DNA of 64,000 nucleotides from Candidatus Multivorans sp. GTDB lineage: Bacteria > Acidobacteriota > Thermoanaerobaculia > Multivoradales > Multivoraceae. Positions 1 through 64,000 of the stretch are shown in pieces. A program made the position numbers and the translations under genes. Where the stretch lies: positions 2,240,001-2,304,000 of the forward strand of contig OZ245033.1 in NCBI GenBank assembly GCA_965224025.1, written 5' to 3'. Under the pieces are notes generated by a model. The model did no database searches, was not told the origin of the DNA, and saw only the letters and a program-made list of their open reading frames with translations. Within the stretch, counting starts at the first letter, position 1; every line of letters starts with the position of its first letter.

Positions 1-20
1 GACGCACGAGGTGTATTGAG

Positions 21-563
21 ATGTCACGCATAGGAAAGGCGCCGATCCCGCTGCCGGAGAAGACGAAGGTGGCGACAAGCGGCGGTACCGTGACCATCGA
101 GGGTCCGAAGGGAAAGCTGGAGCAGCCGCTCCAGCAGGGCATCGAGGTCCGGGTGGAGGACGGCGTCGTCACGCTGCACCGTTCCGGCTCGAGCGGACCG
201 GAACGGGCCCTGCACGGGCTGGCTCGCGCGCTGCTCGCGAACGCTGTCGTGGGTGTCAACGAGGGCTTCCGGCGAGAGCTGGACATCGTCGGCGTCGGTT
301 ACCGGGGAGAGGTCAAGGGGCGCGAAATCCACTTGGCGCTGGGGTACTCCCACGCCGTGGTCTACCCGATCCCGGATGGGATCGACGTTTCGATCGACGA
401 CCGGGCGAACCGGATCGCGGTCTCCGGCATCGACAAGCAGCAGGTCGGGCAGGTAGCGGCCGACCTCCGCAGCCTGCGCAAGCCGGATGCGTACAAGGGC
501 AAGGGCATTCGTTACCGCGACGAGGTCATCCGGCTCAAAGTCGGCAAGGCGGCGGCGGTCTAG
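21..563 (+). CDS. rplF: 50S ribosomal protein L6
   Basis: MSRIGK start, GVGYR and [12 protein letters not shown] motifs; spc operon order. Confidence 0.98.
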
Positions 564-603
564 ACGGTTCGGAACGACTTCGGGAAACAGGGACATCGAG
601 GCA

Positions 604-990
604 ATGAGCGACCTGCGCAGAAAGAGAACGTTGGATCGGAGCCGCCGCCGGCGCCGCGCGCGCTACCGCGTCCGGAAGAAGCTCCGGGGCTCACAGGAGA
701 GACCGCGTCTGGCGGTCCACAAGAGCCGCCGTCACATCTACGCTCAACTGATCGACGATCGGGCGGGGCACACGCTGGCGTTTGCGAGCTCGCTCGAGCC
801 GGAACTCTGCGAGGAGCTCGAAAACTCGACCGGGAGTTGCCGCGCGGCGCAGGCGGTGGGCGAGGCGCTTGCGGCGCGCGCCAGGGAACGGGGCCTGCAA
901 TCGGTGGTCTTCGACCGCGGCGGGTTCCTGTACCACGGCCGGATTCGGGCGCTTGCGGACAGTGCGCGCGCCGGAGGCCTCGAGTTCTGA
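604..990 (+). CDS. rplR: 50S ribosomal protein L18
   Basis: [18 protein letters not shown] and [21 protein letters not shown]; ATG at 604 after GAGG. Confidence 0.97.
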
Positions 991-1027
991 TGCAGCAGAG
1001 CGCAGCAGAGCAACGAAGGAGACAGCA

Positions 1028-1104
1028 GTGGCTAGGGACGTGAACGGTGGCTAGGGGACGTGAACAGTGGCTGGAGATATGAACATTGGCTAGAGACATA
1101 GATC
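1028..1104 (+). repeat. Four degenerate 19-20 bp tandem copies of the rpsE start region
   Basis: GTGGCTAGGGACGTGAACG / GTGGCTAGGGGACGTGAACA / GTGGCTGGAGATATGAACA / TTGGCTAGAGACATAGATC starting at 1028, 1047, 1067, 1086. Confidence 0.8.
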
Positions 1105-1649
1105 TCGACAGCGAGTTCTTCGAGCAGGTTGTCGACATCAACCGGGTGACGAAGGTCGTCAAGGGCGGCAAGAACTTTTCCTTTACCGCCCTGGTTGTGA
1201 TCGGCGACGGCGCCGGCCGCGTCGGCTACGGCTCGGGCAAGGCGAAGGAGGTTCCGGCCGCGATTCGCAAAGGGATTCAGATCGCGAAGCGCAGCCTGGT
1301 GCGGGTGCCGCTCGCTGGAACGACGATCCCGCACGAGACGGTGGGCGTCTTCGGCGCCGGTCGGGTGATGTTGAAGCCGGCCTCTGAAGGAACCGGGGTC
1401 ATCGCCGGCGGCCCGGTGCGCGCCGTGGTCGAGGGCGCCGGCATTCAGGACATCCTGACCAAGTCGCTGGGGACGACGAACCCTCAGAACGTGGTCAAGG
1501 CGACTTTCGCGGGGCTCCTGTCCCTGCGCAGCGAAAAGCAGGTCAGGACACTGCGTGGCTTGGACTCGCTGGACGGCGCGTCGATGAACACAGATCAGGG
1601 AGGAAGAGGTAGTGACGGGCAGGACGATACGGATACAGCAGGTGCGTAG
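1086..1649 (+). CDS. rpsE: 30S ribosomal protein S5
   Basis: [24 protein letters not shown] and GTGVIAGG motifs; TTG start. Confidence 0.97.
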
Positions 1650-1809
1650 CGCGATCGGCAGGCCGAGACCGCAACGCGAGGTTCTGCGCGGTCTGGGCTT
1701 GAGGCGCATTCGCCACATCGTCGAGCGGGAAGACTCCCAGGCGGTGCGCGGCATGGTGCGGAAGATTCCCCATCTGGTCCGGATTCTTGGGGACTCCGAG
1801 GAGGGCTGA
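1612..1809 (+). CDS. rpmD: 50S ribosomal protein L30
   Basis: [33 protein letters not shown]; operon position. Confidence 0.95.
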
Positions 1810-1810
1810 C

Positions 1811-2245
1811 ATGAAACTTCACGAACTCAGACCGGCGCCGGGAAGCCGCCGTGCGCGCAAGCGGGTCGGCCGTGGACCTGGCGCCGGCACGGGCAAGACC
1901 GCCGGGCGAGGCCACAAGGGCCAGCGCTCGCGCGCGGGCTTCTCCCGCCGCGCCGGCTTCGAGGGCGGCCAGATGCCGCTCGTGCGGCGCGTCCCGAAGC
2001 GCGGGTTCACCAACATCTTCCGGACCGAGTACACGGTGATCAACGTCGGAGACCTGGATGGTCTCGGCGATGTGGTCGATGTGGACCTCCTCGTTTCTCA
2101 CGGCCGTGTGCGCCGGGGCATGAAGCTGAAAGTTCTGGGCGTTGGCGATGCGCCGGCCGGGTTGACCGTCCGGGCGCACCGCTTCAGCGCGTCGGCGCGC
2201 GCCAAGATCGAGGCCGCCGGCGGCGCCTGCGAAGAGATCGCCTGA
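1811..2245 (+). CDS. rplO: 50S ribosomal protein L15
   Basis: [34 protein letters not shown]. Confidence 0.98.
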
Positions 2246-2257
2246 CGGAGCTGGCAC

Positions 2258-3643
2258 GTGGGCGTCGAGAGTTTCCGCAACATCTTTGTGATTCCGGATC
2301 TCCGGAATCGGGTGTTGTTCATGTTCGGCCTGCTGGCCGTCTACCGCATCGGCTGCATCATTCCGACGCCGGGGATCGACCCCCAGGCCCTGCTCGAGTT
2401 CATGGACCAGATGCAGGGCACCGTGCTGGGGTTCGTCAACACGTTCACCGGCGGCAGCCTGGGCCGGGTGGCCATCTTCGCTCTCGGCATCATGCCGTAC
2501 ATTTCGGCGTCCATCATTCTGCAACTGCTGACCGTGGTCTGGCCCTACCTCGAGAAGCTCTCGAAGGAAGGCGAGATGGGCCGGCGGAAGATCACCCAGT
2601 ACACACGGTACGGAACGGTGATCATCTCGATCATTCAGGGCACGAGCATCGCCTTCTTCCTGGAAAACCTGACCTCGCCGGGAGGCGCGCCCCTGGTCTT
2701 CAACCCCGGCCTCGGGTTCAAGTTCATGACCGTGCTCTCGCTCACCACGGGCTGCGCATTCGTGATGTGGCTGGGCGAGCAGATCAGCGAGCGCGGCATC
2801 GGCAACGGCATTTCCCTGATCATCTTCGCCGGCATCGTCGTGGGTCTGCCGGGCGCCGTGCTGACGCTCTTCAGTCAACTGCAGAGCGGCGCCATGTCCC
2901 TGCTCAAGATCCTCTTCCTGTCGGCATTCATGCTCGTGGTCGTCGCCTTCATCGTCTACATGGAGCGGGCGCAGCGGCGCATTCCGGTGCAGTACGCGAA
3001 GCGGATCGTCGGCCGGCGCCAGTACGGCGGACAGAGCACCTACCTGCCCCTGCGGGTGAACACCGGCGGCGTGATTCCGGTCATCTTCGCGAGTTCCGTG
3101 GTCACGGTGCCGGCGACCATCGCGCAGATGATCCAGTACGAGCCGATCCAGCGGATCTCTGCCGCGCTGCAGTGGGGCCAGCCGGTCTACTACCTGCTCT
3201 ACGTGGCGGCGATCATCTTCTTCTCGTACTTCTACGTCTCGATCATCTTCAACCCGAACGATCTTGCCGAGAACATGCGCAAGTACGGCGGGTTCATTCC
3301 CGGCATTCGCTCGGGCAGGCGAACTTCGGAGTACATCGACCGGGTTCTGACCCGGCTGACCCTGGTCGGCTCCCTGTACCTGGCGGGCGTTTCGGTGTTG
3401 CCGGAGTTCCTGATCGCCGGCTTCAAGGTCGGGGGGCTGCCCTTCATCGGTGGCGCCCTGGACCGGGTGGCGCCCCTCTGGTTGACCGAGGGCATGGGGA
3501 TCAACTTCTACTTCGGCGGCACGTCGCTGCTGATCGTCGTGAGCGTGGCCATGGACACGCTGCAACAGATCGAGAGCCAGCTCGTGATGCGCAACTACGA
3601 GGGCTTCATGAAGCGGGGCCGGATCCGGGGTCGCCGTGGCTGA
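2258..3643 (+). CDS. secY: Preprotein translocase subunit SecY
   Basis: IFALGIMPYISASII, WLGEQISERGIGNGISLII and GGTSLLI motifs; multiple TM helices. Confidence 0.99.
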   Translation: MGVESFRNIFVIPDLRNRVLFMFGLLAVYRIGCIIPTPGIDPQALLEFMDQMQGTVLGFVNTFTGGSLGRVAIFALGIMPYISASIILQLLTVVWPYLEKLSKEGEMGRRKITQYTRYGTVIISIIQGTSIAFFLENLTSPGGAPLVFNPGLGFKFMTVLSLTTGCAFVMWLGEQISERGIGNGISLIIFAGIVVGLPGAVLTLFSQLQSGAMSLLKILFLSAFMLVVVAFIVYMERAQRRIPVQYAKRIVGRRQYGGQSTYLPLRVNTGGVIPVIFASSVVTVPATIAQMIQYEPIQRISAALQWGQPVYYLLYVAAIIFFSYFYVSIIFNPNDLAENMRKYGGFIPGIRSGRRTSEYIDRVLTRLTLVGSLYLAGVSVLPEFLIAGFKVGGLPFIGGALDRVAPLWLTEGMGINFYFGGTSLLIVVSVAMDTLQQIESQLVMRNYEGFMKRGRIRGRRG

Positions 3644-4208
3644 TTCTCTTCGCATCGTGCTGCTGGGAGCTCCCGGTTGCGGCAAGGGCACCCAGGCCGA
3701 ACGCCTGGAGGTGTCGCTCGGCGTGCCGGCCATCTCGACCGGCGAGATGCTGCGGGCCGCGGTCGCCGCGGGCAGCGAGCTGGGCCGGCGTGTCGAGGGT
3801 GTGATGGCCTCGGGCGCTCTGGTCGACGACGATCTGATGGCCGAAGTGGTTCGCGACCGGCTGGCTCGGGCCGATACGGTCGCGGGTTTCCTGCTCGACG
3901 GTTATCCGCGCACCGCGCCGCAGGCCGACACCCTGGACGAGATCCTGAAGGGCGGGGCACTCGATCACGTGGTGACGATCGACGTGCCGGACGAGGTTCT
4001 CGTTCGGCGTTCCGTGCTGCGCGGCCGCGGCGACGACGACCGCGAAGAGGTCGTGCGCGAACGGCTGCGGGTCTACGCCGCGCAGACCGAGCCCCTGATC
4101 GCTCACTACGAGGGCCTGGGGCTGCTGCGCCGCGTCGACGGCAACGTCCCCATCGAACAGGTCACGACCGCAATCGAGGCGTCGCTGGCGGAAGGGAGAG
4201 CCGCCTGA
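3636..4208 (+). CDS. adk: Adenylate kinase
   Basis: GAPGCGKGTQ P-loop, STGEMLR, LDGYPRT. Confidence 0.97.
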   Translation: MADSLRIVLLGAPGCGKGTQAERLEVSLGVPAISTGEMLRAAVAAGSELGRRVEGVMASGALVDDDLMAEVVRDRLARADTVAGFLLDGYPRTAPQADTLDEILKGGALDHVVTIDVPDEVLVRRSVLRGRGDDDREEVVRERLRVYAAQTEPLIAHYEGLGLLRRVDGNVPIEQVTTAIEASLAEGRAA

Positions 4209-4964
4209 TGGTGACGCTCAGGACCGAAGAGGAACTCGACCTGATGGACCGCGCCAACGGCATCGTTCTGGAAGTGCTGGCTTCCCTGGAGCAGCGGCTG
4301 CGCCCCGGGATGACCACGCGCGAACTCGATGTCCATGCGGAAACGGCGATTCGTGAGCGTGGCGGCCGGCCGGCGTTTCTCGGTTACCGGGGGGTTTCCG
4401 GGCAGCCTATGCACTTCGGTGAACGATGTGATCGTCCACGGCATCCCGGACGACGTGCCTCTCGGGGACGGAGACATCGTCAGCATCGACTGCGGGGTGG
4501 AGTTTTCGGGGTACTATGGCGACGCTGCGCGCACGTACCGTGTAGGTGCGGTCTCGGAGCAGGCCGCGGGCTTGCTGGAAGTCGCTCGCCGGGCCCTGGA
4601 TGTGGCTCTGGAATGCGTGGCGCCCGGCAGGTGGCTGCACGACATCGGTCGAGCGGTCGAGCGGTACGTCAAGGGTCACGGGTACTCCGTGGTTCGGGAT
4701 TTCGTCGGTCACGGTATCGGTTCCGCGCTACATGAGGAACCGGAAGTGCCGAACTACCGTTGCCGGGGTGGTGGCATGGAGTTGCGGTCGGGAATGGTCT
4801 TGGCGATTGAGCCCATGGTCAACGCTGGAAGCCGGGCCGTGAAGATGGACGGAGATGGTTGGACGGCGAGAACGAAGGATGGATCGTTGTCGGCTCATTT
4901 TGAGCACTCGGTCGCGGTGACAAAGGCCGGAGCGCGCGTACTGGGCCAGGAGGCCGCGCCGTAG
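4208..4964 (+). CDS. map: Methionine aminopeptidase type I, with an apparent +1 frameshift at G6 run 4389-4394
   Basis: N-terminus (MVTLRTEEE..AFLGYRG) in one frame; FPGSLCTSVND..HGIP, GHGIG..LHEEP, AIEPM and SAHFEH in another; deleting one G fuses them. Confidence 0.93.
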
Positions 4965-5111
4965 AACGATGCGGAGCGAAGCTCGGAGACGCAGCGCTCC
5001 CGGCGAGGTGGGGGATGGGGCCGCAGGACCTGCAGATTCCGGCCGAGCCTGCGAAGGGTTTGGAGGCGCTGGCGGCTTGAACCTGAGAGGTAGCAAGAGG
5101 ACGAAGGGAAC

Positions 5112-5339
5112 TTGGGCGTGAAGAAGGAAGAGGCGATCGAGGTCGAGGCAACCGTGGTGGAGACACTGCCGAACGCAGTCTTCAAGGTCGAGCTTGACAA
5201 CAAGCACCAGGCCTTGGCCCACATCTCGGGAAAGATGCGCAAGCACTTCATCCGGATTCTTCCGGGGGATCGCGTTCTGGTCGAACTTTCGCCCTATGAC
5301 CCCGGCCGTGGCCGGATCGTATACAGGCTGCGGACCTGA
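5112..5339 (+). CDS. infA: Translation initiation factor IF-1
   Basis: [35 protein letters not shown]. Confidence 0.98.
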
Positions 5340-5369
5340 CGGTCGGTTCGGAACCTGAGGAGAACCATC

Positions 5370-5483
5370 ATGAAGGTGCGGGCGTCAGTGAAGAGGATGT
5401 GCGTGAAGTGCAAGGTGGTCCGGCGTCGCGGAGTTATCCGCGTCATCTGTGAGAACCCCAAGCACAAGCAGCGGCAGGGCTGA
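5370..5483 (+). CDS. rpmJ: 50S ribosomal protein L36
   Basis: Manually translated: [37 protein letters not shown]; GAGGAG RBS (below ORF-track cutoff). Confidence 0.97.
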
Positions 5484-5504
5484 GAAGAACGGGAGAGAGC
5501 TGGA

Positions 5505-5885
5505 ATGGCGAGAATCGCGGGGATCGATCTACCGCAGAACAAGCAGGTCGGCATCGGCCTCACCTACATCTACGGCATCGGCCGCTCACGGGCGCTCGTG
5601 CTGCTGGATCAGGCGGGTGTCGCGGCCGAGATCAAGGTCAGGGATCTGACCGAGGACGAGACGGGCCGGATCCGCCGGGTCGTTCAGGAGGCGGGGTCTG
5701 TAGAGGGAGACCTGCGCAAGGAAGTGACCCAGAGCATCAAGCGTCTGATGGAGGTCGGCAGTTACCGCGGTGTCAGGCATCGCAAGGGCCTGCCCGTCCG
5801 AGGCCAGCGCACGCACACCAACGCGCGTACCCGCAAGGGACCGCGGCGTGCCACCGTGGCCGGCAAGAAGAAGGTCGGGAAGTAG
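5505..5885 (+). CDS. rpsM: 30S ribosomal protein S13
   Basis: [36 protein letters not shown]. Confidence 0.98.
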
Positions 5886-5917
5886 GCGAGAGAGGACTAC
5901 CGGAGACACAACACTAG

Positions 5918-6295
5918 ATGGCAAAGTCGAGGAAGAAGGAGAAGCGCGTCGTGCCCCACGCCGTGGCGCACGTCAATGCGACCTTCAACAACACACTGGT
6001 CTGCATCAGCGATCCGGATGGCAATGTTCTGACCTGGTCGTCGTCGGGCCGAAACGGCTTCAAGGGGTCGCGAAAGGGAACGCCGTTCGCGGCTCAAGTG
6101 GCCGCGCAGGCGGTCGGCTATCAGGCCAAGGACCTGGGCGTGCGGTCGGTCGACGTGCTGGTCAAGGGTCCGGGAGGCGGGCGCGAATCGGCCGTCAGGG
6201 CTCTGCAGGCCACCGGCATCAGCATCCGATCGATCCGTGACGTGACGCCGATTCCGCACAACGGCTGCCGTGCCCGGAAACGGCGTCGGGTCTGA
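5918..6295 (+). CDS. rpsK: 30S ribosomal protein S11
   Basis: [30 protein letters not shown]. Confidence 0.98.
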
Positions 6296-6372
6296 ACGCG
6301 GTATCGCTGCCGGTACTGCACCGAGACATCAACGTTTCAACCTGGAACGCAATCGAGATTGTAGGAGTGAAC

Positions 6373-7359
6373 ATGCTCTGGAAGGGATTTCAACGCCCGA
6401 AGCGGATCGAAATCGATACCGAGACTCTGACCGATACGTATGGCAAGTTCTCGGCCCAGCCGTTCGAACGCGGCTTCGGCTCTACCGTTGGCAATGCACT
6501 GCGTCGTAGCCTCCTGTCGGCAATCGAAGGCGCCGCGATTACCGCGGTGCGGATCGACGGCGCGCTGCACGAGTTCTCTTCACTCGAAGGGGTGGTAGAG
6601 GACGTCACGGACATCATTCTGAACCTGAAACAGGTGCCGCTGCGGTCCTTCGACGGAACGACGCGCGTGATTACGCTGGATGTGTCGGGCCCGCGCGAAG
6701 TGACCGCCGGTGACTTCAACGGCGACCCGAGCGTCGAGATTCGCGACCCGAACAGCAAGGTGGCGACGCTGAACGAACGGGGCCGGCTCCGCCTCGAGGC
6801 GCAGGTCAAGAACGGACGCGGCTACGTCGGCGCGGACCTCAACCTCGACGAGTCGATGGGGATTGGCTGGATTCCGCTCGACTCCGTCCACAGCCCGGTG
6901 AAGCGCGTGAACTACCGCGTGGAGGCGGCGCGACTCGGCCGGACCACCGACTACGAGCGACTGATCGTCGAGGTCTGGACGGACGGAACGGTGACGCCGG
7001 AAGAGGGAGTATCCCGTGCCGGCGCCCTGCTGCGCGACCACCTGACGATCTTCATCGACGCCGAGGAGAGCCTGGTCGTCGAAGCCGCGGCCGAGGAGGA
7101 AGTCGACGGGAGCGACCTCGGCACCCTGCTCCGGAGGGAGATCGACGATCTGAACCTGAGTGTTCGTTCGGCGAACTGCCTGAGGAACGCGAACATCAAC
7201 ACGGTGGGCGACCTCGTCGCGCGGAGCGAGAAGGAGATGCTGGAAACGAAGAACTTCGGCCGCAAGTCGCTCGAAGAGATCCAGAAGGTGCTCGACAGGA
7301 TGGGACTCTCCTTCGGCATGGAGGTTCCGGAGAACGCGGAGAGCGGCGTCCAGGCCTGA
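6373..7359 (+). CDS. rpoA: DNA-directed RNA polymerase subunit alpha
   Basis: PFERGFGSTVGNALRR..LHEFS; C-terminal LSVRSANCL..NFGRKSL; alternative GTG start at 6367. Confidence 0.98.
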   Translation: MLWKGFQRPKRIEIDTETLTDTYGKFSAQPFERGFGSTVGNALRRSLLSAIEGAAITAVRIDGALHEFSSLEGVVEDVTDIILNLKQVPLRSFDGTTRVITLDVSGPREVTAGDFNGDPSVEIRDPNSKVATLNERGRLRLEAQVKNGRGYVGADLNLDESMGIGWIPLDSVHSPVKRVNYRVEAARLGRTTDYERLIVEVWTDGTVTPEEGVSRAGALLRDHLTIFIDAEESLVVEAAAEEEVDGSDLGTLLRREIDDLNLSVRSANCLRNANINTVGDLVARSEKEMLETKNFGRKSLEEIQKVLDRMGLSFGMEVPENAESGVQA

Positions 7360-7402
7360 CGGCCTCTGGACCGCTCTAGAGCTTTCCCGGGAAGGAGCGA
7401 AG

Positions 7403-7765
7403 ATGCGTCACGGAGTTGGCTACAAGAAACTGGGCCGGACCACGGCCCACCGGCGGGCGATGTTCCGCAACATGCTCGCCTCCCTGGTCGTACACGGCCG
7501 GATCCGGACCACGCTGGCCAAGGCCAAGGCCCTGCGCCCGGTGGCCGAGAAGCTCATCACCAGGAGCCGCGAGGACTCCGTCCACGCCCGGCGCCTGGTC
7601 CGCCGCTGGCTCCCCAACCGCGACCACGTCAAGAAGTTGTTTGACGAGATCGCCCCCCGCTACGCCGACCGCCCCGGCGGCTACCTCCGCATCACCAAGC
7701 TCGGCCCTCGCCGCGGCGACGCCGCCGAACTGGCCGTCATCGAGTTCGTCGACACCGACGAGTAG
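7403..7765 (+). CDS. rplQ: 50S ribosomal protein L17
   Basis: MRH..KLGRT.AHR..TTLAKAK..GGYLRI..RRGD. Confidence 0.98.
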   Translation: MRHGVGYKKLGRTTAHRRAMFRNMLASLVVHGRIRTTLAKAKALRPVAEKLITRSREDSVHARRLVRRWLPNRDHVKKLFDEIAPRYADRPGGYLRITKLGPRRGDAAELAVIEFVDTDE

Positions 7766-7816
7766 CGGTGCCGCGCCGTCGCGCGTCGGCGTGGCGTGGC
7801 GGCGTCGGTTCCACCC

Positions 7817-7992
7817 GCCTGCAGCGGGCCGAAGGAGGGGGTCCCAGCGGCCGCTCGCGCTCTCTGGGTGAAAAGAGGGGGTTGCGCTCGCTTCGGTCGG
7901 CTGCGCTCCGGTTTGGCGTCGGACGATGTGTGGGCGTCGGCCGTCGCTTGCCGACAGCCCGCAGGGACCCCCTCCTTCGGCCCACTGCAGGC
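7817..7992 (+). repeat. Hairpin/MITE-like element A, copy 1 (29-bp inverted arms)
   Basis: Arms 7817-7845 and 7964-7992 are reverse complements at 28/29; interior shared with 11817-11990. Confidence 0.85.
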
Positions 7993-8038
7993 TGGGCGTC
8001 GCCGGGCAACGGCGCACTTCGACCAGGCCCAGCTAGCA

Positions 8039-8125
8039 GCTAGCGCGGCAGAAACTGGGTGCGCCGGCCTTCTGGCCGGAAGCCGGCGCAAAGCGCCGGC
8101 TTCCGGACCTTTCTGCGGCGCTAGC
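8039..8125 (+). repeat. Multi-stem palindromic element B, copy 1
   Basis: GCGCGGCAGAAACTGGGTGCGC..CCGGCGCAAAGCGCCGG..TTCTGC(G/C)GCGCTAGC shared with 57475-57556. Confidence 0.8.
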
Positions 8126-8176
8126 CGAACCGGACGGCTAAGCTTCGCCGCTGAGACAAGGCCAAAGGAGCCGCGC

Positions 8177-9166
8177 ATGCCACTCGAAGTGAAGCTCTGG
8201 AAGATCGATTCCGACCGACTCCAGCCGGTGCGACAGTCGCGCCTGGATCTGGAAGGGCGGCTCGAAGAGTGGCTCCGTGGGGATATTCGACTGCTGAGCG
8301 ATGACCTATTGGTCATCGGTTGGCAGATTGCGAGATACGGCGTGCCTCTGGATCTCCTCGCGGTGGATCGAGACGGCAACTTGGTGGTTGTGGAGTTGAA
8401 GCGGGACCGGACGCCCCGGGACGTGGTTGCGCAGGCTCTGGACTATGCCTCTTGGGTACAGGAGCTTGGTAGAGACGATGTCGAAGAGTGCGCCCGCGAG
8501 TACTTGAAGGAGCCTTTCGAGGTGGCCTTTCAGAGGAAGTTCGGTGACGAACCACCAGAGGTCGTCAACGAACGACACCGCATCTACATCGTGGCGTCGT
8601 CGCTTGACGACACGACGCAGAGGATCGTCGAATACTTGTCCTCGACGCATGGCGTGGACATCAACGCGGCAACGTTCGCATACTTCAACACGGACGACGG
8701 TGAGTTCGTGGCACGCTCTCTGCTGCTCGACGAGGAGGATGTGCAGAGACGCGCCAAGGCGCGGACTGGGGCGAAGCGGCGGCCGGCGCGGAGCGAGGAC
8801 GAACTGCGCGCCCTCGCCGAGAAGAGCGGTGTTGCGGACCTGTGGGATGTGGCCGTGAGCGGGTTCGGAGGCGTCCTGCGAAAGCAGAGGAGCCGGACAA
8901 CTCTCTGGTTTCAGGTCAAGCTGGAGGAGGGCTACAGCGCCATCATCTCAGTGTTCCCCGAGGCAAGCTCGCGCGAGAAGGGACTGGCGGTGGCGGTCGT
9001 CACAGAACGCATCGCGCGGCACTTTGGCATTGCCGAGGACAAGATCAGGGCGATCTGCGGCGACAGTACGGAGGCGTACTTCGGAACGTGGCACTCTCCT
9101 GACGATTGCTTCCATCTCGACGAGGAGAAGCTGCCGCGTCTGGTCGCGCTGATCACGGAGCAGTAG
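8177..9166 (+). CDS. NucS/DUF91-like PD-(D/E)xK endonuclease
   Basis: LDLLAVDRDGNLVVVELKR..VVAQALDY motif; AAGGAG RBS before ATG 8177. Confidence 0.8.
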   Translation: MPLEVKLWKIDSDRLQPVRQSRLDLEGRLEEWLRGDIRLLSDDLLVIGWQIARYGVPLDLLAVDRDGNLVVVELKRDRTPRDVVAQALDYASWVQELGRDDVEECAREYLKEPFEVAFQRKFGDEPPEVVNERHRIYIVASSLDDTTQRIVEYLSSTHGVDINAATFAYFNTDDGEFVARSLLLDEEDVQRRAKARTGAKRRPARSEDELRALAEKSGVADLWDVAVSGFGGVLRKQRSRTTLWFQVKLEEGYSAIISVFPEASSREKGLAVAVVTERIARHFGIAEDKIRAICGDSTEAYFGTWHSPDDCFHLDEEKLPRLVALITEQ

Positions 9167-9202
9167 CACTTAGGTGATGGCTCGGCAAGGGCTAACCCCA
9201 AG

Positions 9203-10142
9203 CTAGGCGGTTGGCCCAAGAAACTTGTCCCCGTCGAAGTGGATCAGGTGATCCGGCACCTCTGCCAGCCAGACTTCGGTTTCCCAGGCGATGGCCTTCA
9301 TGTGCTTGCGGAACTCGTCGAAGTCCGGGAAGGCGCTCACGTACACGGGCTTGACGCGGCAAGACTGTAAGAGGGCCTCGAACTCGGTCAGGCGCTTCCG
9401 GTCGACGGGGCCATGTGACGTCACCGCCTCAATGAGGAAGAGCCGGTCGCGGGCGCGGTCGTGGAGGACGATATCGGGCAGCTTGTCGTGCTCCGTCAGC
9501 GGAAGGCCTACTTGAAGGAGGTGTTGCCGGTCGACGTGGAGGTCCTTCTTGGCGGTGTCGCCGAGGTAGAGCACATGGGCGCCAGGGGCGAAGCGCGGAG
9601 CGAACTCCTCGATCACAGCCTTCTGAAGCTCGTTGTGCGAGCCTGGCGAGAGTCGCACCTCTTGGCCGTCGGGGAACCGAATGGGGACCAGGGTCCGGGA
9701 CCGCGAGTCCTCGTACTTTGCGAGCCAGGCGCTTAGGTCGCGGCGAAACGCCGTGACGTTGGGTTCCCATTGGGCGGTCCCGAAAGACTGAACGACCCGA
9801 AGCGCGGCCTCGCTGATGGCGTAGTGAGACCGTGGACTGTTGGTTGGCAGGTCAGGCTCCAAGGGGTTGTGCTCGGCGACGCCCGCGAGTACGAACTGGT
9901 GGAGTACCTGGCGGCGAAACGTCTCGCGGGTGTTTTGGGGCGTAGTCGCCGCCGAAGTGTTCGCGGACGTAATCCATGATGCCCTTGGTCACGGTTCGTC
10001 GGCCGCGTGACGCTTCAGACCAGGAGTCGTGCTCCGTCATTCCGCACAGCGCAAGCAGGGTTAGCCCCGCCATCGCATTCGACTGCGCTGGGGGCATCCC
10101 CAAGCCGCGCAGGATTGCTCGCGCCTCGTCAAGTTTATCCAA
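9203..10142 (-). CDS. BsuBI/PstI-family type II restriction endonuclease, apparent frameshift at 9933-9940
   Basis: Removing one base restores YAPNTRETFRRQVLHQF; C-terminal LSPG.HNEL, KLPDIV..EAVTSHGP, IAWETEVW..PDHLIHFDG are family hallmarks. Confidence 0.88.
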
Positions 10143-11763
10143 CGACGCACTTCCGGTGAGTGTCGGCGGACAGTGCGTCCGCGATCAATGGGTCGAGATG
10201 GTCGATCGGGTTGGCGAGTTGTCGGACTCGCTCGCCGAGTTCGATGATGAAGTCGCTTGCCGGCAGGGGCATTGCCCGAAGCTCGGTCGCGTTGACCTGA
10301 GTGTGCCCATTCAGACACCTGAAGTAGGTGTCGAGGAGGCGGCTGTTGTAGAGCGCCGCCAACCCCCATGCCTCGTCGTCGGTGAGCGCGCCGGCCTGTC
10401 GATAGATGTAGTTCAGGTGGTTTTCAAGACCCACCAGAGGAACGGGCATGGACTTGGCAACGTAGGGTGCCGCCGAAAGCCGACGGACCTCTTCCTTCGC
10501 GGTAAAGCGGCGCAGGAGAACGTAGTTGCGGTTCGGGAGGAGTAGTTTCTCGGCGCCCTGACGCTTGATGTACTCCGGCTTGTGCCGGTGCAATGGCCAG
10601 GTGACCTGCATTGGGCGTACGTGGTTCATCCAGAGGAGCGGAACGTGCGACTCGGGTACCTCACCCTCGTGATCGACCAGATCCTTCGCGCGGAAGGGGA
10701 CGACCGGTCCGGTGGAGATACGGAGGCCCAGACTGGCCAGTGTGTTCGGCCACGAGTCGACCAGGTCGAGGACCCGGGCATCCTCGTCGGATACGGGCAG
10801 TCGCAGTACGCGGTCGCCGTCGTCGAGATTGAGGGCCGCTTGAAGCGATGTCGTGCGGCGGCAAGAGTCGCTCAGGTCGCTGACGCCGCGGCTGCTGGAG
10901 ATGACAAACGGAGCCTGCCGATCTTGCGGCTGGGAGTTCAGACGGGTGCCATGCAAGATGACATTCTCCTGCAGCACCTCTTCGCGTTTGAAGGCCTCCC
11001 GACGTGATCCGAATGCGTGAACCAGAGTCGGCCGAATGAGGTCGAAGAAGACTTGCCGGAACTGCCGGAAGTACAAGCCGGAGGCAAAGCTCCTCGGCGT
11101 GATGGAGATGAAGTCGCCGTCCGGGCGGACCAGGACGGCGCTGACCGCCATGAACAGGGCGTAGATGTTCGGTTGGCCGTGGACCACGTTGGAAGCGAGA
11201 ACCGCCCGCGGGTCACCCTTGTTGATCTTGAAGTACGGCGGGTTTGAAATGACGATGTCGAACTCGCGGTCATCTGACTCGGACGGAATCAGACTGCCTT
11301 CGAGCCCAAGAGCCTCCGCGTGCTCCATGACGAAGTCTGCGGATTCGATTCGCACGTCGAGTCCGATCCCGTGCTCCTCGCGGCACCACTGTTCGAGGTA
11401 CTCGAGAACGGCCTCCAGCGGTTCTGTCAGCTCAGCGTCTACCTCGTAGGCGACCAGCTCGATCGAACCCGGTGAAGCGTCGCGGTTGGCGAGCGCTTCT
11501 ATCGCCGCGCAACAAAGAGCGCCCGCACCGGCGGCAGGATCCAGGACTCGAAGGCCGTCACCGGCGACTCGGATCTGAGCCGCCATGAAGTCGGCGGCGG
11601 CCACAGGCGTCAAGTAGAGACCGTGCCGCTTTCGGTGCGTTTCCGACCTGGAGGCGACGTAGTACTGGCCGATGCGATCGGCGTACTCCGTGGGTCGCTC
11701 GCGCGGTGCTGGAGGAGGGATGAAGCTGGTTGGGGCCGGTACAGGGCTTGGCTCCACGACCAT
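10135..11763 (-). CDS. N6-adenine DNA methyltransferase (BsuBI/PstI, Eco57I-like)
   Basis: VLDPAAGAG motif I, NPPY motif IV, ENHLNY and NGHTQVNATELR; overlaps start of the endonuclease. Confidence 0.92.
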   Translation of the reverse strand: MVVEPSPVPAPTSFIPPPAPRERPTEYADRIGQYYVASRSETHRKRHGLYLTPVAAADFMAAQIRVAGDGLRVLDPAAGAGALCCAAIEALANRDASPGSIELVAYEVDAELTEPLEAVLEYLEQWCREEHGIGLDVRIESADFVMEHAEALGLEGSLIPSESDDREFDIVISNPPYFKINKGDPRAVLASNVVHGQPNIYALFMAVSAVLVRPDGDFISITPRSFASGLYFRQFRQVFFDLIRPTLVHAFGSRREAFKREEVLQENVILHGTRLNSQPQDRQAPFVISSSRGVSDLSDSCRRTTSLQAALNLDDGDRVLRLPVSDEDARVLDLVDSWPNTLASLGLRISTGPVVPFRAKDLVDHEGEVPESHVPLLWMNHVRPMQVTWPLHRHKPEYIKRQGAEKLLLPNRNYVLLRRFTAKEEVRRLSAAPYVAKSMPVPLVGLENHLNYIYRQAGALTDDEAWGLAALYNSRLLDTYFRCLNGHTQVNATELRAMPLPASDFIIELGERVRQLANPIDHLDPLIADALSADTHRKCVVG

Positions 11764-11816
11764 GCGTCGATGGTAGCAACGGCGCCGGCCTCCGGACACA
11801 AGCCCGACGACCTCCA

Positions 11817-11990
11817 GCCTGCTGCGGTCCGGGGAGAGGGTCCCAGGGGGCTGTCGGCAAGCGACGGCCCATGTCCCCCCATGAACCGACACCAGACCGG
11901 AGCGCAGCCGACCGAAGCGAGCGCAACCCCCCCTTTTCACCAAACAAGCGCGAGCGGCCCCTGGGACCCTCTCCCCGGACCGCAGCAGGC
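11817..11990 (-). repeat. Hairpin/MITE-like element A, copy 2 (33-bp perfect inverted arms), inverted relative to copy 1
   Basis: Arms 11817-11849 and 11958-11990 are perfect reverse complements; core GGGGTTGCGCTCGCTTCGGTCGGCTGCGCTCCGGT identical to copy 1 on the minus strand. Confidence 0.85.
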
Positions 11991-12080
11991 GGGTGCGTCC
12001 ACCGCACGTCCGCCGCGTGTCAGCCGCGCGCGCCAGCGGCGCGCGCCGCGCGGCGTAGCCGCGCCTCCGGATCCGGCGAG

Positions 12081-14177
12081 CTAGTCCTCTTCCTCCGCCC
12101 GCTTCGCTTCGGCGATAATCTTCTCCTGGATCTGGCGGGGGACTTCCTCGTAGTGGGAGACGTTCATCGTGAAGCTGGAGCGGCCCTGGGTCATTGAGCG
12201 CAGGGCGGGGGCGTAGGTCAGCATCTCGGCCATGGGGACGGTGGCCTTGACGATCTGGGCGTTGCCCTTGGCTTCCATGCCCTGGGGGCGGCCGCGGCGG
12301 GACGACAGGTCGCTCATGATGTCGCCCATGAAGTCTTCGGTGGTGTTGATGTCGACCTGCATCACCGGTTCGAGCAGGGTGGGGGCGGCCTTCGCCATGG
12401 CGTCCTTGAAGGCCAGGGAGCCGGCGACCTTGAAGGCTATCTCGGACGAGTCGACGTCGTGGTACTTGCCGTCCTGGAGGCGGACCCGGAAGTTGCCGAC
12501 CGGGTAGCCGGCCAGGTAGCCGCGTGCGGCTGCCTCGAGCAGGCCCTTCTCGACCGCCGGGCGGTAGTTCTGGGGGATCGAACCGCCGAAGATCTCGTCG
12601 ACGAATTCGTAGTCCTCCGGGGTCGGGACGGGCTCCATCGTGATCGTGCAGTCGGCGAACTGGCCGCGGCCGCCGCTCTGCTTCTTGTGCCGGCCGTGGC
12701 CGACCGCGGGCCTCCTGATCGCTTCGCGGTAGGGCACCTTCGGCGGGTGCAGGATGACCTCGACCTTGGACCGGGCCTTCAGCTTGGACACCGCGATCTC
12801 GACGTGGAGTTGGCCGGCGCCCGAGAGCAGGAACTCTCCCGTCTGCGGGTCGCGCCCGGCCCGCAGGCTCGGATCCTCCTCGACCAGCCTTAGCACCGCT
12901 TCGCCGATCTTCTCTTCGTCGCCTTTCGTCTTCGGCTCGATCGCGAACGAGATCGCGGCGACCGGGGGGGTGGGGAATCCGAGGCGAAGCGGCCGTTCGC
13001 GGCTCGTGATCGAGTCGCCGGTGACGCTGCTCTTGAGCTTCGCCACGCCGCCGATGTCGCCCTCGAGGAGTTGGGGCACGTTCTGGCCGGTCTTGCCCTG
13101 CAGGTGCATCAGGTGGCCGACGCGTTCCGCCTCCTCGCGCCGTGAATTCCAGTAGCCGGTGTCGGAGGTCATGCGGCCCGCGGCTACGCGGAGCAGGGAG
13201 ATGCGGCCGGTGAAGGGGTCGTTCATGGTCTTGAAGACGATCGCGCTGACCGGCGCGCCGTCGCCGCGCTCGAGTTCCACGGGTTCTCCGCCGAGATCTG
13301 CGGCCGGCATCGGCGGCGCGCACGTCGGCGACGGCAACAGCTTGACCACCGCGTCGAGCAGAGCCGAGTTGCCGATCCCGTGTCCGGCGGACGACATGGT
13401 GACCGGGAACAGCGCCCGGTTCCTGATCGCGTTCTTGAGCCCCTCGACCAACTGGTCTTGATCGAGGTCGCCCTGGTCGAAATAGGCCTCCATCAGATCG
13501 TCGTCGCTCTCGGCGACGGCTTCCGTGAGTTTTGCCCGCCACTCTTCGATCTGGTCCGCCAACTCTGCCGGCGGCTCGGACCCCTGGCTGCGGCCATTCC
13601 CATTGTGGTCGTAGAGATAGGCGTTGCCGCTCAGCAGGTCGACGACGCCGGTGAAGTCCTTGCCGTCGCCGATCGGGATCTGCACCGGCAGCGCCATGCG
13701 GTCGAAGTTCTGCTGCAGTTCGGCGATGCAACCCTCGAAGTCGATGTTGTCGCGGTCCATCTTGGTCAGGTGCAGCATCGCCGGCTGCTCCAGCCCCGCG
13801 GCGACTTCCCAAGCCTTCTCGGCCATGACCTGGGTCGGCGATGCGGCGTTCAGGCACAGCAGGGCGGCGTCGGCCGCCCGCATGCCCGAACTGGTCTCGT
13901 GAACGAAGATCCCGGAGCCGGGACAGTCGATCAGGTTGACCTTGTGCTCGCCGGCGCCGTCGGACCAGGGCGTGTAGCAGACGGCGAGGCCGATGGAGAT
14001 GCCGCGGCGGATCTCCTCGTTGTCGAAGTCGGTGACGGTGTTGCCGTCCTCGACCCGGTTCTGCCGGTTGAAGACGCCGCCGGTGTAGAGCAGGCCGGCG
14101 ATCAGAGTCGTCTTGCCGATGTCGTTGTGTCCGACGACGGCGAGGTTGCGTATCTTGTCCGAACTTTCGAGTTGCAT
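12081..14177 (-). CDS. fusA: Elongation factor G paralogue (EF-G2 type)
   Basis: GHNDIGKTT, DCPG and TKMD G-motifs; HKKQSGGRGQF, YHDVDSSE.AF; lies outside the str operon. Confidence 0.9.
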   Translation of the reverse strand: MQLESSDKIRNLAVVGHNDIGKTTLIAGLLYTGGVFNRQNRVEDGNTVTDFDNEEIRRGISIGLAVCYTPWSDGAGEHKVNLIDCPGSGIFVHETSSGMRAADAALLCLNAASPTQVMAEKAWEVAAGLEQPAMLHLTKMDRDNIDFEGCIAELQQNFDRMALPVQIPIGDGKDFTGVVDLLSGNAYLYDHNGNGRSQGSEPPAELADQIEEWRAKLTEAVAESDDDLMEAYFDQGDLDQDQLVEGLKNAIRNRALFPVTMSSAGHGIGNSALLDAVVKLLPSPTCAPPMPAADLGGEPVELERGDGAPVSAIVFKTMNDPFTGRISLLRVAAGRMTSDTGYWNSRREEAERVGHLMHLQGKTGQNVPQLLEGDIGGVAKLKSSVTGDSITSRERPLRLGFPTPPVAAISFAIEPKTKGDEEKIGEAVLRLVEEDPSLRAGRDPQTGEFLLSGAGQLHVEIAVSKLKARSKVEVILHPPKVPYREAIRRPAVGHGRHKKQSGGRGQFADCTITMEPVPTPEDYEFVDEIFGGSIPQNYRPAVEKGLLEAAARGYLAGYPVGNFRVRLQDGKYHDVDSSEIAFKVAGSLAFKDAMAKAAPTLLEPVMQVDINTTEDFMGDIMSDLSSRRGRPQGMEAKGNAQIVKATVPMAEMLTYAPALRSMTQGRSSFTMNVSHYEEVPRQIQEKIIAEAKRAEEED

Positions 14178-14230
14178 CGAGCCGGAGAAGATACCACGCG
14201 GCCGGCCCTTGACAGCGGCCGCATTGGCGC

Positions 14231-15631
14231 TCACCCGGCCGGTTGCACCGCGATCGTTCCCAGGCTCTCGAGTTGCGGCGCGAGTTCGGATGCCGGCCCG
14301 ACCGCGGTCACGGTGAGCCGGTCGGGGAATAGATGGCGTTGGCAGACCTCGTGGACATCTTGGCGGGTCGTGGCGCGGATCCGCTCGGGCCAGCGTTCGT
14401 ACTCGTCGCGGTCCAGGCCGAAGGTGGCGAGCGCCTGCAGCCGGGAGGCGAGATTCTGGATCGTCTGCAGGGTGTACGGGAAGACGCCGACCAGGTAGTT
14501 GCGGGCGTCGTCGAGTTCCGTCTCGCTCGGCGGCTCATGGCAGAGACGCTCGAGTTCGCCGACGATCTCCCGGCAGGCGGCGCCGGTCACTTCGTTGGCC
14601 ACCGCCAAGGACACCACGAACGGACCCGGTCCACGGCGGGAGCTGAAGTTGCTGGAGACTCCGTACGTGTAGCCGTGCCGCTCCCTCAGGCTGAGGTTCA
14701 GGCGGCTGATGAACTTGCCGCCGAGGATCGAGTTCGCGACCTGTACCTTGATGCGGTCGGGATGCCGGCGCGGTATCCCGACATGGCCGACCCGCAACTG
14801 GGTCTGCGCCGCGTCGGGGCGGTCCACGATCACGACCCGGCGGGTCGGTGTCGTCGCATCTTCCGGTTCGAGGCCGGCCGGTTCGAGGCCGGCCGGTTCG
14901 CCGTCGAACTCCCCGCGGTGGGATCGGAGATCGCGTTCGATCTTCTCCTCGATCGTCTGCCGTACCCGGCCGGGTCCCAAGTCGCCCACCGCGATGAGGT
15001 GGCAGGAGCGCGCGGCGAGGGCCGCTTGATGGAAGGCGGCGATGTCGCTCCGGGTGATCGCCTGGGCGGTATCGCGATCGCCGATTGAGGGATTGCCGTA
15101 GGGGGTCCCGTCGTAGACGGCGCGCGCGAAGGCTGCTCCGGCCAGACTGGAAGGATCGCTGCGCCGCCGGTCGATCTCGGCCAAGCGCCGCCGGCGGGCG
15201 CGTTCGATCTCCTCCGCCCTGAAGGCCGGTTCCAACGCGGCTTCGGCGACCAGTTCCAGGCCGGCGGCGACGTCCTCCGAGCGCATCGTGGCGCCGATCC
15301 CCGCGATCTCCCAGGAGCAGGAGGACGAGATGCCGGTCCCCAGGTCTTCGGCCGCGGCCGCGAACTCGAGCGCCGTGCGCTGCTTTGTGCCCTTGCCGCG
15401 CAGTCCCGCCGTGAACGAGGCGAGTCCCGCCAGTTGCGGCGGATCGAGTTCGCTGCCGCCCGGCATGAGCAGGGTGACGGTGACGAGATTGCGGTCCGGG
15501 ACATCGAGAGTCCACAGACGGACGCCGGACATGAGGCGCTCGTGCCCGAACTGGGGGAAGGCGCAGGGCCGGCTCGCCGCCGGGACTGGAGGCTGGCCGC
15601 GGTCGAGAGCCGGGGAAGTTGCAGTCTTCAC
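14231..15631 (-). CDS. M16 family peptidase, non-catalytic subunit
   Basis: GLASFTA..KGT, ILGG.F.SRLN..LRE..GYTYG; GTGA overlap with upstream gene. Confidence 0.88.
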   Translation of the reverse strand: MKTATSPALDRGQPPVPAASRPCAFPQFGHERLMSGVRLWTLDVPDRNLVTVTLLMPGGSELDPPQLAGLASFTAGLRGKGTKQRTALEFAAAAEDLGTGISSSCSWEIAGIGATMRSEDVAAGLELVAEAALEPAFRAEEIERARRRRLAEIDRRRSDPSSLAGAAFARAVYDGTPYGNPSIGDRDTAQAITRSDIAAFHQAALAARSCHLIAVGDLGPGRVRQTIEEKIERDLRSHRGEFDGEPAGLEPAGLEPEDATTPTRRVVIVDRPDAAQTQLRVGHVGIPRRHPDRIKVQVANSILGGKFISRLNLSLRERHGYTYGVSSNFSSRRGPGPFVVSLAVANEVTGAACREIVGELERLCHEPPSETELDDARNYLVGVFPYTLQTIQNLASRLQALATFGLDRDEYERWPERIRATTRQDVHEVCQRHLFPDRLTVTAVGPASELAPQLESLGTIAVQPAG

Positions 15632-16965
15632 GGTTTGGGCACCACGACGACGGCCGCACGGCGCTCCGGACCGAGAGCGCGCTCGGCCAAGCCGCGGATC
15701 TGCTCGGAATCTACACGGAGCAGTCGATCCGGTTCGGTCCAGGCGCCGGCGGGGTCGCCCAGGTAGGTCGCCGCGGCGGACAGCCGGTCGGCGCATAGAG
15801 ACAGGTCCTGCTCACTGTCGCGATAGTCGAGCAGCAGAATTCGCCGCGCCCGTTCGAGTTCGGACTCGGTCGGACCCTTCGCGCGGATCGCTTCGATGTG
15901 TTCGAGGACTGCCTCCTCGACGGCCTCGGCGTTTCCGAGCGCGTCCGGCTCGCGGCTCTGGCAGGTGGCGACGACGGCGAACATCGCGCAGATCTCCGTG
16001 GGCAGGATCATCGCGGACACGGACTGCGCGATCTGGCGCTCGTAGACGAGGTCGCGGTGGAGCCGGCTCATCATGCCGGAGGAGAGAGTCGTCGCCAGCA
16101 TCGCGCCGGCGTACCAGTCGTCGCTGCCGTATCCGTCCAGGCAGTAGGCGGAGTAGGAGCGGGGCAACTCGATCGTGTCCTGGAGCACTTCCCGCGCCGT
16201 GCCGCGGGGACCGATCTCGGCTACGGGGTCGACCTGCGGCGCCTGCGGCAGCGGTCCGGCCGCGATGTCTTCGAAGTAGCGCCTGACCTGATCGAGGGCG
16301 CGGGCGCTGTCGATGTCGCCGGCCAGAGTGAGGACCGCGTTGTTTGGCCGGTACCAGGTGCGGAAGAAGTCTCGGACCCCGTCGAGGGTCGCCGCTTCCA
16401 GGTCGTCCATGTAGCCGATCACCGGCCAGGCGTAGGGGTGGCTGCTGCCGTCGCGCTGGCGGTACAGCAGTTCGCTGAGGCGTTCGCTGGCCAGACCGTA
16501 GGGCTGGTTGTCGACGCGCTGCAGCCGCTCGTTCATGACCACCGAGAGCTGGTTCTCGAACTTCTCCTGGGTCAGGGCCTCGAGCAGGAAACCGAGACGG
16601 TCGGACTCCAGCCAGAGGCCGAGTTCGAGATGGTTCGAGGGCAGGGTCTCGTAGTAGTTCGTGCGGTCGTACCAGGTCGAGCCGTTGGCGACGCCGCCGA
16701 CGCTCTGGATGTGCTCGAAGTGCCCGTTCTCGGACACGTGCGCGGAGCCCTGGAACAGCATGTGTTCGAACAGGTGGGCCAGTCCGGTGCGTCCGGTCTG
16801 CTCGTTCTTGGAGCCGACGTGGTACCAGATGTTCACGGCCGCCAGGGGCAGACGCCGGTCTTCGTGGAGCACGACGCGCAGGCCGTTGGCGAGTTCGTGC
16901 TGTTCCAGGTGCTGTCGTGGCATGTGGGGTGTGGTCTGAAGCCGGTTCATCGGCGCGTGCTCCAA
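15628..16965 (-). CDS. M16 family zinc peptidase (pitrilysin-like)
   Basis: Inverted zinc motif HLFEH, NGST..DRTNY, WLESDR. Confidence 0.92.
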   Translation of the reverse strand: MEHAPMNRLQTTPHMPRQHLEQHELANGLRVVLHEDRRLPLAAVNIWYHVGSKNEQTGRTGLAHLFEHMLFQGSAHVSENGHFEHIQSVGGVANGSTWYDRTNYYETLPSNHLELGLWLESDRLGFLLEALTQEKFENQLSVVMNERLQRVDNQPYGLASERLSELLYRQRDGSSHPYAWPVIGYMDDLEAATLDGVRDFFRTWYRPNNAVLTLAGDIDSARALDQVRRYFEDIAAGPLPQAPQVDPVAEIGPRGTAREVLQDTIELPRSYSAYCLDGYGSDDWYAGAMLATTLSSGMMSRLHRDLVYERQIAQSVSAMILPTEICAMFAVVATCQSREPDALGNAEAVEEAVLEHIEAIRAKGPTESELERARRILLLDYRDSEQDLSLCADRLSAAATYLGDPAGAWTEPDRLLRVDSEQIRGLAERALGPERRAAVVVVPKP

Positions 16966-17139
16966 GGCAGGTGCGAGGCGTGGTCGGGTAGTGTATGCGG
17001 CAAAGGCTGAGTACGCTGGCCTCTGGCCGGCTTCTGCGAGGAGACGCGCCGCGAAGCGGCGACCGTACTGTCCGCGCCGGCTCCCAGCCGGGGCGCGGAA
17101 TTTGTTTTACGCTCGGTTTCCGTCTAGTATCGCTGGTCC

Positions 17140-17763
17140 ATGGACGACTTCCTGACCGAGCGGCAGAAGCAGATTCTCGACTTCGTGTGCGAGTTCGTTG
17201 CGGTGCGCGGCGTTGCGCCCACCCACCTCGAGATCCGGCGCCGATTCGGCTACCGCTCCTACGGCACCGTCCACAAGCACCTGAAGCTGTTGCGGCAGAA
17301 GGGCTACCTGCGGGGCGGCTGGAATCAGAAGCGCGGCCTCGAGTTGACCGAGAAGACGCTCCGGTCGCGCCGTCCGGCGTCGAATGCCGTGCCCTTCCAC
17401 GGCCGGATCGCGGCCGGCCAGCCGATCGAGGCGGTGGCCGGCGTCGACGACCTGTCGGTGCCGGAGCACCTGCTGGAGCGTGGCGCCGCCGGCCGCCACT
17501 ACGTGCTCCAGGTGGAAGGCGACTCGATGGTCGACGACGGCATCTGCGACGGCGACCTGGTGGTCATAGCCCAGCGGGAAGAGGCCCACTCGGGTGAGAT
17601 GATCGTGGCCCTGGTCGGCGACGAGGCGACTCTCAAGCGGTACTACCCGGAGGGCGACACGGTTCGCCTCCAGCCGGCGAACCGGGAGATGGGGCCCATC
17701 CACGTGCCCGCCGACCAGCTCAGCATCCAGGGCAAGGTGGTCGGCCTTATGCGTCGCTACTGA
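17140..17763 (+). CDS. lexA: SOS repressor LexA
   Basis: LTERQ wHTH start, GRIAAG cleavage site, GDSM and ATLK catalytic motifs. Confidence 0.96.
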   Translation: MDDFLTERQKQILDFVCEFVAVRGVAPTHLEIRRRFGYRSYGTVHKHLKLLRQKGYLRGGWNQKRGLELTEKTLRSRRPASNAVPFHGRIAAGQPIEAVAGVDDLSVPEHLLERGAAGRHYVLQVEGDSMVDDGICDGDLVVIAQREEAHSGEMIVALVGDEATLKRYYPEGDTVRLQPANREMGPIHVPADQLSIQGKVVGLMRRY

Positions 17764-17820
17764 GGGGCGCGCAAGCGTAAGCACCCAGGACGTCGTGGTC
17801 GGCCTTATGCGTCGCTACTG
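17737..17820 (+). repeat. 26-bp direct repeat duplicating the lexA 3' end
   Basis: GTGGTCGGCCTTATGCGTCGCTACTG at 17737-17762 and 17795-17820. Confidence 0.9.
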
Positions 17821-17849
17821 GGCGCCGCGCAGGCGTCGGCGCGCGCGCA

Positions 17850-19619
17850 TCAACTGCCGCCGGCGGTGACGGTGCGGTCGGCGCCGCCCTGGGGGACGCC
17901 GTAGTACGACAGGATGCCGTCGACGATGGCCTCGGCGACCTGCTGGCGGTAGGCGCGAGTCTTCATCAGCCGGCGGTCCTGCTCGTTGCCCAGGTTGCAG
18001 ACCTCGAGCAGGATTTTGGCCGGTACCCGGTTGAAGCGGATCTGTGCCGGCACGTAAACCCTCCACTGGCGGACGATCCGATCCCGGACGGGTCCGTTGT
18101 GATGAACCGCCAGGTCGGAGTTCCGGAAGCTGGCCAGCATGTGCTGGGCCAGGTCGCGCGACAATCCCCTGCTGGTGATGCGTTCGCTGCGCGTGAAAGA
18201 CACCCGCGGTTCTGCCCGGACTTCCCGGCGTGAAGAGTAGGGCGAGCCGCTCTTGCCGTAGTTGTTGGTGATGCCGACCAATCCCGGTATGTAGACCATG
18301 GCCCCCCGCAGGGAGTGGTGTAGCGAGTCGGCGTGAATGGAGATGAAGATCACCTGGCCGGGCTCGACGCCGGCCTTCCGCCGTTGCTGGTAGACCCAGT
18401 TTGCGAGGTACCAGCGAAAGTTCGTCGCCGCGGCGGCGTTGTCGATCCGGTAGGGCGGATTCGTGAGCACGGTGTGGCCCCGGGACTTCGGCAGCACGTC
18501 TCTGTCGGCGATCCGGAACGTCGAACCCTCGCGGGTCGTCGGCAAGACGGCGGCGGCGGTGCGGCTCTCCAGCACTCTCTTGGTCCGCAGCATGATGTCG
18601 TAGACGTAGTTGCTCTCCCAGAGGCCGCCGACCGGCGCGCCGATGTCACGGCCGCCGTGGCCGGCGTCGAGCACCACGGTCACCCCGTCGAGGTCGAGCG
18701 CCAGCACTTCGTTCTCGATCTGCTCTCCGGCGGCGCGTTGCGCCTCCCACTCCACGCGGCGCGGATGGTCCGGGGGCAGGTAGCGCGCCGAAAGCAGGTC
18801 GACCGGGATCTTGACTTCATATCCGACCGGCAGATCCCTGACGTTGCCGATCTCGTTGCGCTGCTCGATCTCCCGCACCAGCTCGTTCACGTCCGGGGCG
18901 TGCAGACGGCCGGTGAACCGCATGACGACACTCGAGTAGAGAGCCTCGCCCGCCTTCAGGCGGTAGCTCGCGTACTCACCCTTGTCGTCCGACCCGTAGC
19001 GGACGAAGGGCGTCGCCTCGGTACTGGAGCTGATGGCCGCCGTTCGGGGCGCGGGCAACATGCCGGCGAAGGGTTCGCCGAGGACGCGGCGCGGGACGAG
19101 GATCAACTGGCCCGGTCGGATGACGTTGCTGGTCAGATTGTTCGCCTGCCGCAGAAGCCGGTGGTTCTCGCCAGCGCCGGTGAACCACTCCGCGATGGTC
19201 CACAGGCTTTCTGCATCCCGGCCGCGCGAGGAAGACGAGACCCTGTGTTTCCAGCCGTCGGCGGTCGCCTGGTCCTTCGGCAGCAGGGCGAGGATCGCCG
19301 CCTGCTGACTTCCCTTGGGGAGCAGATCGAAGGGAACCCTGTAGCGGACGCCGCGCTTGAGGCGCCGTACGCCGCCGTTGGCCCGGCTGAGGGCGGAGGA
19401 GTGCCTCGAGTTGCCGCAGAGCCGCTTCGCGAAGGCGAGCAGGCCTTCGTTCGCGCGCGGCTTCGCCTCGATGTGGATCTTGCCGTGCCCGGTCATCACG
19501 GCGACCGGTGTCGGCGATCCGATCTCGGGCACGGCGGCGCGCTTCGTCGCCGCGGCAGCCACGGCGGGTAGCAGAATGGCAAAAGCCGCGGCATAGACAG
19601 CGGCGGTGCGGGTCCTCAT
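17850..19619 (-). CDS. N-acetylmuramoyl-L-alanine amidase (Amidase_3) with LysM-like repeats
   Basis: Signal peptide; ESLWTIA..ANNL LysM-like segment; VLDAGHGG, FISIHAD and ILLEV motifs. Confidence 0.85.
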   Translation of the reverse strand: MRTRTAAVYAAAFAILLPAVAAAATKRAAVPEIGSPTPVAVMTGHGKIHIEAKPRANEGLLAFAKRLCGNSRHSSALSRANGGVRRLKRGVRYRVPFDLLPKGSQQAAILALLPKDQATADGWKHRVSSSSRGRDAESLWTIAEWFTGAGENHRLLRQANNLTSNVIRPGQLILVPRRVLGEPFAGMLPAPRTAAISSSTEATPFVRYGSDDKGEYASYRLKAGEALYSSVVMRFTGRLHAPDVNELVREIEQRNEIGNVRDLPVGYEVKIPVDLLSARYLPPDHPRRVEWEAQRAAGEQIENEVLALDLDGVTVVLDAGHGGRDIGAPVGGLWESNYVYDIMLRTKRVLESRTAAAVLPTTREGSTFRIADRDVLPKSRGHTVLTNPPYRIDNAAAATNFRWYLANWVYQQRRKAGVEPGQVIFISIHADSLHHSLRGAMVYIPGLVGITNNYGKSGSPYSSRREVRAEPRVSFTRSERITSRGLSRDLAQHMLASFRNSDLAVHHNGPVRDRIVRQWRVYVPAQIRFNRVPAKILLEVCNLGNEQDRRLMKTRAYRQQVAEAIVDGILSYYGVPQGGADRTVTAGGS

Positions 19620-21064
19620 GGAATCGCCTCCGGGCTGCACTCGAAACCGATCGTGAGCTCGACGGCCCTTGCCGCCCGCAGAGCCATGGCGTCGGCGAGG
19701 GGCGGGGCGAGGATCTGAAGACCCAGGGGAAGGCCTCGCCTGTCCAGACCGCACGGTACCGAGACTCCGGGAATCCCGACCAGGCTGGGCGGCGTGGTGA
19801 AGACGTCGGACAGGTACATGGCCAGCGGATCGTCGACCCGCTCGCCGCGGGCGAAGGCGCCCGAGGGACAGGTTGGAGTCACCAGCAGGTCGACGGCTTC
19901 GAAGGCCTCCGCGAACTGCTGCCGCATCGCCCCGGCGATGCGCGCGGCGCGGCCGTAGTAGGCGTCGTAGTAGCCGGAGGAGAGCGCGAACGTACCCAGG
20001 ATGATGCGGCGCTTGACCTCGCTGCCGAAGCCCTCGCTCCGGCTGTCGGTGTACATCCTCTGGAGGGAACGGGCGCTGGCGGCCCGGTGTCCATAGCGGC
20101 TGCCGTCGAAGCGGGCCAGGTTCGCGCTGGCCTCGCTGTTGGCGAGTACGTAGTAGGTCGCCACCGCCGCGTCGATCAAGGGAATGCTCACCTCGGCCAG
20201 CCGGGCGCCGGCTGTCTCGAGTGCGTCGAGCGCCTGCTGATAGCCCTCCGCCGCGTCCTCGTCCAGTGCCGAGGTCCGGACTTCGCGGATCGTGCCGACC
20301 GTCAGGCCTTCGACGCCGTCTTCGATCGATTCGAGATAGTCCTCGACCGGCAGTTCGCTGCATGTGGAATCGCGGGGATCGCGGCCGGCAATGGCACCGA
20401 GAGCCAGCGCGGCGTCCCGCACGTTTCGGGTGAGCGGTCCGATCTGGTCGAGAGACGAGGCGAAGGCCACGAGGCCGTAGCGGGAAACGCGGCCGTAGGT
20501 TGGCTTGACGCCCACGACGCCGCAAAAGGCTGCCGGTTGCCGGATCGAACCCCCGGTATCGGAGCCCAGGGCGAGCGGCACTTCGGTCGCCGCGACCGCG
20601 GCTGCCGAACCGCCGCTCGAACCGCCGGGCGCCATGGCCAGGTTCCAGGGATTGCAGGTGACGGCCAGCCCCGAGTTCTCGCACGAAGAACCCATCGCGA
20701 ACTCGTCCATGTTCACCCGGCCGACCGGCACGGCGTCGGCCGCCAGCAGGCGCTCGACGGCTCCCGCCGTGTAGGGCGCGCGGTAGCTGGACAGAATCCG
20801 GGAGCCGCAGTTCAACTCGTGTCCGGCCAGCGACAGGTTGTCCTTGAGCGCCGTGGGCACGCCGGCCAGCGGGCCGAGGTTCTCGCCGGCGTCCCGGCGC
20901 CGGTCGATGGCGGCTGCCCGTTCGTCCGCCCCCTCCCGCCAGAGTTCGAGGAAGGCGCCCACCGACGCGTCGACCTCCTCGATGCGGGCGAACGCCTGCT
21001 CGACCGTCTCGGCGGCGGTGCGCTCGCCCGACCGGACGGCGGCTGCCAGCGCTTCGGCGGTCAT
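19616..21064 (-). CDS. gatA: Asp/Glu-tRNA amidotransferase subunit A
   Basis: KDN, NMDEFAMGSS, PGGSSGGS, GSDTGGSIRQPA, EVKRRIILGT. Confidence 0.97.
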   Translation of the reverse strand: MTAEALAAAVRSGERTAAETVEQAFARIEEVDASVGAFLELWREGADERAAAIDRRRDAGENLGPLAGVPTALKDNLSLAGHELNCGSRILSSYRAPYTAGAVERLLAADAVPVGRVNMDEFAMGSSCENSGLAVTCNPWNLAMAPGGSSGGSAAAVAATEVPLALGSDTGGSIRQPAAFCGVVGVKPTYGRVSRYGLVAFASSLDQIGPLTRNVRDAALALGAIAGRDPRDSTCSELPVEDYLESIEDGVEGLTVGTIREVRTSALDEDAAEGYQQALDALETAGARLAEVSIPLIDAAVATYYVLANSEASANLARFDGSRYGHRAASARSLQRMYTDSRSEGFGSEVKRRIILGTFALSSGYYDAYYGRAARIAGAMRQQFAEAFEAVDLLVTPTCPSGAFARGERVDDPLAMYLSDVFTTPPSLVGIPGVSVPCGLDRRGLPLGLQILAPPLADAMALRAARAVELTIGFECSPEAIP

Positions 21065-21072
21065 GGCCGGCC

Positions 21073-21381
21073 TCACTCGGCACCGCCGGGCGTCGCCTTG
21101 ACCTGTGGCACGAGCAGGAAGCGGTCGAGGGATGCCGGTGCGTTGTCCAGGAAATCGTCGAGGAGCGGACGGCTTGCCGCCGGCACGTCGTTGGCGGCGA
21201 CTTTGTCCCGTTCCGGCTCCGTGTCGCCGGGCCGCGGGGCGCCCGCGCCGAACGCGCGAAGCTGGTCGATGAAGCCTATGATCTCCGAGAGTTGGGACGC
21301 GAACGTCTCTTCTTCACCGGCCGAGAGCCGCAGCCTCGCCAGTTCGGCTATCCGCCGAACCTCCTCCACATCCAGAGACAC
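21073..21381 (-). CDS. gatC: Asp/Glu-tRNA amidotransferase subunit C
   Basis: EVRRIAELARL..QLSEII..NAP..FLLVPQV; upstream of gatA. Confidence 0.93.
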   Translation of the reverse strand: MSLDVEEVRRIAELARLRLSAGEEETFASQLSEIIGFIDQLRAFGAGAPRPGDTEPERDKVAANDVPAASRPLLDDFLDNAPASLDRFLLVPQVKATPGGAE

Positions 21382-21477
21382 TTCGCCATAAGTCTAGCAT
21401 TCCTCGCGTTTACGTGGCCGCCACAGCCTTGTGCCCAGGTGCTGTGCGACGAGCAGTGGTCGGAGAGGGGGAGAAAT

Positions 21478-21891
21478 TCAAGGCCGACATCGGCCTGTTG
21501 CCGAGGTCGACTCGTTCCTCGTAAGAGGCGGTCTGGGGAGGATCCTGGCGACACCGGAATCGATTCGGACGACCCTCTGGAAAGACGCCGCCATCTCCAC
21601 GAAGCAGAAGCCGTTGCCGCCGCCCCTGATCGTGATGACCAGTTCTTCGTTCGGCGGGTCGTCCTCCAGGATCAGTTGCACCACTTCCCGATCTGTCGAG
21701 TCGTACAGTTCGGCCTCGACCAGGGCGGACCGCATGTGCCTCAGATGCGCCCGCAACTGGTGAGTTCCCGCCTCCAGCCCCCGAACCTGAAATCGGCCGT
21801 TCTGGTCGGTGCCGACCGTCCTCCGACTCGGGAAGACGGTCACGCTGGCCAGGGGCGCGGGCTGCCCATCAGGGCCGATCACCGACCCCTC
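21478..21891 (-). pseudogene. 3' fragment of a carboxypeptidase-regulatory-like repeat protein, split off by the 21892-28482 insertion
   Basis: GSVIGPDGQPAPLASVTV..GTDQNGRFQVRGLEAG; continues in frame from ..FRYDGISVE at 28484. Confidence 0.75.
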
Positions 21892-21925
21892 CAACGAGAG
21901 TAGAGAAATTGGAGAAACCCGCAGA

Positions 21926-21950
21926 GATCTCGTGCGAGAAACGCTGCGCA
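21926..21950 (+). repeat. Left subterminal inverted repeat GATCTCGTGCGAGAAACGCTGCGCA
   Basis: Reverse complement of 28439-28463 at 23/25; further GAGAAA motifs at 21903 and 21912. Confidence 0.85.
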
Positions 21951-22028
21951 AATCGGCGACCGAAGGGACGGCGTCAACAGGGTGTTGGCGGTAGCAACGG
22001 GAATTTCGCGGAATCTGGCGGGACGTTT

Positions 22029-22487
22029 CTAGGCCGTGAGGTGCTGAATGATGACGTCGACGATGTCGTCCACGTAGTCGCGCCGCAGGCCGAGGAAGGG
22101 GCGAGCGGGGATCGTGGCCTCGATGCCGCGGCCGAACAGGTTGTCGTGCTCGTGGCCGAACTGATGGGTGGCGGCATAGATGAGGTTGGTGCCGGCGACG
22201 GCCGTAGTAGGGGTCGACAGCTCGGTGAGGCTGCGCAGGTAACCGTCGCGCACAAGTGCCAAGGGGGAGTAGCCCTTGCGGGCCTTACGGGCTGCCGTGG
22301 CCGGCGCGAGCGGCGCCCAAGGCGTGCCGTCGGGGGCGGCCTGGCGCTCGAAACTCTCTTCGGCGCTCTCGCGCAGCAGGGAGGCAACGACTGCCATCGC
22401 GGGCGACAAATCCGAGGCGCGCTGCTGGAGGCGAGCGAGCGCCGAGGAGACCGCGTCGTCGTCGACCGTGATGTCGATCTGGGCCAT
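22029..22487 (-). CDS. Phage virion morphogenesis protein (Mu gpG-like)
   Basis: F..Q.APDG.PWAPL, AGTNLIYAATHQFG and IPARPFLG motifs. Confidence 0.9.
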   Translation of the reverse strand: MAQIDITVDDDAVSSALARLQQRASDLSPAMAVVASLLRESAEESFERQAAPDGTPWAPLAPATAARKARKGYSPLALVRDGYLRSLTELSTPTTAVAGTNLIYAATHQFGHEHDNLFGRGIEATIPARPFLGLRRDYVDDIVDVIIQHLTA

Positions 22488-22496
22488 TTCCCGGGT

Positions 22497-22874
22497 TCAG
22501 ACAACTTCGCCGCGGGGCATCGAGATCTCGATCGGCTGAGTCGGTCGGATGCCCTGAAGAGACGGAGGAAGCGCTTCCTGGGGCGGCATCGCATCGTAGG
22601 GCCACAGCAGCCGCAGCAGGTCGGGCGCGCTGTGGCTTACGTCCGACAGGACGTACTTCCATCCGGAGTGAACCCAACTGACTTCTCCGGGCGGTTCGCT
22701 AAAGACCCGGATCGCCACCGACAGACCATCTGTGTATGCCGGCGGATTGCCTTGCTGGTACAGGTCGGCCACGGTGTCGCCGAACGGGTTGCTGAGGGTG
22801 CCGGCCACATCGTCCCAGATGACGGTATAGCTGCTGAGGAGGCGGCGCCCCTTGTAGCGGATGCGGTGCTTCAT
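22497..22874 (-). CDS. Small hypothetical protein, putative immunity protein of the MuF toxin
   Basis: 125 aa; TGATG coupling to the MuF stop; position matches MuF immunity genes (function inferred). Confidence 0.55.
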   Translation of the reverse strand: MKHRIRYKGRRLLSSYTVIWDDVAGTLSNPFGDTVADLYQQGNPPAYTDGLSVAIRVFSEPPGEVSWVHSGWKYVLSDVSHSAPDLLRLLWPYDAMPPQEALPPSLQGIRPTQPIEISMPRGEVV

Positions 22875-24457
22875 CAGGGGTAATCTACCAGCAGTCCGAC
22901 GAAGAACTCGAAGAAGTCGTAGTCCAGCTCGATCATTAGGTCGAGATAGTCCGTGACGTGCCAGAAACCGCCGCCGACGTCTATCCAGATGCGATCCGGG
23001 TCCGCGAGCGTTTCCAGTGCGGTGGTTGCCACCTCCAGCGGCCTCGAGCGGGCACGGGGATCGATCTGGCCGATCACGGCACCAAAGCGCGATGGGTCCA
23101 CGGGCGATGTGGACCCATCGTACGGCCTGTTGGCGTAGTCGTTGTAGCGCAGATCTCGTCCGCGGCGACGATAGAAGGCGTAGAACAGCCCGTCGAGGTC
23201 CGGGTGCATCTCCTGGATGTGGTGCACGAGTTCATGGAGCAGAGTCCTGTCGGTGGCGCCGCCGACCAACTCGATCGTTTTCGTGGCGCCATTGTAGGAG
23301 CCGAGGGCTTCGCGGTCTGCAGGCATAGCCCTTAGCCGCACGCCCGGCCCTAGATTGGCGCGGCGGATCCAGTTGGCCGGCAGGAGCCGCGAGAGCGCGC
23401 GAATTCGGTCAGCGTGCTCTGATTGGCCTAGCCCCGATTGGAGCGTCCGGATCTCAACGCCGGCCCCCTGCTCCTCGATCAACCGCCGCAGAGCCTGTCT
23501 CCGTGCAGTGCCGCGCTCCAGGAGGAGGTCGCGCTCGAGGGCGTTCCGGCGCCTGTTCTGTTCTCGCGGGTCCGGATGCGCAATCTCGCTGCGGCGGTGC
23601 TGGATCTCGGCGTCGCTCGGGCCGACGGCTCTAATGGTGGCGGCCGGTCTCCGCCCGGCAGCGATCGTTTCGTCGATCGGCAAATCAAATGCTCGCAGCA
23701 TCGAATGGACCGTTTTCTCGCTGGCGGCAATGGTTGGCCTCGGCCGGCGGCCGAATCCGGGGTCGGGAATAAGGGTCTCGCCGTTCGGGGCCTGGTAGCC
23801 CCTCGTCCATGTCTGGCGCGCGCCGAAGTCCTGGTCGACGCGGACGAGGCGGCCCTCGCTGCTCTGCACCTGGAGGCCGCGCCGCCGCACCTGGCGTTCC
23901 GTCAGGGCGCGGACCTTGCACCTGCAGTTGAAGCCGTTGGGCGGGTAATGCGTTTGCCAGATCGGGTCGTCGTGCCGGAAGACGAGGCCATCGAGGGCAG
24001 CGTGAGACGGCCGCGTCCGCGAGTCGTCGATCGCGTCGTACTGCCAGTACGGCAGGGACTCGGCGGACCGTTTCTGCTGCTGGTGCCGGGCCGCGGCGTG
24101 GGCGGTCCGCAGGTTCGTGGCGTAGATCGTCCGCAGTCGGCGTGGACTGCCGAGCTCGATCGTCTTTCCGTCCTTCGTGACACGGCCCCACCAACCCTTC
24201 CTGCGCAGCACGGGTTCGAGGCCCCGACTGAATTGACGGAGGGTCTGCCCCTCGGCAAGCGCCCGGTCGACCGCGCCGCGGATGTCTCCGAGGACGTCGA
24301 ACCCGGCCGATTTCGCCACCGTGAAGGCGAGCGCGTGCGCCTCCTCCCACATGTCGCGCCACGACCAGGTGAGCGCGTACCCCTTGTCGCGGAAATAGGC
24401 GATCGCCGCCTCCGGTGCGAGCCCGACGGCGTGGCCGAGGTTGACCTCCTCGGGCAC
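22874..24457 (-). CDS. MuF (Mu gp30-like) minor head protein with C-terminal HExxH metallopeptidase-like extension
   Basis: AFTVAK, RLRTIY.TN, PYWQY..D.RTRPSH..LDG..D.PIW..YPPNGFNCRC; then LLHELVHHIQE and a downstream PLE. Confidence 0.88.
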   Translation of the reverse strand: MPEEVNLGHAVGLAPEAAIAYFRDKGYALTWSWRDMWEEAHALAFTVAKSAGFDVLGDIRGAVDRALAEGQTLRQFSRGLEPVLRRKGWWGRVTKDGKTIELGSPRRLRTIYATNLRTAHAAARHQQQKRSAESLPYWQYDAIDDSRTRPSHAALDGLVFRHDDPIWQTHYPPNGFNCRCKVRALTERQVRRRGLQVQSSEGRLVRVDQDFGARQTWTRGYQAPNGETLIPDPGFGRRPRPTIAASEKTVHSMLRAFDLPIDETIAAGRRPAATIRAVGPSDAEIQHRRSEIAHPDPREQNRRRNALERDLLLERGTARRQALRRLIEEQGAGVEIRTLQSGLGQSEHADRIRALSRLLPANWIRRANLGPGVRLRAMPADREALGSYNGATKTIELVGGATDRTLLHELVHHIQEMHPDLDGLFYAFYRRRGRDLRYNDYANRPYDGSTSPVDPSRFGAVIGQIDPRARSRPLEVATTALETLADPDRIWIDVGGGFWHVTDYLDLMIELDYDFFEFFVGLLVDYP

Positions 24458-24458
24458 G

Positions 24459-25478
24459 TCAGGCGGCGATCGGCAGCCCGCGGTCCAGGGCCGCCCGGAC
24501 CGCCCGGCCGCCGGGGCCGGCACGGTACACGGCGGACAAGTCCAGCAGATCGACAGCGGACTGGTGGATCGCCTCGCCGAGCACGGCCTCGTCGCCCGGC
24601 GTGCGCTGGTGGCGGCCGAGCAGGCGGTACGGTGCCGACATTGAGTCGCCGGCCCGGCAGTCCCAGACAGGCCGGAGAGGGCGGGTGAGCGCGGCCAAAT
24701 CGAGCCCGGCCGCTCGAGCGCGGCGCCACATCCAGGTCAGCGCCCGATCGGAGAGTCCCGTGTCGGCGCGGCCGCCACCGACGTCGCCGTGCACGCCCGG
24801 GAACCAGACCTGCTCCACGACCTGGTCGGCCTGCTCGCCAGCCCACAGACTGGGGGCGAACGGCCGGCGCTGCTCGTCAATCGCGACCGCGTGACAGGCG
24901 TGACGGATGTGGGCGCCGAGGCCGACGTCATGCCAGCGCCAACGCCGGGCGCCGACCCACCGCAGGCCGTCAATCGGCACGCCCAGGGAGCCCACCGTGT
25001 CCCAGACGCCCAGGAAGCGCACGCGGGCCCGCACGGGGCTCACCCTGGCCTCCCACTCTGCGACCTCCTCCGCGCGGCGCCGGCGATAGACGCCCATTGC
25101 TGCCCGGGCAAGCGCGTAGGCCGAGTCCCGCTGCGGCGGAATGCCCAGAAGACCGACCATGCCGGCGAGGCTGCGAGCAGTGTAGGCTCCGCGGCTGTAG
25201 CCGAACAGATAGAGATCGAGTCCAGCGCAGTAGTGCTTGATCAGCCAGTGGTACGCCTCCTCGACGTTGCGGGCCAGCCCGAGGCCGACGACGCCGCCGC
25301 GGAGACGATCGAACCGGCCGGTGCCCACGCCCTCGTCGTAGTAGACGTGCGCCGGCACGAACCGCTCGGCCGCGGCCGCAGCCGAACGGGTCATGGCCAC
25401 GTTGGTGGGGTGTGGCGCGTCGGCCCTGTTCCAGGTGCCGTCGAAGCACATCACGAGATTCACCGACGGGACGCTCAT
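24459..25478 (-). CDS. DUF2235 / Tle1-like alpha/beta-hydrolase (phospholipase)
   Basis: CFDGTWN, TNV, YYDEGVGT, FGYSRGAYTAR (GxSxG), GVWDTVGS, AIDEQR, WFPGVHGDVGGG. Confidence 0.9.
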   Translation of the reverse strand: MSVPSVNLVMCFDGTWNRADAPHPTNVAMTRSAAAAAERFVPAHVYYDEGVGTGRFDRLRGGVVGLGLARNVEEAYHWLIKHYCAGLDLYLFGYSRGAYTARSLAGMVGLLGIPPQRDSAYALARAAMGVYRRRRAEEVAEWEARVSPVRARVRFLGVWDTVGSLGVPIDGLRWVGARRWRWHDVGLGAHIRHACHAVAIDEQRRPFAPSLWAGEQADQVVEQVWFPGVHGDVGGGRADTGLSDRALTWMWRRARAAGLDLAALTRPLRPVWDCRAGDSMSAPYRLLGRHQRTPGDEAVLGEAIHQSAVDLLDLSAVYRAGPGGRAVRAALDRGLPIAA

Positions 25479-26575
25479 GGTCGGCTCGCTTGGTGGTGGA
25501 CGCCGCCAGCGTCGATCCGCAAGTCGGCGGTCGTTTCATCGAGCCACGGGATCCAAGATCTGCGGCCGCTGTCTCCGTCTACGGCCTCGCACCCGCGGGC
25601 GTCCCACTGGATCCGCGGCGCCCTCGACACTGACCGAAGAGGCGACACGGCCTGGATTGAGATTCCCCGCGAATCGAGCCGTGCCGCGGTCACCGCGCCC
25701 TTCTGCCAGCTCGTGGCCCTGTCGAGCGCCGCGAGGACGAGCCTTCCGCGCCGCTGGATGCGGACTCGCAGGTCGCCCCAGGTGCAGATATGCGACGACA
25801 CGAGCCGCGTCGCGCACCGGCGGACGGCATGCGCCTCGCCGCGGACGACTCGACACAGCCTCTCCTGGACCGGCGAGCTCAAGGGCTGTCCGCTCAGCGC
25901 CAGGACCGTCGCCAGTTGCCGGCCGGAGATCGGCCGATCGTGGGCGGCGGGATCCGTCGGCATCGGGTGCCGGCGCTCCTGCCGCCGGGCCTTGGCGGCC
26001 GCGTGGCGGCGGGCGCCCGGCCATCCGATCAGCAGGCCGAGGAGATCGGTCGCGCCGCTGCTGAGAGCGACCCACCGACTGGCCCTCATCCCAACCGGAC
26101 AGAGGTGCAGGTTGCGGACGCGGGCACGGACCGGCTCGCCGCCGTACTCTCCCGTCCGGACGCCCGGTCTGGACGGCACCGCCAGCATCGCCAGCAAGTC
26201 GCACCAATCGCGGACGGCACGGGACAGAGCCACCCGATCGGCGCCCCGCTCGGCGAGCGCCGCGCCGACAACCAGCGCCGCCAGCACCCGGGCGGTGTAG
26301 GTGGGGCTGTTCCACTCACGGAGCTGCCAGCCCTCGCGCTCGTAGCGGCGGACCCACTCCACCAAGGCCTCCCAGTCACCGAGGCCGGCCAGCAGCACAG
26401 GGCGGAAGTTCATGCTGGTGTCGCGGTCCGTCGTCCGGAGGAGCAGGCCGTCGCGCCGGCGCTGGCCGCGGCGGCGGTCCGAGGCGAACGCCTCGGCCAG
26501 GTCTGGGCGGCCGTTCGCGCGCCAGTAGAGCGCGATATCGCCCAGGTCACGAGGGCCGACCTTAGTCGCCGGCAT
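25475..26575 (-). CDS. Hypothetical protein (366 aa)
   Basis: Co-oriented and ATGA-coupled to the DUF2235 gene; contains EWNSPTY. Confidence 0.6.
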   Translation of the reverse strand: MPATKVGPRDLGDIALYWRANGRPDLAEAFASDRRRGQRRRDGLLLRTTDRDTSMNFRPVLLAGLGDWEALVEWVRRYEREGWQLREWNSPTYTARVLAALVVGAALAERGADRVALSRAVRDWCDLLAMLAVPSRPGVRTGEYGGEPVRARVRNLHLCPVGMRASRWVALSSGATDLLGLLIGWPGARRHAAAKARRQERRHPMPTDPAAHDRPISGRQLATVLALSGQPLSSPVQERLCRVVRGEAHAVRRCATRLVSSHICTWGDLRVRIQRRGRLVLAALDRATSWQKGAVTAARLDSRGISIQAVSPLRSVSRAPRIQWDARGCEAVDGDSGRRSWIPWLDETTADLRIDAGGVHHQASRP

Positions 26576-26638
26576 CGGAATCCTCCGGCAGGCCGTGGAT
26601 CGCCACGGCCGCGTTCGCCATCATCTGCGCCTGTTGCA

Positions 26639-28189
26639 TCAGCGTGATGCCTCCTCGGCCTCCAGCCGGCCCCACACCTGGGCCACGAACAGCACTCGCG
26701 CCAGGCGCTCGGCCAGCTCGCCGACGTCCATCTCCGGCCACACCGAGGCGAGGTCCGAGAGCAGCGCCTCGGGGTCCTCCTGCGCCCGGCGCAGGACAGG
26801 CTCGATCATCGGGGCCGCCATCTCGTCCCAGGCGTCGGCGTCGATCGCCGCCATCACCTGCTCGATCCGGTCGAGCTGCCGCTCCGCCAGGTCCACTTGC
26901 GTGATGTGGCGCGACGGCCGTTGTCGCGCGCTGCCGCGCCGCGACGCAAAGGGACGGTCGGCCCACGCCATCTCGGCGTCGGCGGCGCCGGCCCCGGGAG
27001 ACGTCGGCGGCGCCGGCCGCTCCTCGCCGAGCTCCACGCCGTACGTCTCCTCGACGTAGGCGTCCGACAGGCGCCGCCCGCTGATATCGACGATCAGCTT
27101 GTCCCTTTCCGCCTGCACGAGGAGGTCCGGGTCCTCCTCCTGCACGCGGCGCAGGATCGGCACGGCCGCCCCGGGCCAGTTCCAGTCGACGATCCACCGC
27201 GCGACCTGACTCCGGAACGAGTCGTGGATCAGCCAGGCGTCCGCGGACACGATCTCCTGGCGGACGTCCATGTGGATCTCCGCTTGGGAGCGCGACGAAC
27301 CGTCCTCGGACGTCATTGTCTCCGAGAGCACCACCTGGGTGATCGCGTCGTTCATCCTGCCGTAGAAGGACTCGTAGTCCATCGTGCCGCCGGAGCGCTC
27401 CAGGAGCTCGATCGTCGTCGAGTCCGGGACCACGACGCCGGAGTCCGTGTGCAGCGCCTTCACGGCCTCGAGCAGCTTCGCCTTGTCCGCTTCGCTCGCG
27501 GTGGGCAGGTACCTTCCGACGCCCGTTGGCTGGCCAAACTTCTCCAGCGCCACCAGCCAGAACTCGGTCTGGTGGCGCTTGAACCAGACCGGCCAGTACA
27601 GCGCGTGCCCGAGGCCGCGGCCGTACGGCTCGTCCACGTGATCCGCGCCCGTTGATGTGGTCCAGAACTTCCGGTCCGGCAGGGGCTTGCCCGCGGCGTC
27701 CTTCACCGTGCGCAGCAGCAGCCGCCACCGCGTCGCTCGGCCGCCGTCCTCGGCGCGCCAGGCGAAGCGCCGCCGGTCGCGGGGGAGGATCGCTTCCGGC
27801 ACGACGTGACGGCCGTCGCGCATCCACATGACTTCCGCGACGCCCCATCCATAGAGGGTGGCGTACAGCATCTGGTCCGTGATTGCGTCCCACGGCGACC
27901 CCCCGAGGACCTCCTCGAGCTGCTCGGCCGCCATCTTGTCCCGGCGCGTCTTGCCGCCCGGCAGCACTTGCGTCTCGCGGGCGACCAGCGCCGCACGGCG
28001 CTGCTGGTGCGTCGACCAGACCTTGTCGTCGCGGAGCAGATCCTCGTACAAAATATGGTCCGACCGGCCGCGCTCCCGGAGCACACGGTCCTGCGGCGCC
28101 AGCCACCACAGACCGTCCACCCAGCCGCGGGTGATGTCGCGGCCGCTGGTGACGCGGGCGATCTCGCCCTGGGGCGCCCTGGCCACCAT
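26639..28189 (-). CDS. Mu gp29-like portal protein (DUF935)
   Basis: LYEDLLRDDKV, YGWGVAEVMW, PYGRGLG..LYWPVWFK..W...EKFGQP, SRSQAEIHMDVR, ELAERLAR.LF.A...G C-terminus. Confidence 0.9.
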   Translation of the reverse strand: MVARAPQGEIARVTSGRDITRGWVDGLWWLAPQDRVLRERGRSDHILYEDLLRDDKVWSTHQQRRAALVARETQVLPGGKTRRDKMAAEQLEEVLGGSPWDAITDQMLYATLYGWGVAEVMWMRDGRHVVPEAILPRDRRRFAWRAEDGGRATRWRLLLRTVKDAAGKPLPDRKFWTTSTGADHVDEPYGRGLGHALYWPVWFKRHQTEFWLVALEKFGQPTGVGRYLPTASEADKAKLLEAVKALHTDSGVVVPDSTTIELLERSGGTMDYESFYGRMNDAITQVVLSETMTSEDGSSRSQAEIHMDVRQEIVSADAWLIHDSFRSQVARWIVDWNWPGAAVPILRRVQEEDPDLLVQAERDKLIVDISGRRLSDAYVEETYGVELGEERPAPPTSPGAGAADAEMAWADRPFASRRGSARQRPSRHITQVDLAERQLDRIEQVMAAIDADAWDEMAAPMIEPVLRRAQEDPEALLSDLASVWPEMDVGELAERLARVLFVAQVWGRLEAEEASR

Positions 28190-28400
28190 CAGGACACCCA
28201 CCCGGCCAGGCCGTCTGCGGCGCCGCGCTGACCGCCGGTGATGAACGACCGGCGCCAGTCCTCGCCCGTGCTGACGCGCCCGCCGGCCGAGTCGGCCGTC
28301 GGCGGCCCGACCGCCTGGTCGGCCGCCTGGCAGCCGAGCGCCAGTGCGACCGCGCTGTCCCCGTGGCGGTCCTTGCCGGCGCCGGGCAGGCGCCGACATC
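28189..28400 (-). pseudogene. C-terminal remnant of a Mu gp28-like terminase large subunit
   Basis: KDRHGDSAVALAL motif; stop overlaps portal ATG (TGATG); truncated at the element end. Confidence 0.65.
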
Positions 28401-28438
28401 TTTGCCCAACAGCAGCCCGTTGGCCGTGCCTACGCGGC

Positions 28439-28463
28439 TGCGCAGGGTTTCTCACACGAGATC
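28439..28463 (-). repeat. Right subterminal inverted repeat
   Basis: Reverse complement GATCTCGTGTGAGAAACCCTGCGCA matches 21926-21950 at 23/25. Confidence 0.85.
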
Positions 28464-28482
28464 GGAGGCCATTTCTCGCGCG

Positions 28483-30600
28483 CCTCTACAGAGATGCCGT
28501 CGTACCGGAAGTCCAGCACGGCCTCGCGGCCTTCCGGCACCGTGACGGACCGAGCATCCTGCCTCCCGCCCGAGAGTGGCGCCCAGATGACTTCCCACTC
28601 GCCGGGGAGCACCGACTTCAGGCGGTAGCGGCCCTCGCCGTCCAGTGTCGCCTTGAGTTCCAGCCTCTGCGTGGACACCAGCTCTTCGGTTCTGGCGAGC
28701 GGACCCGACCCGTACGTGATGCCTCCCTCCGGCAACTGCGTGTCCGCCGCTCGGCGCCATACCAGCAGGCCGTCTCCCGGCTGACCGCCCCTGGTCACCG
28801 ATCCCGTGACCCTTGCGGCGCTGCGGTTGCAGGTGACGACCTCGTCGCCCGCGGCATCCTCTTCGACCTCTTCGCGCACCGGGTCGCCGCCCTCGTACAC
28901 CAGGACGCCGAACGGTTCCTCCGGTACGGCGGTGAAGGAGGCTTTTCCTTCCACCAGGTTCGCTGTGAACCGGTCCTGCGGCGGACCCGTTCTTCCTGAA
29001 TCGAGCACGACCGTCCCTTCGTCGATGTGCGAACGGACCGTAACGCGGCGGCCGCGCGAGAGTTCGACCACGCCGACATCGATTCCCTGGATCGTTGGCG
29101 CCTCCACCTCCAGCTTCCGGGGAGCGAACCCGTCGGCCTGTACCCTGAGCGTCGGCCTTCCCAGCTCAAGGCCGAAGATCTCGAAGTAGCCTTCGGCGTT
29201 CGTTTTAACCGTGGCGACATGGCCCACCACCGACGCCAACAGCGGCCCGAACTCCGAGGGTCGCGTGTAGGAGACGGAGGCTCGCGCCACGGGGCGTAGT
29301 CGTCCTCGTCGAGCACATACTCCCAGACCCATGGGGAGGGCGGCGCCGAGACGACGCCGAGGTTGCGCACCTCTCCCGCCGCGCCTTGTACGTGAAGACG
29401 CAGGAACCCCGTGTTCCCTGCCGTCAACTCCAGGTCGTACGCCCCCGCGGGCAGGTCGAGGGAGAACGCTCCGTCGGCCTCGATGCCAGCGTGCATGCCA
29501 CTCCCATTCGTCTGACTCATTGCATTCACTCGTCCACCCGCCGCGGGAGTGAGGCCGTCCGCCGCGACGAACACACCCTCCACGGAGAAGGCCGGTTCCA
29601 GTTCGACAACCTGTGGTTCCTCGGCGGTCGGTCCGGCCCGCCTGGGCAACTCGAGCTGCATGCGGAGGTAGCCCGTGGCCGAGACGACGATGCCGCGGCC
29701 GAAACCAAGCGACAACCGAATCAGTCCATCTTCGTTGACCTCGGTCCAGCGACCGCCCGCATCCCGAATCCTGGCGCTGGGGATGGCGGCACCGTCCCTC
29801 GAATCGACCACTCGGACCCAGGCGACCTCGGGAGCACGCAAGACGACGGCGCCCGGATCCACGGACCCTTCGAGATCGAGGGTCCGCGAGTAGACCAGGT
29901 CCCCTGCTTCCTCGGTCTGCAGCGAGGCAGGGCCAGCGAAGAAACCACGGATCTCGAAGCGACCATCCGGACCCGTTCGGCCGCGGTGCCGCTGCATCAG
30001 GCCGAAGCCGCTCGGGATGAAGGAGAGGCCTCTGAGCCGTACTCCTCCAACCGGTGCTCCCGCCTCGTCCACGGCCTGGCCGCTCACCGCGAGGCCAGGA
30101 CCGAGTTCGATCGTCGTCGGAGCTTCCCTGAGCCTCGGGAAAGGCGCCGCGGACCGGGAGTCGTGCGAGACGATCACCGCCGAAGGCTCCGTGGTCGGCA
30201 GAGTGAGTGCCACGATGCCCTCGTCGTCCGAAACCTCGAAGCCGAGCAGCTCCGTCGGATACGGGTGTCTCGGCCTGAACAGATTGAAGCGAGAGCCGCC
30301 CAGAGGCGCGCCGTCCGCGGTCACCGCGAACCGGAAGTCGGTCGCCGGCAGCATTGCCAGTTCCACCGAAGCCTGATCGGGGGCGGCGTTCTGCCACGCC
30401 GATGCATGGTCGCCGGCCTGAGCTTGCAGCCGCCAGTCGTCGTCGTGGCGAGGAAGGGACAGAACGGGGGATTCCGTCGTCGTCGTCGTCGGCAGGAGGC
30501 GGCGGGCAACCTCTCGCCACATCTCGGCCGGCGCGGCGGTCACCTGGAACTGACGAGGGGCCTCGTCGGATGAGGCGGACCGCGAGGGTTCGAAGATCCG
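28483..30600 (-). pseudogene. 5' part of an interrupted carboxypeptidase-regulatory-like repeat protein (also frameshifted near 29291)
   Basis: Repeated G..VD..G.PV, T..DG.F beta-sandwich motifs over ORFs 28795-30678 and 28430-30520; frame switch at G4 29291-29294; 5' limit approximate. Confidence 0.7.
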
Positions 30601-30820
30601 GCTCGTTCTTCGCCTATCTGCCACGAGTAGATCCCGTTGCCGCCTACTCCGAGCAGCAAAGCGCCGTCCTCCCGCCATCGCACGTCGCTGGCGGCGGCGA
30701 CCTCCTCCGGAAGATCGAAGGTCGCCAGCAGCTCAAGACTCGGACCATCGGCTTCGGCGGCAAGCACGACGGAGCCTGCCGCCGCCAGAGCGACGACGAC
30801 TAGACTCGACGGCTGCAGAC
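30540..30820 (-). pseudogene. Truncated N-terminal fragment of a secreted protein
   Basis: Signal-like LVVVALAAAGSVVLAA then ATFDLP..DVRW..G; no clear start; abruptly joins the neighbouring pseudogene. Confidence 0.4.
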
Positions 30821-30834
30821 CCTGGACGAGGTCC

Positions 30835-32907
30835 CTACTTCGGCGCCAGACTGCCGGCCTGCAGGTTCTCGATCGCCTGGAGCGTGAAGGTCTCGCCGTC
30901 CATGTCGACCTTGGCGCCCGGCTCGGAGCCCAGCAATCTGAGGGCGAGGTCGGACTCGTACGAGATGATGCCGCGCTCGGGCGCGCTCTCCCAGGGGCCG
31001 AGGATGGCCAGAACGCGCTGCTTGCCGCTTACCGACTCGAAGATCGCCCGGTTGCCGATGCGGAGCTTGTCGCAGGCCGCGGCGCCGAGGTCGATCGGCG
31101 TCGAGCGTTGCAGGTCCTGCTGCAGTTCGGTGGCCAGGGAAGTCAGGTACTCGTGGCGCTGGCGGGCGGACTTGTACTCGAAGTTCTCGCGCAGGTCGCC
31201 GAGCGCGCGTGCTTCCTCGATCGCCCTGCGATTGGCCGGCAACTCCTCTTCGACCAGCTCGCGCAACCGGTCCCGCTTGGCGGCGATCGAAGCAGGCAGG
31301 GCATAGAGATCGTCGTCGGTGTCCTGGTCGGCGAGCAGGTCGGGGAATTTCAGGTGCAGCGCCGCGAGCAGGGGCTCCCGCCGGTAGTCCTCGAGCGCCG
31401 CGTGGCGGATGGAGGCCTCGGCCTGCCGGGCTTCGTCCAGGGTCAGTTCGGGTAGCAGTTTGGGCACCGTGCCGCCGGAGTCGAAGAGGGCCTTGAGGCG
31501 GAGTCGGAACGGGGCGAAGGCTTCGTGCCTCAGGGCCTGAATCAAGAGATTGAGGAGACGGTTCTGCCGGCCCTCGCGCAGCGCCGGGTCGGCCGCGGCG
31601 CCCTCTGCGAGCCAGGTGAAGGCGGCAGGCGTGCGATGCGGTTGGACCTGGGCGCGCGCGGCGCAGCGGAGCAGCAGTTCCTGGTCGATCATCTCGACGA
31701 TCGTGCCGATCGCCTTGGTGTCGGTCTCGAGGAGGAAGCGCCTCTCGAGCACGTCGCGCCAGTCGCCGCGACAGTCGGGCAGGAGACGGTAGGCCTGTTC
31801 ACGTGGACCTCGCGGGTCGATCGACGCGAAGAAGCCCAGCGGATTCTTCAGGCTGCTGAGGAGTTCCTCCGCCGGCCATGTCGGCTCGGCGCCGAAGCGC
31901 TCCAGCGCGCAGCGAATCTCGAACGCGAGCGCGGGCTGCCCACGGGTCAGGCTCCGGCCCAGGTCGTCCAGGGCGGCCGTCATCCGATCCCTCAGGTCCT
32001 GTGACTGGTTCGCTGCGCGTCGCAGCAGGCCGATCCTGGCGCGAGGGGCCGCCTGCTCGAACTCCCGCCACAGCGAACTCTCGGCGTCGGTCGCTGCGAC
32101 CCAGCGGTAGGTCTGCCGGGAGCCGCCGGACGACAGGACCTGGGCCTGCTTCCGGGCGCTGGTCCACCAACTCGACCAGCGGCGCGCGGGAATGATGCCG
32201 ACGACGATGGCCCGCACTTCTGCCCCCGTCAGCGGGCGGTCGTAGCTCCTGAGCGTCAACTCGAGCAGCTCGGGCGGCTTCATCGCCGCCAGTTGCTCCG
32301 GCTCTTCGAGCTTCCGTCGCAGCACATGCTCCGGGGGCAGCAGGGTGAGCATCTTGCCGGCGGCCCGGAAGCCGACCGCGACTCCCTTCACCTTCTCGAG
32401 GTCGACCTTGAAGGTCTGCAGCGGCATGTTCACCTGGGCGACGCGCCCGACTCCCCGGCCCGTCATCTCGACGATGTCGCCGCGCTGGAATGCCAGCAGG
32501 TTGCGGAGCCGGTCCACCTTGTCCCAGAGCTTGACCGTCTCCTGCCGTCCCCGGTCCAAGTCCAGTTCGTGGAGCAGCTCGTTCAGGTCCGACTCGCGGT
32601 CCCGGTAGAGTTCGTGCAGAGTGTCGAGAACGGTCTCGTAGACTTGGCCGCTCCGCAGATACCTGCTGCCGTCCCCGCGGATCAGGTCCAGGCGTTCCGA
32701 CCACAGGCCGCGCTCCCGCAGTTGGTCGTCGAGCAGTTCGAGCAGTGTGCCGACACGCTCGGCTTCGCCGAGTCGAACCAGCCCTCTGGTGATGGCGAGG
32801 AAGGTGTCGACCGCGATCTCTTCTTCGACCGCGGCCAGCCACTCCGCCTCGACTGCGTCGATGTCACCGCTGGCGAGGCTGTCTTGAATGCTCTGCGGGA
32901 TCCTCAT
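30835..32907 (-). CDS. greA: Long-form GreA/GreB family transcription elongation factor (690 aa)
   Basis: C-terminal IEEARALGDLRENFEYKSAR, ILGPWES..GIISYES; large helical N-terminal extension with W..WW..A.K. Confidence 0.85.
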   Translation of the reverse strand: MRIPQSIQDSLASGDIDAVEAEWLAAVEEEIAVDTFLAITRGLVRLGEAERVGTLLELLDDQLRERGLWSERLDLIRGDGSRYLRSGQVYETVLDTLHELYRDRESDLNELLHELDLDRGRQETVKLWDKVDRLRNLLAFQRGDIVEMTGRGVGRVAQVNMPLQTFKVDLEKVKGVAVGFRAAGKMLTLLPPEHVLRRKLEEPEQLAAMKPPELLELTLRSYDRPLTGAEVRAIVVGIIPARRWSSWWTSARKQAQVLSSGGSRQTYRWVAATDAESSLWREFEQAAPRARIGLLRRAANQSQDLRDRMTAALDDLGRSLTRGQPALAFEIRCALERFGAEPTWPAEELLSSLKNPLGFFASIDPRGPREQAYRLLPDCRGDWRDVLERRFLLETDTKAIGTIVEMIDQELLLRCAARAQVQPHRTPAAFTWLAEGAAADPALREGRQNRLLNLLIQALRHEAFAPFRLRLKALFDSGGTVPKLLPELTLDEARQAEASIRHAALEDYRREPLLAALHLKFPDLLADQDTDDDLYALPASIAAKRDRLRELVEEELPANRRAIEEARALGDLRENFEYKSARQRHEYLTSLATELQQDLQRSTPIDLGAAACDKLRIGNRAIFESVSGKQRVLAILGPWESAPERGIISYESDLALRLLGSEPGAKVDMDGETFTLQAIENLQAGSLAPK

Positions 32908-33090
32908 GCGGTGGCGGGCGCGCCGGTCTCGCGGTCGCGGCGGTGCAGGGGGCGCGCACGAACTGATGATCGTATCAGCCGGGAAACGGGTTGGTAGCGG
33001 CCTCGGAACGGCGTGAGATTGGCGCCGCTGAACTCCTCGCAGATAGAATGCATGGCGCCAGCCGTGGTCCCGAACAGTACCGATGGAGAC

Positions 33091-33834
33091 ATGAGCGAGG
33101 AGAATCAGGCTGTGGCGCCCGCGGGCGAGGGGGAGTCTTTCGGCTCCTGGCTTCGCAGCCAGCGTGAAGTTCGCCAGATCGAGCTGCAGACGATCACTCA
33201 GTCGAGCAAGATCAACATCCGGTATCTGGAGGCGCTGGAACAGGATCGGTTCGACCTGCTGCCGGCCAGCATCTTCGTCAAGGGCTTCCTCCGCGAGTAC
33301 GCGCGGATCGTCGGCCTCGATCCCGACGAGGTGCTCAACTTCTATCTCGCCGCTTCGGCCCAGGACGACCTCGAGGGCGGGACCCCGAACCTGGCGAAGC
33401 GGTCTCCAACGCGGTTCGGACAGACCGTCGTGATGGTGCTGGTCTTGGTGGCGATCGCCTTGTTCCTCGTGTGGCGTTTCTACCCCGGTCCGGACCGCGA
33501 AGCAGCCGAGGACATGGAGACGATGGCGCCGCCGGTTACCGAGGGGGCGCTTCCGCTGCCACCGCCGGCGCCGCTGCCCGAGCAGGCCCTGCGGGTCACG
33601 CTGGAGTTCCGGGCCACGAGCTGGGTTGACATTTACACCGACGGCGAGCGCACGGTCAGCGAGCTGCGGATTCAGGGCGAGTCCCTGACCGTTGCCGCGG
33701 ACGAGGAAATCCGTCTCAAACTCCGGAACGCCGACGCAGCGACGATCGAACTGAACGGTGAGACGTTCGAGCACGAAGCGGGCGACGACGAGGAGATCGT
33801 GATCGCGGTCCCCGAGGCCGCTGACCCGGCTTGA
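33091..33834 (+). CDS. rodZ: RodZ-like HTH membrane protein
   Basis: FGSWLR..RE..KI..RYLEALEQ..LP..FVKGFLREYAR; single TM; C-terminal DUF4115-like SWV. Confidence 0.85.
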   Translation: MSEENQAVAPAGEGESFGSWLRSQREVRQIELQTITQSSKINIRYLEALEQDRFDLLPASIFVKGFLREYARIVGLDPDEVLNFYLAASAQDDLEGGTPNLAKRSPTRFGQTVVMVLVLVAIALFLVWRFYPGPDREAAEDMETMAPPVTEGALPLPPPAPLPEQALRVTLEFRATSWVDIYTDGERTVSELRIQGESLTVAADEEIRLKLRNADAATIELNGETFEHEAGDDEEIVIAVPEAADPA

Positions 33835-33886
33835 CGCGGCGTCGCCCTGAACGCTGGACTTCCTGGCTGCGTGGCCGTATTCTGCG

Positions 33887-33932
33887 GCGTGCCATCCGTG
33901 CGCCCGATGACGGACGCACGGACTGGTTCGCG
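33887..33932 (+). repeat. Palindromic intergenic repeat C, copy 1
   Basis: GCGTGCCATCCGTGCGCCCGATGACGG..GCACGGA.TGGTTCGCG shared with 43131-43176. Confidence 0.8.
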
Positions 33933-33968
33933 AATTGCGCGGACCGCGCCATTCGGGTACCGGTGCGA

Positions 33969-34045
33969 CGGGGCGTAGCTCAGCCTGGTAGAGCGCACGG
34001 TTCGGGACCGTGAGGCCGGAGGTTCAAATCCTCTCGCCCCGACCA
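33969..34045 (+). tRNA. tRNA-Pro(CGG)
   Basis: CGGGGCG/CGCCCCG acceptor stem, anticodon arm CACGG-TTCGGGA-CCGTG, GGTTCAAATCC T-loop, encoded CCA. Confidence 0.97.
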
Positions 34046-34102
34046 TTCCGCCGGCAACACGCGCCGGCAACGGGCGCCTGCTCGTCAAGTAGACTCTCGA
34101 AG

Positions 34103-35551
34103 ATGCACAGCTCGCTGAAGCTGACACGACTGGGAAGTCTCTTGCGGTTGGCGTTTGCCCTTGCTCTGGTCCTGGCGCCACTGGTCCTGCTCGCCGACGA
34201 ACCGGGGTCGGAAGAATCCCCGGAGCCGGAAGAGTCCCGGGCCGCGGCGCCTGAGGACGGGGAAGCGGGGGCGCCTGCCGACGGCGATCTTCCCGCCGAG
34301 GCCGGCGCCCCGGCCGAGGAGTCCGCGCAGGAAGTGATCGTGGCCGCGGTGGACTCCGTGATCCAGGTCGTCATCGCCGAGTTCATGGACGAAGTGACCG
34401 CGGAGGCTGACCGGGTCGGCGCCGAGGCGTTGATCGTCGAGCTCTCCACGCCGGGCGGCGAGATGCAGGCGATGCGAAAGATCTTCACGCGCTTCCTGGA
34501 GGCCTCAACACCGGTCGTTGTCTACGTCTCCCCGAGCGGCTCCCAGGCTGCGTCCGCCGGCTTCTTCATCCTGCTGGGCGCCGACATTGCCGCGATGGCC
34601 CCCGGAACGAACACCGGCGCGGCCCACCCGGTTGCCGGCGGCGGCGAGGACATCCCGGGGGCGATGGGGGAGAAGGTGACTCAGGATGCGGCTGCGACCA
34701 TCCGTTCGCTGGCGGCCCGTCGCGGTCGTGACGAGAAGCTGGCGGAGTCGGCGGTGCTCGAGAGCAAGTCGTTCACGGCGCAGGAGGCGCTCGACGCGGG
34801 TCTCGTCGATCTGGTGGCGCCCAGCCTGCAGTCGCTGCTCGTCGATCTCGACGGCCGCGTGGTCGAGAAGGGCGGGCGGGAGCGGACGCTGGCTACCCGC
34901 GCGGCGACGGTGCGCCGCGTGGAGATGTCGGCCTTCCAGCGTGTGCGGTCGATCATTGCCCACCCGAACATCGCGCTTCTGCTGATGTCGCTGGGGTCGA
35001 TAGGCTTGATCTTCGAGATCACCCATCCTGGCGCGATCTTCCCGGGCGTCGTCGGCGCCGTCTGCCTGATTCTCGGCCTGTGGGCGATGTCCGTCCTGCC
35101 GGTCAACTACGCCGGTCTGGCCCTGCTCTTCGTGGCCGTCGTGCTCTGGGTGCTCGAGGTCAAGGTTCCCAGCTTCGGCATGCTGACGCTCGGCGGTGCG
35201 ATCTCCTTCAGTCTCGGGGCGATGATGCTGTTCCGGGACGCCGACCCCGCATTGCGGGCGAGCTTGAAGTTGATCGTCGCCATCGGCATCACGATCGGGC
35301 TGCTGGCGCTCGGTCTCGCCCGGCTCGCGCTCAAGGCGCGGCGCAACCGCGTGGCGACGGGAAGAGAGGGCCTGCTCGATGAGCTGGGCCTGGTGAGCGC
35401 CGGCATCGAGGCCGGCGTGCCCGGCAAGGTGCGGTTGCACGGCGAGATCTGGAACGCGGAATCCGATGTCGCGGTCGACATCGGCGGCCGGGTCCGGGTC
35501 GTTCAAGTGGACGGCATGACTCTGCGGGTCGAACCGGTCGGCGACTCCTGA
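34103..35551 (+). CDS. nfeD: NfeD-family membrane-bound serine protease
   Basis: TPGG, AASAG, MAPGTNTGAAHPV; TM bundle; C-terminal GEIWNA OB-fold. Confidence 0.92.
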   Translation: MHSSLKLTRLGSLLRLAFALALVLAPLVLLADEPGSEESPEPEESRAAAPEDGEAGAPADGDLPAEAGAPAEESAQEVIVAAVDSVIQVVIAEFMDEVTAEADRVGAEALIVELSTPGGEMQAMRKIFTRFLEASTPVVVYVSPSGSQAASAGFFILLGADIAAMAPGTNTGAAHPVAGGGEDIPGAMGEKVTQDAAATIRSLAARRGRDEKLAESAVLESKSFTAQEALDAGLVDLVAPSLQSLLVDLDGRVVEKGGRERTLATRAATVRRVEMSAFQRVRSIIAHPNIALLLMSLGSIGLIFEITHPGAIFPGVVGAVCLILGLWAMSVLPVNYAGLALLFVAVVLWVLEVKVPSFGMLTLGGAISFSLGAMMLFRDADPALRASLKLIVAIGITIGLLALGLARLALKARRNRVATGREGLLDELGLVSAGIEAGVPGKVRLHGEIWNAESDVAVDIGGRVRVVQVDGMTLRVEPVGDS

Positions 35552-35583
35552 GCACTTTGAAGAAGAAAGGACCCTGATTCAAT

Positions 35584-36348
35584 ATGGCGAGCCTTCCCTT
35601 TATCGGTTTCCTCCTCGTTGCAGGCCTGTTCCTGCTCACCAGGTGGATCAACATCATGGCCGAGTACGAGCGGGCCGTCGTGTTCCGCCTCGGCCGCATT
35701 CTGGAGAAGCCGAAGGGCCCCGGTCTGGTCCTGGTGCTGTGGCCGATCGACCGCATGGTCAAGGTGTCGTTGCGCACGGTCGTGCTGGACGTTCCGCCGC
35801 AGGACATCATCACTCGGGACAACGTCTCCGTGAAGGTGAACGCCGTCGTCTACTTCCGCGTACTGGAGCCGATCAAGGCGATCGTCGAGGTGGAGAACTT
35901 CCTCTTTGCAACCAGCCAGTTGGCTCAGACGACGCTGCGGTCGATCCTCGGCCAGACCGAACTCGACCAACTGCTGAGCGAGCGCGAGACACTCAACGAC
36001 CAGCTCCAGACGGTGATCGATCAACAGACCGATCCCTGGGGCATCAAGGTCTCCATGGTGGAGGTCAAGCACGTCGACCTGCCGCAGGAAATGCAGCGCG
36101 CGATGGCCAAACAGGCCGAGGCGGAGCGCGAGAAGCGTGCCAAGGTGATCCACGCCAGCGGTGAGCTGCAAGCATCCGAGGCCCTCGCCGAGGCGGCGAA
36201 CGCGATCAGCGTCAACCCGGTCACGCTGCAACTGCGCTATCTGCAGACTCTGGCCGACATCGCCACCGAGCGGAACTCGACGATTATCTTCCCGCTGCCG
36301 CTCGACCTCTTCAAGGCCTTTGCGGGATACAGACCGCCCGAAGAGTGA
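35584..36348 (+). CDS. SPFH/stomatin (slipin) family protein
   Basis: [41 protein letters not shown]. Confidence 0.95.
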
Positions 36349-36914
36349 ACGGCGACGCCTACGAGCCCTATGAGATCGCGGTCAGCAACAGCCAGATTGC
36401 CGCCTTCGTAGCTCTTCTGGCGCTGGCCTTGGTGGGAGCGTTCGCCGCCGGAGTGTGGTGGGGCCGATCGAACGATCTCGATCTTGCCGAAACCGAAGCG
36501 GTCGTTACGCTGCCGGACTTGCCGCCTCCGGAGATGGGCGTCGGTGAGACCACCCCTGCCGCCGCTGACGCCGAAAGCGAAGCGGCGCCGGCCGGAGTGG
36601 TGCGGTTCTTCGGCGCCGCCGAGGAGGGAACGCCGCCGGTCGAGAGCAGTCGCCCGGCTTCCGCCGCGGCAACGACCACGGCCGGCCTGGTCGTCCAGGT
36701 CTTCTCGAGTGCCGACGCCAGCCAGGCGGCCTCGGTGGAGCAGAAGCTGCGCGCGGACGGACACCGCGCCTTCCTGTCACCCCAGGCGCTCGACGGCCAG
36801 GTGATGCAGCGGGTGCGGGTAGGCCCGTTCGAGGACCAGGACTCCGCTTCGGAGGCCGCCGAACTGCTGGCCAAACAGTACGGGCTCGAGACCTGGATCA
36901 CGCCGAACAACTGA
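36345..36914 (+). CDS. SPOR domain membrane protein
   Basis: N-terminal TM; VVQV.S..RVRVGPF. Confidence 0.8.
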
Positions 36915-36952
36915 CGGCCGGCCAGGGTACGCCGTCGGGACCGTCGGCGGCA

Positions 36953-38476
36953 TTGGCGGCGCTTGTTTCGTCCATCTGGTTCCAGGTCGGTCTGGCTGCC
37001 CTTGGCGGCGTCTGGTGGGCGTTCTGTTTCGACGAGCGCCCCGGGTTCCTGATTCCTCTGGCGGCCGCCGCGCCGCTGTGTCTGATTGCCGGGGCGCCGC
37101 TCGGGCCCTGGCGCAGGTTGTGGCTCGGCTGGCTTCACGGCGCCGTGGCGTGGCTGATCGCGGTGCCGTGGCTATCGACGATGCTGACCGTCTATGGGGG
37201 CTTGCCCGCCGTAGGGTCGGCTTGCCTCTTGGCCGTGCTTGCTCTCTACCTTGGCGCCTACCATGGCCTGTTCTGCTGGCTGGCCGGGGCGGCGCTGGCG
37301 CGTCGCGACGCTCTCTCGCTGCTTGTGGCGCCGGCGATCTGGGTCAGCCTGGAACTGGTGCGGGGCGCCGGTCCTTCGGGATTCCCGTGGAACCTGCTCG
37401 CGTACGCGTGGGTCGATGTTCCGGGCGCTCTCGACGCGACCCGCTGGATCGGCAGCCTTGGCCTCTCAGGTGTCGTCGTGGTCTCCGGCCTGGGAGTGTT
37501 GAGGCTTGCGGACCGCGGGACCCGCCGTCAGGCGATGACGGTTGTGGCCGGTGTTGCAGTGCTTCTGACGGTCGCGCGCTGGACGAATCTCGACCGGACG
37601 GCGCCGGCCGGACCGGTGCTTGATGTTCGCGTGGTGCAGCCGAACATCGGCATGATGACGGACGATCAGCTTCTTGGCGGTCTGGACTATTCGTCGATTC
37701 ACGCCAACTACCGTCGGCTCTTCGAACTGAGCCACGAGGCCTGCGCGCCAGGTGCGCTCGTCGTCTGGCCCGAGAGTGCCGTCTGGCCGTACGAACTGGA
37801 ACGCGACGCCGGACTCGCCCGCGACGTCGAAGCCCTGGTCGGTCGCGGCTGCTCGCTGCTGTTCAACAGCGCTCGCCGCTTCAACGCAGGCGAGGAGGTG
37901 GGGGCGTTCAACTCGGCCTACCTTGTGACGCCCGGTGACGCCGGGGCCGACCGCCAGACCTACGACAAGATGCACCTGGTTCCGTTCGGCGAGTACGTAC
38001 CCTTCGCGGGCTACTTGCCCGGTGTGCGCCAGTTGGCGCGGAACACGGGGAGCTTCTCGACCGGGGACGAGGTGAAACTGCTCGACATCGGAGGCGCTCG
38101 TCTGGGAATCTCGATCTGCTTCGAGATCGTCTTTCCGAGGCAGGTTGCAGCCCGTGTCCGGCGCGGGGCCTCCGTGCTCGTCACCATGGCGAACGATTCC
38201 TGGTACGGCGCCACCTGGGCGCCTCATCAACACCTGCGACCTTCCCGCTTCCGGGCCGCCGAGAACGGGCGGCCGGTGATCCGGGCCGCGATCACCGGCA
38301 TCTCGGCGCTGATCGATCGCCGCGGCGCAATCCTGGCGATCGCCGACATCGATCAGACGGCCGTGCTGCGAATGCCGGTTACGCCGCTCGGAGGGATGAC
38401 TCCGTTCTCCCGCGCGCCGCTGCTGGCGCCGCTGCTTTGCCTCGCACTGGCCGCTTTTGCCATACTGCGCCGATGA
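36953..38476 (+). CDS. lnt: Apolipoprotein N-acyltransferase
   Basis: GFPW, VQPNI, WPES, YDKMHLVPFGEY, ICFE, ND.WYG, RAAEN. Confidence 0.95.
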   Translation: MAALVSSIWFQVGLAALGGVWWAFCFDERPGFLIPLAAAAPLCLIAGAPLGPWRRLWLGWLHGAVAWLIAVPWLSTMLTVYGGLPAVGSACLLAVLALYLGAYHGLFCWLAGAALARRDALSLLVAPAIWVSLELVRGAGPSGFPWNLLAYAWVDVPGALDATRWIGSLGLSGVVVVSGLGVLRLADRGTRRQAMTVVAGVAVLLTVARWTNLDRTAPAGPVLDVRVVQPNIGMMTDDQLLGGLDYSSIHANYRRLFELSHEACAPGALVVWPESAVWPYELERDAGLARDVEALVGRGCSLLFNSARRFNAGEEVGAFNSAYLVTPGDAGADRQTYDKMHLVPFGEYVPFAGYLPGVRQLARNTGSFSTGDEVKLLDIGGARLGISICFEIVFPRQVAARVRRGASVLVTMANDSWYGATWAPHQHLRPSRFRAAENGRPVIRAAITGISALIDRRGAILAIADIDQTAVLRMPVTPLGGMTPFSRAPLLAPLLCLALAAFAILRR

Positions 38477-39583
38477 TGGCTTCTGACGCGAACCGCTCGC
38501 TGACCGAGCTCAGGTCCCGCCTGGACGGTCTGCGGAGGTATCTTTGACCCGGCCGAGGTCCGGGAACAGCTCGCCGCGTTCGATCATGAGATGGAGCAGC
38601 CGGGGTTCTGGGACGATCGCGGGCGGAGCGCGCCCCTGCTGCGGCGCAGGCGGACGCTGGAACGGCGGCAGACGACCGTCGACCGGCTGAACGCGGACAG
38701 CGACGAAATCGAGGCTTGGCTCGAACTGCTTGCCGAGAGTGCGGAGGCGGTCGAGGGCGAGGAGGAACTCGGCGAGTTCATCGCCCGGGTTGGGCGCGAG
38801 TCCAAGGCGCTCGACCTGGAGTTGAAGCTCTCGGGCGAGGACGACGACCGTAGCGCCCTGCTCGCCATCCACCCCGGTGAGGGCGGCACCGACTCCCAGG
38901 ACTGGGCCGAGATCCTGCTGCGCATGTACCTCCGTTGGGCCGAGCAGAGGGGCTTCGACGTCACGCTGCTCGAACGGCTCGACGGCGACGAGGCGGGTCT
39001 CAAGAGCGCGACGGTCGCCGTGCGCGGGGACTACGCGTTCGGTCGCCTGCGCGGCGAGAGCGGCGTTCACCGGCTGGTCCGGATCTCGCCCTTCGACGCG
39101 GCGAAGAGGCGCCACACTTCCTTCGCCTCGGTCTCCGCTTACCCGGAGGTCGACGACGGCATCGACATCGAGATCGAGGACAAGGACATCCGCATCGACA
39201 CCTTCCGGTCGTCCGGGGCCGGCGGCCAGCACGTGAACGTGACGGACTCGGCGGTGCGCATCACCCACCATCCCTCCGGGATCGTGGTCAGTTGCCAGAA
39301 CGAGCGCAGCCAGATCAAGAACCGGGCGATGGCGATGAAGATTCTCAAGGCACGCCTCTACGACCGGGAGGTCCAGAAGCGTCGCGAGGAGCAGGCCGAG
39401 CGCGAGGGCCAGAAGCTGGAAATCGGCTTCGGCTCCCAGATCCGGAGCTACGTGATGCACCCGTATCGCATGGTCAAGGACCACCGCACGAAACTCGAGG
39501 TCTCCGCCGTGGAGCGCGTCCTAGACGGCGAGATCGACCCGTTCATCGATGCCTGGCTCGGGCAGCAGCTCGAGACCGCCTAG
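38476..39583 (+). CDS. prfB: Peptide chain release factor 2 with programmed +1 frameshift
   Basis: GGAGG-TAT-CTT-TGA-C slippery site at 38534-38548; SPF and GAGGQHVN motifs. Confidence 0.97.
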
Positions 39584-39595
39584 GGCGGGCTGCCG

Positions 39596-41221
39596 GTGAC
39601 CCGACCGGCTGTCGACTACGTTTCGCCGCTGCCGCCGGTGCGATCGGGCATCGCCGACTACAGCGTCGACCTGCTGGAGGAACTCGCTCCTCTGTGCGAC
39701 CTGCGCCTGGTGCGCCTGCCCGGCCAGGAGGTGGCGTCCGAGATCCGGCGCCGCTACGAAGTCGTCGAACCCGCGGTGCTCGATCCGGCGCGGCGCCTTC
39801 CCTTCTACCAACTGGGCAACAACGTGTACCACGAGGGCGTACGCCGGTTCGCCCTTGAAGCGCCGGGGGTCGTGACGGTGCACGACCTGCGGCTCCACCA
39901 CCTCCTGGTCGAGGCCACGCTCGCCAGCGGCGATCTGGACGCCTACGTGGCCGCGCTCGGCGGGGAGCACGGCTGGGAGGGCTCTGCCGTGGCGATACCG
40001 ACCCGTTGGGGCGCCCACGGCCGGGCGCGGCTGTTCGAGATGCCGGCACACGGCTCGCTGCTGCTTCGCCAGCGCGGTCTGCTGGTTCACAGCGACTGGG
40101 GCCGTCGTTTCCTCGAGGACGAGCTGGGTGAGCGGGCGCCCGGTCACTCCCCGCCAGAGATTCGGCGGGTGCCGATGCCGATGCCGGTGCCCGATCCGCC
40201 GAGCCGCGAGGATGCCGCGGCGTGGCGGCGCCGGTTGGGCGTCGCGCCGTCCGCCGTCCTGCTCGGCTCCTTCGGCTTTCAGACGCCGATCAAGCGGACG
40301 GATGTGCTGCTGCGGGCGCTGGCGGAACCCGGCATGGAGGAAGTGCATGCGGTCGTTGCCGGGGAGGTGGCGCCCCAACTCGATCTGGCGACGCTGATGC
40401 GGGACCTGGGAGTCCAGGACCGGGTCATGGTGACCGGTTTCCTCGACGAAGCCTCCTTCCCGATCGCCATTGCCGGTTGCGACCTGTGCCTCAATCTGCG
40501 TTATCCGAGCGCGGGCGAGACCTCCGCTTCGCTGCTCCGCATCCTGGCGCTGGGACGGCCCGCGGTGGTCTCGGACTACGGCCAGTTCAACGAATTGCCG
40601 GGCGACGTGGTGGTCAAGGCGCCGCTCGGGGACGACCCGGCACGGGAGGCGCGGGCGCTCGCCGGTCTTCTGCGCCCGCGCCTGGCCGCGCCCGACCGGC
40701 TGCGGGAGATGGGCGATGCGGCGCGCTCCTTCATCGAGCGCGAGCACCGGCCGTCGTCGTCGGCCTGGGCAGTCGCCGAGGCCCTCGTGGAGTGGTCCGG
40801 CGAACCGGCTGAGGCACCCACCGCGCCTCCGCCGCCGCGTCCTTCGCCTCCCACGTCGTTGACCTGGGGCTGGTTGCCGGGACGGATCGAAGTCGAAGGC
40901 CGTGAACGACCCTGGGCGGACGGTGAGCGGCGCGCGGTGGAGGTCGTGGTCACGAACACCGGCTTCGCCACCTGGCTCTCGGGCCGTCACGTCGACGGGG
41001 GCGTCGTCCTCGAACCCCAGCTCTGGAGCGGCGGCCGCGACCTGTTCAAGGGCAGGCCGTGGATCCCCTTGCCGCATGATCTCGTGCCGGGTGACGCGTG
41101 CCGGATCGGTCTGAGGCTCCGCAAGCCGATTGGACCGGCTCGGCTCCGGCTCGAGCCCCACCTGTTTGGCGGCGGCTCGATGATCCACCGCGGGGCCCAG
41201 GCCTTCGACCGCGACCTGTGA
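39596..41221 (+). CDS. Glycosyltransferase family 4 with C-terminal beta domain
   Basis: SPLPP.RSGIADYS, YQLGNN..H, NLRYP..GETS. Confidence 0.85.
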   Translation: MTRPAVDYVSPLPPVRSGIADYSVDLLEELAPLCDLRLVRLPGQEVASEIRRRYEVVEPAVLDPARRLPFYQLGNNVYHEGVRRFALEAPGVVTVHDLRLHHLLVEATLASGDLDAYVAALGGEHGWEGSAVAIPTRWGAHGRARLFEMPAHGSLLLRQRGLLVHSDWGRRFLEDELGERAPGHSPPEIRRVPMPMPVPDPPSREDAAAWRRRLGVAPSAVLLGSFGFQTPIKRTDVLLRALAEPGMEEVHAVVAGEVAPQLDLATLMRDLGVQDRVMVTGFLDEASFPIAIAGCDLCLNLRYPSAGETSASLLRILALGRPAVVSDYGQFNELPGDVVVKAPLGDDPAREARALAGLLRPRLAAPDRLREMGDAARSFIEREHRPSSSAWAVAEALVEWSGEPAEAPTAPPPPRPSPPTSLTWGWLPGRIEVEGRERPWADGERRAVEVVVTNTGFATWLSGRHVDGGVVLEPQLWSGGRDLFKGRPWIPLPHDLVPGDACRIGLRLRKPIGPARLRLEPHLFGGGSMIHRGAQAFDRDL

Positions 41222-43110
41222 GCCGCCGGCGAACTGCGCGGCGGTGGTCCTGGCTGGTTCTGGCCGGGCTGCTGACGGCGCTTCTCTTCTTCGCCACGCT
41301 GACGGATGCGCGCACGGCGGGGGAACGCGAGGTCACCCACCTGATGGCCGCGGCCAGTCTCGCCTGGGACGGCGATCTGTCCTACGGCCGCGAGGACTAC
41401 GACCGCTACGTGCGGGCCTGGGAGCGCGAACCCGAGGCCGTCGCGCTTGCCACCACCGCCGGCAGCGGGAAGATAGGTTTCGGCAGGCCGGTGGTCTATG
41501 CGGTGGTCGCCGCGCCCTTCGTGCGCATCTCGCCGCGGTGGGGACCGGCGGCGCTGAACTGGCTGTTGCTGGCGCTTGCCGCGGCCGCCTCCGCCCTGGT
41601 GCTCGAGCGATCGGTCGGCCCCTGGGCGCCCGCCTGGATAGCGTTGTGCGTCGCCGGTACGACGGCGTTCACTCTGCTGCCGCTGCCCTCGCCGGAGCCG
41701 CTTCGCCTCGCGGCGTCGGCCGTGGCCTGGGCGCTGGTGGTGCAGATCATGCCCGCGGCCCGGCGTTCGGCACGACGCGCGGTACGACGGACGGCCGAAC
41801 GCGCGGCCGGCTCGCGGCGCCCCATCGAGGCGACCGGTCGGACGGTGCTGCGCTGGTCCCTGGTCGGATGCCTGCTGGCGCTGGCCGTGGCGGCTTCGGT
41901 TGACGGGTTCGTCGTGCTGCCGGCTCTGGCGGCGGCGTTCTGGCTGTCGCTGCTGCAGCCGCGCCGGCGGCTCGCGGCGGTTGCACTGTCGGCGGCTTCG
42001 GTACTGACCTTCGCGGCGGTCTTCGGCGCGGCGGCGCTGGCCCGCGGCGGGGCGGGACCGGTCGAGCAGGAGGTGTTCGATCGCGCAACGGGCTTTCCGG
42101 CGGTCGACTTCGAGGCGGAAGAGTGGCGCCGGACGGCCGGGCCGCGCGGCTCTGGACTCCAGCTCGACGCGGGGGACGATCCCCGCGACAGCCTCCGCGC
42201 CGGCGGCGCGGCGCCCGATCGCCCCCAGTTCGACGTGAGGGCCGCCGAAGGCCTCCGTCTTCGAACCCTGCTGTATGCGCTCGTCGGTCGCGCGGTCGGC
42301 TTCCTGCCCTACTGCGCTCCGCTGGTGTGGGCCGCGTTCTGGGGTGCGGCAACCGGCGGCTGGCGGCGCGTGCTCCTGGTCGCGGCGGTGGGGTCGTTCG
42401 CCGCCCGCGCCCTGCTGTTCCCGTTCGACCTGGGCGACGAACGGGCGGCCCTGGGGCCGGGCGGTGTCGGCGCCCTGGCGCCCATGTTCTGGTTTCTGGT
42501 TGCGCGGCTCAGCCTGATGAGGATCCTCGCGGTCGGCGTGTCCGCGGCGCTTGTTTTCTACCCGCTCTGGCTGCGGCCCGGCGCGGCGCTGCGACCGGCG
42601 CCGCCCCCGGCCGGTCTCCTGAAACCCCTCCTGCCCCAGGAGACGACCCAGCGACTCCAGCCGGCGGGGTCGCCGGACCTCTTCGTTGGTGGTTTGTGGT
42701 TGCGCCCGATCGCCGGCAGGATCGCTCCGTTCGGGGAGGAAGGCCTGGTGGTCGGAACAACGGAAGGCGGGTCGGGAGACCCGCGCGAGGACGGCTGGGC
42801 CGAGTTCCTGGTCGCCTGGGAGGATGGCATCGCCGGTGGCCCGGGTGGAGAAGCGCCTCTCCGGCCCGCGAGGCTCGAGGTGGTCCTCGAGGGGAGCACG
42901 CGCCTCGAAGTCGCGGGCGCGGAGGTTGAGGAGCGGCGGACCTTGCCGTCGGGGCGGACCGCGGTCGATCTGCGGCTGGCGGCGCCCGTGGCCCGGCATC
43001 GCCTTTGGTGGTCGAGAGAATCGGTTGCTCTGCACGGGCTGCGGTTGAGTGTGGGCAGTGCCGACGACGCGCCGAACGCGGTTCATCGCCTGGAGCTTCG
43101 CTCGCGGTAG
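41218..43110 (+). CDS. Polytopic membrane protein (possibly GT-C-like)
   Basis: Many hydrophobic segments; SLAWDGDL motif; GTGA coupling to the glycosyltransferase. Confidence 0.6.
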   Translation: MSRRRTARRWSWLVLAGLLTALLFFATLTDARTAGEREVTHLMAAASLAWDGDLSYGREDYDRYVRAWEREPEAVALATTAGSGKIGFGRPVVYAVVAAPFVRISPRWGPAALNWLLLALAAAASALVLERSVGPWAPAWIALCVAGTTAFTLLPLPSPEPLRLAASAVAWALVVQIMPAARRSARRAVRRTAERAAGSRRPIEATGRTVLRWSLVGCLLALAVAASVDGFVVLPALAAAFWLSLLQPRRRLAAVALSAASVLTFAAVFGAAALARGGAGPVEQEVFDRATGFPAVDFEAEEWRRTAGPRGSGLQLDAGDDPRDSLRAGGAAPDRPQFDVRAAEGLRLRTLLYALVGRAVGFLPYCAPLVWAAFWGAATGGWRRVLLVAAVGSFAARALLFPFDLGDERAALGPGGVGALAPMFWFLVARLSLMRILAVGVSAALVFYPLWLRPGAALRPAPPPAGLLKPLLPQETTQRLQPAGSPDLFVGGLWLRPIAGRIAPFGEEGLVVGTTEGGSGDPREDGWAEFLVAWEDGIAGGPGGEAPLRPARLEVVLEGSTRLEVAGAEVEERRTLPSGRTAVDLRLAAPVARHRLWWSRESVALHGLRLSVGSADDAPNAVHRLELRSR

Positions 43111-43130
43111 CGCGGCAGGGCAGGATGCCC

Positions 43131-43176
43131 GCGTGCCATCCGTGCGCCCGATGACGGGTGCACGGAGTGGTTCGCG
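43131..43176 (+). repeat. Palindromic intergenic repeat C, copy 2
   Basis: Near-identical to 33887-33932; stem TCCGTGCGCCCG-ATGA-CGGGTGCACGGA. Confidence 0.8.
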
Positions 43177-43257
43177 TGTGGCGCGGGTCGCGCCACACGG
43201 GTTCCCAGGGTCAGATCGTTCTACCGCGCCTGGCCAAGCCGAGGAATCCTGGGGATA

Positions 43258-43845
43258 GTGTCGGCGCCCGTGAGCTGGATTCTCGAAATGCGGCGCGTGC
43301 TGGAGCAGTCGAAACGGCTGCCGGCCGCCGGAGGAAGCGGCGCCCGGGTCGCCCTGGTGCTGCCGCTGTACGTCGAAGGGGCCGAACTCTGGACCCTGCT
43401 GCGGGAGGAACCGCACGAGACGCCGCCGCTGAGCTTCGCCGCCACGCCCTTCGAAGGCGACGACCCCTGGCCGACGGTGGCGCGGCTCGTCAGCGCCGGT
43501 CTCGGTGTCGAGCCGTCGCGCGTTCTGCGCCTGGGCGAGCTGGACGAGGTGGGCGCAACAGGTGGTTTCCGGCTTCGTGCATGCGTCGTCGCCGTGCCGT
43601 CTCCCGAGGATGACGGCAGCAATGTCGAGGCGCCGCCCGTACGGCTGCCGCTGTCGGCGCTGAGGCATCCCCGGCTGATCGAGGAGCGGACCTTCGAGAT
43701 CGAGGGTGAGCTCGTGCCGCTCGCCGCGTACCACGTCGGGCGCCACCGACTCTGGGGTCCTCCGCTCGATGTGCTGCTCCGGCTGCTCGAACGGCTTGAC
43801 CAGCCGGAATCCGGCCCCGAAATGCCGGCTGGCAGCGTGAACTGA
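43258..43845 (+). CDS. Degenerate NUDIX/CoA-pyrophosphatase-like protein
   Basis: ALVLPLY..LGELD..GF..LWG layout resembles NudL-type proteins but the NUDIX box is eroded. Confidence 0.55.
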   Translation: MSAPVSWILEMRRVLEQSKRLPAAGGSGARVALVLPLYVEGAELWTLLREEPHETPPLSFAATPFEGDDPWPTVARLVSAGLGVEPSRVLRLGELDEVGATGGFRLRACVVAVPSPEDDGSNVEAPPVRLPLSALRHPRLIEERTFEIEGELVPLAAYHVGRHRLWGPPLDVLLRLLERLDQPESGPEMPAGSVN

Positions 43846-43933
43846 TTGGCAGCTCGTGGCGGCTCGCGCGGCGCTACAATCGCGCCGCACCTGATCCACC
43901 GACATCTTCTCCGAGGAGTACCCAAGACCACTC

Positions 43934-44995
43934 ATGGCCGATATCGCGCGAATCGAACAGCTTCTGGGCAGCGAGGCGGAAAGCCTCCTCGGACACGTCT
44001 GCACCGGGATTCCGAAGGAGCTTCTGACGGTGCCGGGGCCGGACGCCGTGGACCGGGCCTTCGGCCCTTCGGACCGCAACAACCGCACTCTCGGCAGCCT
44101 GGAGCGCCTGCTGGGGCACGGGCGCCTCGGCGGCACCGGCTATGTCTCGATCCTGCCCGTGGACCAGGGGATCGAGCATTCGGGAGCGGCGTCGTTCGCG
44201 CCGAATCCGATCTACTTCGACCCGGAGAACATCATCCGGCTTGCGATGGAGGGCGGCTGCAACGGCGTCGCCTCGACCCTGGGGGTGCTGGGCAGCATCG
44301 GCCGGCGCTACGCGCACAGGATCCCGTTCATCGTCAAGATCAACCACAACGAGAGCCTGACCCACCCCCACACCTACCACCAGGTCCTGTTCTCGCAGGT
44401 CGAGCAGGCCTGGGATCTGGGTGCCGTGGCCGTCGGCGCCACGGTGTACTTCGGTGCCGACGTGTGCCGCGAGGAACTCGTGGAAATCGCCGAGTGCTTC
44501 CAGCAGGCCCACGAACTGGGCATGGCCTGCGTCCTCTGGTGCTACCTCCGCAACAATGCCTTCAAGAAGGACGGTGTGGACTACCACGCTTCGGCCGACC
44601 TGACCGGCCAGGCGAACCACCTCGGGGTGACGATCGAAGCCGACGTGGTCAAGCAGAAGCAGGCGACGAACAACGGCGGCTACCCGGCGATCGGTTTCGG
44701 CAAGACCCACGACCTCGTCTACAGCGAACTGGTCTCCGACCACCCCGTGGACCTCGTGCGCTGGCAAGTCGCGAACTGCTACATGGGCCGAATCGGGATG
44801 ATCAACTCGGGCGGCTCTTCGGGCGGCGCCGGCGACTTGGCGGCCGCGGTGCGCACGGCGGTGATCAACCGCCGCGCCGGCGGCCAGGGCCTGATCTCGG
44901 GCCGCAAGGCGTTCCAGCGGCCGATGGCGGAGGGCGTGGAGCTCCTGAACCACATTCAGGACGTCTACCTCTGCGAGGACATCACGATCGCATAG
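43934..44995 (+). CDS. fbaB: Class I fructose-bisphosphate aldolase
   Basis: [45 protein letters not shown]. Confidence 0.96.
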
Positions 44996-46196
44996 GCCGA
45001 TCGGAATCGCCGCCAATCAACTCCGCAATATCGGCGTGCCGCGCCTCCGCGTCGCGTTCACCGACGTCGATCATCGCCCGGATGTAGTCGGGCTGGAACA
45101 TCAACAGGCTGAGCAGGTCGGGGCTCTTCGTGTCCCGAGTGCCGAGGCCGCGCGTGAGGAACCGGAACGCCTTCGGCAGTTGGGGCTCGAACCGGGTCGC
45201 GAGCCGGCCCAGGTCCTCCGACGGCCGCAGCAGTACCAGGTCGACCAGCCGGAGCGGGCCGCGCTCCTCCGCCGGCAGCTTCGCCAGCAGGCCGTTGATC
45301 AGTTCCAGCCGGTTCGCGTCCTGGTCCAGTTGGTCCAGGAACACGGCGTTCATCAGCACGCCCGCGAACTGGGCCGGCGGCGGGTAGCTGCTGGCCTCCG
45401 CTGTCGGCGCCAGGGGCTGGTGGCGGGTGGAGACGGCGATCAGGCGATCGCAGCCGAGGTGCAGGGCGGGCGACAGAGGCGAAGTCAGGCGGACGCCGCC
45501 GTCGCCGTGCCAGGCGCCGGCGATCCGCACCGCCGGGAAGATCAGCGGCAGAGAAGCCGAAGCGAGCACATGATCCAGGGTCAACAGAGCCTGCTCCGAC
45601 CGCCGCTTGGGCCTCTCCCACGCCTCGATGTCTCGCCCCTGGACCCAAGTGACGGTATGTCCCGTCGACCACTCGACGGTGGTCACCGCGACCGCGTCGA
45701 GCCGGCCCCGGGCGAGGTTGTCGGCGATGCCCGGAAGGACGCGCCCATTCCGCGCTTCGGCGCCGAGGACGCGCTCCAGGTGGCTGCCGAGCGGCGACGT
45801 GTCGACCAGGCCACGGACCCGAGGGCGGTAGCGCAGACCGCCCGAGGCCAGGTTCAGAAGCCAGCGGACCACCATGCCGCCCAGCGACCATCCGTCGTCA
45901 CGGAAGACGTGGTCGGGGGTCAGCTCGAGCCAGGTCCGGCTCAGTTCTTCCGTCGCCTCGGCGGCGCTTCCCGAATGCGAGGCGAGGAACGAGGCGTTGA
46001 TGGCGCCGGCCGAGACGCCGGTCAGGACGTCGAAGTGGAACTCCGGCATCCGCGCCGCCAGATGGCGGACGAGTCCGACCTGGTACGCGGCTCGCGCGCC
46101 GCCTCCGGTCAGGACCAGGCCGATGCGGGGCTTCCGCCCGCTGTGCGGCTCGCCGTTTTCCCCGTGTCGGCGTGCGGGCGGCTCTCCGGCGGACAT
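44982..46196 (-). CDS. Patatin-like phospholipase
   Basis: [16 protein letters not shown] and DGG motifs. Confidence 0.92.
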
Positions 46197-46234
46197 CGGC
46201 AGTTCCGCACTGTATCGAATGCCCCAGAACCAGC

Positions 46235-46310
46235 GAACCCGGGCGTCCCGCCCACCCCCGGAACCCGGGTGGCGCGATCCGCCCCTGGGAACGCGGGCGT
46301 CTCGCCCGCA
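46235..46310. repeat. REP-like short palindromes
   Basis: GAACCCGGGCGTCCCGCCC and GGGAACGCGGGCGTCTCGCCCGCA; related GGGCAGGATGCCCGCG near 43118. Confidence 0.5.
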
Positions 46311-46602
46311 TCCGGCCGCCGCGCCCGCGGGAACATCGGCCAGACGGACTCTGTTTGCGTTCATGCGGCCGCCGCCCCGGGCCTCTACGCCGGCCGTCTT
46401 CCCGATCGTGAGAACGCGGTAACTCCGCCTCGAAGCGCCGGCCCCAAGCGCCGGAGCCTCGCCCCGCCCGGAAGCAGAGCACGCTCGGTAAGCCCTGTTA
46501 CGGAGCATCCTCCGGGTTACCGTCGGGACAAACCCGGTGCGCCATGAGGAGCAGAGGAACATACCTAACCGATGCCCCTGCCAAGGAGAAGAAGGACTAC
46601 TG

Positions 46603-47610
46603 ATGTCTCTCAACAACGAATGCGGTCCGCCTAATGCAGTTTCAGTCAGCCAAGCCCTGCGGACATCGCTCGCCGAGAACACGCGGAGGGCGTATCGAAG
46701 CGGCTGGCAGCGATTTGCCGACTACTGCGACCAGAGACGTGTGGACCCAATGGCCGCGACACCGGAAGACGTTGCGGAGTTCCTGGTCGCGATGGCGGCG
46801 GGGCATTCATCGCCCCGGACCGGAATGAAGACGCAGAAGCCGGTTGCCTTGGGCACGATCAGGATATGTCTGGCCGCGATCAATCGCAGGTACGGGGAGC
46901 GGAACCTGGAGTCCCCGGCGCGGCACCTGACGGTTACGAGCGTCCTTCGCGGACTCGGGCGGTTGGCCCGCGATCGGCCCCGACAGGTCAAGGCGCTTCG
47001 GGAACATGAGATCGCGGCGATCCTGTCGTGCTGCGATCGGCTTGCAGCGCAGAGGGAGCATCGGGCAATTGGGGCCCGGGACGCGGCGGTCATCGCGGTT
47101 GGCTTCGCGGGAGCGCTACGCCGATCGGAGATCTGTCAACTGGGGATCGAGGACTTCGAGTTCGTGAGCGGCGCCGGTGAAGCGGCGGGGATGCTCCTGC
47201 ACATCCGTCGGTCGAAGACGGACCAGCTCGGCAGGGGCCAGAGCATCGCGATACCGGAGGGAGCGTTCATCCGTCCGGTCGAGCGGCTGCGGCGCTGGCT
47301 GGCGGTGTCCGGAGTCACCAAGGGATCTGCCTTCCAGACGATGTGGCGCGGCGGACGGCCGCGCGGAAGGCCCCTGCACCCTACTGATGTCCCGCGCCTG
47401 GTGAAGCGCTATGTCCGGGAAATCGGCCTGGATCCCGCCGACTACTCCGGCCACTCCTTGAGAGCCGGGTTCGTGACCAGCGCGGCCGTCCACTCCGCTC
47501 GCCTCGACAAGATCATGGAGGTGACGAGACACGCGAACGCGAGCATGGTGCTCCGATACATCCGCCAGGCGGACGCGTTCCGGGATCACGCGGGAGCGGC
47601 GTTCCTGTAA
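46603..47610 (+). CDS. Cre-like tyrosine recombinase with N-terminal SAM-like domain
   Basis: AENTRRAY..W..F; catalytic R (ALRRSE), K (SKTDQ), GHSLRAG, H (TRH) and Y (RYIR). Confidence 0.93.
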   Translation: MSLNNECGPPNAVSVSQALRTSLAENTRRAYRSGWQRFADYCDQRRVDPMAATPEDVAEFLVAMAAGHSSPRTGMKTQKPVALGTIRICLAAINRRYGERNLESPARHLTVTSVLRGLGRLARDRPRQVKALREHEIAAILSCCDRLAAQREHRAIGARDAAVIAVGFAGALRRSEICQLGIEDFEFVSGAGEAAGMLLHIRRSKTDQLGRGQSIAIPEGAFIRPVERLRRWLAVSGVTKGSAFQTMWRGGRPRGRPLHPTDVPRLVKRYVREIGLDPADYSGHSLRAGFVTSAAVHSARLDKIMEVTRHANASMVLRYIRQADAFRDHAGAAFL

Positions 47611-47629
47611 GCGGTCGCGGTTTCTGCAC

Positions 47630-47654
47630 ACCGGCGCCCGTTTCCGGCGCCGGT
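47630..47654 (+). terminator. Hairpin after the recombinase gene
   Basis: ACCGGCGCC-N7-GGCGCCGGT; weak U-tract. Confidence 0.35.
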
Positions 47655-47681
47655 ATGTGACGAGATCGTGACCGACCATGC

Positions 47682-47711
47682 TTGACAACAGGCTTAGGGG
47701 AATGTTACTGT
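47682..47711 (+). promoter_or_regulatory. Putative sigma70 promoter for the secreted-protein cluster
   Basis: TTGACA-18 nt-TACTGT with extended TG. Confidence 0.55.
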
Positions 47712-47877
47712 GCCTTCGGGCTAGGAGGACATCGACGGGAAGGCTAGCCCGAAGATGCCCATACGGTAAGGAGTAGGTAACCTGTAGGTAACCCCTCAAT
47801 CTACTCTGAAGAGCCCTCAGGAGATACTCGACCTCCGATACCTGATCATCGCGCTCTTGGCTTAGGGAGGTTGCCCC

Positions 47878-49206
47878 ATGAAACTCAGCCGATGTCTCGC
47901 TCTGACTTGCTGCGTGGTGGCGGCGCCGCCCCTCCTGGCCTCGGAATCAGCCGAATCGGGCATCGTCGCGATCTCCTGCCCGGAGGAGGAGTGCTTCGTG
48001 GCGCCGATTTTCGTCGGTGAAGGCGGATTCGTTGCCAGGCGGGCGGACAGTGACGAGGACGTGACCTTCGTCCTGGAGTGCGGCGACAGATTCGTTGAAG
48101 CTACGGCTGAGCCGGACAGCATGGGGATCGTGCGTCAGGTGTTGACTGCCGACAACGGAATGGCGTGCATGGCAGACGCCGGCGGCGTCCTCGAGATCGG
48201 GAACATCGAGGCCGGGGGTTGGTATTGGATCAACGACGACCGGAGTTCGGCCGTATTCGCTCTGGTGGCAAAGGACGTACTGGAAAATCCCAAGACGACG
48301 CCCCTCGACCCGGGCGGAGTCACTATGATAGCGGACGAGGCCGACGTCGCTACCTGGATCAAGCACGAGGACTCCGGCCGAATAGGCATTCTGGGCCACA
48401 TTCAGCCCACAGAGCGGCGGCCCGGGTGTGTTAGCGGCGGCAAAAAGCCGGTCTGGGAGCACTGCAGGATCGGCCGTTCCGACAGTTGGAGACTCTTCGC
48501 TCTCGTCGGCAACGAGGGCGCCAACGGAAGACTGGACTACGACTCCGCGTCCGGTCTTGGCGACGGTGGAATCGTCCGCCTCAGGCCGGGCGGCGCCGCT
48601 AACAGGACCAGCATGCAGGTCTTTCTCTTCGCCACGAACTATCTGGCGGGTATCGGAGCTTTCGTCGCTCCAATAGAATACGATGAAGAAGGCAATTACC
48701 GCCCAGACGTAATCAAGCCGGCGACGATCACCGGGGATCCGAGATTGGTTAACAACCCAGTCCTTGACGGCGTCTCCTTCGTCGGCGTGAACCCTCTGAC
48801 GCAAGCAGTCGACCTCAGCGTGGACGGCTCCTTCGGCATGTTCGGATCAGATTCTCTGGTCTTGCCGGCGAGTTTTGCCCCGGTCGGGTCGGCTGCGGTG
48901 GCCAGGGCGGTTCACTTTTGGGAGATCGCGATCCCAGGGGTCGACACGTCCGACACGACGCACTGGTGCGCGAACCCGTTGGGCGAGAGTCTTGTTTGGA
49001 AACATCGCCTGTCCGTTACAGGCTATCTTGAGAATGCCTTTCCTTTATTAGATCAGGGCGGAGGTCCGTCGATGGAATTCGCACTGGCGTGTCCCACTGC
49101 TGAGGGAGCGACGGCGGCCGCGTCCGCCGGGAGTTCCCTGGAAGGAGTCGAACTTGTTCCAGCCGGTCCTTTCTCGCTTTCGCTTCAATTCGTTGACCGG
49201 CCATAG
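47878..49206 (+). CDS. Secreted Cys-containing hypothetical protein
   Basis: GGAGG RBS, signal peptide, paired cysteines; 442 aa. Confidence 0.75.
48990..49073 (+). repeat. ~85-bp direct repeat, copy 1 (inside the 47878 CDS)
   Basis: TCTTGTTTGGA..CGCCTGTCCGTTACAGGCTATCTT..GATCAGGG.GGAGGTCCGTCGAT shared with 53597-53681. Confidence 0.9.
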
Positions 49207-49282
49207 TAGCCGGCGTCCTCGGCGGCGGCGGTCCGCGGCGGCCGTCGACGGCGCGCCGGCCGTCAGGGCGCTCAGCGGGGCG

Positions 49283-51910
49283 ATGCTCTTCGCGGCAGTC
49301 GCCTGGACGACGCCGGCGGCCGGCGTCGTCTACGACATCACTTCGGACGGAGCGATGACCGATCGGGCAACCGCGATCGTGTACGGCGAGGTCATGGAGA
49401 GCCGGCCGGGGCCGGGATTCACGACGGACCATTGGTTTCGCGTCGAGGAGGTTCTCAAGGGTACGCTGCCGGGAAGCGTGGTCAGGATTCGGCAGGACGG
49501 CGGTGTGCGGAAGGACGGTCTGGCCAAGGTGATCCTGGGCCTGCCGATGATGCAGGAGGGCGACCGCATGCTCCTCTTTCTGGTTGAAGAGGAAGAGGCG
49601 GACGTGTACCGCACGTTCGAGTACGCCCTCGGCATGTTCTATGAGAGATCCGGGAGCAGGCCGGTGTTCGTTCGCGAGCCGAGTCTCCAGGAGCGCGAGG
49701 TGAGGCTCGCGGCGGATTTCCGGGACTGGGTGAGGGGGAGATCGGATGGCGTGGTCCGCGCTGAGGACTACCGGGTCGAGGAGCGGAACGCGCCCTCTTC
49801 CGTTCCGTCTCCCTTCAGAGTGATTGTGACGCCGCTCGGATGCGAGACCTTGGGCGGCAAGGCGGGCCGGCCGATCCGGTGGTGGGAGTTCGACGAAGGA
49901 GCCTCGTTGCGCGTCTACCTGAATTCGAGGCCGCAGCCGGGAATCGAAGGGGACGGCTCGAGAGAGTTCGCCCGCGGCATGGAGGTATGGAACGGTGCGG
50001 ACGGCTCGACGGTCAAACTGGAATATGCGGGGGTGAACGACGCAGTGGTGTTCGGTGGACGGCGGCCGGACCTGATCTCAGGATTGGTTCACGAAGATCC
50101 CAACGATGCAGTTCCGGAGAGTTTCGACCCCCAGAAAGGCGGGGTTCTGGCGGTTACCCAGACCTGGTTCGGCTGCTCTGGGGAAGTGCCGCTGAGGCCC
50201 GTACCCAACAACGCGGGCGTCGAGGCGTACCCGATTGTCGACTTCGACATGACGACGCAGGACGGCTTTCACCTGTTCCTGGCCAACCAGGAAGATCCGA
50301 ACCTCGCCTACGAGCAGGTGATCGCCCACGAGCTGGGACACGGAATCGGTTTCGCTCATGCGTGCGGAGACGAAGTAGACTGCGACGTCCTCGTAGAGCC
50401 GGCCAGGAACGCGCTCATGCGCGCCGATGCGGGGGGTGGATACGGCCGCGGGGCGGTAATCACCGCCGACGACAGGAACATGGTCAGGTTCCTCTACGGT
50501 GACGGGAAGGCGTTCGAGCCGCCTCCGCCGCCGGGGGTTGTTATCCAGTACACGAACTGCGCGGTTGCGACAAGACCGCTGGTCTTCGCGGGCGGGTACG
50601 AGGCCGGCCTGTGTTACGAGACGTTCGATGGCGCTCAGGGAGGGGCGAGGGGCGGAGTATGGTCGTCCGATGAATCGGGCCTGCTGTGGTTCTTCGAGGA
50701 AGGCAACGTCGAAGTCCTGGTGAAGGTTCTGAACGGGTGTTCCTACAACGACCACTATTGGGTGTTCGTGGCGCCGATGACGAATCTGGCATTCAATCTG
50801 GAGGTGCGTGACAGGGGAGGGAATGTCTGGACGCACCGAAACGGTTTGGGCATCCAGGCACAAGCCAGGAGCGATACGTCGGCCTTCCCGTGCTCCGGAG
50901 CTCCGCCTGATCCGCCTGATCCTGACGCCGGCGGCGTGCCGCCGAGGACCTACAGCGTCGAAGTACCGGGGTTCACCTACGGGGGTCTCGTGTTTAAGGG
51001 GGATTTTGAAACTCAAGAAAGTACTGTATTCGAATACGAGCTCGCGCACAGGTTCCGCATCCTGGGGAAGGGCGTGGTGCAGCATGCTCAGGTCTGCCTG
51101 CTGCGCTTTTTCGATGTTCCCTCGAGTGAGATAGCGGAGGTCGAGATGCGTCTCTACGAAGGAGACCGCAGTCCGGAGAGGAAGCTGGCGTCCGCGAGGG
51201 TCGCGGGCAGAATCGACCTCGACGATCCGAGCGATCTGCCCTTGGAGTTCGACGAGGTCGACGCGGCGAAGTGTTTCGACGTTGGCGGAGAGTTTTCCGG
51301 CCGGGAACTGGACGCGGGTCCCATTTGGGTGTCGGCTCGTTTAAGGACCGGCAAGGCGTTCCTGGCGGTTCAGTTCGAACTTGCTGGCTTGGAGGTGGAC
51401 CGCGCGTCGCGCAGCAGAAAGGAAGAAGGAGAAAGGAAAGAGTACGGGGCCTGGGACGTGGTGGAGCTTGGTCCGATGGCGGCGGCTATCAGGTTGGTTG
51501 TGTCCCATGAGGTAGAATTCCCGGACGATTATCTATTTGCATCCGGCCCTCCCGTGGACTGCGTACCTCAAGAAATGCTGTCGCTCCAGGGCGGGTATGA
51601 GGTCGGCGTATGCCATGAGCAGGGAGAAGGGCGTGAGCATGGAGAAGGTAGCGTCGGTTGGCGCTCCGACGAATCGGGACTCTTCTGGTTCTTCAGTGAG
51701 GAGAACGCGGAAATGCTGGTCAAGGTCCTGAACGGTTGTGACATCAACGGGCACTGGTGGGTCTTCGTCGCGCCGGCGACGGATCTTGGCTTCAATCTGT
51801 ACGTGCTGGACCGGAAGAACCAGATCTGGCATCACGGCAACGTCGAGCGCGGCGTTGGGGAGACGCGAATGGACCTGGGCGCTTTTCGCTGCGACCAGAC
51901 GGGAGGATGA
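49283..51910 (+). CDS. Secreted metzincin (matrixin-like) metalloprotease with repeated SGL(F/L)WFF..N.E.LVKVL.GC domains
   Basis: [11 protein letters not shown] zinc motif plus Met-turn ALM; two copies of the repeat domain; start uncertain. Confidence 0.8.
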
Positions 51911-51912
51911 CG

Positions 51913-53574
51913 ATGAAGGCTCTTGCTTCGGCGGCGGCGATGTTCTGGATCTGTGCGCCGGGAAGCGGACAGGTGAGAGACTACCAGTACGACAAGGGGT
52001 TTCCTGACGACGCCGACCTCGCGGTGGTGATGGACTGGGGCGAAGTGACTCAGATGGGCGAGCCCCGGGGACGACATGTCATCGCGGCGGAATATGCGCA
52101 GCGCTTTCGCCTCCAGAAGGGAGGCGATCTTTCTTATGTGGAGGTGTGCCTGATCGGCGAAGCGCCCGACGTGGAGTTTCGGATCAGCGTGTACGAGGAT
52201 GCGGGAGGGGAACCGGGAGACCGGAGGGGAGAGCATGAGTTCACGCTCGACGACGTGGCCGTCTTGGAAGAGGGGGAGGTTGGGGAGTGCAGTCGGCTGC
52301 GCGGGTTCGACGAGGAACTGGACGCGGGCGATGTGTGGATCTCGATCGCTCCGCCGGGTCTGCCGCTGGAAGAGCTGAGCGATTTGCCGCGGTGGGGCAT
52401 CTTGGCTGATCCGCTCGGCGAGAGCGCCACCAAAGTCTGGAGGCGTTTGCGCTCTACGGGCAGGCCCAGTCTGTCTTCGTGGAAGTCTCAAAGGTTCGAT
52501 TGGTCTGCTCTGTTCCTTCGCGCGGGTATCCGGGAGGCGGACGACCCGGACGGCGGCGGCGAGGAACCCGAGGACCCGGACGGCGGCGGCGAGGAACCCG
52601 AGGACCCGGACGGCGGCGGCGAGGAACCCGAGGACCCGGACGGCGGCGGCGAGGAACCCGAGGACCCGGACGGCGGCGGCGAGGAACCCGAGGACCCGGA
52701 CGGCGGCGGCGAGGAACCCGAGGACCCGGACGGCGGCGGCGAGGAGGATTGCAGTACGGAAGAGGTTCTCTGTCTTCTGGACGATCGGTACCTCGTGAGG
52801 GCGAGCTGGCATGACTACAGCGACAGCCTTCTCGGACTGTTCCCGCAGTTAGTGCCGGCGAGAGTGGCCGAGCCGAAGACCGATGATTCGGGGCTCTTCT
52901 GGTTCTTCAGTCCGAACAACTGGGAGATCCTGGTAAAGGTCCTGGATGGCTGTGCCTACAATGGTCGCGTGTGGGTGTACGGCGCATCGACGACGGATCA
53001 GGGATACACGATCGACGTAAAGGACACTCTTACGGGCGCTCTGTGGACATACATCCATAACGGGGGGGCGGCGCCGGCAATCACCGATTCGAGTGCGTTT
53101 CCCGGCGGCTGCGATGGCGCCGGGGACGCGGTGGGCGGAACGGGTGCGGCCATAGGGGGAACGGGTGCGGCCATAGGGATCGCGACCGAAAGCGCGGCGG
53201 CGTCTACGGAGGGATGCCGGGACGGCGATTCCTCGATCTGTCTTCTCGACGGTCGATACGAGGTCTCGGTGGACTGGTCCGCGGCCGACGGCCGCTCCGG
53301 GGCTGGAATGGTTGCCGATGTTCGGACCGGCGATTCCGGGTTGATCTGGTTCTTCGGGCCGGACAACTGGGAGATGTTGGTCAAGGTTCTGGACGGGTGC
53401 GAGCTCAACGGACACCACTGGGTGTTTGCGGCGTCGGCGACCGATCTGGGGCTCCATCTGACGGTCAGGGATACGATGACCGGCGCAATGAAGGTGTACC
53501 GGAAAGAAGCCGGCCCCCCCGCGACGGCGGTAGTGGACGTCGGCGCGTTCGCGAACGTGTGCTCCGCACAGTAG
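51913..53574 (+). CDS. Secreted modular protein with DPDGGGEEPE linker and two SGL.WFF..N.E.LVKVLDGC domains
   Basis: GGAGG RBS, signal peptide; domains shared with the upstream protease. Confidence 0.78.
   Translation: MKALASAAAMFWICAPGSGQVRDYQYDKGFPDDADLAVVMDWGEVTQMGEPRGRHVIAAEYAQRFRLQKGGDLSYVEVCLIGEAPDVEFRISVYEDAGGEPGDRRGEHEFTLDDVAVLEEGEVGECSRLRGFDEELDAGDVWISIAPPGLPLEELSDLPRWGILADPLGESATKVWRRLRSTGRPSLSSWKSQRFDWSALFLRAGIREADDPDGGGEEPEDPDGGGEEPEDPDGGGEEPEDPDGGGEEPEDPDGGGEEPEDPDGGGEEPEDPDGGGEEDCSTEEVLCLLDDRYLVRASWHDYSDSLLGLFPQLVPARVAEPKTDDSGLFWFFSPNNWEILVKVLDGCAYNGRVWVYGASTTDQGYTIDVKDTLTGALWTYIHNGGAAPAITDSSAFPGGCDGAGDAVGGTGAAIGGTGAAIGIATESAAASTEGCRDGDSSICLLDGRYEVSVDWSAADGRSGAGMVADVRTGDSGLIWFFGPDNWEMLVKVLDGCELNGHHWVFAASATDLGLHLTVRDTMTGAMKVYRKEAGPPATAVVDVGAFANVCSAQ
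52543..52745 (+). repeat. Perfect 30-bp coding tandem repeat, 6 full copies plus a partial
   Basis: GACCCGGACGGCGGCGGCGAGGAACCCGAG repeated; encodes DPDGGGEEPE. Confidence 0.97.
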
Positions 53575-53596
53575 CGTCCTGTGTTTCGACGCCCGT

Positions 53597-53681
53597 TCTT
53601 GTTTGGAGACACCGCCTGTCCGTTACAGGCTATCTTCACGATGCCTATCCTGGTTTTCGATCAGGGTGGAGGTCCGTCGAT
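53597..53681 (+). repeat. ~85-bp direct repeat, copy 2 (intergenic)
   Basis: Diverged copy of 48990-49073 with a 1-bp indel. Confidence 0.9.
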
Positions 53682-53719
53682 AGCGCGTGTGCGCGCTCCT
53701 TGAGCATAGAATCCTCGCC

Positions 53720-54682
53720 ATGGCCGAGCCCGTCCACGCTGCGCGAACGCCGCCGCCCGAAGAGCGGCGCGGTCCGGAACAAGCGCCGCTCGACGCGGCC
53801 GACTTTCCCGGCTGCCGGGCGGTCCAGATAGCGCCCAGGGAGATCGAGGACCACGAGGGCCGCGTGGAGTACTGGGAGGCGCGTACCGGGACGGCGATGG
53901 TGGTTTGCGAGCCGACCAGCACGTATCACGAGCAGCCGGCGCACCGGTTGGCTGCCTTGACGGCTCTGATCGCCGCCTCTCGCGGATCCCCTATCAGCGC
54001 CTACGGTACGTCGGACCTGGTGCGCTTCTACCCTGGCGGCGAGCTGCGGGTGTTGATGCAGGCGGACCAGATCCTCTACCTGCAACCGCCTTCCGCCGAG
54101 GAGCTCGGGCCCAGGGTCGATGTGGACGGCGATGATCTGCCGGACATCGTCCTGGAGGTCGACTACTCGACCGACGTTCGGGTGCGCAAGCTGCCGCTCT
54201 ACGAGGCGTGGGGCTTTCCCGAGGTCTGGGTCGATGTGCCGGACGCGCGCTCGCCGAGTCGTCCGAAGTCCCGACGCCCGGGTCTGACGATCCACGTACT
54301 CGAAGGCGGCCGCTTCGCCCCGGCGGAGAGCAGCCGGGCGTTCCCGGGCTGGACGGCCGAAGAGATCCACGGGGCGTTGAGCGAAGACACGATGTCCGCA
54401 TCGACGGCGGCCGCGCTCCATCGAGTCGGCGCCGCCATGGGCGCCGCCGAAGGCGCCGGCCCGGACGACGATCCCTGGCTGCGGCGCTACCGTGACGAGA
54501 CACGGTACGAGTCGGTCATCGCCGTCCTCGCGGAACGCGGCATCGCGACCACGCGGGCCTTGCCGGCGCGCATTGCGGAACTCGGGGAGATTCCGGTGAC
54601 CGTGTTGGTGCGGGCCGCGCTCCGTTGCGCGAGCGAGACGGAGTTTCTGGAGCTCTGCGCCTCAGAACGCCGCCGACGCTGA
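53720..54682 (+). CDS. Uma2-family PD-(D/E)xK endonuclease-like protein
   Basis: P...HE, PDIVLEVD, KLPLY..WGFPEVW, S.AFPG motifs. Confidence 0.82.
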   Translation: MAEPVHAARTPPPEERRGPEQAPLDAADFPGCRAVQIAPREIEDHEGRVEYWEARTGTAMVVCEPTSTYHEQPAHRLAALTALIAASRGSPISAYGTSDLVRFYPGGELRVLMQADQILYLQPPSAEELGPRVDVDGDDLPDIVLEVDYSTDVRVRKLPLYEAWGFPEVWVDVPDARSPSRPKSRRPGLTIHVLEGGRFAPAESSRAFPGWTAEEIHGALSEDTMSASTAAALHRVGAAMGAAEGAGPDDDPWLRRYRDETRYESVIAVLAERGIATTRALPARIAELGEIPVTVLVRAALRCASETEFLELCASERRRR

Positions 54683-54745
54683 TCCGTTGCTCAGCGCAGG
54701 GCGGCGCCGATGATGCCGCCCACCATGGGACCATCAGGGGACGTG

Positions 54746-55522
54746 ATGGACTCGTCGAGCATGGATCCGGGTAGCGGTGCAACGATCCGCGCGGCCTATC
54801 TGGGCCGGGTCGGTTACGAAGCCGGTGTCGAGCTGCAGCACCGGGTGCGGCAGTCCATCCTGGACGCCGACCCCGCCGCCGCGGACACGTTGCTCCTGCT
54901 TGAGCATCCGCCGACCTACACGGTGGGCCGGAACTGCGACCGGGGCGATGTCCTGGCGGCGCCGGATTGGCTCGAGCAGCGCGGAATCGCCGTCGCCCCG
55001 TGCGACCGGGGCGGGCGCGCCACGTACCACGGTCCGGGTCAGCTCGTGGGATACCCGGTCATCGACCTGAGACCGGACCGCCGCAACGTGCGCGCCTACG
55101 TCCGCAACCTCCAGGAAGTGCTGGTCAGGACGCTGGCGGCGTTCGGCGTCAGTGCCCTGGGCGGCGAGGAACGGGAGCGAATCGGCGTCTGGGTCGGGCA
55201 TCGGAAGATCGCCTCGATCGGGATCCACCTCCGGCGCTGGGTCACCACACACGGTTTCGCGCTCAACGTCTCGACTGAACTCGACGACTTCGCCGGCATC
55301 CTCTCCTGCGGCTTCGACGCCGGCGTGATGACCTCGATCGAGGATCTCACCGGCCGCCGCCACAGCCTGGCCGAAGTCGGCGCGTGCTGCGCCGAGGTCT
55401 TCGCGGAGATCTTCGAACGGCGGCTGGTCACGGTGGCGCCGGAGTCGCTGGTTGCGCCGGCTTTAGGGGCTAGGATCGAGGGTGACGCGCGGCCGCGGGA
55501 GGGTCGGCCGCCGGAGTCGTAA
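54746..55522 (+). CDS. lipB: Lipoyl(octanoyl) transferase
   Basis: LLEHPPTYT.G, DRGG.ATYHGPGQLVGYP, KIASIG, HGFALNV. Confidence 0.95.
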   Translation: MDSSSMDPGSGATIRAAYLGRVGYEAGVELQHRVRQSILDADPAAADTLLLLEHPPTYTVGRNCDRGDVLAAPDWLEQRGIAVAPCDRGGRATYHGPGQLVGYPVIDLRPDRRNVRAYVRNLQEVLVRTLAAFGVSALGGEERERIGVWVGHRKIASIGIHLRRWVTTHGFALNVSTELDDFAGILSCGFDAGVMTSIEDLTGRRHSLAEVGACCAEVFAEIFERRLVTVAPESLVAPALGARIEGDARPREGRPPES

Positions 55523-55527
55523 CGCGC

Positions 55528-56451
55528 ATGGACGAACTCGTTTCCATCGGCGCCCCGCCGGCCGCGGCCGGCGCCGCCCGGTTGCCCCGGCCCGACTGGC
55601 TGCGGATCCGGCTGTCGACGCCGGAGTCGTATCACCGCGTGCGCCGGCTGGTCGAGGGTCTGAACCTGAACACGGTGTGCGAAGAGGCGCGCTGCCCGAA
55701 CATCTACGAGTGCTGGGGCCAGCACGGTACCGCCACGTTCATGATCCTCGGCGACACCTGCACCCGCCGCTGCGGCTTCTGCGCGGTCCACACGGGCCGA
55801 CCCGCCCCGGGTGTCGACCCGGACGAACCGGCGCGGGTGGGGAAGGCCGCGGCGACCATGGGGCTCCGCCACGTGGTCGTCACCTCCGTCGACCGCGACG
55901 ACCTGCCGGACGGCGGCGCGGGCCACTTCGCGGACACCATCCGGGCGATCCGGGCGCAGGTGCCGGGCGCGGCGGTCGAGGTGCTGACGCCGGACTTCCG
56001 GGGCGTCGCGGACGCCCTCGACATCGTCCTCGAGGCGCGGCCGGAGGTCTTCTCCCACAACATGGAGACGGCGCCCCGGCTCTACCGCCAGGCGCGCCCC
56101 GGCAGCCTTTTCGAGCGCAGCGTCGACCTTCTCCGCGAGGCGGCGGCCCGCCGCGACGGTGGAAGCTATGGCGGCCGGGTGAAGACGGGCCTGATGGTCG
56201 GCCTCGGCGAGACGACGGCGGAACTCGAATCGACGATCACGGACATCCGCGCCGCGGGAACAGAGATCCTCACCATCGGCCAGTACCTGCGGCCGACCCG
56301 GGACCACCTGCCCGTCGACCGCTACGTTCACCCGGACGAGTTCGCCCGTCTGCGCGAGTTCGCCCTGGGTCTGGGTTTCAGCCACTGCGAATCGGGTCCC
56401 CTGGTCCGCAGCAGCTACCACGCCCACGAGCACGTTCGCCCGGCGGGATGA
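55528..56451 (+). CDS. lipA: Lipoyl synthase
   Basis: TVCEEARCPNIYEC, CTRRCGFC, VRSSYHA. Confidence 0.98.
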   Translation: MDELVSIGAPPAAAGAARLPRPDWLRIRLSTPESYHRVRRLVEGLNLNTVCEEARCPNIYECWGQHGTATFMILGDTCTRRCGFCAVHTGRPAPGVDPDEPARVGKAAATMGLRHVVVTSVDRDDLPDGGAGHFADTIRAIRAQVPGAAVEVLTPDFRGVADALDIVLEARPEVFSHNMETAPRLYRQARPGSLFERSVDLLREAAARRDGGSYGGRVKTGLMVGLGETTAELESTITDIRAAGTEILTIGQYLRPTRDHLPVDRYVHPDEFARLREFALGLGFSHCESGPLVRSSYHAHEHVRPAG

Positions 56452-56496
56452 GAGCCCGTGGCCAGCATTCCCAGTCCCGCCCCTTGAAGTGAGACC

Positions 56497-57468
56497 ATGA
56501 CGATCTTCTCGCGTTTCGTCGGTTGCTCCCTGCCGCTGTTGCCGCCTCCCCTCGTGCGTTGGGTGGCGGCGCCCTACGTGGCCGGGGACGAGCCGGACGA
56601 TGCGCTCGCCTGTACCGGCGGCCTGAACCGGAGGGGACTGGCCGGGACCCTGGCGCTCCTCGGCGAGGAGGTCGACAGCCGGGAACTCGCAGTCGAGGGG
56701 ACCGGGCTCTACGTCGATCTCGTGGAGGCGATCAGCGACCAGGGTCTCGACTGCAACGTCTCCGTCAAGCTGACCCTCCTGGGGCTCAAGGTCGATCGCG
56801 AACTCTGCCGCGAGCACCTCGCTCGCCTGGTCGAGCGGGCAGCCGCCCGCGGCAACTTCGTCCGCATCGACATGGAGGACCACACCTGCACGACGGACAC
56901 CCTGGACCTGTACGGCGAGGCGCTTGCCGACTCGCGGTCCCGCGCCGACGCCGGTGGCCCGCGCGGCGCCGGTTCCGGCGGCGACGCGGTCGGAGTCGTG
57001 CTCCAGGCCTACCTCCACCGCACCCTCGCCGACATCGAGGCACTGCCGGAGCGGGCGAACGTTCGCCTCTGCAAGGGGATCTACGTCGAGCCGCGGGCGG
57101 TCGCTCTCACCGGCTACGAACAGGTGCGCCGGAACTTCCTGGCGTCACTCGAGGCCCTGTTCGACCTCGGCGCCTACGTCGGCATCGCCACTCACGACGG
57201 CTATCTCCTGCGCGAGTCGGCGGCGATCGTCGAGCGGCGCGGCCTTGCGGCTGACCGGTACGAGTTCCAGATGCTCCTGGGGGTGACCGAGGAGCGCCGG
57301 GATGAGCTCGCCGCCGCCGGCCATCGGGTGAGGATCTACGTGCCGTACGGCCGCCAGTGGTATGCCTACTCGACGCGCCGTCTGCGCGAGAACCCGCAGA
57401 TCGCCGGCCATGTGGCGCGGGCGCTGTTCCTGCGGCTGCTGCGCGGGAACCTGGATCGCCGGCGCTAG
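56497..57468 (+). CDS. Monofunctional proline dehydrogenase
   Basis: SVKLT, RIDMED, VLQAYL.RT, RLCKG.Y, IATHD, EFQMLLG, Y..RRL.E. Confidence 0.93.
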   Translation: MTIFSRFVGCSLPLLPPPLVRWVAAPYVAGDEPDDALACTGGLNRRGLAGTLALLGEEVDSRELAVEGTGLYVDLVEAISDQGLDCNVSVKLTLLGLKVDRELCREHLARLVERAAARGNFVRIDMEDHTCTTDTLDLYGEALADSRSRADAGGPRGAGSGGDAVGVVLQAYLHRTLADIEALPERANVRLCKGIYVEPRAVALTGYEQVRRNFLASLEALFDLGAYVGIATHDGYLLRESAAIVERRGLAADRYEFQMLLGVTEERRDELAAAGHRVRIYVPYGRQWYAYSTRRLRENPQIAGHVARALFLRLLRGNLDRRR

Positions 57469-57474
57469 GAGACT

Positions 57475-57556
57475 GCGCGGCAGAAACTGGGTGCGCGGGC
57501 CTTCTGGCCCGCATCCGGCGCAAAGCGCCGGTCTCTGGGAGTTCTGCCGCGCTAGC
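57475..57556 (+). repeat. Multi-stem palindromic element B, copy 2
   Basis: Similar to 8039-8125; outer stem GCGCGGCAGAA/TTCTGCCGCGC. Confidence 0.8.
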
Positions 57557-57630
57557 GCCGTCGCTGGTAACTTCCCTCGGATGGCAAGTCGGCATAACGC
57601 CGCGGCCCGGCGAACCGAGGAGATCTGAAG

Positions 57631-58482
57631 GTGACCACGAGCAGGAAGGACGAAGGGGGCGCAGTGGGTGGCTATACGCGCGTCGCCATGATCGGCGCGG
57701 GCAAGATGGGCCAGACGCTGATCGGCGGCTGGCTCGATGCGGGCGCCGTGGCCGCCGGGTCGATCGTGGCGACGGCGGGCCATGCGGATCGAGTCGCCCG
57801 GGTGGCGCGGAACTTCGGAGTCGAAGGCACCGTCGACAACCGGGCCGCGGTCAAGGGCGCCGACATCGTGATGCTTGCGGTCAAGCCGCAGACCGCCGAC
57901 CTGGTACTGGCCGAGATCGGCGACGCCCTGCGCCCGGAACAGCTCGTCGTCTCGATTCTGGCCTCGGTGACCACGTGCTACATCGAGGACCGCCTGCCGG
58001 GCCTCTTCCCGGTAGTGCGGGCGATGCCGAACACGCCGAGCCGCGTAGGCGCCGGAATGACCGCGATCAGCGCCGGCCGCCATGCGTCCGCCGACCACCT
58101 GGCGGCGTCGGAACGCCTGTTCCTGCCCCTGGGACGCACCGTCGTCGCGGACGAGAAGCACATGGACGCCATCACCGGGCTGTCCGCCTCCGGACCTGCC
58201 TTCCTCTACATCGTGATCGAGGCCCTGGCGGACGGAGGCGTGAAGGTCGGCCTGCCGCGGAAGATGGCGATCGAGCTGGCTGCCCAGACCTGTCTCGGCG
58301 CCGGCAAGATGGTGCTCGACACGGGCCGCCACCCGGCGCTGCTCAAAGACGAAGTGACGACTCCGGCCGGATGCACGGTCGATGGTATTCTGCGTCTCGA
58401 GGAGGGGGGGTTGCGCGTGACCCTGATCAAGGCGATCGTCGAGGCGGCGTCGCGCGCCGCTGAACTGGTGTCCGACGAGTAG
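57631..58482 (+). CDS. proC: Pyrroline-5-carboxylate reductase
   Basis: IGAGKMG, AVKPQ, RAMPNTP, VTTPAGCT. Confidence 0.96.
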   Translation: MTTSRKDEGGAVGGYTRVAMIGAGKMGQTLIGGWLDAGAVAAGSIVATAGHADRVARVARNFGVEGTVDNRAAVKGADIVMLAVKPQTADLVLAEIGDALRPEQLVVSILASVTTCYIEDRLPGLFPVVRAMPNTPSRVGAGMTAISAGRHASADHLAASERLFLPLGRTVVADEKHMDAITGLSASGPAFLYIVIEALADGGVKVGLPRKMAIELAAQTCLGAGKMVLDTGRHPALLKDEVTTPAGCTVDGILRLEEGGLRVTLIKAIVEAASRAAELVSDE

Positions 58483-58500
58483 CCTGTCCTCGGGCATCCG

Positions 58501-60219
58501 ATGCTGCGCTCGCTGCACGTGCAGAACCTGGCCGTGATCGAACGGGCAGAGCTTCAGTTCGGGCCGGGCCTGAACGTAGTCACGGGCGAGACGGGCGCGG
58601 GTAAATCCCTGGTGGTCGATTCGCTGTCCCTGCTTGCCGGGGGCCGCGCGAGTTCGGAGACGATCCGCACGGGCGCGGACACGCTGGTCCTGAGCGGCGT
58701 CTTCGAGCCTTCGGACAGCGACTGGCGGCGGCTGCTCGAAGAGGCCGGCGTGCCGGTGGACGGGGACGAGCTCCTGGTGCGCCGCGAGGTCACCCGGGCC
58801 GGACGCAACCGCGTGTTCGTGAACGACCATCCGGTGACGCTCCGGCTGCTCTCCGCGATCACACGCCGGTTGATCCGCATCTTCGGTCAGCGCGACGAGA
58901 TCGGCATCGTCTCGCCCGACCTGCAGCGGGCCTGGCTCGACCGCTCGGGCGGTGAATCCGTTGCGGCCCTCGTGGCGTCGTGCGCCAGCGCCTACGAGGC
59001 CTGGCGCGAGGCTGCCGACCGACTCGATCGCCTGAGCGGCGACGATCAACTTCGCCTGGAGCGGATCGACCTCCTGAAGTTCCAGACCTCGGAGATCGAC
59101 GCCGCGCGCCTCCGTGCCGGCGAGGACGAGGAACTGCGGGCCGAACGGGAAGTGCTGCGGCATGCCGAGGCGATCGCGGGCGCGTTGCACCAGGCCCTCG
59201 CCCTGCTCAGCGACGACGAACAAGCGGTGGATAGCCGGCTTGCTCAGGCCGGAAACACGCTGCAGGACATCGCGCGCTGGCAACCCGAGGCCGGGGCCTG
59301 GGCCGACGCCCTGGCCGAGGCGGGGACGGTGGTGAACGACCTGACGGCGGACCTGCGTAGCAGCGCGGTCGGCTCCGACTCGGATCCCAGGCGGCTCGAC
59401 CGGATCGAGGAGCGGTTGAGCGTGATCGAGCGCCTGACCCGGAAGTACGGCGGCAGCAGTGCCGACGTCATCGAGCACGGCCGCCGTCTGGCCGAGGAGA
59501 TGCTCGAGTTGGAGACGGCGGACGTTCGCCGCGACGAGGTGGAGCAGCAGGCCGCGGCCTGCCTCGCGGAGTACGCCGCGCGCGCCGAGGCTCTGTCTCT
59601 CACGCGCCGCGAACTCGGCGCCGCGCTGGAGACGGAAGTCATCGGCCACCTGCGGGACTTGGCGGTCGAGCGCGCCGCGTTCGAGGTGGAGATCGGCCGT
59701 GCGCCGCGCCCCGACAGCCCGCTGGAACTGGACGGCGAGCGCGTCGCCTTCGACCGCCGGGGCGTCGACCAGGTGACCTACCGCTTCAGCGCCAACCCGG
59801 GCGAGGCGCTTCGCCCGCTGTCCAGGGTCGCCTCGGGCGGCGAGCTGGCGCGCCTGTTTCTGGCGCTCCAGACCGCCGTGCGCGGCGCCGGCCCCGCGGC
59901 GGGATCGACCCTGGTCTTCGACGAGGTGGACTCAGGGGTCGGCGGCGCCGAGGCGGCGATCGTCGGCCGCAAGCTGCAACGCCTGGCCCGCGGCGGCCAG
60001 ATACTGGCCGTGACCCACCTGCCCCAGGTGGCGAGCCGCGGCGACCGGCACCTCGAGGTCAGGAAGGAAGTGCGAGCCGGGCGGACGCGGGTCGATGTCC
60101 ATCGCCTCGACGACGAACGCCGCGTGGAGGAAGTGGCCCGCATGCTGGCGGGCGAGGAGATCACCGACTCCGCGCGCTCCGCGGCCGAGGAACTGCTGGC
60201 CGGCGCTTCTGTCGACTAG
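58501..60219 (+). CDS. recN: DNA repair protein RecN
   Basis: TGETGAGKS, ASGGELAR, VFDEVDSG, THLPQVA. Confidence 0.97.
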   Translation: MLRSLHVQNLAVIERAELQFGPGLNVVTGETGAGKSLVVDSLSLLAGGRASSETIRTGADTLVLSGVFEPSDSDWRRLLEEAGVPVDGDELLVRREVTRAGRNRVFVNDHPVTLRLLSAITRRLIRIFGQRDEIGIVSPDLQRAWLDRSGGESVAALVASCASAYEAWREAADRLDRLSGDDQLRLERIDLLKFQTSEIDAARLRAGEDEELRAEREVLRHAEAIAGALHQALALLSDDEQAVDSRLAQAGNTLQDIARWQPEAGAWADALAEAGTVVNDLTADLRSSAVGSDSDPRRLDRIEERLSVIERLTRKYGGSSADVIEHGRRLAEEMLELETADVRRDEVEQQAAACLAEYAARAEALSLTRRELGAALETEVIGHLRDLAVERAAFEVEIGRAPRPDSPLELDGERVAFDRRGVDQVTYRFSANPGEALRPLSRVASGGELARLFLALQTAVRGAGPAAGSTLVFDEVDSGVGGAEAAIVGRKLQRLARGGQILAVTHLPQVASRGDRHLEVRKEVRAGRTRVDVHRLDDERRVEEVARMLAGEEITDSARSAAEELLAGASVD

Positions 60220-60275
60220 GCGGCGTCGGACGCGCCCGCCCGTCCTGGGGCAGTACGGGTCTGCTCCCAGGTGGC

Positions 60276-60355
60276 GCTCGCGCTTGAGAGGAGATGGGAA
60301 GGGGTTGCGCTCGCTCCGCTTCACTCGCTCCGGTTGGGCGTCGGCTACGTGGGGA
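60276..60355 (+). repeat. Diverged core of element A (copy 3)
   Basis: CGCTCGCGCT..GGGGTTGCGCTCGCT..CGCTCCGGTT.GGCGTCGG in the same order as copies 1 and 2. Confidence 0.55.
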
Positions 60356-60491
60356 GGTTCTCTGGGTGCGCGGACCCTCTGGTCCGCATCCGCCGCAGGC
60401 GGAATCCGGGCGCCGTCCGGCGCGTGTCCGGTTCCTCCCGGCGGCTCACGCTCGTCGGTCTGCGCCGAAGCCTCGTTTAGGCTTCCGCCCC

Positions 60492-61079
60492 ATGCTTGAA
60501 ACTTGGCCTTGGGACGGCGATCTGGAGGTCGTGAAGCGAGCCCTGGCCGACGGTCGGGTACTCGCGGTTCCTACGGAGTCGTCGTACGGTCTGGCAGTGG
60601 ATCCCCGTTCCGCGGAGGGTGTCGATGCGACCTACCGGATCAAGGAGCGTGAGCGCGGCAAGCCGCTGCCCGTTGTGGCCGCCGACCTGGCGCAGGCCCT
60701 CGATCTCGGAATTGAAGCGAACGAGGCGGTACGGATGGCGGAAGCGCACTGGCCGGCGCCGCTCACGGTGGTGGCGCCGCTTGCTCCCGGCGCGTCGTTG
60801 CCCGCGGCGGTGGGCGGGGCGACGCTGGCGGTGCGGGTACCCGCGCACGCGCGACTCCGAGGGCTGCTGGAAGCCCTGGGCCATCCGCTGACGGCGACGA
60901 GCGCGAACCGGAGCGGCAAGCCCGGGATCTGTGATCCGGCGGCCCTCGAACCGATCCTCGGCGATGCGGGTGCCCTTGTCGTCGGCGGCGAGCAGACGCC
61001 CGGAGGGCCGCCATCCACCGTGGTATCTTGGAGTTCCGCCGGCTTGCGGGTGTTGCGCCGCGGGCGCTTCGATCTCTGA
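60492..61079 (+). CDS. tsaC: L-threonylcarbamoyladenylate synthase (Sua5/YrdC)
   Basis: PTESSYGL, K.R...KPL, WP.PLT, ATSANRSG, PSTV. Confidence 0.9.
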   Translation: MLETWPWDGDLEVVKRALADGRVLAVPTESSYGLAVDPRSAEGVDATYRIKERERGKPLPVVAADLAQALDLGIEANEAVRMAEAHWPAPLTVVAPLAPGASLPAAVGGATLAVRVPAHARLRGLLEALGHPLTATSANRSGKPGICDPAALEPILGDAGALVVGGEQTPGGPPSTVVSWSSAGLRVLRRGRFDL

Positions 61080-61126
61080 CACCGGTTGCCGGCTCTGGTT
61101 GCCGACTTCCGAAGCGAATCCTGACC

Positions 61127-62962
61127 GTGACCCGTTCCGTTGTTCTCGTTCTCGGTCTTCTGGCCGTCCCGGTTGGGGCGCAGGAACCGGTGACCGCGGC
61201 GTCCCGCGCCGAGTCCGCTCCACCGGTCGATCTGAACGGCGACGAGATCGGCGTCGACGAGGTCTCCCGAGGGCAGATCGGCTACGGCCTGTCCGTGTTC
61301 GCCGGCAGCGAGCCTTCGCGTTTCGGAGTCGAGGTCGTCGGCGTGATCCGGGAGATGGACCCGGGCACGAGTTACATCGTGGCCCGCCTGAGCGGCAACG
61401 GGCTCGAGGAGTCGGGCGTCGTGGCCGGAATGAGCGGCAGCCCCGTCTACCTCGACGACCGCCTCGCCGGGGCGGTCGCATACTCCTGGGCGTTCACCAG
61501 CGAAACGCTGGCGCTGATCACGCCGATCGCCGCGATGCGGAAGTTGAGCGCGCTCGAAGGGGGCGAAGCCGCGGGCGAGTCGCGGGGACTGGCTGCTCCG
61601 GGTGCGCCACGGCCGTTCGAGCAGGCGGTGCGGCAGATGCTCGAACCGCCCGACGACGTTGCCGCGGCGGTTCGGGAAACCGTCGCCGAACAGCTCGGCT
61701 CGCTTGTCGCGCCGGCGGACTGGGGTGGTCGCGGGGGCGCGCAGGTCGTCACCCTGGGTTTCGGTGAATCGGTGCGCCGGATGCTCGCCGCCGCCCCGGC
61801 GGGACGCGCCGACAGCGCCGAGATGCCGGACCTCGGCGCCGGCAGCGCGGTCGCGGGCGTATTGATCGACGGCGACCTGAAGGTCGCGGTCGGCGGTACC
61901 GTGACCCGGGTCGAGGACGGCGAGGTGCTGGCCATGGGACACCCGTACCTCGGTGTGGGCCCGCTGCGCGTGCCGATGGCGACGGTGGAGGTGATCGGCG
62001 TGGTGCCGCGGCGGAGCAGCTCGATGCGGCTCAGCAACATCGGCTCGGTGGTCGGCGCATTCGACCAGGATCGCTTCGCGGGACTGAGAGGGCGGGTCGG
62101 CGCCGACGCGCGGACGATCCCGATGACGATTCAGGTCGAGGCCCCGAACGGCGAGGTCCGCCGCTTTGATCTCCGGTTGGCGGATCTGCCCCGGATGCTG
62201 CCTTCGCTGGTCGGCATTCCGACCATGCAGGCGCTCGATTCCGCTTCGTACGGCGGCGGCGAGAGCGGTCTGGACATGACCGGCGCCCTGCGCCTGCGCG
62301 GGCACGAGGACGTGCCGCTGCAGCAGGTCTTCGACGGCTCGGGGCCCGGCACGAGCGCCGCCTTCTACCTCATCGCCCTGGTCGGGGCGCTGGTCAACTC
62401 GGACTACGAAGGCGTCGAGATCGAGGGCATCGATCTCACCCTGACCCAGACCCACGGCGTGCGGACGGTCGAGATCGAGCGCGCCCAGGCCTCTTCGAGG
62501 AGGGTTCACGCGGGCGAGACGGTGGACGTCGTGTTCGACCTTCGGCGGCATCGCGGCGACCGGTACCAGGAGACCCTCCGGGTGACGATTCCCGAGGACC
62601 GCCGGCCGGGCCGCTACTATCTCTTCGTCGGTGACGGCGTGAACATCGACGCGGCGCGGCTGCAACTCGAGCCCAGCAAGGCGTCGTCCCTGACTGACCA
62701 GCTCGACATGCTGCGTTCGTTCCAGCCGAAGAGCCGGCTCGCCGCGCTCGGCGTCGTGCCTGCCCGTGGGCTCATCGTCGAGGGACGGCCGATGCCCCAG
62801 CTTCCGGCCTCGATACGGTCGATCTGGCAGGCGTCGCCCCTGCAGGGAGAGCCCCGGGCCCTGAACCTGGCGATCGTGAACGAGCAGGGACGCGATCTCG
62901 GAGTTCCGCTCGACGGACTGTTCCGGCTCGACCTCGAGATCCTGCCCGGTATCGCGCCTTGA
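61127..62962 (+). CDS. SpoIVB peptidase S55 domain protein
   Basis: GYGLSVF.G, GVVAGMSGSPVY..RLAGAVAY, LAMGHP. Confidence 0.88.
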   Translation: MTRSVVLVLGLLAVPVGAQEPVTAASRAESAPPVDLNGDEIGVDEVSRGQIGYGLSVFAGSEPSRFGVEVVGVIREMDPGTSYIVARLSGNGLEESGVVAGMSGSPVYLDDRLAGAVAYSWAFTSETLALITPIAAMRKLSALEGGEAAGESRGLAAPGAPRPFEQAVRQMLEPPDDVAAAVRETVAEQLGSLVAPADWGGRGGAQVVTLGFGESVRRMLAAAPAGRADSAEMPDLGAGSAVAGVLIDGDLKVAVGGTVTRVEDGEVLAMGHPYLGVGPLRVPMATVEVIGVVPRRSSSMRLSNIGSVVGAFDQDRFAGLRGRVGADARTIPMTIQVEAPNGEVRRFDLRLADLPRMLPSLVGIPTMQALDSASYGGGESGLDMTGALRLRGHEDVPLQQVFDGSGPGTSAAFYLIALVGALVNSDYEGVEIEGIDLTLTQTHGVRTVEIERAQASSRRVHAGETVDVVFDLRRHRGDRYQETLRVTIPEDRRPGRYYLFVGDGVNIDAARLQLEPSKASSLTDQLDMLRSFQPKSRLAALGVVPARGLIVEGRPMPQLPASIRSIWQASPLQGEPRALNLAIVNEQGRDLGVPLDGLFRLDLEILPGIAP

Positions 62963-64000
62963 GGGCCCGTACCTTGGGGGACCGCGCCCGGGCCGTAGCG
63001 GGAATCGCGGCGGGGACCTGGTTGCTGCTGGCCGGCGCCGGCGTCGCCCGCGCCTCGGAAGTCCAGATCTGGCGCGCCGACAGCCAGGCCGTGTTTCTGG
63101 CGGGCGAACTCGTGGACGTGAGCGTCGATCGGCTGGGGGTTCTCCGTCTGGCGCAGCGGGCCGAGAAGTTCGCCACCGTCGCTGAGCCGTTCCTGTTCTC
63201 CTTCGTTGGGGCGGAGGGGCGCTTCGCGGCGGGTACCGGCAACTCGGGAAAGGTCCTGGAGGTCCAGATCGACGGGGATGCCGGCTCGATCACGGAACTC
63301 TTCGCCACCCAGGAACCCGAGGTGTTCGCGGTCTGGGTGGACGGCGACGGCGCCGTCTACGCCGGCTCGTCGCCGGACGGCAAGGTCTACCGGAAGCGGC
63401 CGGAGGGCGAGGTCGAAGAGCTGTTCGACCCGGATGCGCAGTACATCTGGGCGCTGCTGGGCGCCGGAGACGGCGGCCTGCTGGTGGCGACCGGTCCGGA
63501 GGGGAAGCTGCACCGGGTGGACCTCGCCAGCGGTGAATCGAAGTTGCTCTACGACAGCACGGACACCCACATCCGTTCGCTCGCGCTGCGTCCGGACGGC
63601 ACGGTGCTGGCCGGTACCGCGGGCGAGGGTCTGCTGCTCGAGATCGACGCGGAGGGCGAAGCCCGCACCCTCTACGACGCCGCCGGACCCGAGGTGCTGG
63701 CGATCACGCCGGGCGAGGACGGCGCCTTCTACGCCTCCGCGCTGGCTTCCGAGGCCAGTTTCGTCAACCTGAGCAGCACGCGAAGCTCCTCGAGCGGAAG
63801 TTCGTCGGCAAGCAGCTCCACGGGAAGCGGCGCCTCCGCCGGGAGCAACTCCTCGAATTCGAATGGCCAGCAGAGCAAGGTCACGGTCCAGACCGGCGCG
63901 ATCTCCGCGGGAAGCCGTGCCGCCTCCTTCAAGGGTCCGCGCTCCGAGGTGCTGCGCATCGACGCGACCGGCGCCGTCGAGTCGATCTGGAAGTTCGAGA
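62959..64000 (+). CDS. Secreted beta-propeller repeat protein (runs off window end)
   Basis: TTG start overlapping upstream stop; signal peptide; repeated YAG.SPDGKVY / YIWAL / ATG.EG blades; Ser-rich linker. Confidence 0.8.
   Translation, partial: MRARTLGDRARAVAGIAAGTWLLLAGAGVARASEVQIWRADSQAVFLAGELVDVSVDRLGVLRLAQRAEKFATVAEPFLFSFVGAEGRFAAGTGNSGKVLEVQIDGDAGSITELFATQEPEVFAVWVDGDGAVYAGSSPDGKVYRKRPEGEVEELFDPDAQYIWALLGAGDGGLLVATGPEGKLHRVDLASGESKLLYDSTDTHIRSLALRPDGTVLAGTAGEGLLLEIDAEGEARTLYDAAGPEVLAITPGEDGAFYASALASEASFVNLSSTRSSSSGSSSASSSTGSGASAGSNSSNSNGQQSKVTVQTGAISAGSRAASFKGPRSEVLRIDATGAVESIWKFE

Follow-up and report, generated by a model that had tools for sequence, protein, structure and literature searches.

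Introduction

Transposable phages of the Mu and B3 kinds are among the closest described systems to the locus reported here. In the available text of PMC8705779, target duplications are given as 5 bp in Mu and 6 bp in B3/Tn552-type phages, and two divergently transcribed arms are named as the typical layout of B3.

The window is the whole stretch of 64,000 nucleotides that was analysed, from Candidatus Multivorans sp. (contig OZ245033.1, positions 2,240,001 to 2,304,000 of the forward strand). It holds an insertion, element A, which a sequence-only reading had described as a transposon-type element that captured a phage head module. A bounded insertion with inverted-repeat ends, a target duplication and no transposase was indeed present, but the head module was not captured. 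We read window positions 21899-28490 as the defective remnant of a transposable (Mu/B3-like) siphophage, formed by integration and then one internal deletion, with a probability of about 0.8. The remnant has lost about 85% of the phage genome.

Results

Extent of the element and target duplication

The tips of element A (window 21899-28490, 6,592 bp) were set by aligning three genome copies. The genome has three copies of the left end and two of the right, with different flanks each time, and the tips are therefore fixed: identity of the three left-end and two right-end copies begins at 21899 (AGTAGAG...) and holds to 28490 (...CTCTACA). The boundaries proposed earlier, 21892 and 28482, were off by 7-8 bp. 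The features of the locus are as follows.

21478..21895, - strand: host gene 3' fragment, CarboxypepD_reg (PF13620 E 8.3e-11; tblastn matches orthologue residues 751-878 only)
21896..21898, no strand: left target-site duplication copy, GAG (copy comparison, relatives' empty sites)
21899..22028, + strand: left end, tip AGTAGAG (identical from 21899 in three genome copies)
22029..22487, - strand: gpG-like virion morphogenesis protein, 152 aa (PF05069 E 6.5e-31; TIGR01635 E 4e-21)
22497..22874, - strand: orf125, small ORF directly 3' of MuF (no family match: 0 matches in Pfam, PHROGs, NCBIfam and PADLOC)
22874..24457, - strand: MuF (SPP1 gp7-like) minor head protein, 527 aa (PF04233 E 3.3e-29)
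24459..25478, - strand: Tle1-like (DUF2235) alpha/beta-hydrolase lipase, 339 aa (PF09994 E 8.3e-67)
25475..26575, - strand: orf366, very small family (no family match in Pfam, PHROGs, NCBIfam or PADLOC)
26639..28189, - strand: Mu-type portal protein, 516 aa counted from MVARAP (PF06074 E 9.1e-91)
28189..28377, - strand: large terminase, last ~62 codons, remainder deleted (matches the C-terminal end of copy B's terminase remnant, ~250 aa)
28378..28418, no strand: internal deletion junction, terminase remnant to inner right end (similarity to copy B stops at ~28373-28393; identity to copy C from 28419)
28419..28490, + strand: right end, tip ...CGCGCCTCTACA (72 bp 100% identical to the right end of copy C)
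28491..28493, no strand: right target-site duplication copy, GAG (copy comparison, relatives' empty sites)
28494..30678, - strand: host gene 5' part (frameshift near 29290-29323, where tblastn against the G019 orthologue changes frame)

The target duplication was found to be 3 bp, GAG, at 21896-21898 and 28491-28493, and not the 4-bp repeat that had been claimed. CCTC does occur near both junctions (21888-21891 and 28483-28486), as reported, but it is not a target duplication because the right-hand CCTC falls inside the element tip.

The terminal inverted repeats are 52 bp long and imperfect, with 36/52 positions matching (21899-21950 and 28439-28490). The 25-nt inverted repeat described earlier (21926-21950 and 28439-28463) was confirmed with 23 of 25 positions matched; other inverted pairs of at least 24 nt in the same listing were 70-86% complementary. 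Both halves lie 27 bp from the corrected tips, rather than 34 and 19 bp as first given. The 21-nt repeat consensus, allowing two mismatches or fewer, occurs at two places only in the 64-kb window (0.00 expected from 100 shuffles). GAGAAA motifs stand by both ends, as had been noticed (GAGAAA at 21903, 21912 and 21936; TTTCTC at 28448 and 28472). The left end has three GAGAAA-type repeats and an inner CAACA...TGTTGG motif common to relatives' ends, and it is homologous to the left ends of the prophages in two same-genus genomes, G020 and G023. The right end has 74-75% identity to that of G020.

The ends had been said not to fit the TG..CA, 5-bp pattern of Mu-like phages. This holds for the duplication, which is 3 bp and not 5, but the right tip is CA, and the tips TGTAGAG / AGTAGAG fit the transposable-phage pattern in part. 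The left tip is AG, not TG, in 3/3 genome copies, while TG stands at the four remaining tips; in the prophages of G020 and G023, left and right tips alike read TG.

Host gene and empty site

The insertion of the element into a host gene was borne out, since the uninterrupted site (...ATCTCGATCGAGGG...) or a close variant was found in all five relatives' loci examined. The nearest orthologue is continuous across the insertion site (...FRYDGISIEGLVLDPDGHP...), and the gene encodes in relatives a multi-repeat CarboxypepD_reg protein of ~1,060 aa. The in-frame rejoining of the gene that had been described stands as far as length is concerned (6,595 bp are removed either way), but the true joint reads ...YDGIS-L-EGSV... 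and not ...S-V-E....

The last ~110 codons of the G019 orthologue are unmatched by the 3' fragment of the host gene, and in the frameshift region a unitig (28461-29600) agrees with the assembly without differences. The cargo genes are co-oriented with the disrupted gene, both on the - strand; to judge from this arrangement, read-through expression of the MuF-HExxH/orf125 and lipase/orf366 pairs from the host gene direction is possible. A frameshifted, 3'-shortened host gene set against 5.9 kb of defect-free cargo also fits selection on the cargo.

Deletion junction and assembly support

Exact repeats of 0.3-3.9 kb are shared by element A and two other loci, which could in principle have led to a chimeric join at repeated phage ends. 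However, each of three joins is crossed by unitigs of two runs: host to left end at 21034-21927, terminase remnant to right end at 28289-28448, and right end to host at 28419-29600. Their unique segments have the depth of the host flanks, and those flanks are one gene, contiguous in relatives. An assembly artefact is thus considered extremely improbable. The contig joints of three runs contained no empty-site or circle joint; contigs drop rare variants.

Cargo genes

The cargo runs from the terminase tip to gpG, as had been reported, and transposase, capsid and tail genes are absent from the element. Its six whole ORFs are intact, 5.9 kb of cargo coding sequence being free of defects, and tightly packed: stop and start overlap or abut at terL/portal, orf366/Tle, Tle/MuF and MuF/orf125.

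The MuF protein has a C-terminal domain of ~230 aa in which an HExxH motif is invariant in 4/4 aligned sequences. No Pfam, PHROG, NCBIfam or PADLOC model matched this domain. Its predicted fold weakly resembles small zincin metalloproteases (best match Wss1, E 0.05), with nothing at E ≤0.001 in a Foldseek search against the PDB; the AlphaFold model, built on a 4-sequence alignment, has a mean pLDDT of 55.6 and reaches 70-88 only at residues ~260-430. The invariant motif and weak fold matches suggest a putative metalloprotease, and orf125 is a candidate partner or immunity protein of MuF.

The match of the lipase to PF09994 covers profile positions 2-286 of 287, and GYSRG (GxSxG) was seen in the translation. 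A search of 5.8 billion proteins returned 8 homologues of orf366 besides itself, at 44-81% identity, giving a family of 9 sequences. No signal peptide was seen by eye in orf366, and in the ESM Atlas both orf366 and the MuF C-terminus matched unnamed clusters only.

Other remnants in the genome

The genome holds at least four further remnants besides element A. Copy B has kept the region from the left end through ~250 aa of terL, and copy C the tail arm with the right end, as well as gpG and the MuF C-terminus with the left end. The right end of copy C sits after tail genes, and copies B and C jointly reconstruct the same two-arm architecture as G020. Between 24426 and 28318, copies A and B differ at 0 of 3,893 positions.

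The MuF C-terminal domain and the small ORF that follows it form a module swapped between copies. The HExxH variants of A and C have 38% identity, each with a small ORF directly 3', and orf125 is 29% identical to its counterpart at that position in copy C; the MuF of copy B carries a PBECR2 nuclease domain instead (PF18810 E 6.9e-16).

The D/E pair is a transposase-less element of 15.36 kb with related end motifs, present as two inverted copies that are 99.99% identical. Direct, crossed and reverse-complement pairing of the D/E flanks gave no 3-bp repeat, and because no pairing produced matching duplications the two are not proven transpositions. Their duplication does mean that some defective elements of this genome have been copied.

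Complete relatives and the phage lineage

Genomes G020 and G023 each hold an apparently complete transposable prophage of ~50 kb with homologous ends and 3-bp duplications. The G020 prophage measures 49,865 bp tip to tip. Inward from its left tip lie five genes, gpG, MuF, a Tle1-like gene (60% identity), a 393-aa gene and the portal gene (55-58%), followed by terL, terS, a holin-like and an M15 endolysin-like gene (two calls read from sequence only), an AAA_22 ATPase (E 1.8e-13), the adjoining phrog_310 transposase (E 4.6e-23) and an HTH gene. The transposase matched phrog_310 only, plus IS481 far below the cut-off, and no Pfam DDE model. The divergent arm comprises a Mu-like_Pro protease, a phrog_1005 major head protein, connectors, tail tube, tape measure, a J-like protein and the homologous right tip.

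The order and orientation of gpG, MuF, lipase, portal and terminase in G020 are those of element A, toward the homologous left end. Because G020 has this gene order toward its left end and tail genes to its right end, one internal deletion explains the cargo. The portal/MuF-toxin cassette of the sequence-only reading is, as claimed, a Mu-type portal-to-gpG block, and its MuF C-terminal domain is polymorphic, but it is a contiguous piece of a complete phage. A deleted prophage had been named as the main alternative; this was essentially right, except that one deletion suffices where two had been supposed. Between gpG and the left tip, G020 and G023 have five extra genes (~7 kb) that are absent from this genome's copies, and the parent phage was therefore not identical to the G020 reference.

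A perfect 3-bp direct repeat flanks 4/4 two-ended elements: GAG in A, CAC in copy C, CTC in G020, and TTC in G023 if the arms on contigs C14 (left) and C7 (right) are taken as one prophage. The four duplications lie at unrelated insertion loci. The lineage occurs in 3 of the 401 genomes sampled for the class; all three belong to one genus, and in each a Tle1-like lipase gene stands between the portal and MuF genes (58-60% identical in G020 and G023). Outside the genus, the closest relatives of the portal have 32-50% identity and stand at 46 genome loci and on 80 viral contigs. Those viral contigs have their mapped genes (terL, portal, MuF and gpG) in co-linear order. Three genome loci differ: gpG is on the opposite strand in L006 and L008, and L009 (a Pseudohongiella MAG) has a split layout in which gpG adjoins a repeat-bearing end. 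A second end was not found at the L009 locus, which was left out of the duplication count.

The complete relatives also bear on whether the remnant is a retained functional cassette, either a selected toxin/immunity or anti-phage island (MuF-HExxH with orf125, lipase with orf366) or a satellite giving portal and MuF toxin to helper particles. The six whole ORFs are intact inside a frameshifted host gene with which they are co-oriented, and the MuF C-terminus and small ORF are swapped between copies, as in the polymorphic toxin loci described in the available text of PMC5576092. However, the intact ORFs are probably a matter of youth rather than selection, judging from the 3,893 bp that are 100% identical to copy B, and with 0 differences there is nothing to measure selection on; A and B are identical over their shared genes, and dN/dS against genus relatives at 55-60% amino acid identity would be saturated. 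PADLOC anti-phage models matched 0/6 cargo proteins at E ≤0.001, and genes for integration, replication or helper interference, which known satellites have, are missing from the element. The cargo genes are ordinary parts of the complete phage, whose map indicates that the late promoter region and activator would have been deleted with everything upstream of the terL remnant. The satellite or phage-interference role proposed earlier is unsupported by these results, and a retained cassette of either kind is highly unlikely.

Search for a mobilising partner

Homologues of the G020 transposase A, ATPase B, protease and capsid were not found in this genome by tblastn (E 1e-6). PF02914 (Mu DDE_2) gave no match in the genome, an uninformative result because the control search matched in no genome either; PF10124 (Mu gpT capsid) gave no match in 5 genomes. 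There were 20 matches to phrog_310 in the genome, apparently multi-copy IS units. Two IS families (1.3 kb and 1.6 kb) were examined as partners and rejected, their ends being unrelated to the element ends.

Searches with the ends thus recovered the other copies that the sequence-only reading had envisaged (left three times, right twice), with a different MuF C-terminus in B and C, but no cognate transposase partner in the genome. The genome has a single junction of terminase tip to right end. Scanning the metagenomes with the exact right tip gave 0 matches. A degenerate inner-site pattern occurred at 119 metagenome loci, with a second motif nearby in only 6 and a related phage protein by tblastn at none, and these loci are regarded as chance matches.

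These searches weigh on the reading of element A as a natural 'mini-Mu', in which the deletion took place elsewhere and the 6.6-kb two-ended form was moved into the gene by a transposase acting in trans, from a superinfecting phage or a lost prophage. In favour of this, the ends are intact, repeated motifs included, the two copies of the 3-bp duplication agree perfectly, and the transposase-less D/E element of the same genome exists as two nearly identical copies. Against it, the junction is single-copy, the metagenome scan had no match to the exact right tip, the genome lacks a cognate transposase, and the D/E copies lack matching duplications and are unproven as transpositions. We therefore regard such a transposition as unlikely. 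Still less likely is the broader proposal that A, C and D/E are mini-transposable-phage hitchhikers, copied and possibly packaged by incoming complete phages and kept because the host is protected by, or addicted to, their MuF-toxin/small-ORF and lipase modules. If it were true, a 3-bp-duplicating lineage of transposable phages would have given rise to its own parasite family.

Discussion

The preferred reading of element A as a deleted prophage can be set out as a short sequence of events. A complete phage of the lineage would have had a central regulatory region with an arm transcribed away from it on either side, the leftward one with transposase A, ATPase B, lysis genes, terminase, portal, an accessory gene, the Tle1-like lipase, MuF, gpG and the left end, and the rightward one with the protease, capsid, connectors, a lambda-like tail and the right end. 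Such a phage would have integrated by DDE transposition into the CarboxypepD_reg-repeat gene, with duplication of 3 bp (GAG). A single internal deletion, from within the large-terminase gene to ~85 bp short of the right tip, would then have removed roughly 35-43 kb, judged from the ~50-kb relative. We infer that integration came first and that the deletion followed in place. The same data are also compatible with a deletion that preceded transposition of the element. Both sets of putative transposase-binding repeats are still present in the remnant, which a cognate transposase acting in trans could in principle move.

Element A is thus a fairly ordinary prophage fossil for which no new category is needed, and it carries a caution for annotation: clean inverted repeats, a target duplication and intact cargo are insufficient to define a new class of mobile element. 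It also led to a lineage of transposable phages with 3-bp rather than 5- or 6-bp duplications, a very divergent transposase and a head module split over two outward arms. Phages of this lineage routinely carry a Tle1-like lipase and a swappable MuF C-terminal effector by the portal gene, which makes them suited to testing the idea of proteins that phage heads deliver or deploy.

Comparison with known systems

MITE or mini-Mu logic does not fit well, since there is only one copy of the deletion junction and no autonomous partner transposase in the genome. Like phage satellites (P4-like, PICI, cf-PICI and PLE), element A is small and non-autonomous and carries some virion genes. Unlike them, it encodes among its six whole ORFs no integrase, primase-replicase or replication module, nor any gene for sensing or interfering with a helper. 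It has transposon ends rather than att sites, and the genes it carries form one uninterrupted stretch of a complete phage.

With T6SS effectors of the Tle1 family (PF09994) the lipase shares a strong catalytic-domain match and GxSxG, but it has no T6SS (VgrG/Hcp) context, its neighbours being portal, orf366 and MuF. As in the MuF polymorphic toxins described in the available text of Jamet et al. 2017 (PMC5576092), the MuF domain at the N-terminus is joined to a C-terminal domain that differs between near-identical copies, with a small ORF directly 3' in A and C and a PBECR2 nuclease in B. The C-terminal domain of element A differs in matching no known toxin family, and is a putative toxin; its MuF gene moreover sits in a dead prophage unable to make particles. 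Polyvalent proteins of temperate phages have reportedly been treated by Iyer et al. in 2017.

The differences from Mu and B3 are a duplication of 3 bp in 4/4 elements, an arm break after gpG, and a left tip of AG, not TG, in element A. The early genes share their direction of transcription with terminase, portal, MuF and gpG, and protease, capsid and tail are read the opposite way. Neither the element nor, as regards this lineage, the genome has the DDE transposase A and ATPase B, and the element is therefore classed as a defective derivative. In common with Mu-like/B3-like prophages and mini-Mu, it has terminal inverted repeats with several putative transposase-binding repeats and a right tip of CA. 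Like those prophages, the lineage has unrelated insertion sites with a short target duplication, and genes for Portal_Mu, MuF and gpG, and its complete member has a DDE-type transposase beside an AAA+ ATPase.

Boundaries and insertion site

Alignment of copies with differing flanks showed identity starting at 21899 (AGTAGAG...) and stopping at 28490 (...CTCTACA), and the window element is therefore 6,592 bp long, with GAG on each side. It is a real, cleanly bounded insertion. The sequence-only reading had CCTC at both junctions; the right-hand CCTC lies within the tip of the element, and the true flank is GAG on both sides. Its 25-nt inverted repeat (21926-21950 versus 28439-28463, 23/25 matching) was confirmed and is far above chance: the 21-nt consensus, allowing up to 2 mismatches, had only 2 matches in the 64-kb window, versus 0.00 expected from 100 shuffles. 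With the corrected tips, each 25-bp repeat is 27 bp from its own tip, and the element terminates in a 52-bp imperfect inverted repeat (36/52 positions). The asymmetry (34 versus 19 bp) behind the view that these ends do not fit Mu-like phages came from misplaced boundaries. The left-end 130 bp were found three times and the right-end 72 bp twice in the genome; the exact right tip was absent from the metagenome collection scanned.

Unitigs from two runs, probably of the source sample, covered 21034-21927 (host into left end), 28289-28448 (deletion junction) and 28419-29600 (right end into host). Unique segments had the depth of the flanks, and segments common to other copies were proportionally deeper. 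As these unitigs crossed both junctions and the deletion junction at consistent depth, an assembly artefact was rejected. No empty-site joint was among the contig joints listed, and contigs cannot show rare forms. The deletion junction occurred once in the genome.

The host gene encodes a CarboxypepD_reg-repeat protein of a family whose members are roughly 1,060-1,110 aa long and which is multi-copy in the genus. Its nearest orthologue (74% identity) is uninterrupted across the insertion site, and ...ATCTCGATCGAGGG... or a close variant was found there in 5/5 relatives' loci examined, which agrees with the window flanks being joined via a single CTC/GAG. These uninterrupted alleles bear out the proposed insertion into a host gene. 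Even apart from the insertion the host gene is a pseudogene: it has a frameshift near 29290-29323, and its 3' end is shortened (21478-21530), with ~110 C-terminal codons missing relative to the orthologue.

Cargo of the window element

The G+C content of the region is ~70%, as in its surroundings, and all its real genes are on the minus strand.

Genes of the window element
gpG, minus strand: PF05069, E 6.5e-31
orf125, minus strand: 125 aa, no family match
MuF (minor head protein), minus strand: PF04233, E 3.3e-29
Tle1-like lipase, minus strand: PF09994, E 8.3e-67
orf366, minus strand: 366 aa, no family match
Mu-type portal, minus strand: PF06074, E 9.1e-91
Large-terminase C-terminus match, minus strand: ~62 codons, upstream of portal

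The family matches, the terminase tip and the overlapping or abutting gene boundaries (TGATG, ATGA) agree with the tightly packed terminase-to-gpG cassette first described. Known defence models matched 0/6 cargo proteins.

Other copies in the genome

Contig C1 of the genome carries another two remnants from this phage lineage.

Remnants on C1
Copy B, 2918218 to ~2924750: left end, no right end
Copy C, 2,368,580-2,383,336, inverted orientation: left and right ends

The lipase, orf366 and portal of copy B are the same as those of the window element (copy A), its gpG is diverged (63% amino-acid identity), and the C-terminus of its MuF is a PBECR2 nuclease (PF18810, E 6.9e-16). Of its terminase ~250 aa remain, the copy being cut off inside terL by an unrelated gene for a 1,253-aa repeat protein; it has no right end. 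Copies A and B are mosaics: they are identical over 3,893 bp (24426-28318) and differ at 1 of 305 bp at the left end, but are strongly diverged at 22203-24425 (most of gpG, the orf125 position and most of MuF). In a run of a second study the portal-lipase block was present in copy-B-like form.

The left arm of copy C holds the left end, gpG (96%), a 127-aa ORF and the C-terminal part of MuF. Joined head-to-head to this arm is a lambda-like tail module (tail tube, tape measure, M/L/K/I-like proteins, J-like protein), which extends to the right end; the final 72 bp are identical to those of the window element. The two arms were joined through an internal deletion of copy C's own. CAC lies on both sides of copy C. 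Relatives have its two flanks next to each other, the right one aligning beside the left in 2/7 loci checked (L164, L167). A sequence of ~200-270 bp adjoins the insertion site (L005 2282-2552, corresponding to C1 2368282-2368552); many genomes of the genus contain multiple copies of this repeat, often clustered at 2-6 kb spacing.

The assembly also includes a 77-kb contig, C2, which carries at 37487-38001 another fabF-like stretch, with 89% identity to that of the chromosome. C2 may come from a related organism; the stated contamination is 5.66%.

Apparently complete relatives and the parent phage

The portal was found in 3/57 genomes of the family, this genome counted, and in 3/401 genomes sampled from the class, all of one genus; relatives outside the genus had only 32-50% identity. 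Viral contigs with portal relatives had terL, portal, MuF and gpG co-linear, with tail genes where mapped. Three genome loci were not co-linear: L006 and L008, with gpG on the opposite strand, and L009, with a split layout. In L009 (with L052/L053; Pseudohongiella MAG chromosome, G001), a block of ~19 kb in the same divergent layout contains tail, terminase, a portal-MuF fusion and gpG; capsid, protease and transposase genes were not seen in it. Its gpG is ~190 bp from an end bearing TTTTCGCAT twice, and a second end was looked for and not found.

Two genomes of the same genus, G020 and G023, carry homologous transposable prophages. The G020 element is 49,865 bp long, with CTC on both sides and tips (TGTTGAG...CTCAACA) and subterminal repeats homologous to those of the window element. 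Its left arm is transcribed toward the left tip. Outermost are five genes, one tail-fibre-like, followed inward by gpG, MuF, a Tle1-like gene (60% identity), a 393-aa protein, portal, terL and terS, then holin-like and M15-type endolysin-like genes (assigned by eye, from sequence only), and innermost an AAA_22 ATPase, a 533-aa transposase (phrog_310, E 4.6e-23) and an HTH protein. The divergent arm starts with a methylase and, by eye, a sulfatase-like gene, and continues with a Mu-like_Pro protease, a phrog_1005 major head protein, connectors, tail tube, tape measure and a J-like protein to the right tip. In G023 this left arm lies on one contig, the transposase and right end on a second, and TTC adjoins both tips.

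By the gene order in G020 and G023, the native layout of the lineage thus has gpG, MuF, lipase and portal running toward the left end. The cargo order of the window element is that of this left arm. The window element is a recently gutted transposable prophage, not a novel type of cargo-capturing element. The alternative raised earlier, a doubly deleted prophage, was essentially right, but a single internal deletion suffices: the window element equals such a phage after loss of the stretch between mid-terL and a point ~85 bp short of the right tip. All three local copies lack the five genes that G020 and G023 have between gpG and the left tip, so the local parent phage differed in this respect.

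The 393-aa protein of G020 (L139 4525-5706) has an Acb2/Tad1 hairpin domain (PF24729, E 5.9e-09) and lies between portal and Tle1-like gene, the slot of orf366 in the window; this portal-side position may thus serve for anti-defence or accessory genes.

Mobility

Homologues of the G020 transposase, ATPase, protease and capsid protein were not found in the genome (tblastn, E 1e-6). The 20 phrog_310 matches in the genome appear to be multi-copy insertion sequences. The two families inspected were rejected as a partner, their ends being unrelated to those of the window element. A 1.3-kb insertion sequence has at least 8 copies in C1, and a 1.6-kb one at least 8 copies or partial copies (e.g. 2562133-2563429 and 2750111-2751710, respectively); most copies of each are 99-100% identical.

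Paired elements outside the window
D/E, C1 5045405 through the contig end to 13084, and 5010092 to 4994736: transposase-less

D and E are two 15.36-kb elements in inverted orientation with 99.99% identity, separated by 35 kb across the circular junction of C1; a single alignment crossing the contig end shows this contig to be circular. They contain a lambda-like tail module and a Tle1-like paralogue and are bounded by repeats of GTGCGAGAAA, a motif common to the ends of the window element. Ordinary host DNA with housekeeping genes fills the 35 kb between them. Replicative transposition would produce this arrangement, but that is a hint only, because their flanks had no matching 3-bp repeats or target duplications in any pairing.

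Selection and the MuF C-terminus

Intact cargo versus a frameshifted, shortened host gene could suggest selection on the cargo. Over 3.9 kb, however, the cargo does not differ from copy B, and with no divergence selection is not measurable here.

The C-terminal domain of MuF is the part swapped between copies. A large protein search gave only two relatives besides itself, both MuF fusions, and HExxH was invariant in 4/4 aligned sequences. The structure model was confident only at residues ~260-430, and the best fold matches, with E values of 0.05 or higher, were small zincin proteases. According to PMC5576092, many Proteobacteria MuF proteins bear C-terminal extensions without a known domain, metallopeptidase domains occur in 20% of recognised MuF toxins, and the toxin gene is usually followed by a small ORF. 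The window MuF locus, with its putative toxin, fits this picture.

Comparison with known transposable phages

Of moderate interest here are the phage lineage and its accessory genes, more than the remnant. The transposase of the lineage was detected only by the PHROG profile and, far below cut-off, by an IS481 model. Literature searches on transposable phages, with passages of PMC8705779, PMC7761591 and PMC5977238, brought up none with a 3-bp duplication. PMC8705779 gives a target duplication of 5 bp for Mu and 6 bp for B3/Tn552-type phages, TG-CA tips for every Mu- and B3-like phage known at the time, and two divergently transcribed arms as typical of B3. The present lineage shares the two-arm logic of B3 and differs from both Mu and B3 in a duplication of 3 bp (4/4 elements). 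It also differs in that its early arm includes the genes for packaging, portal, MuF and gpG.
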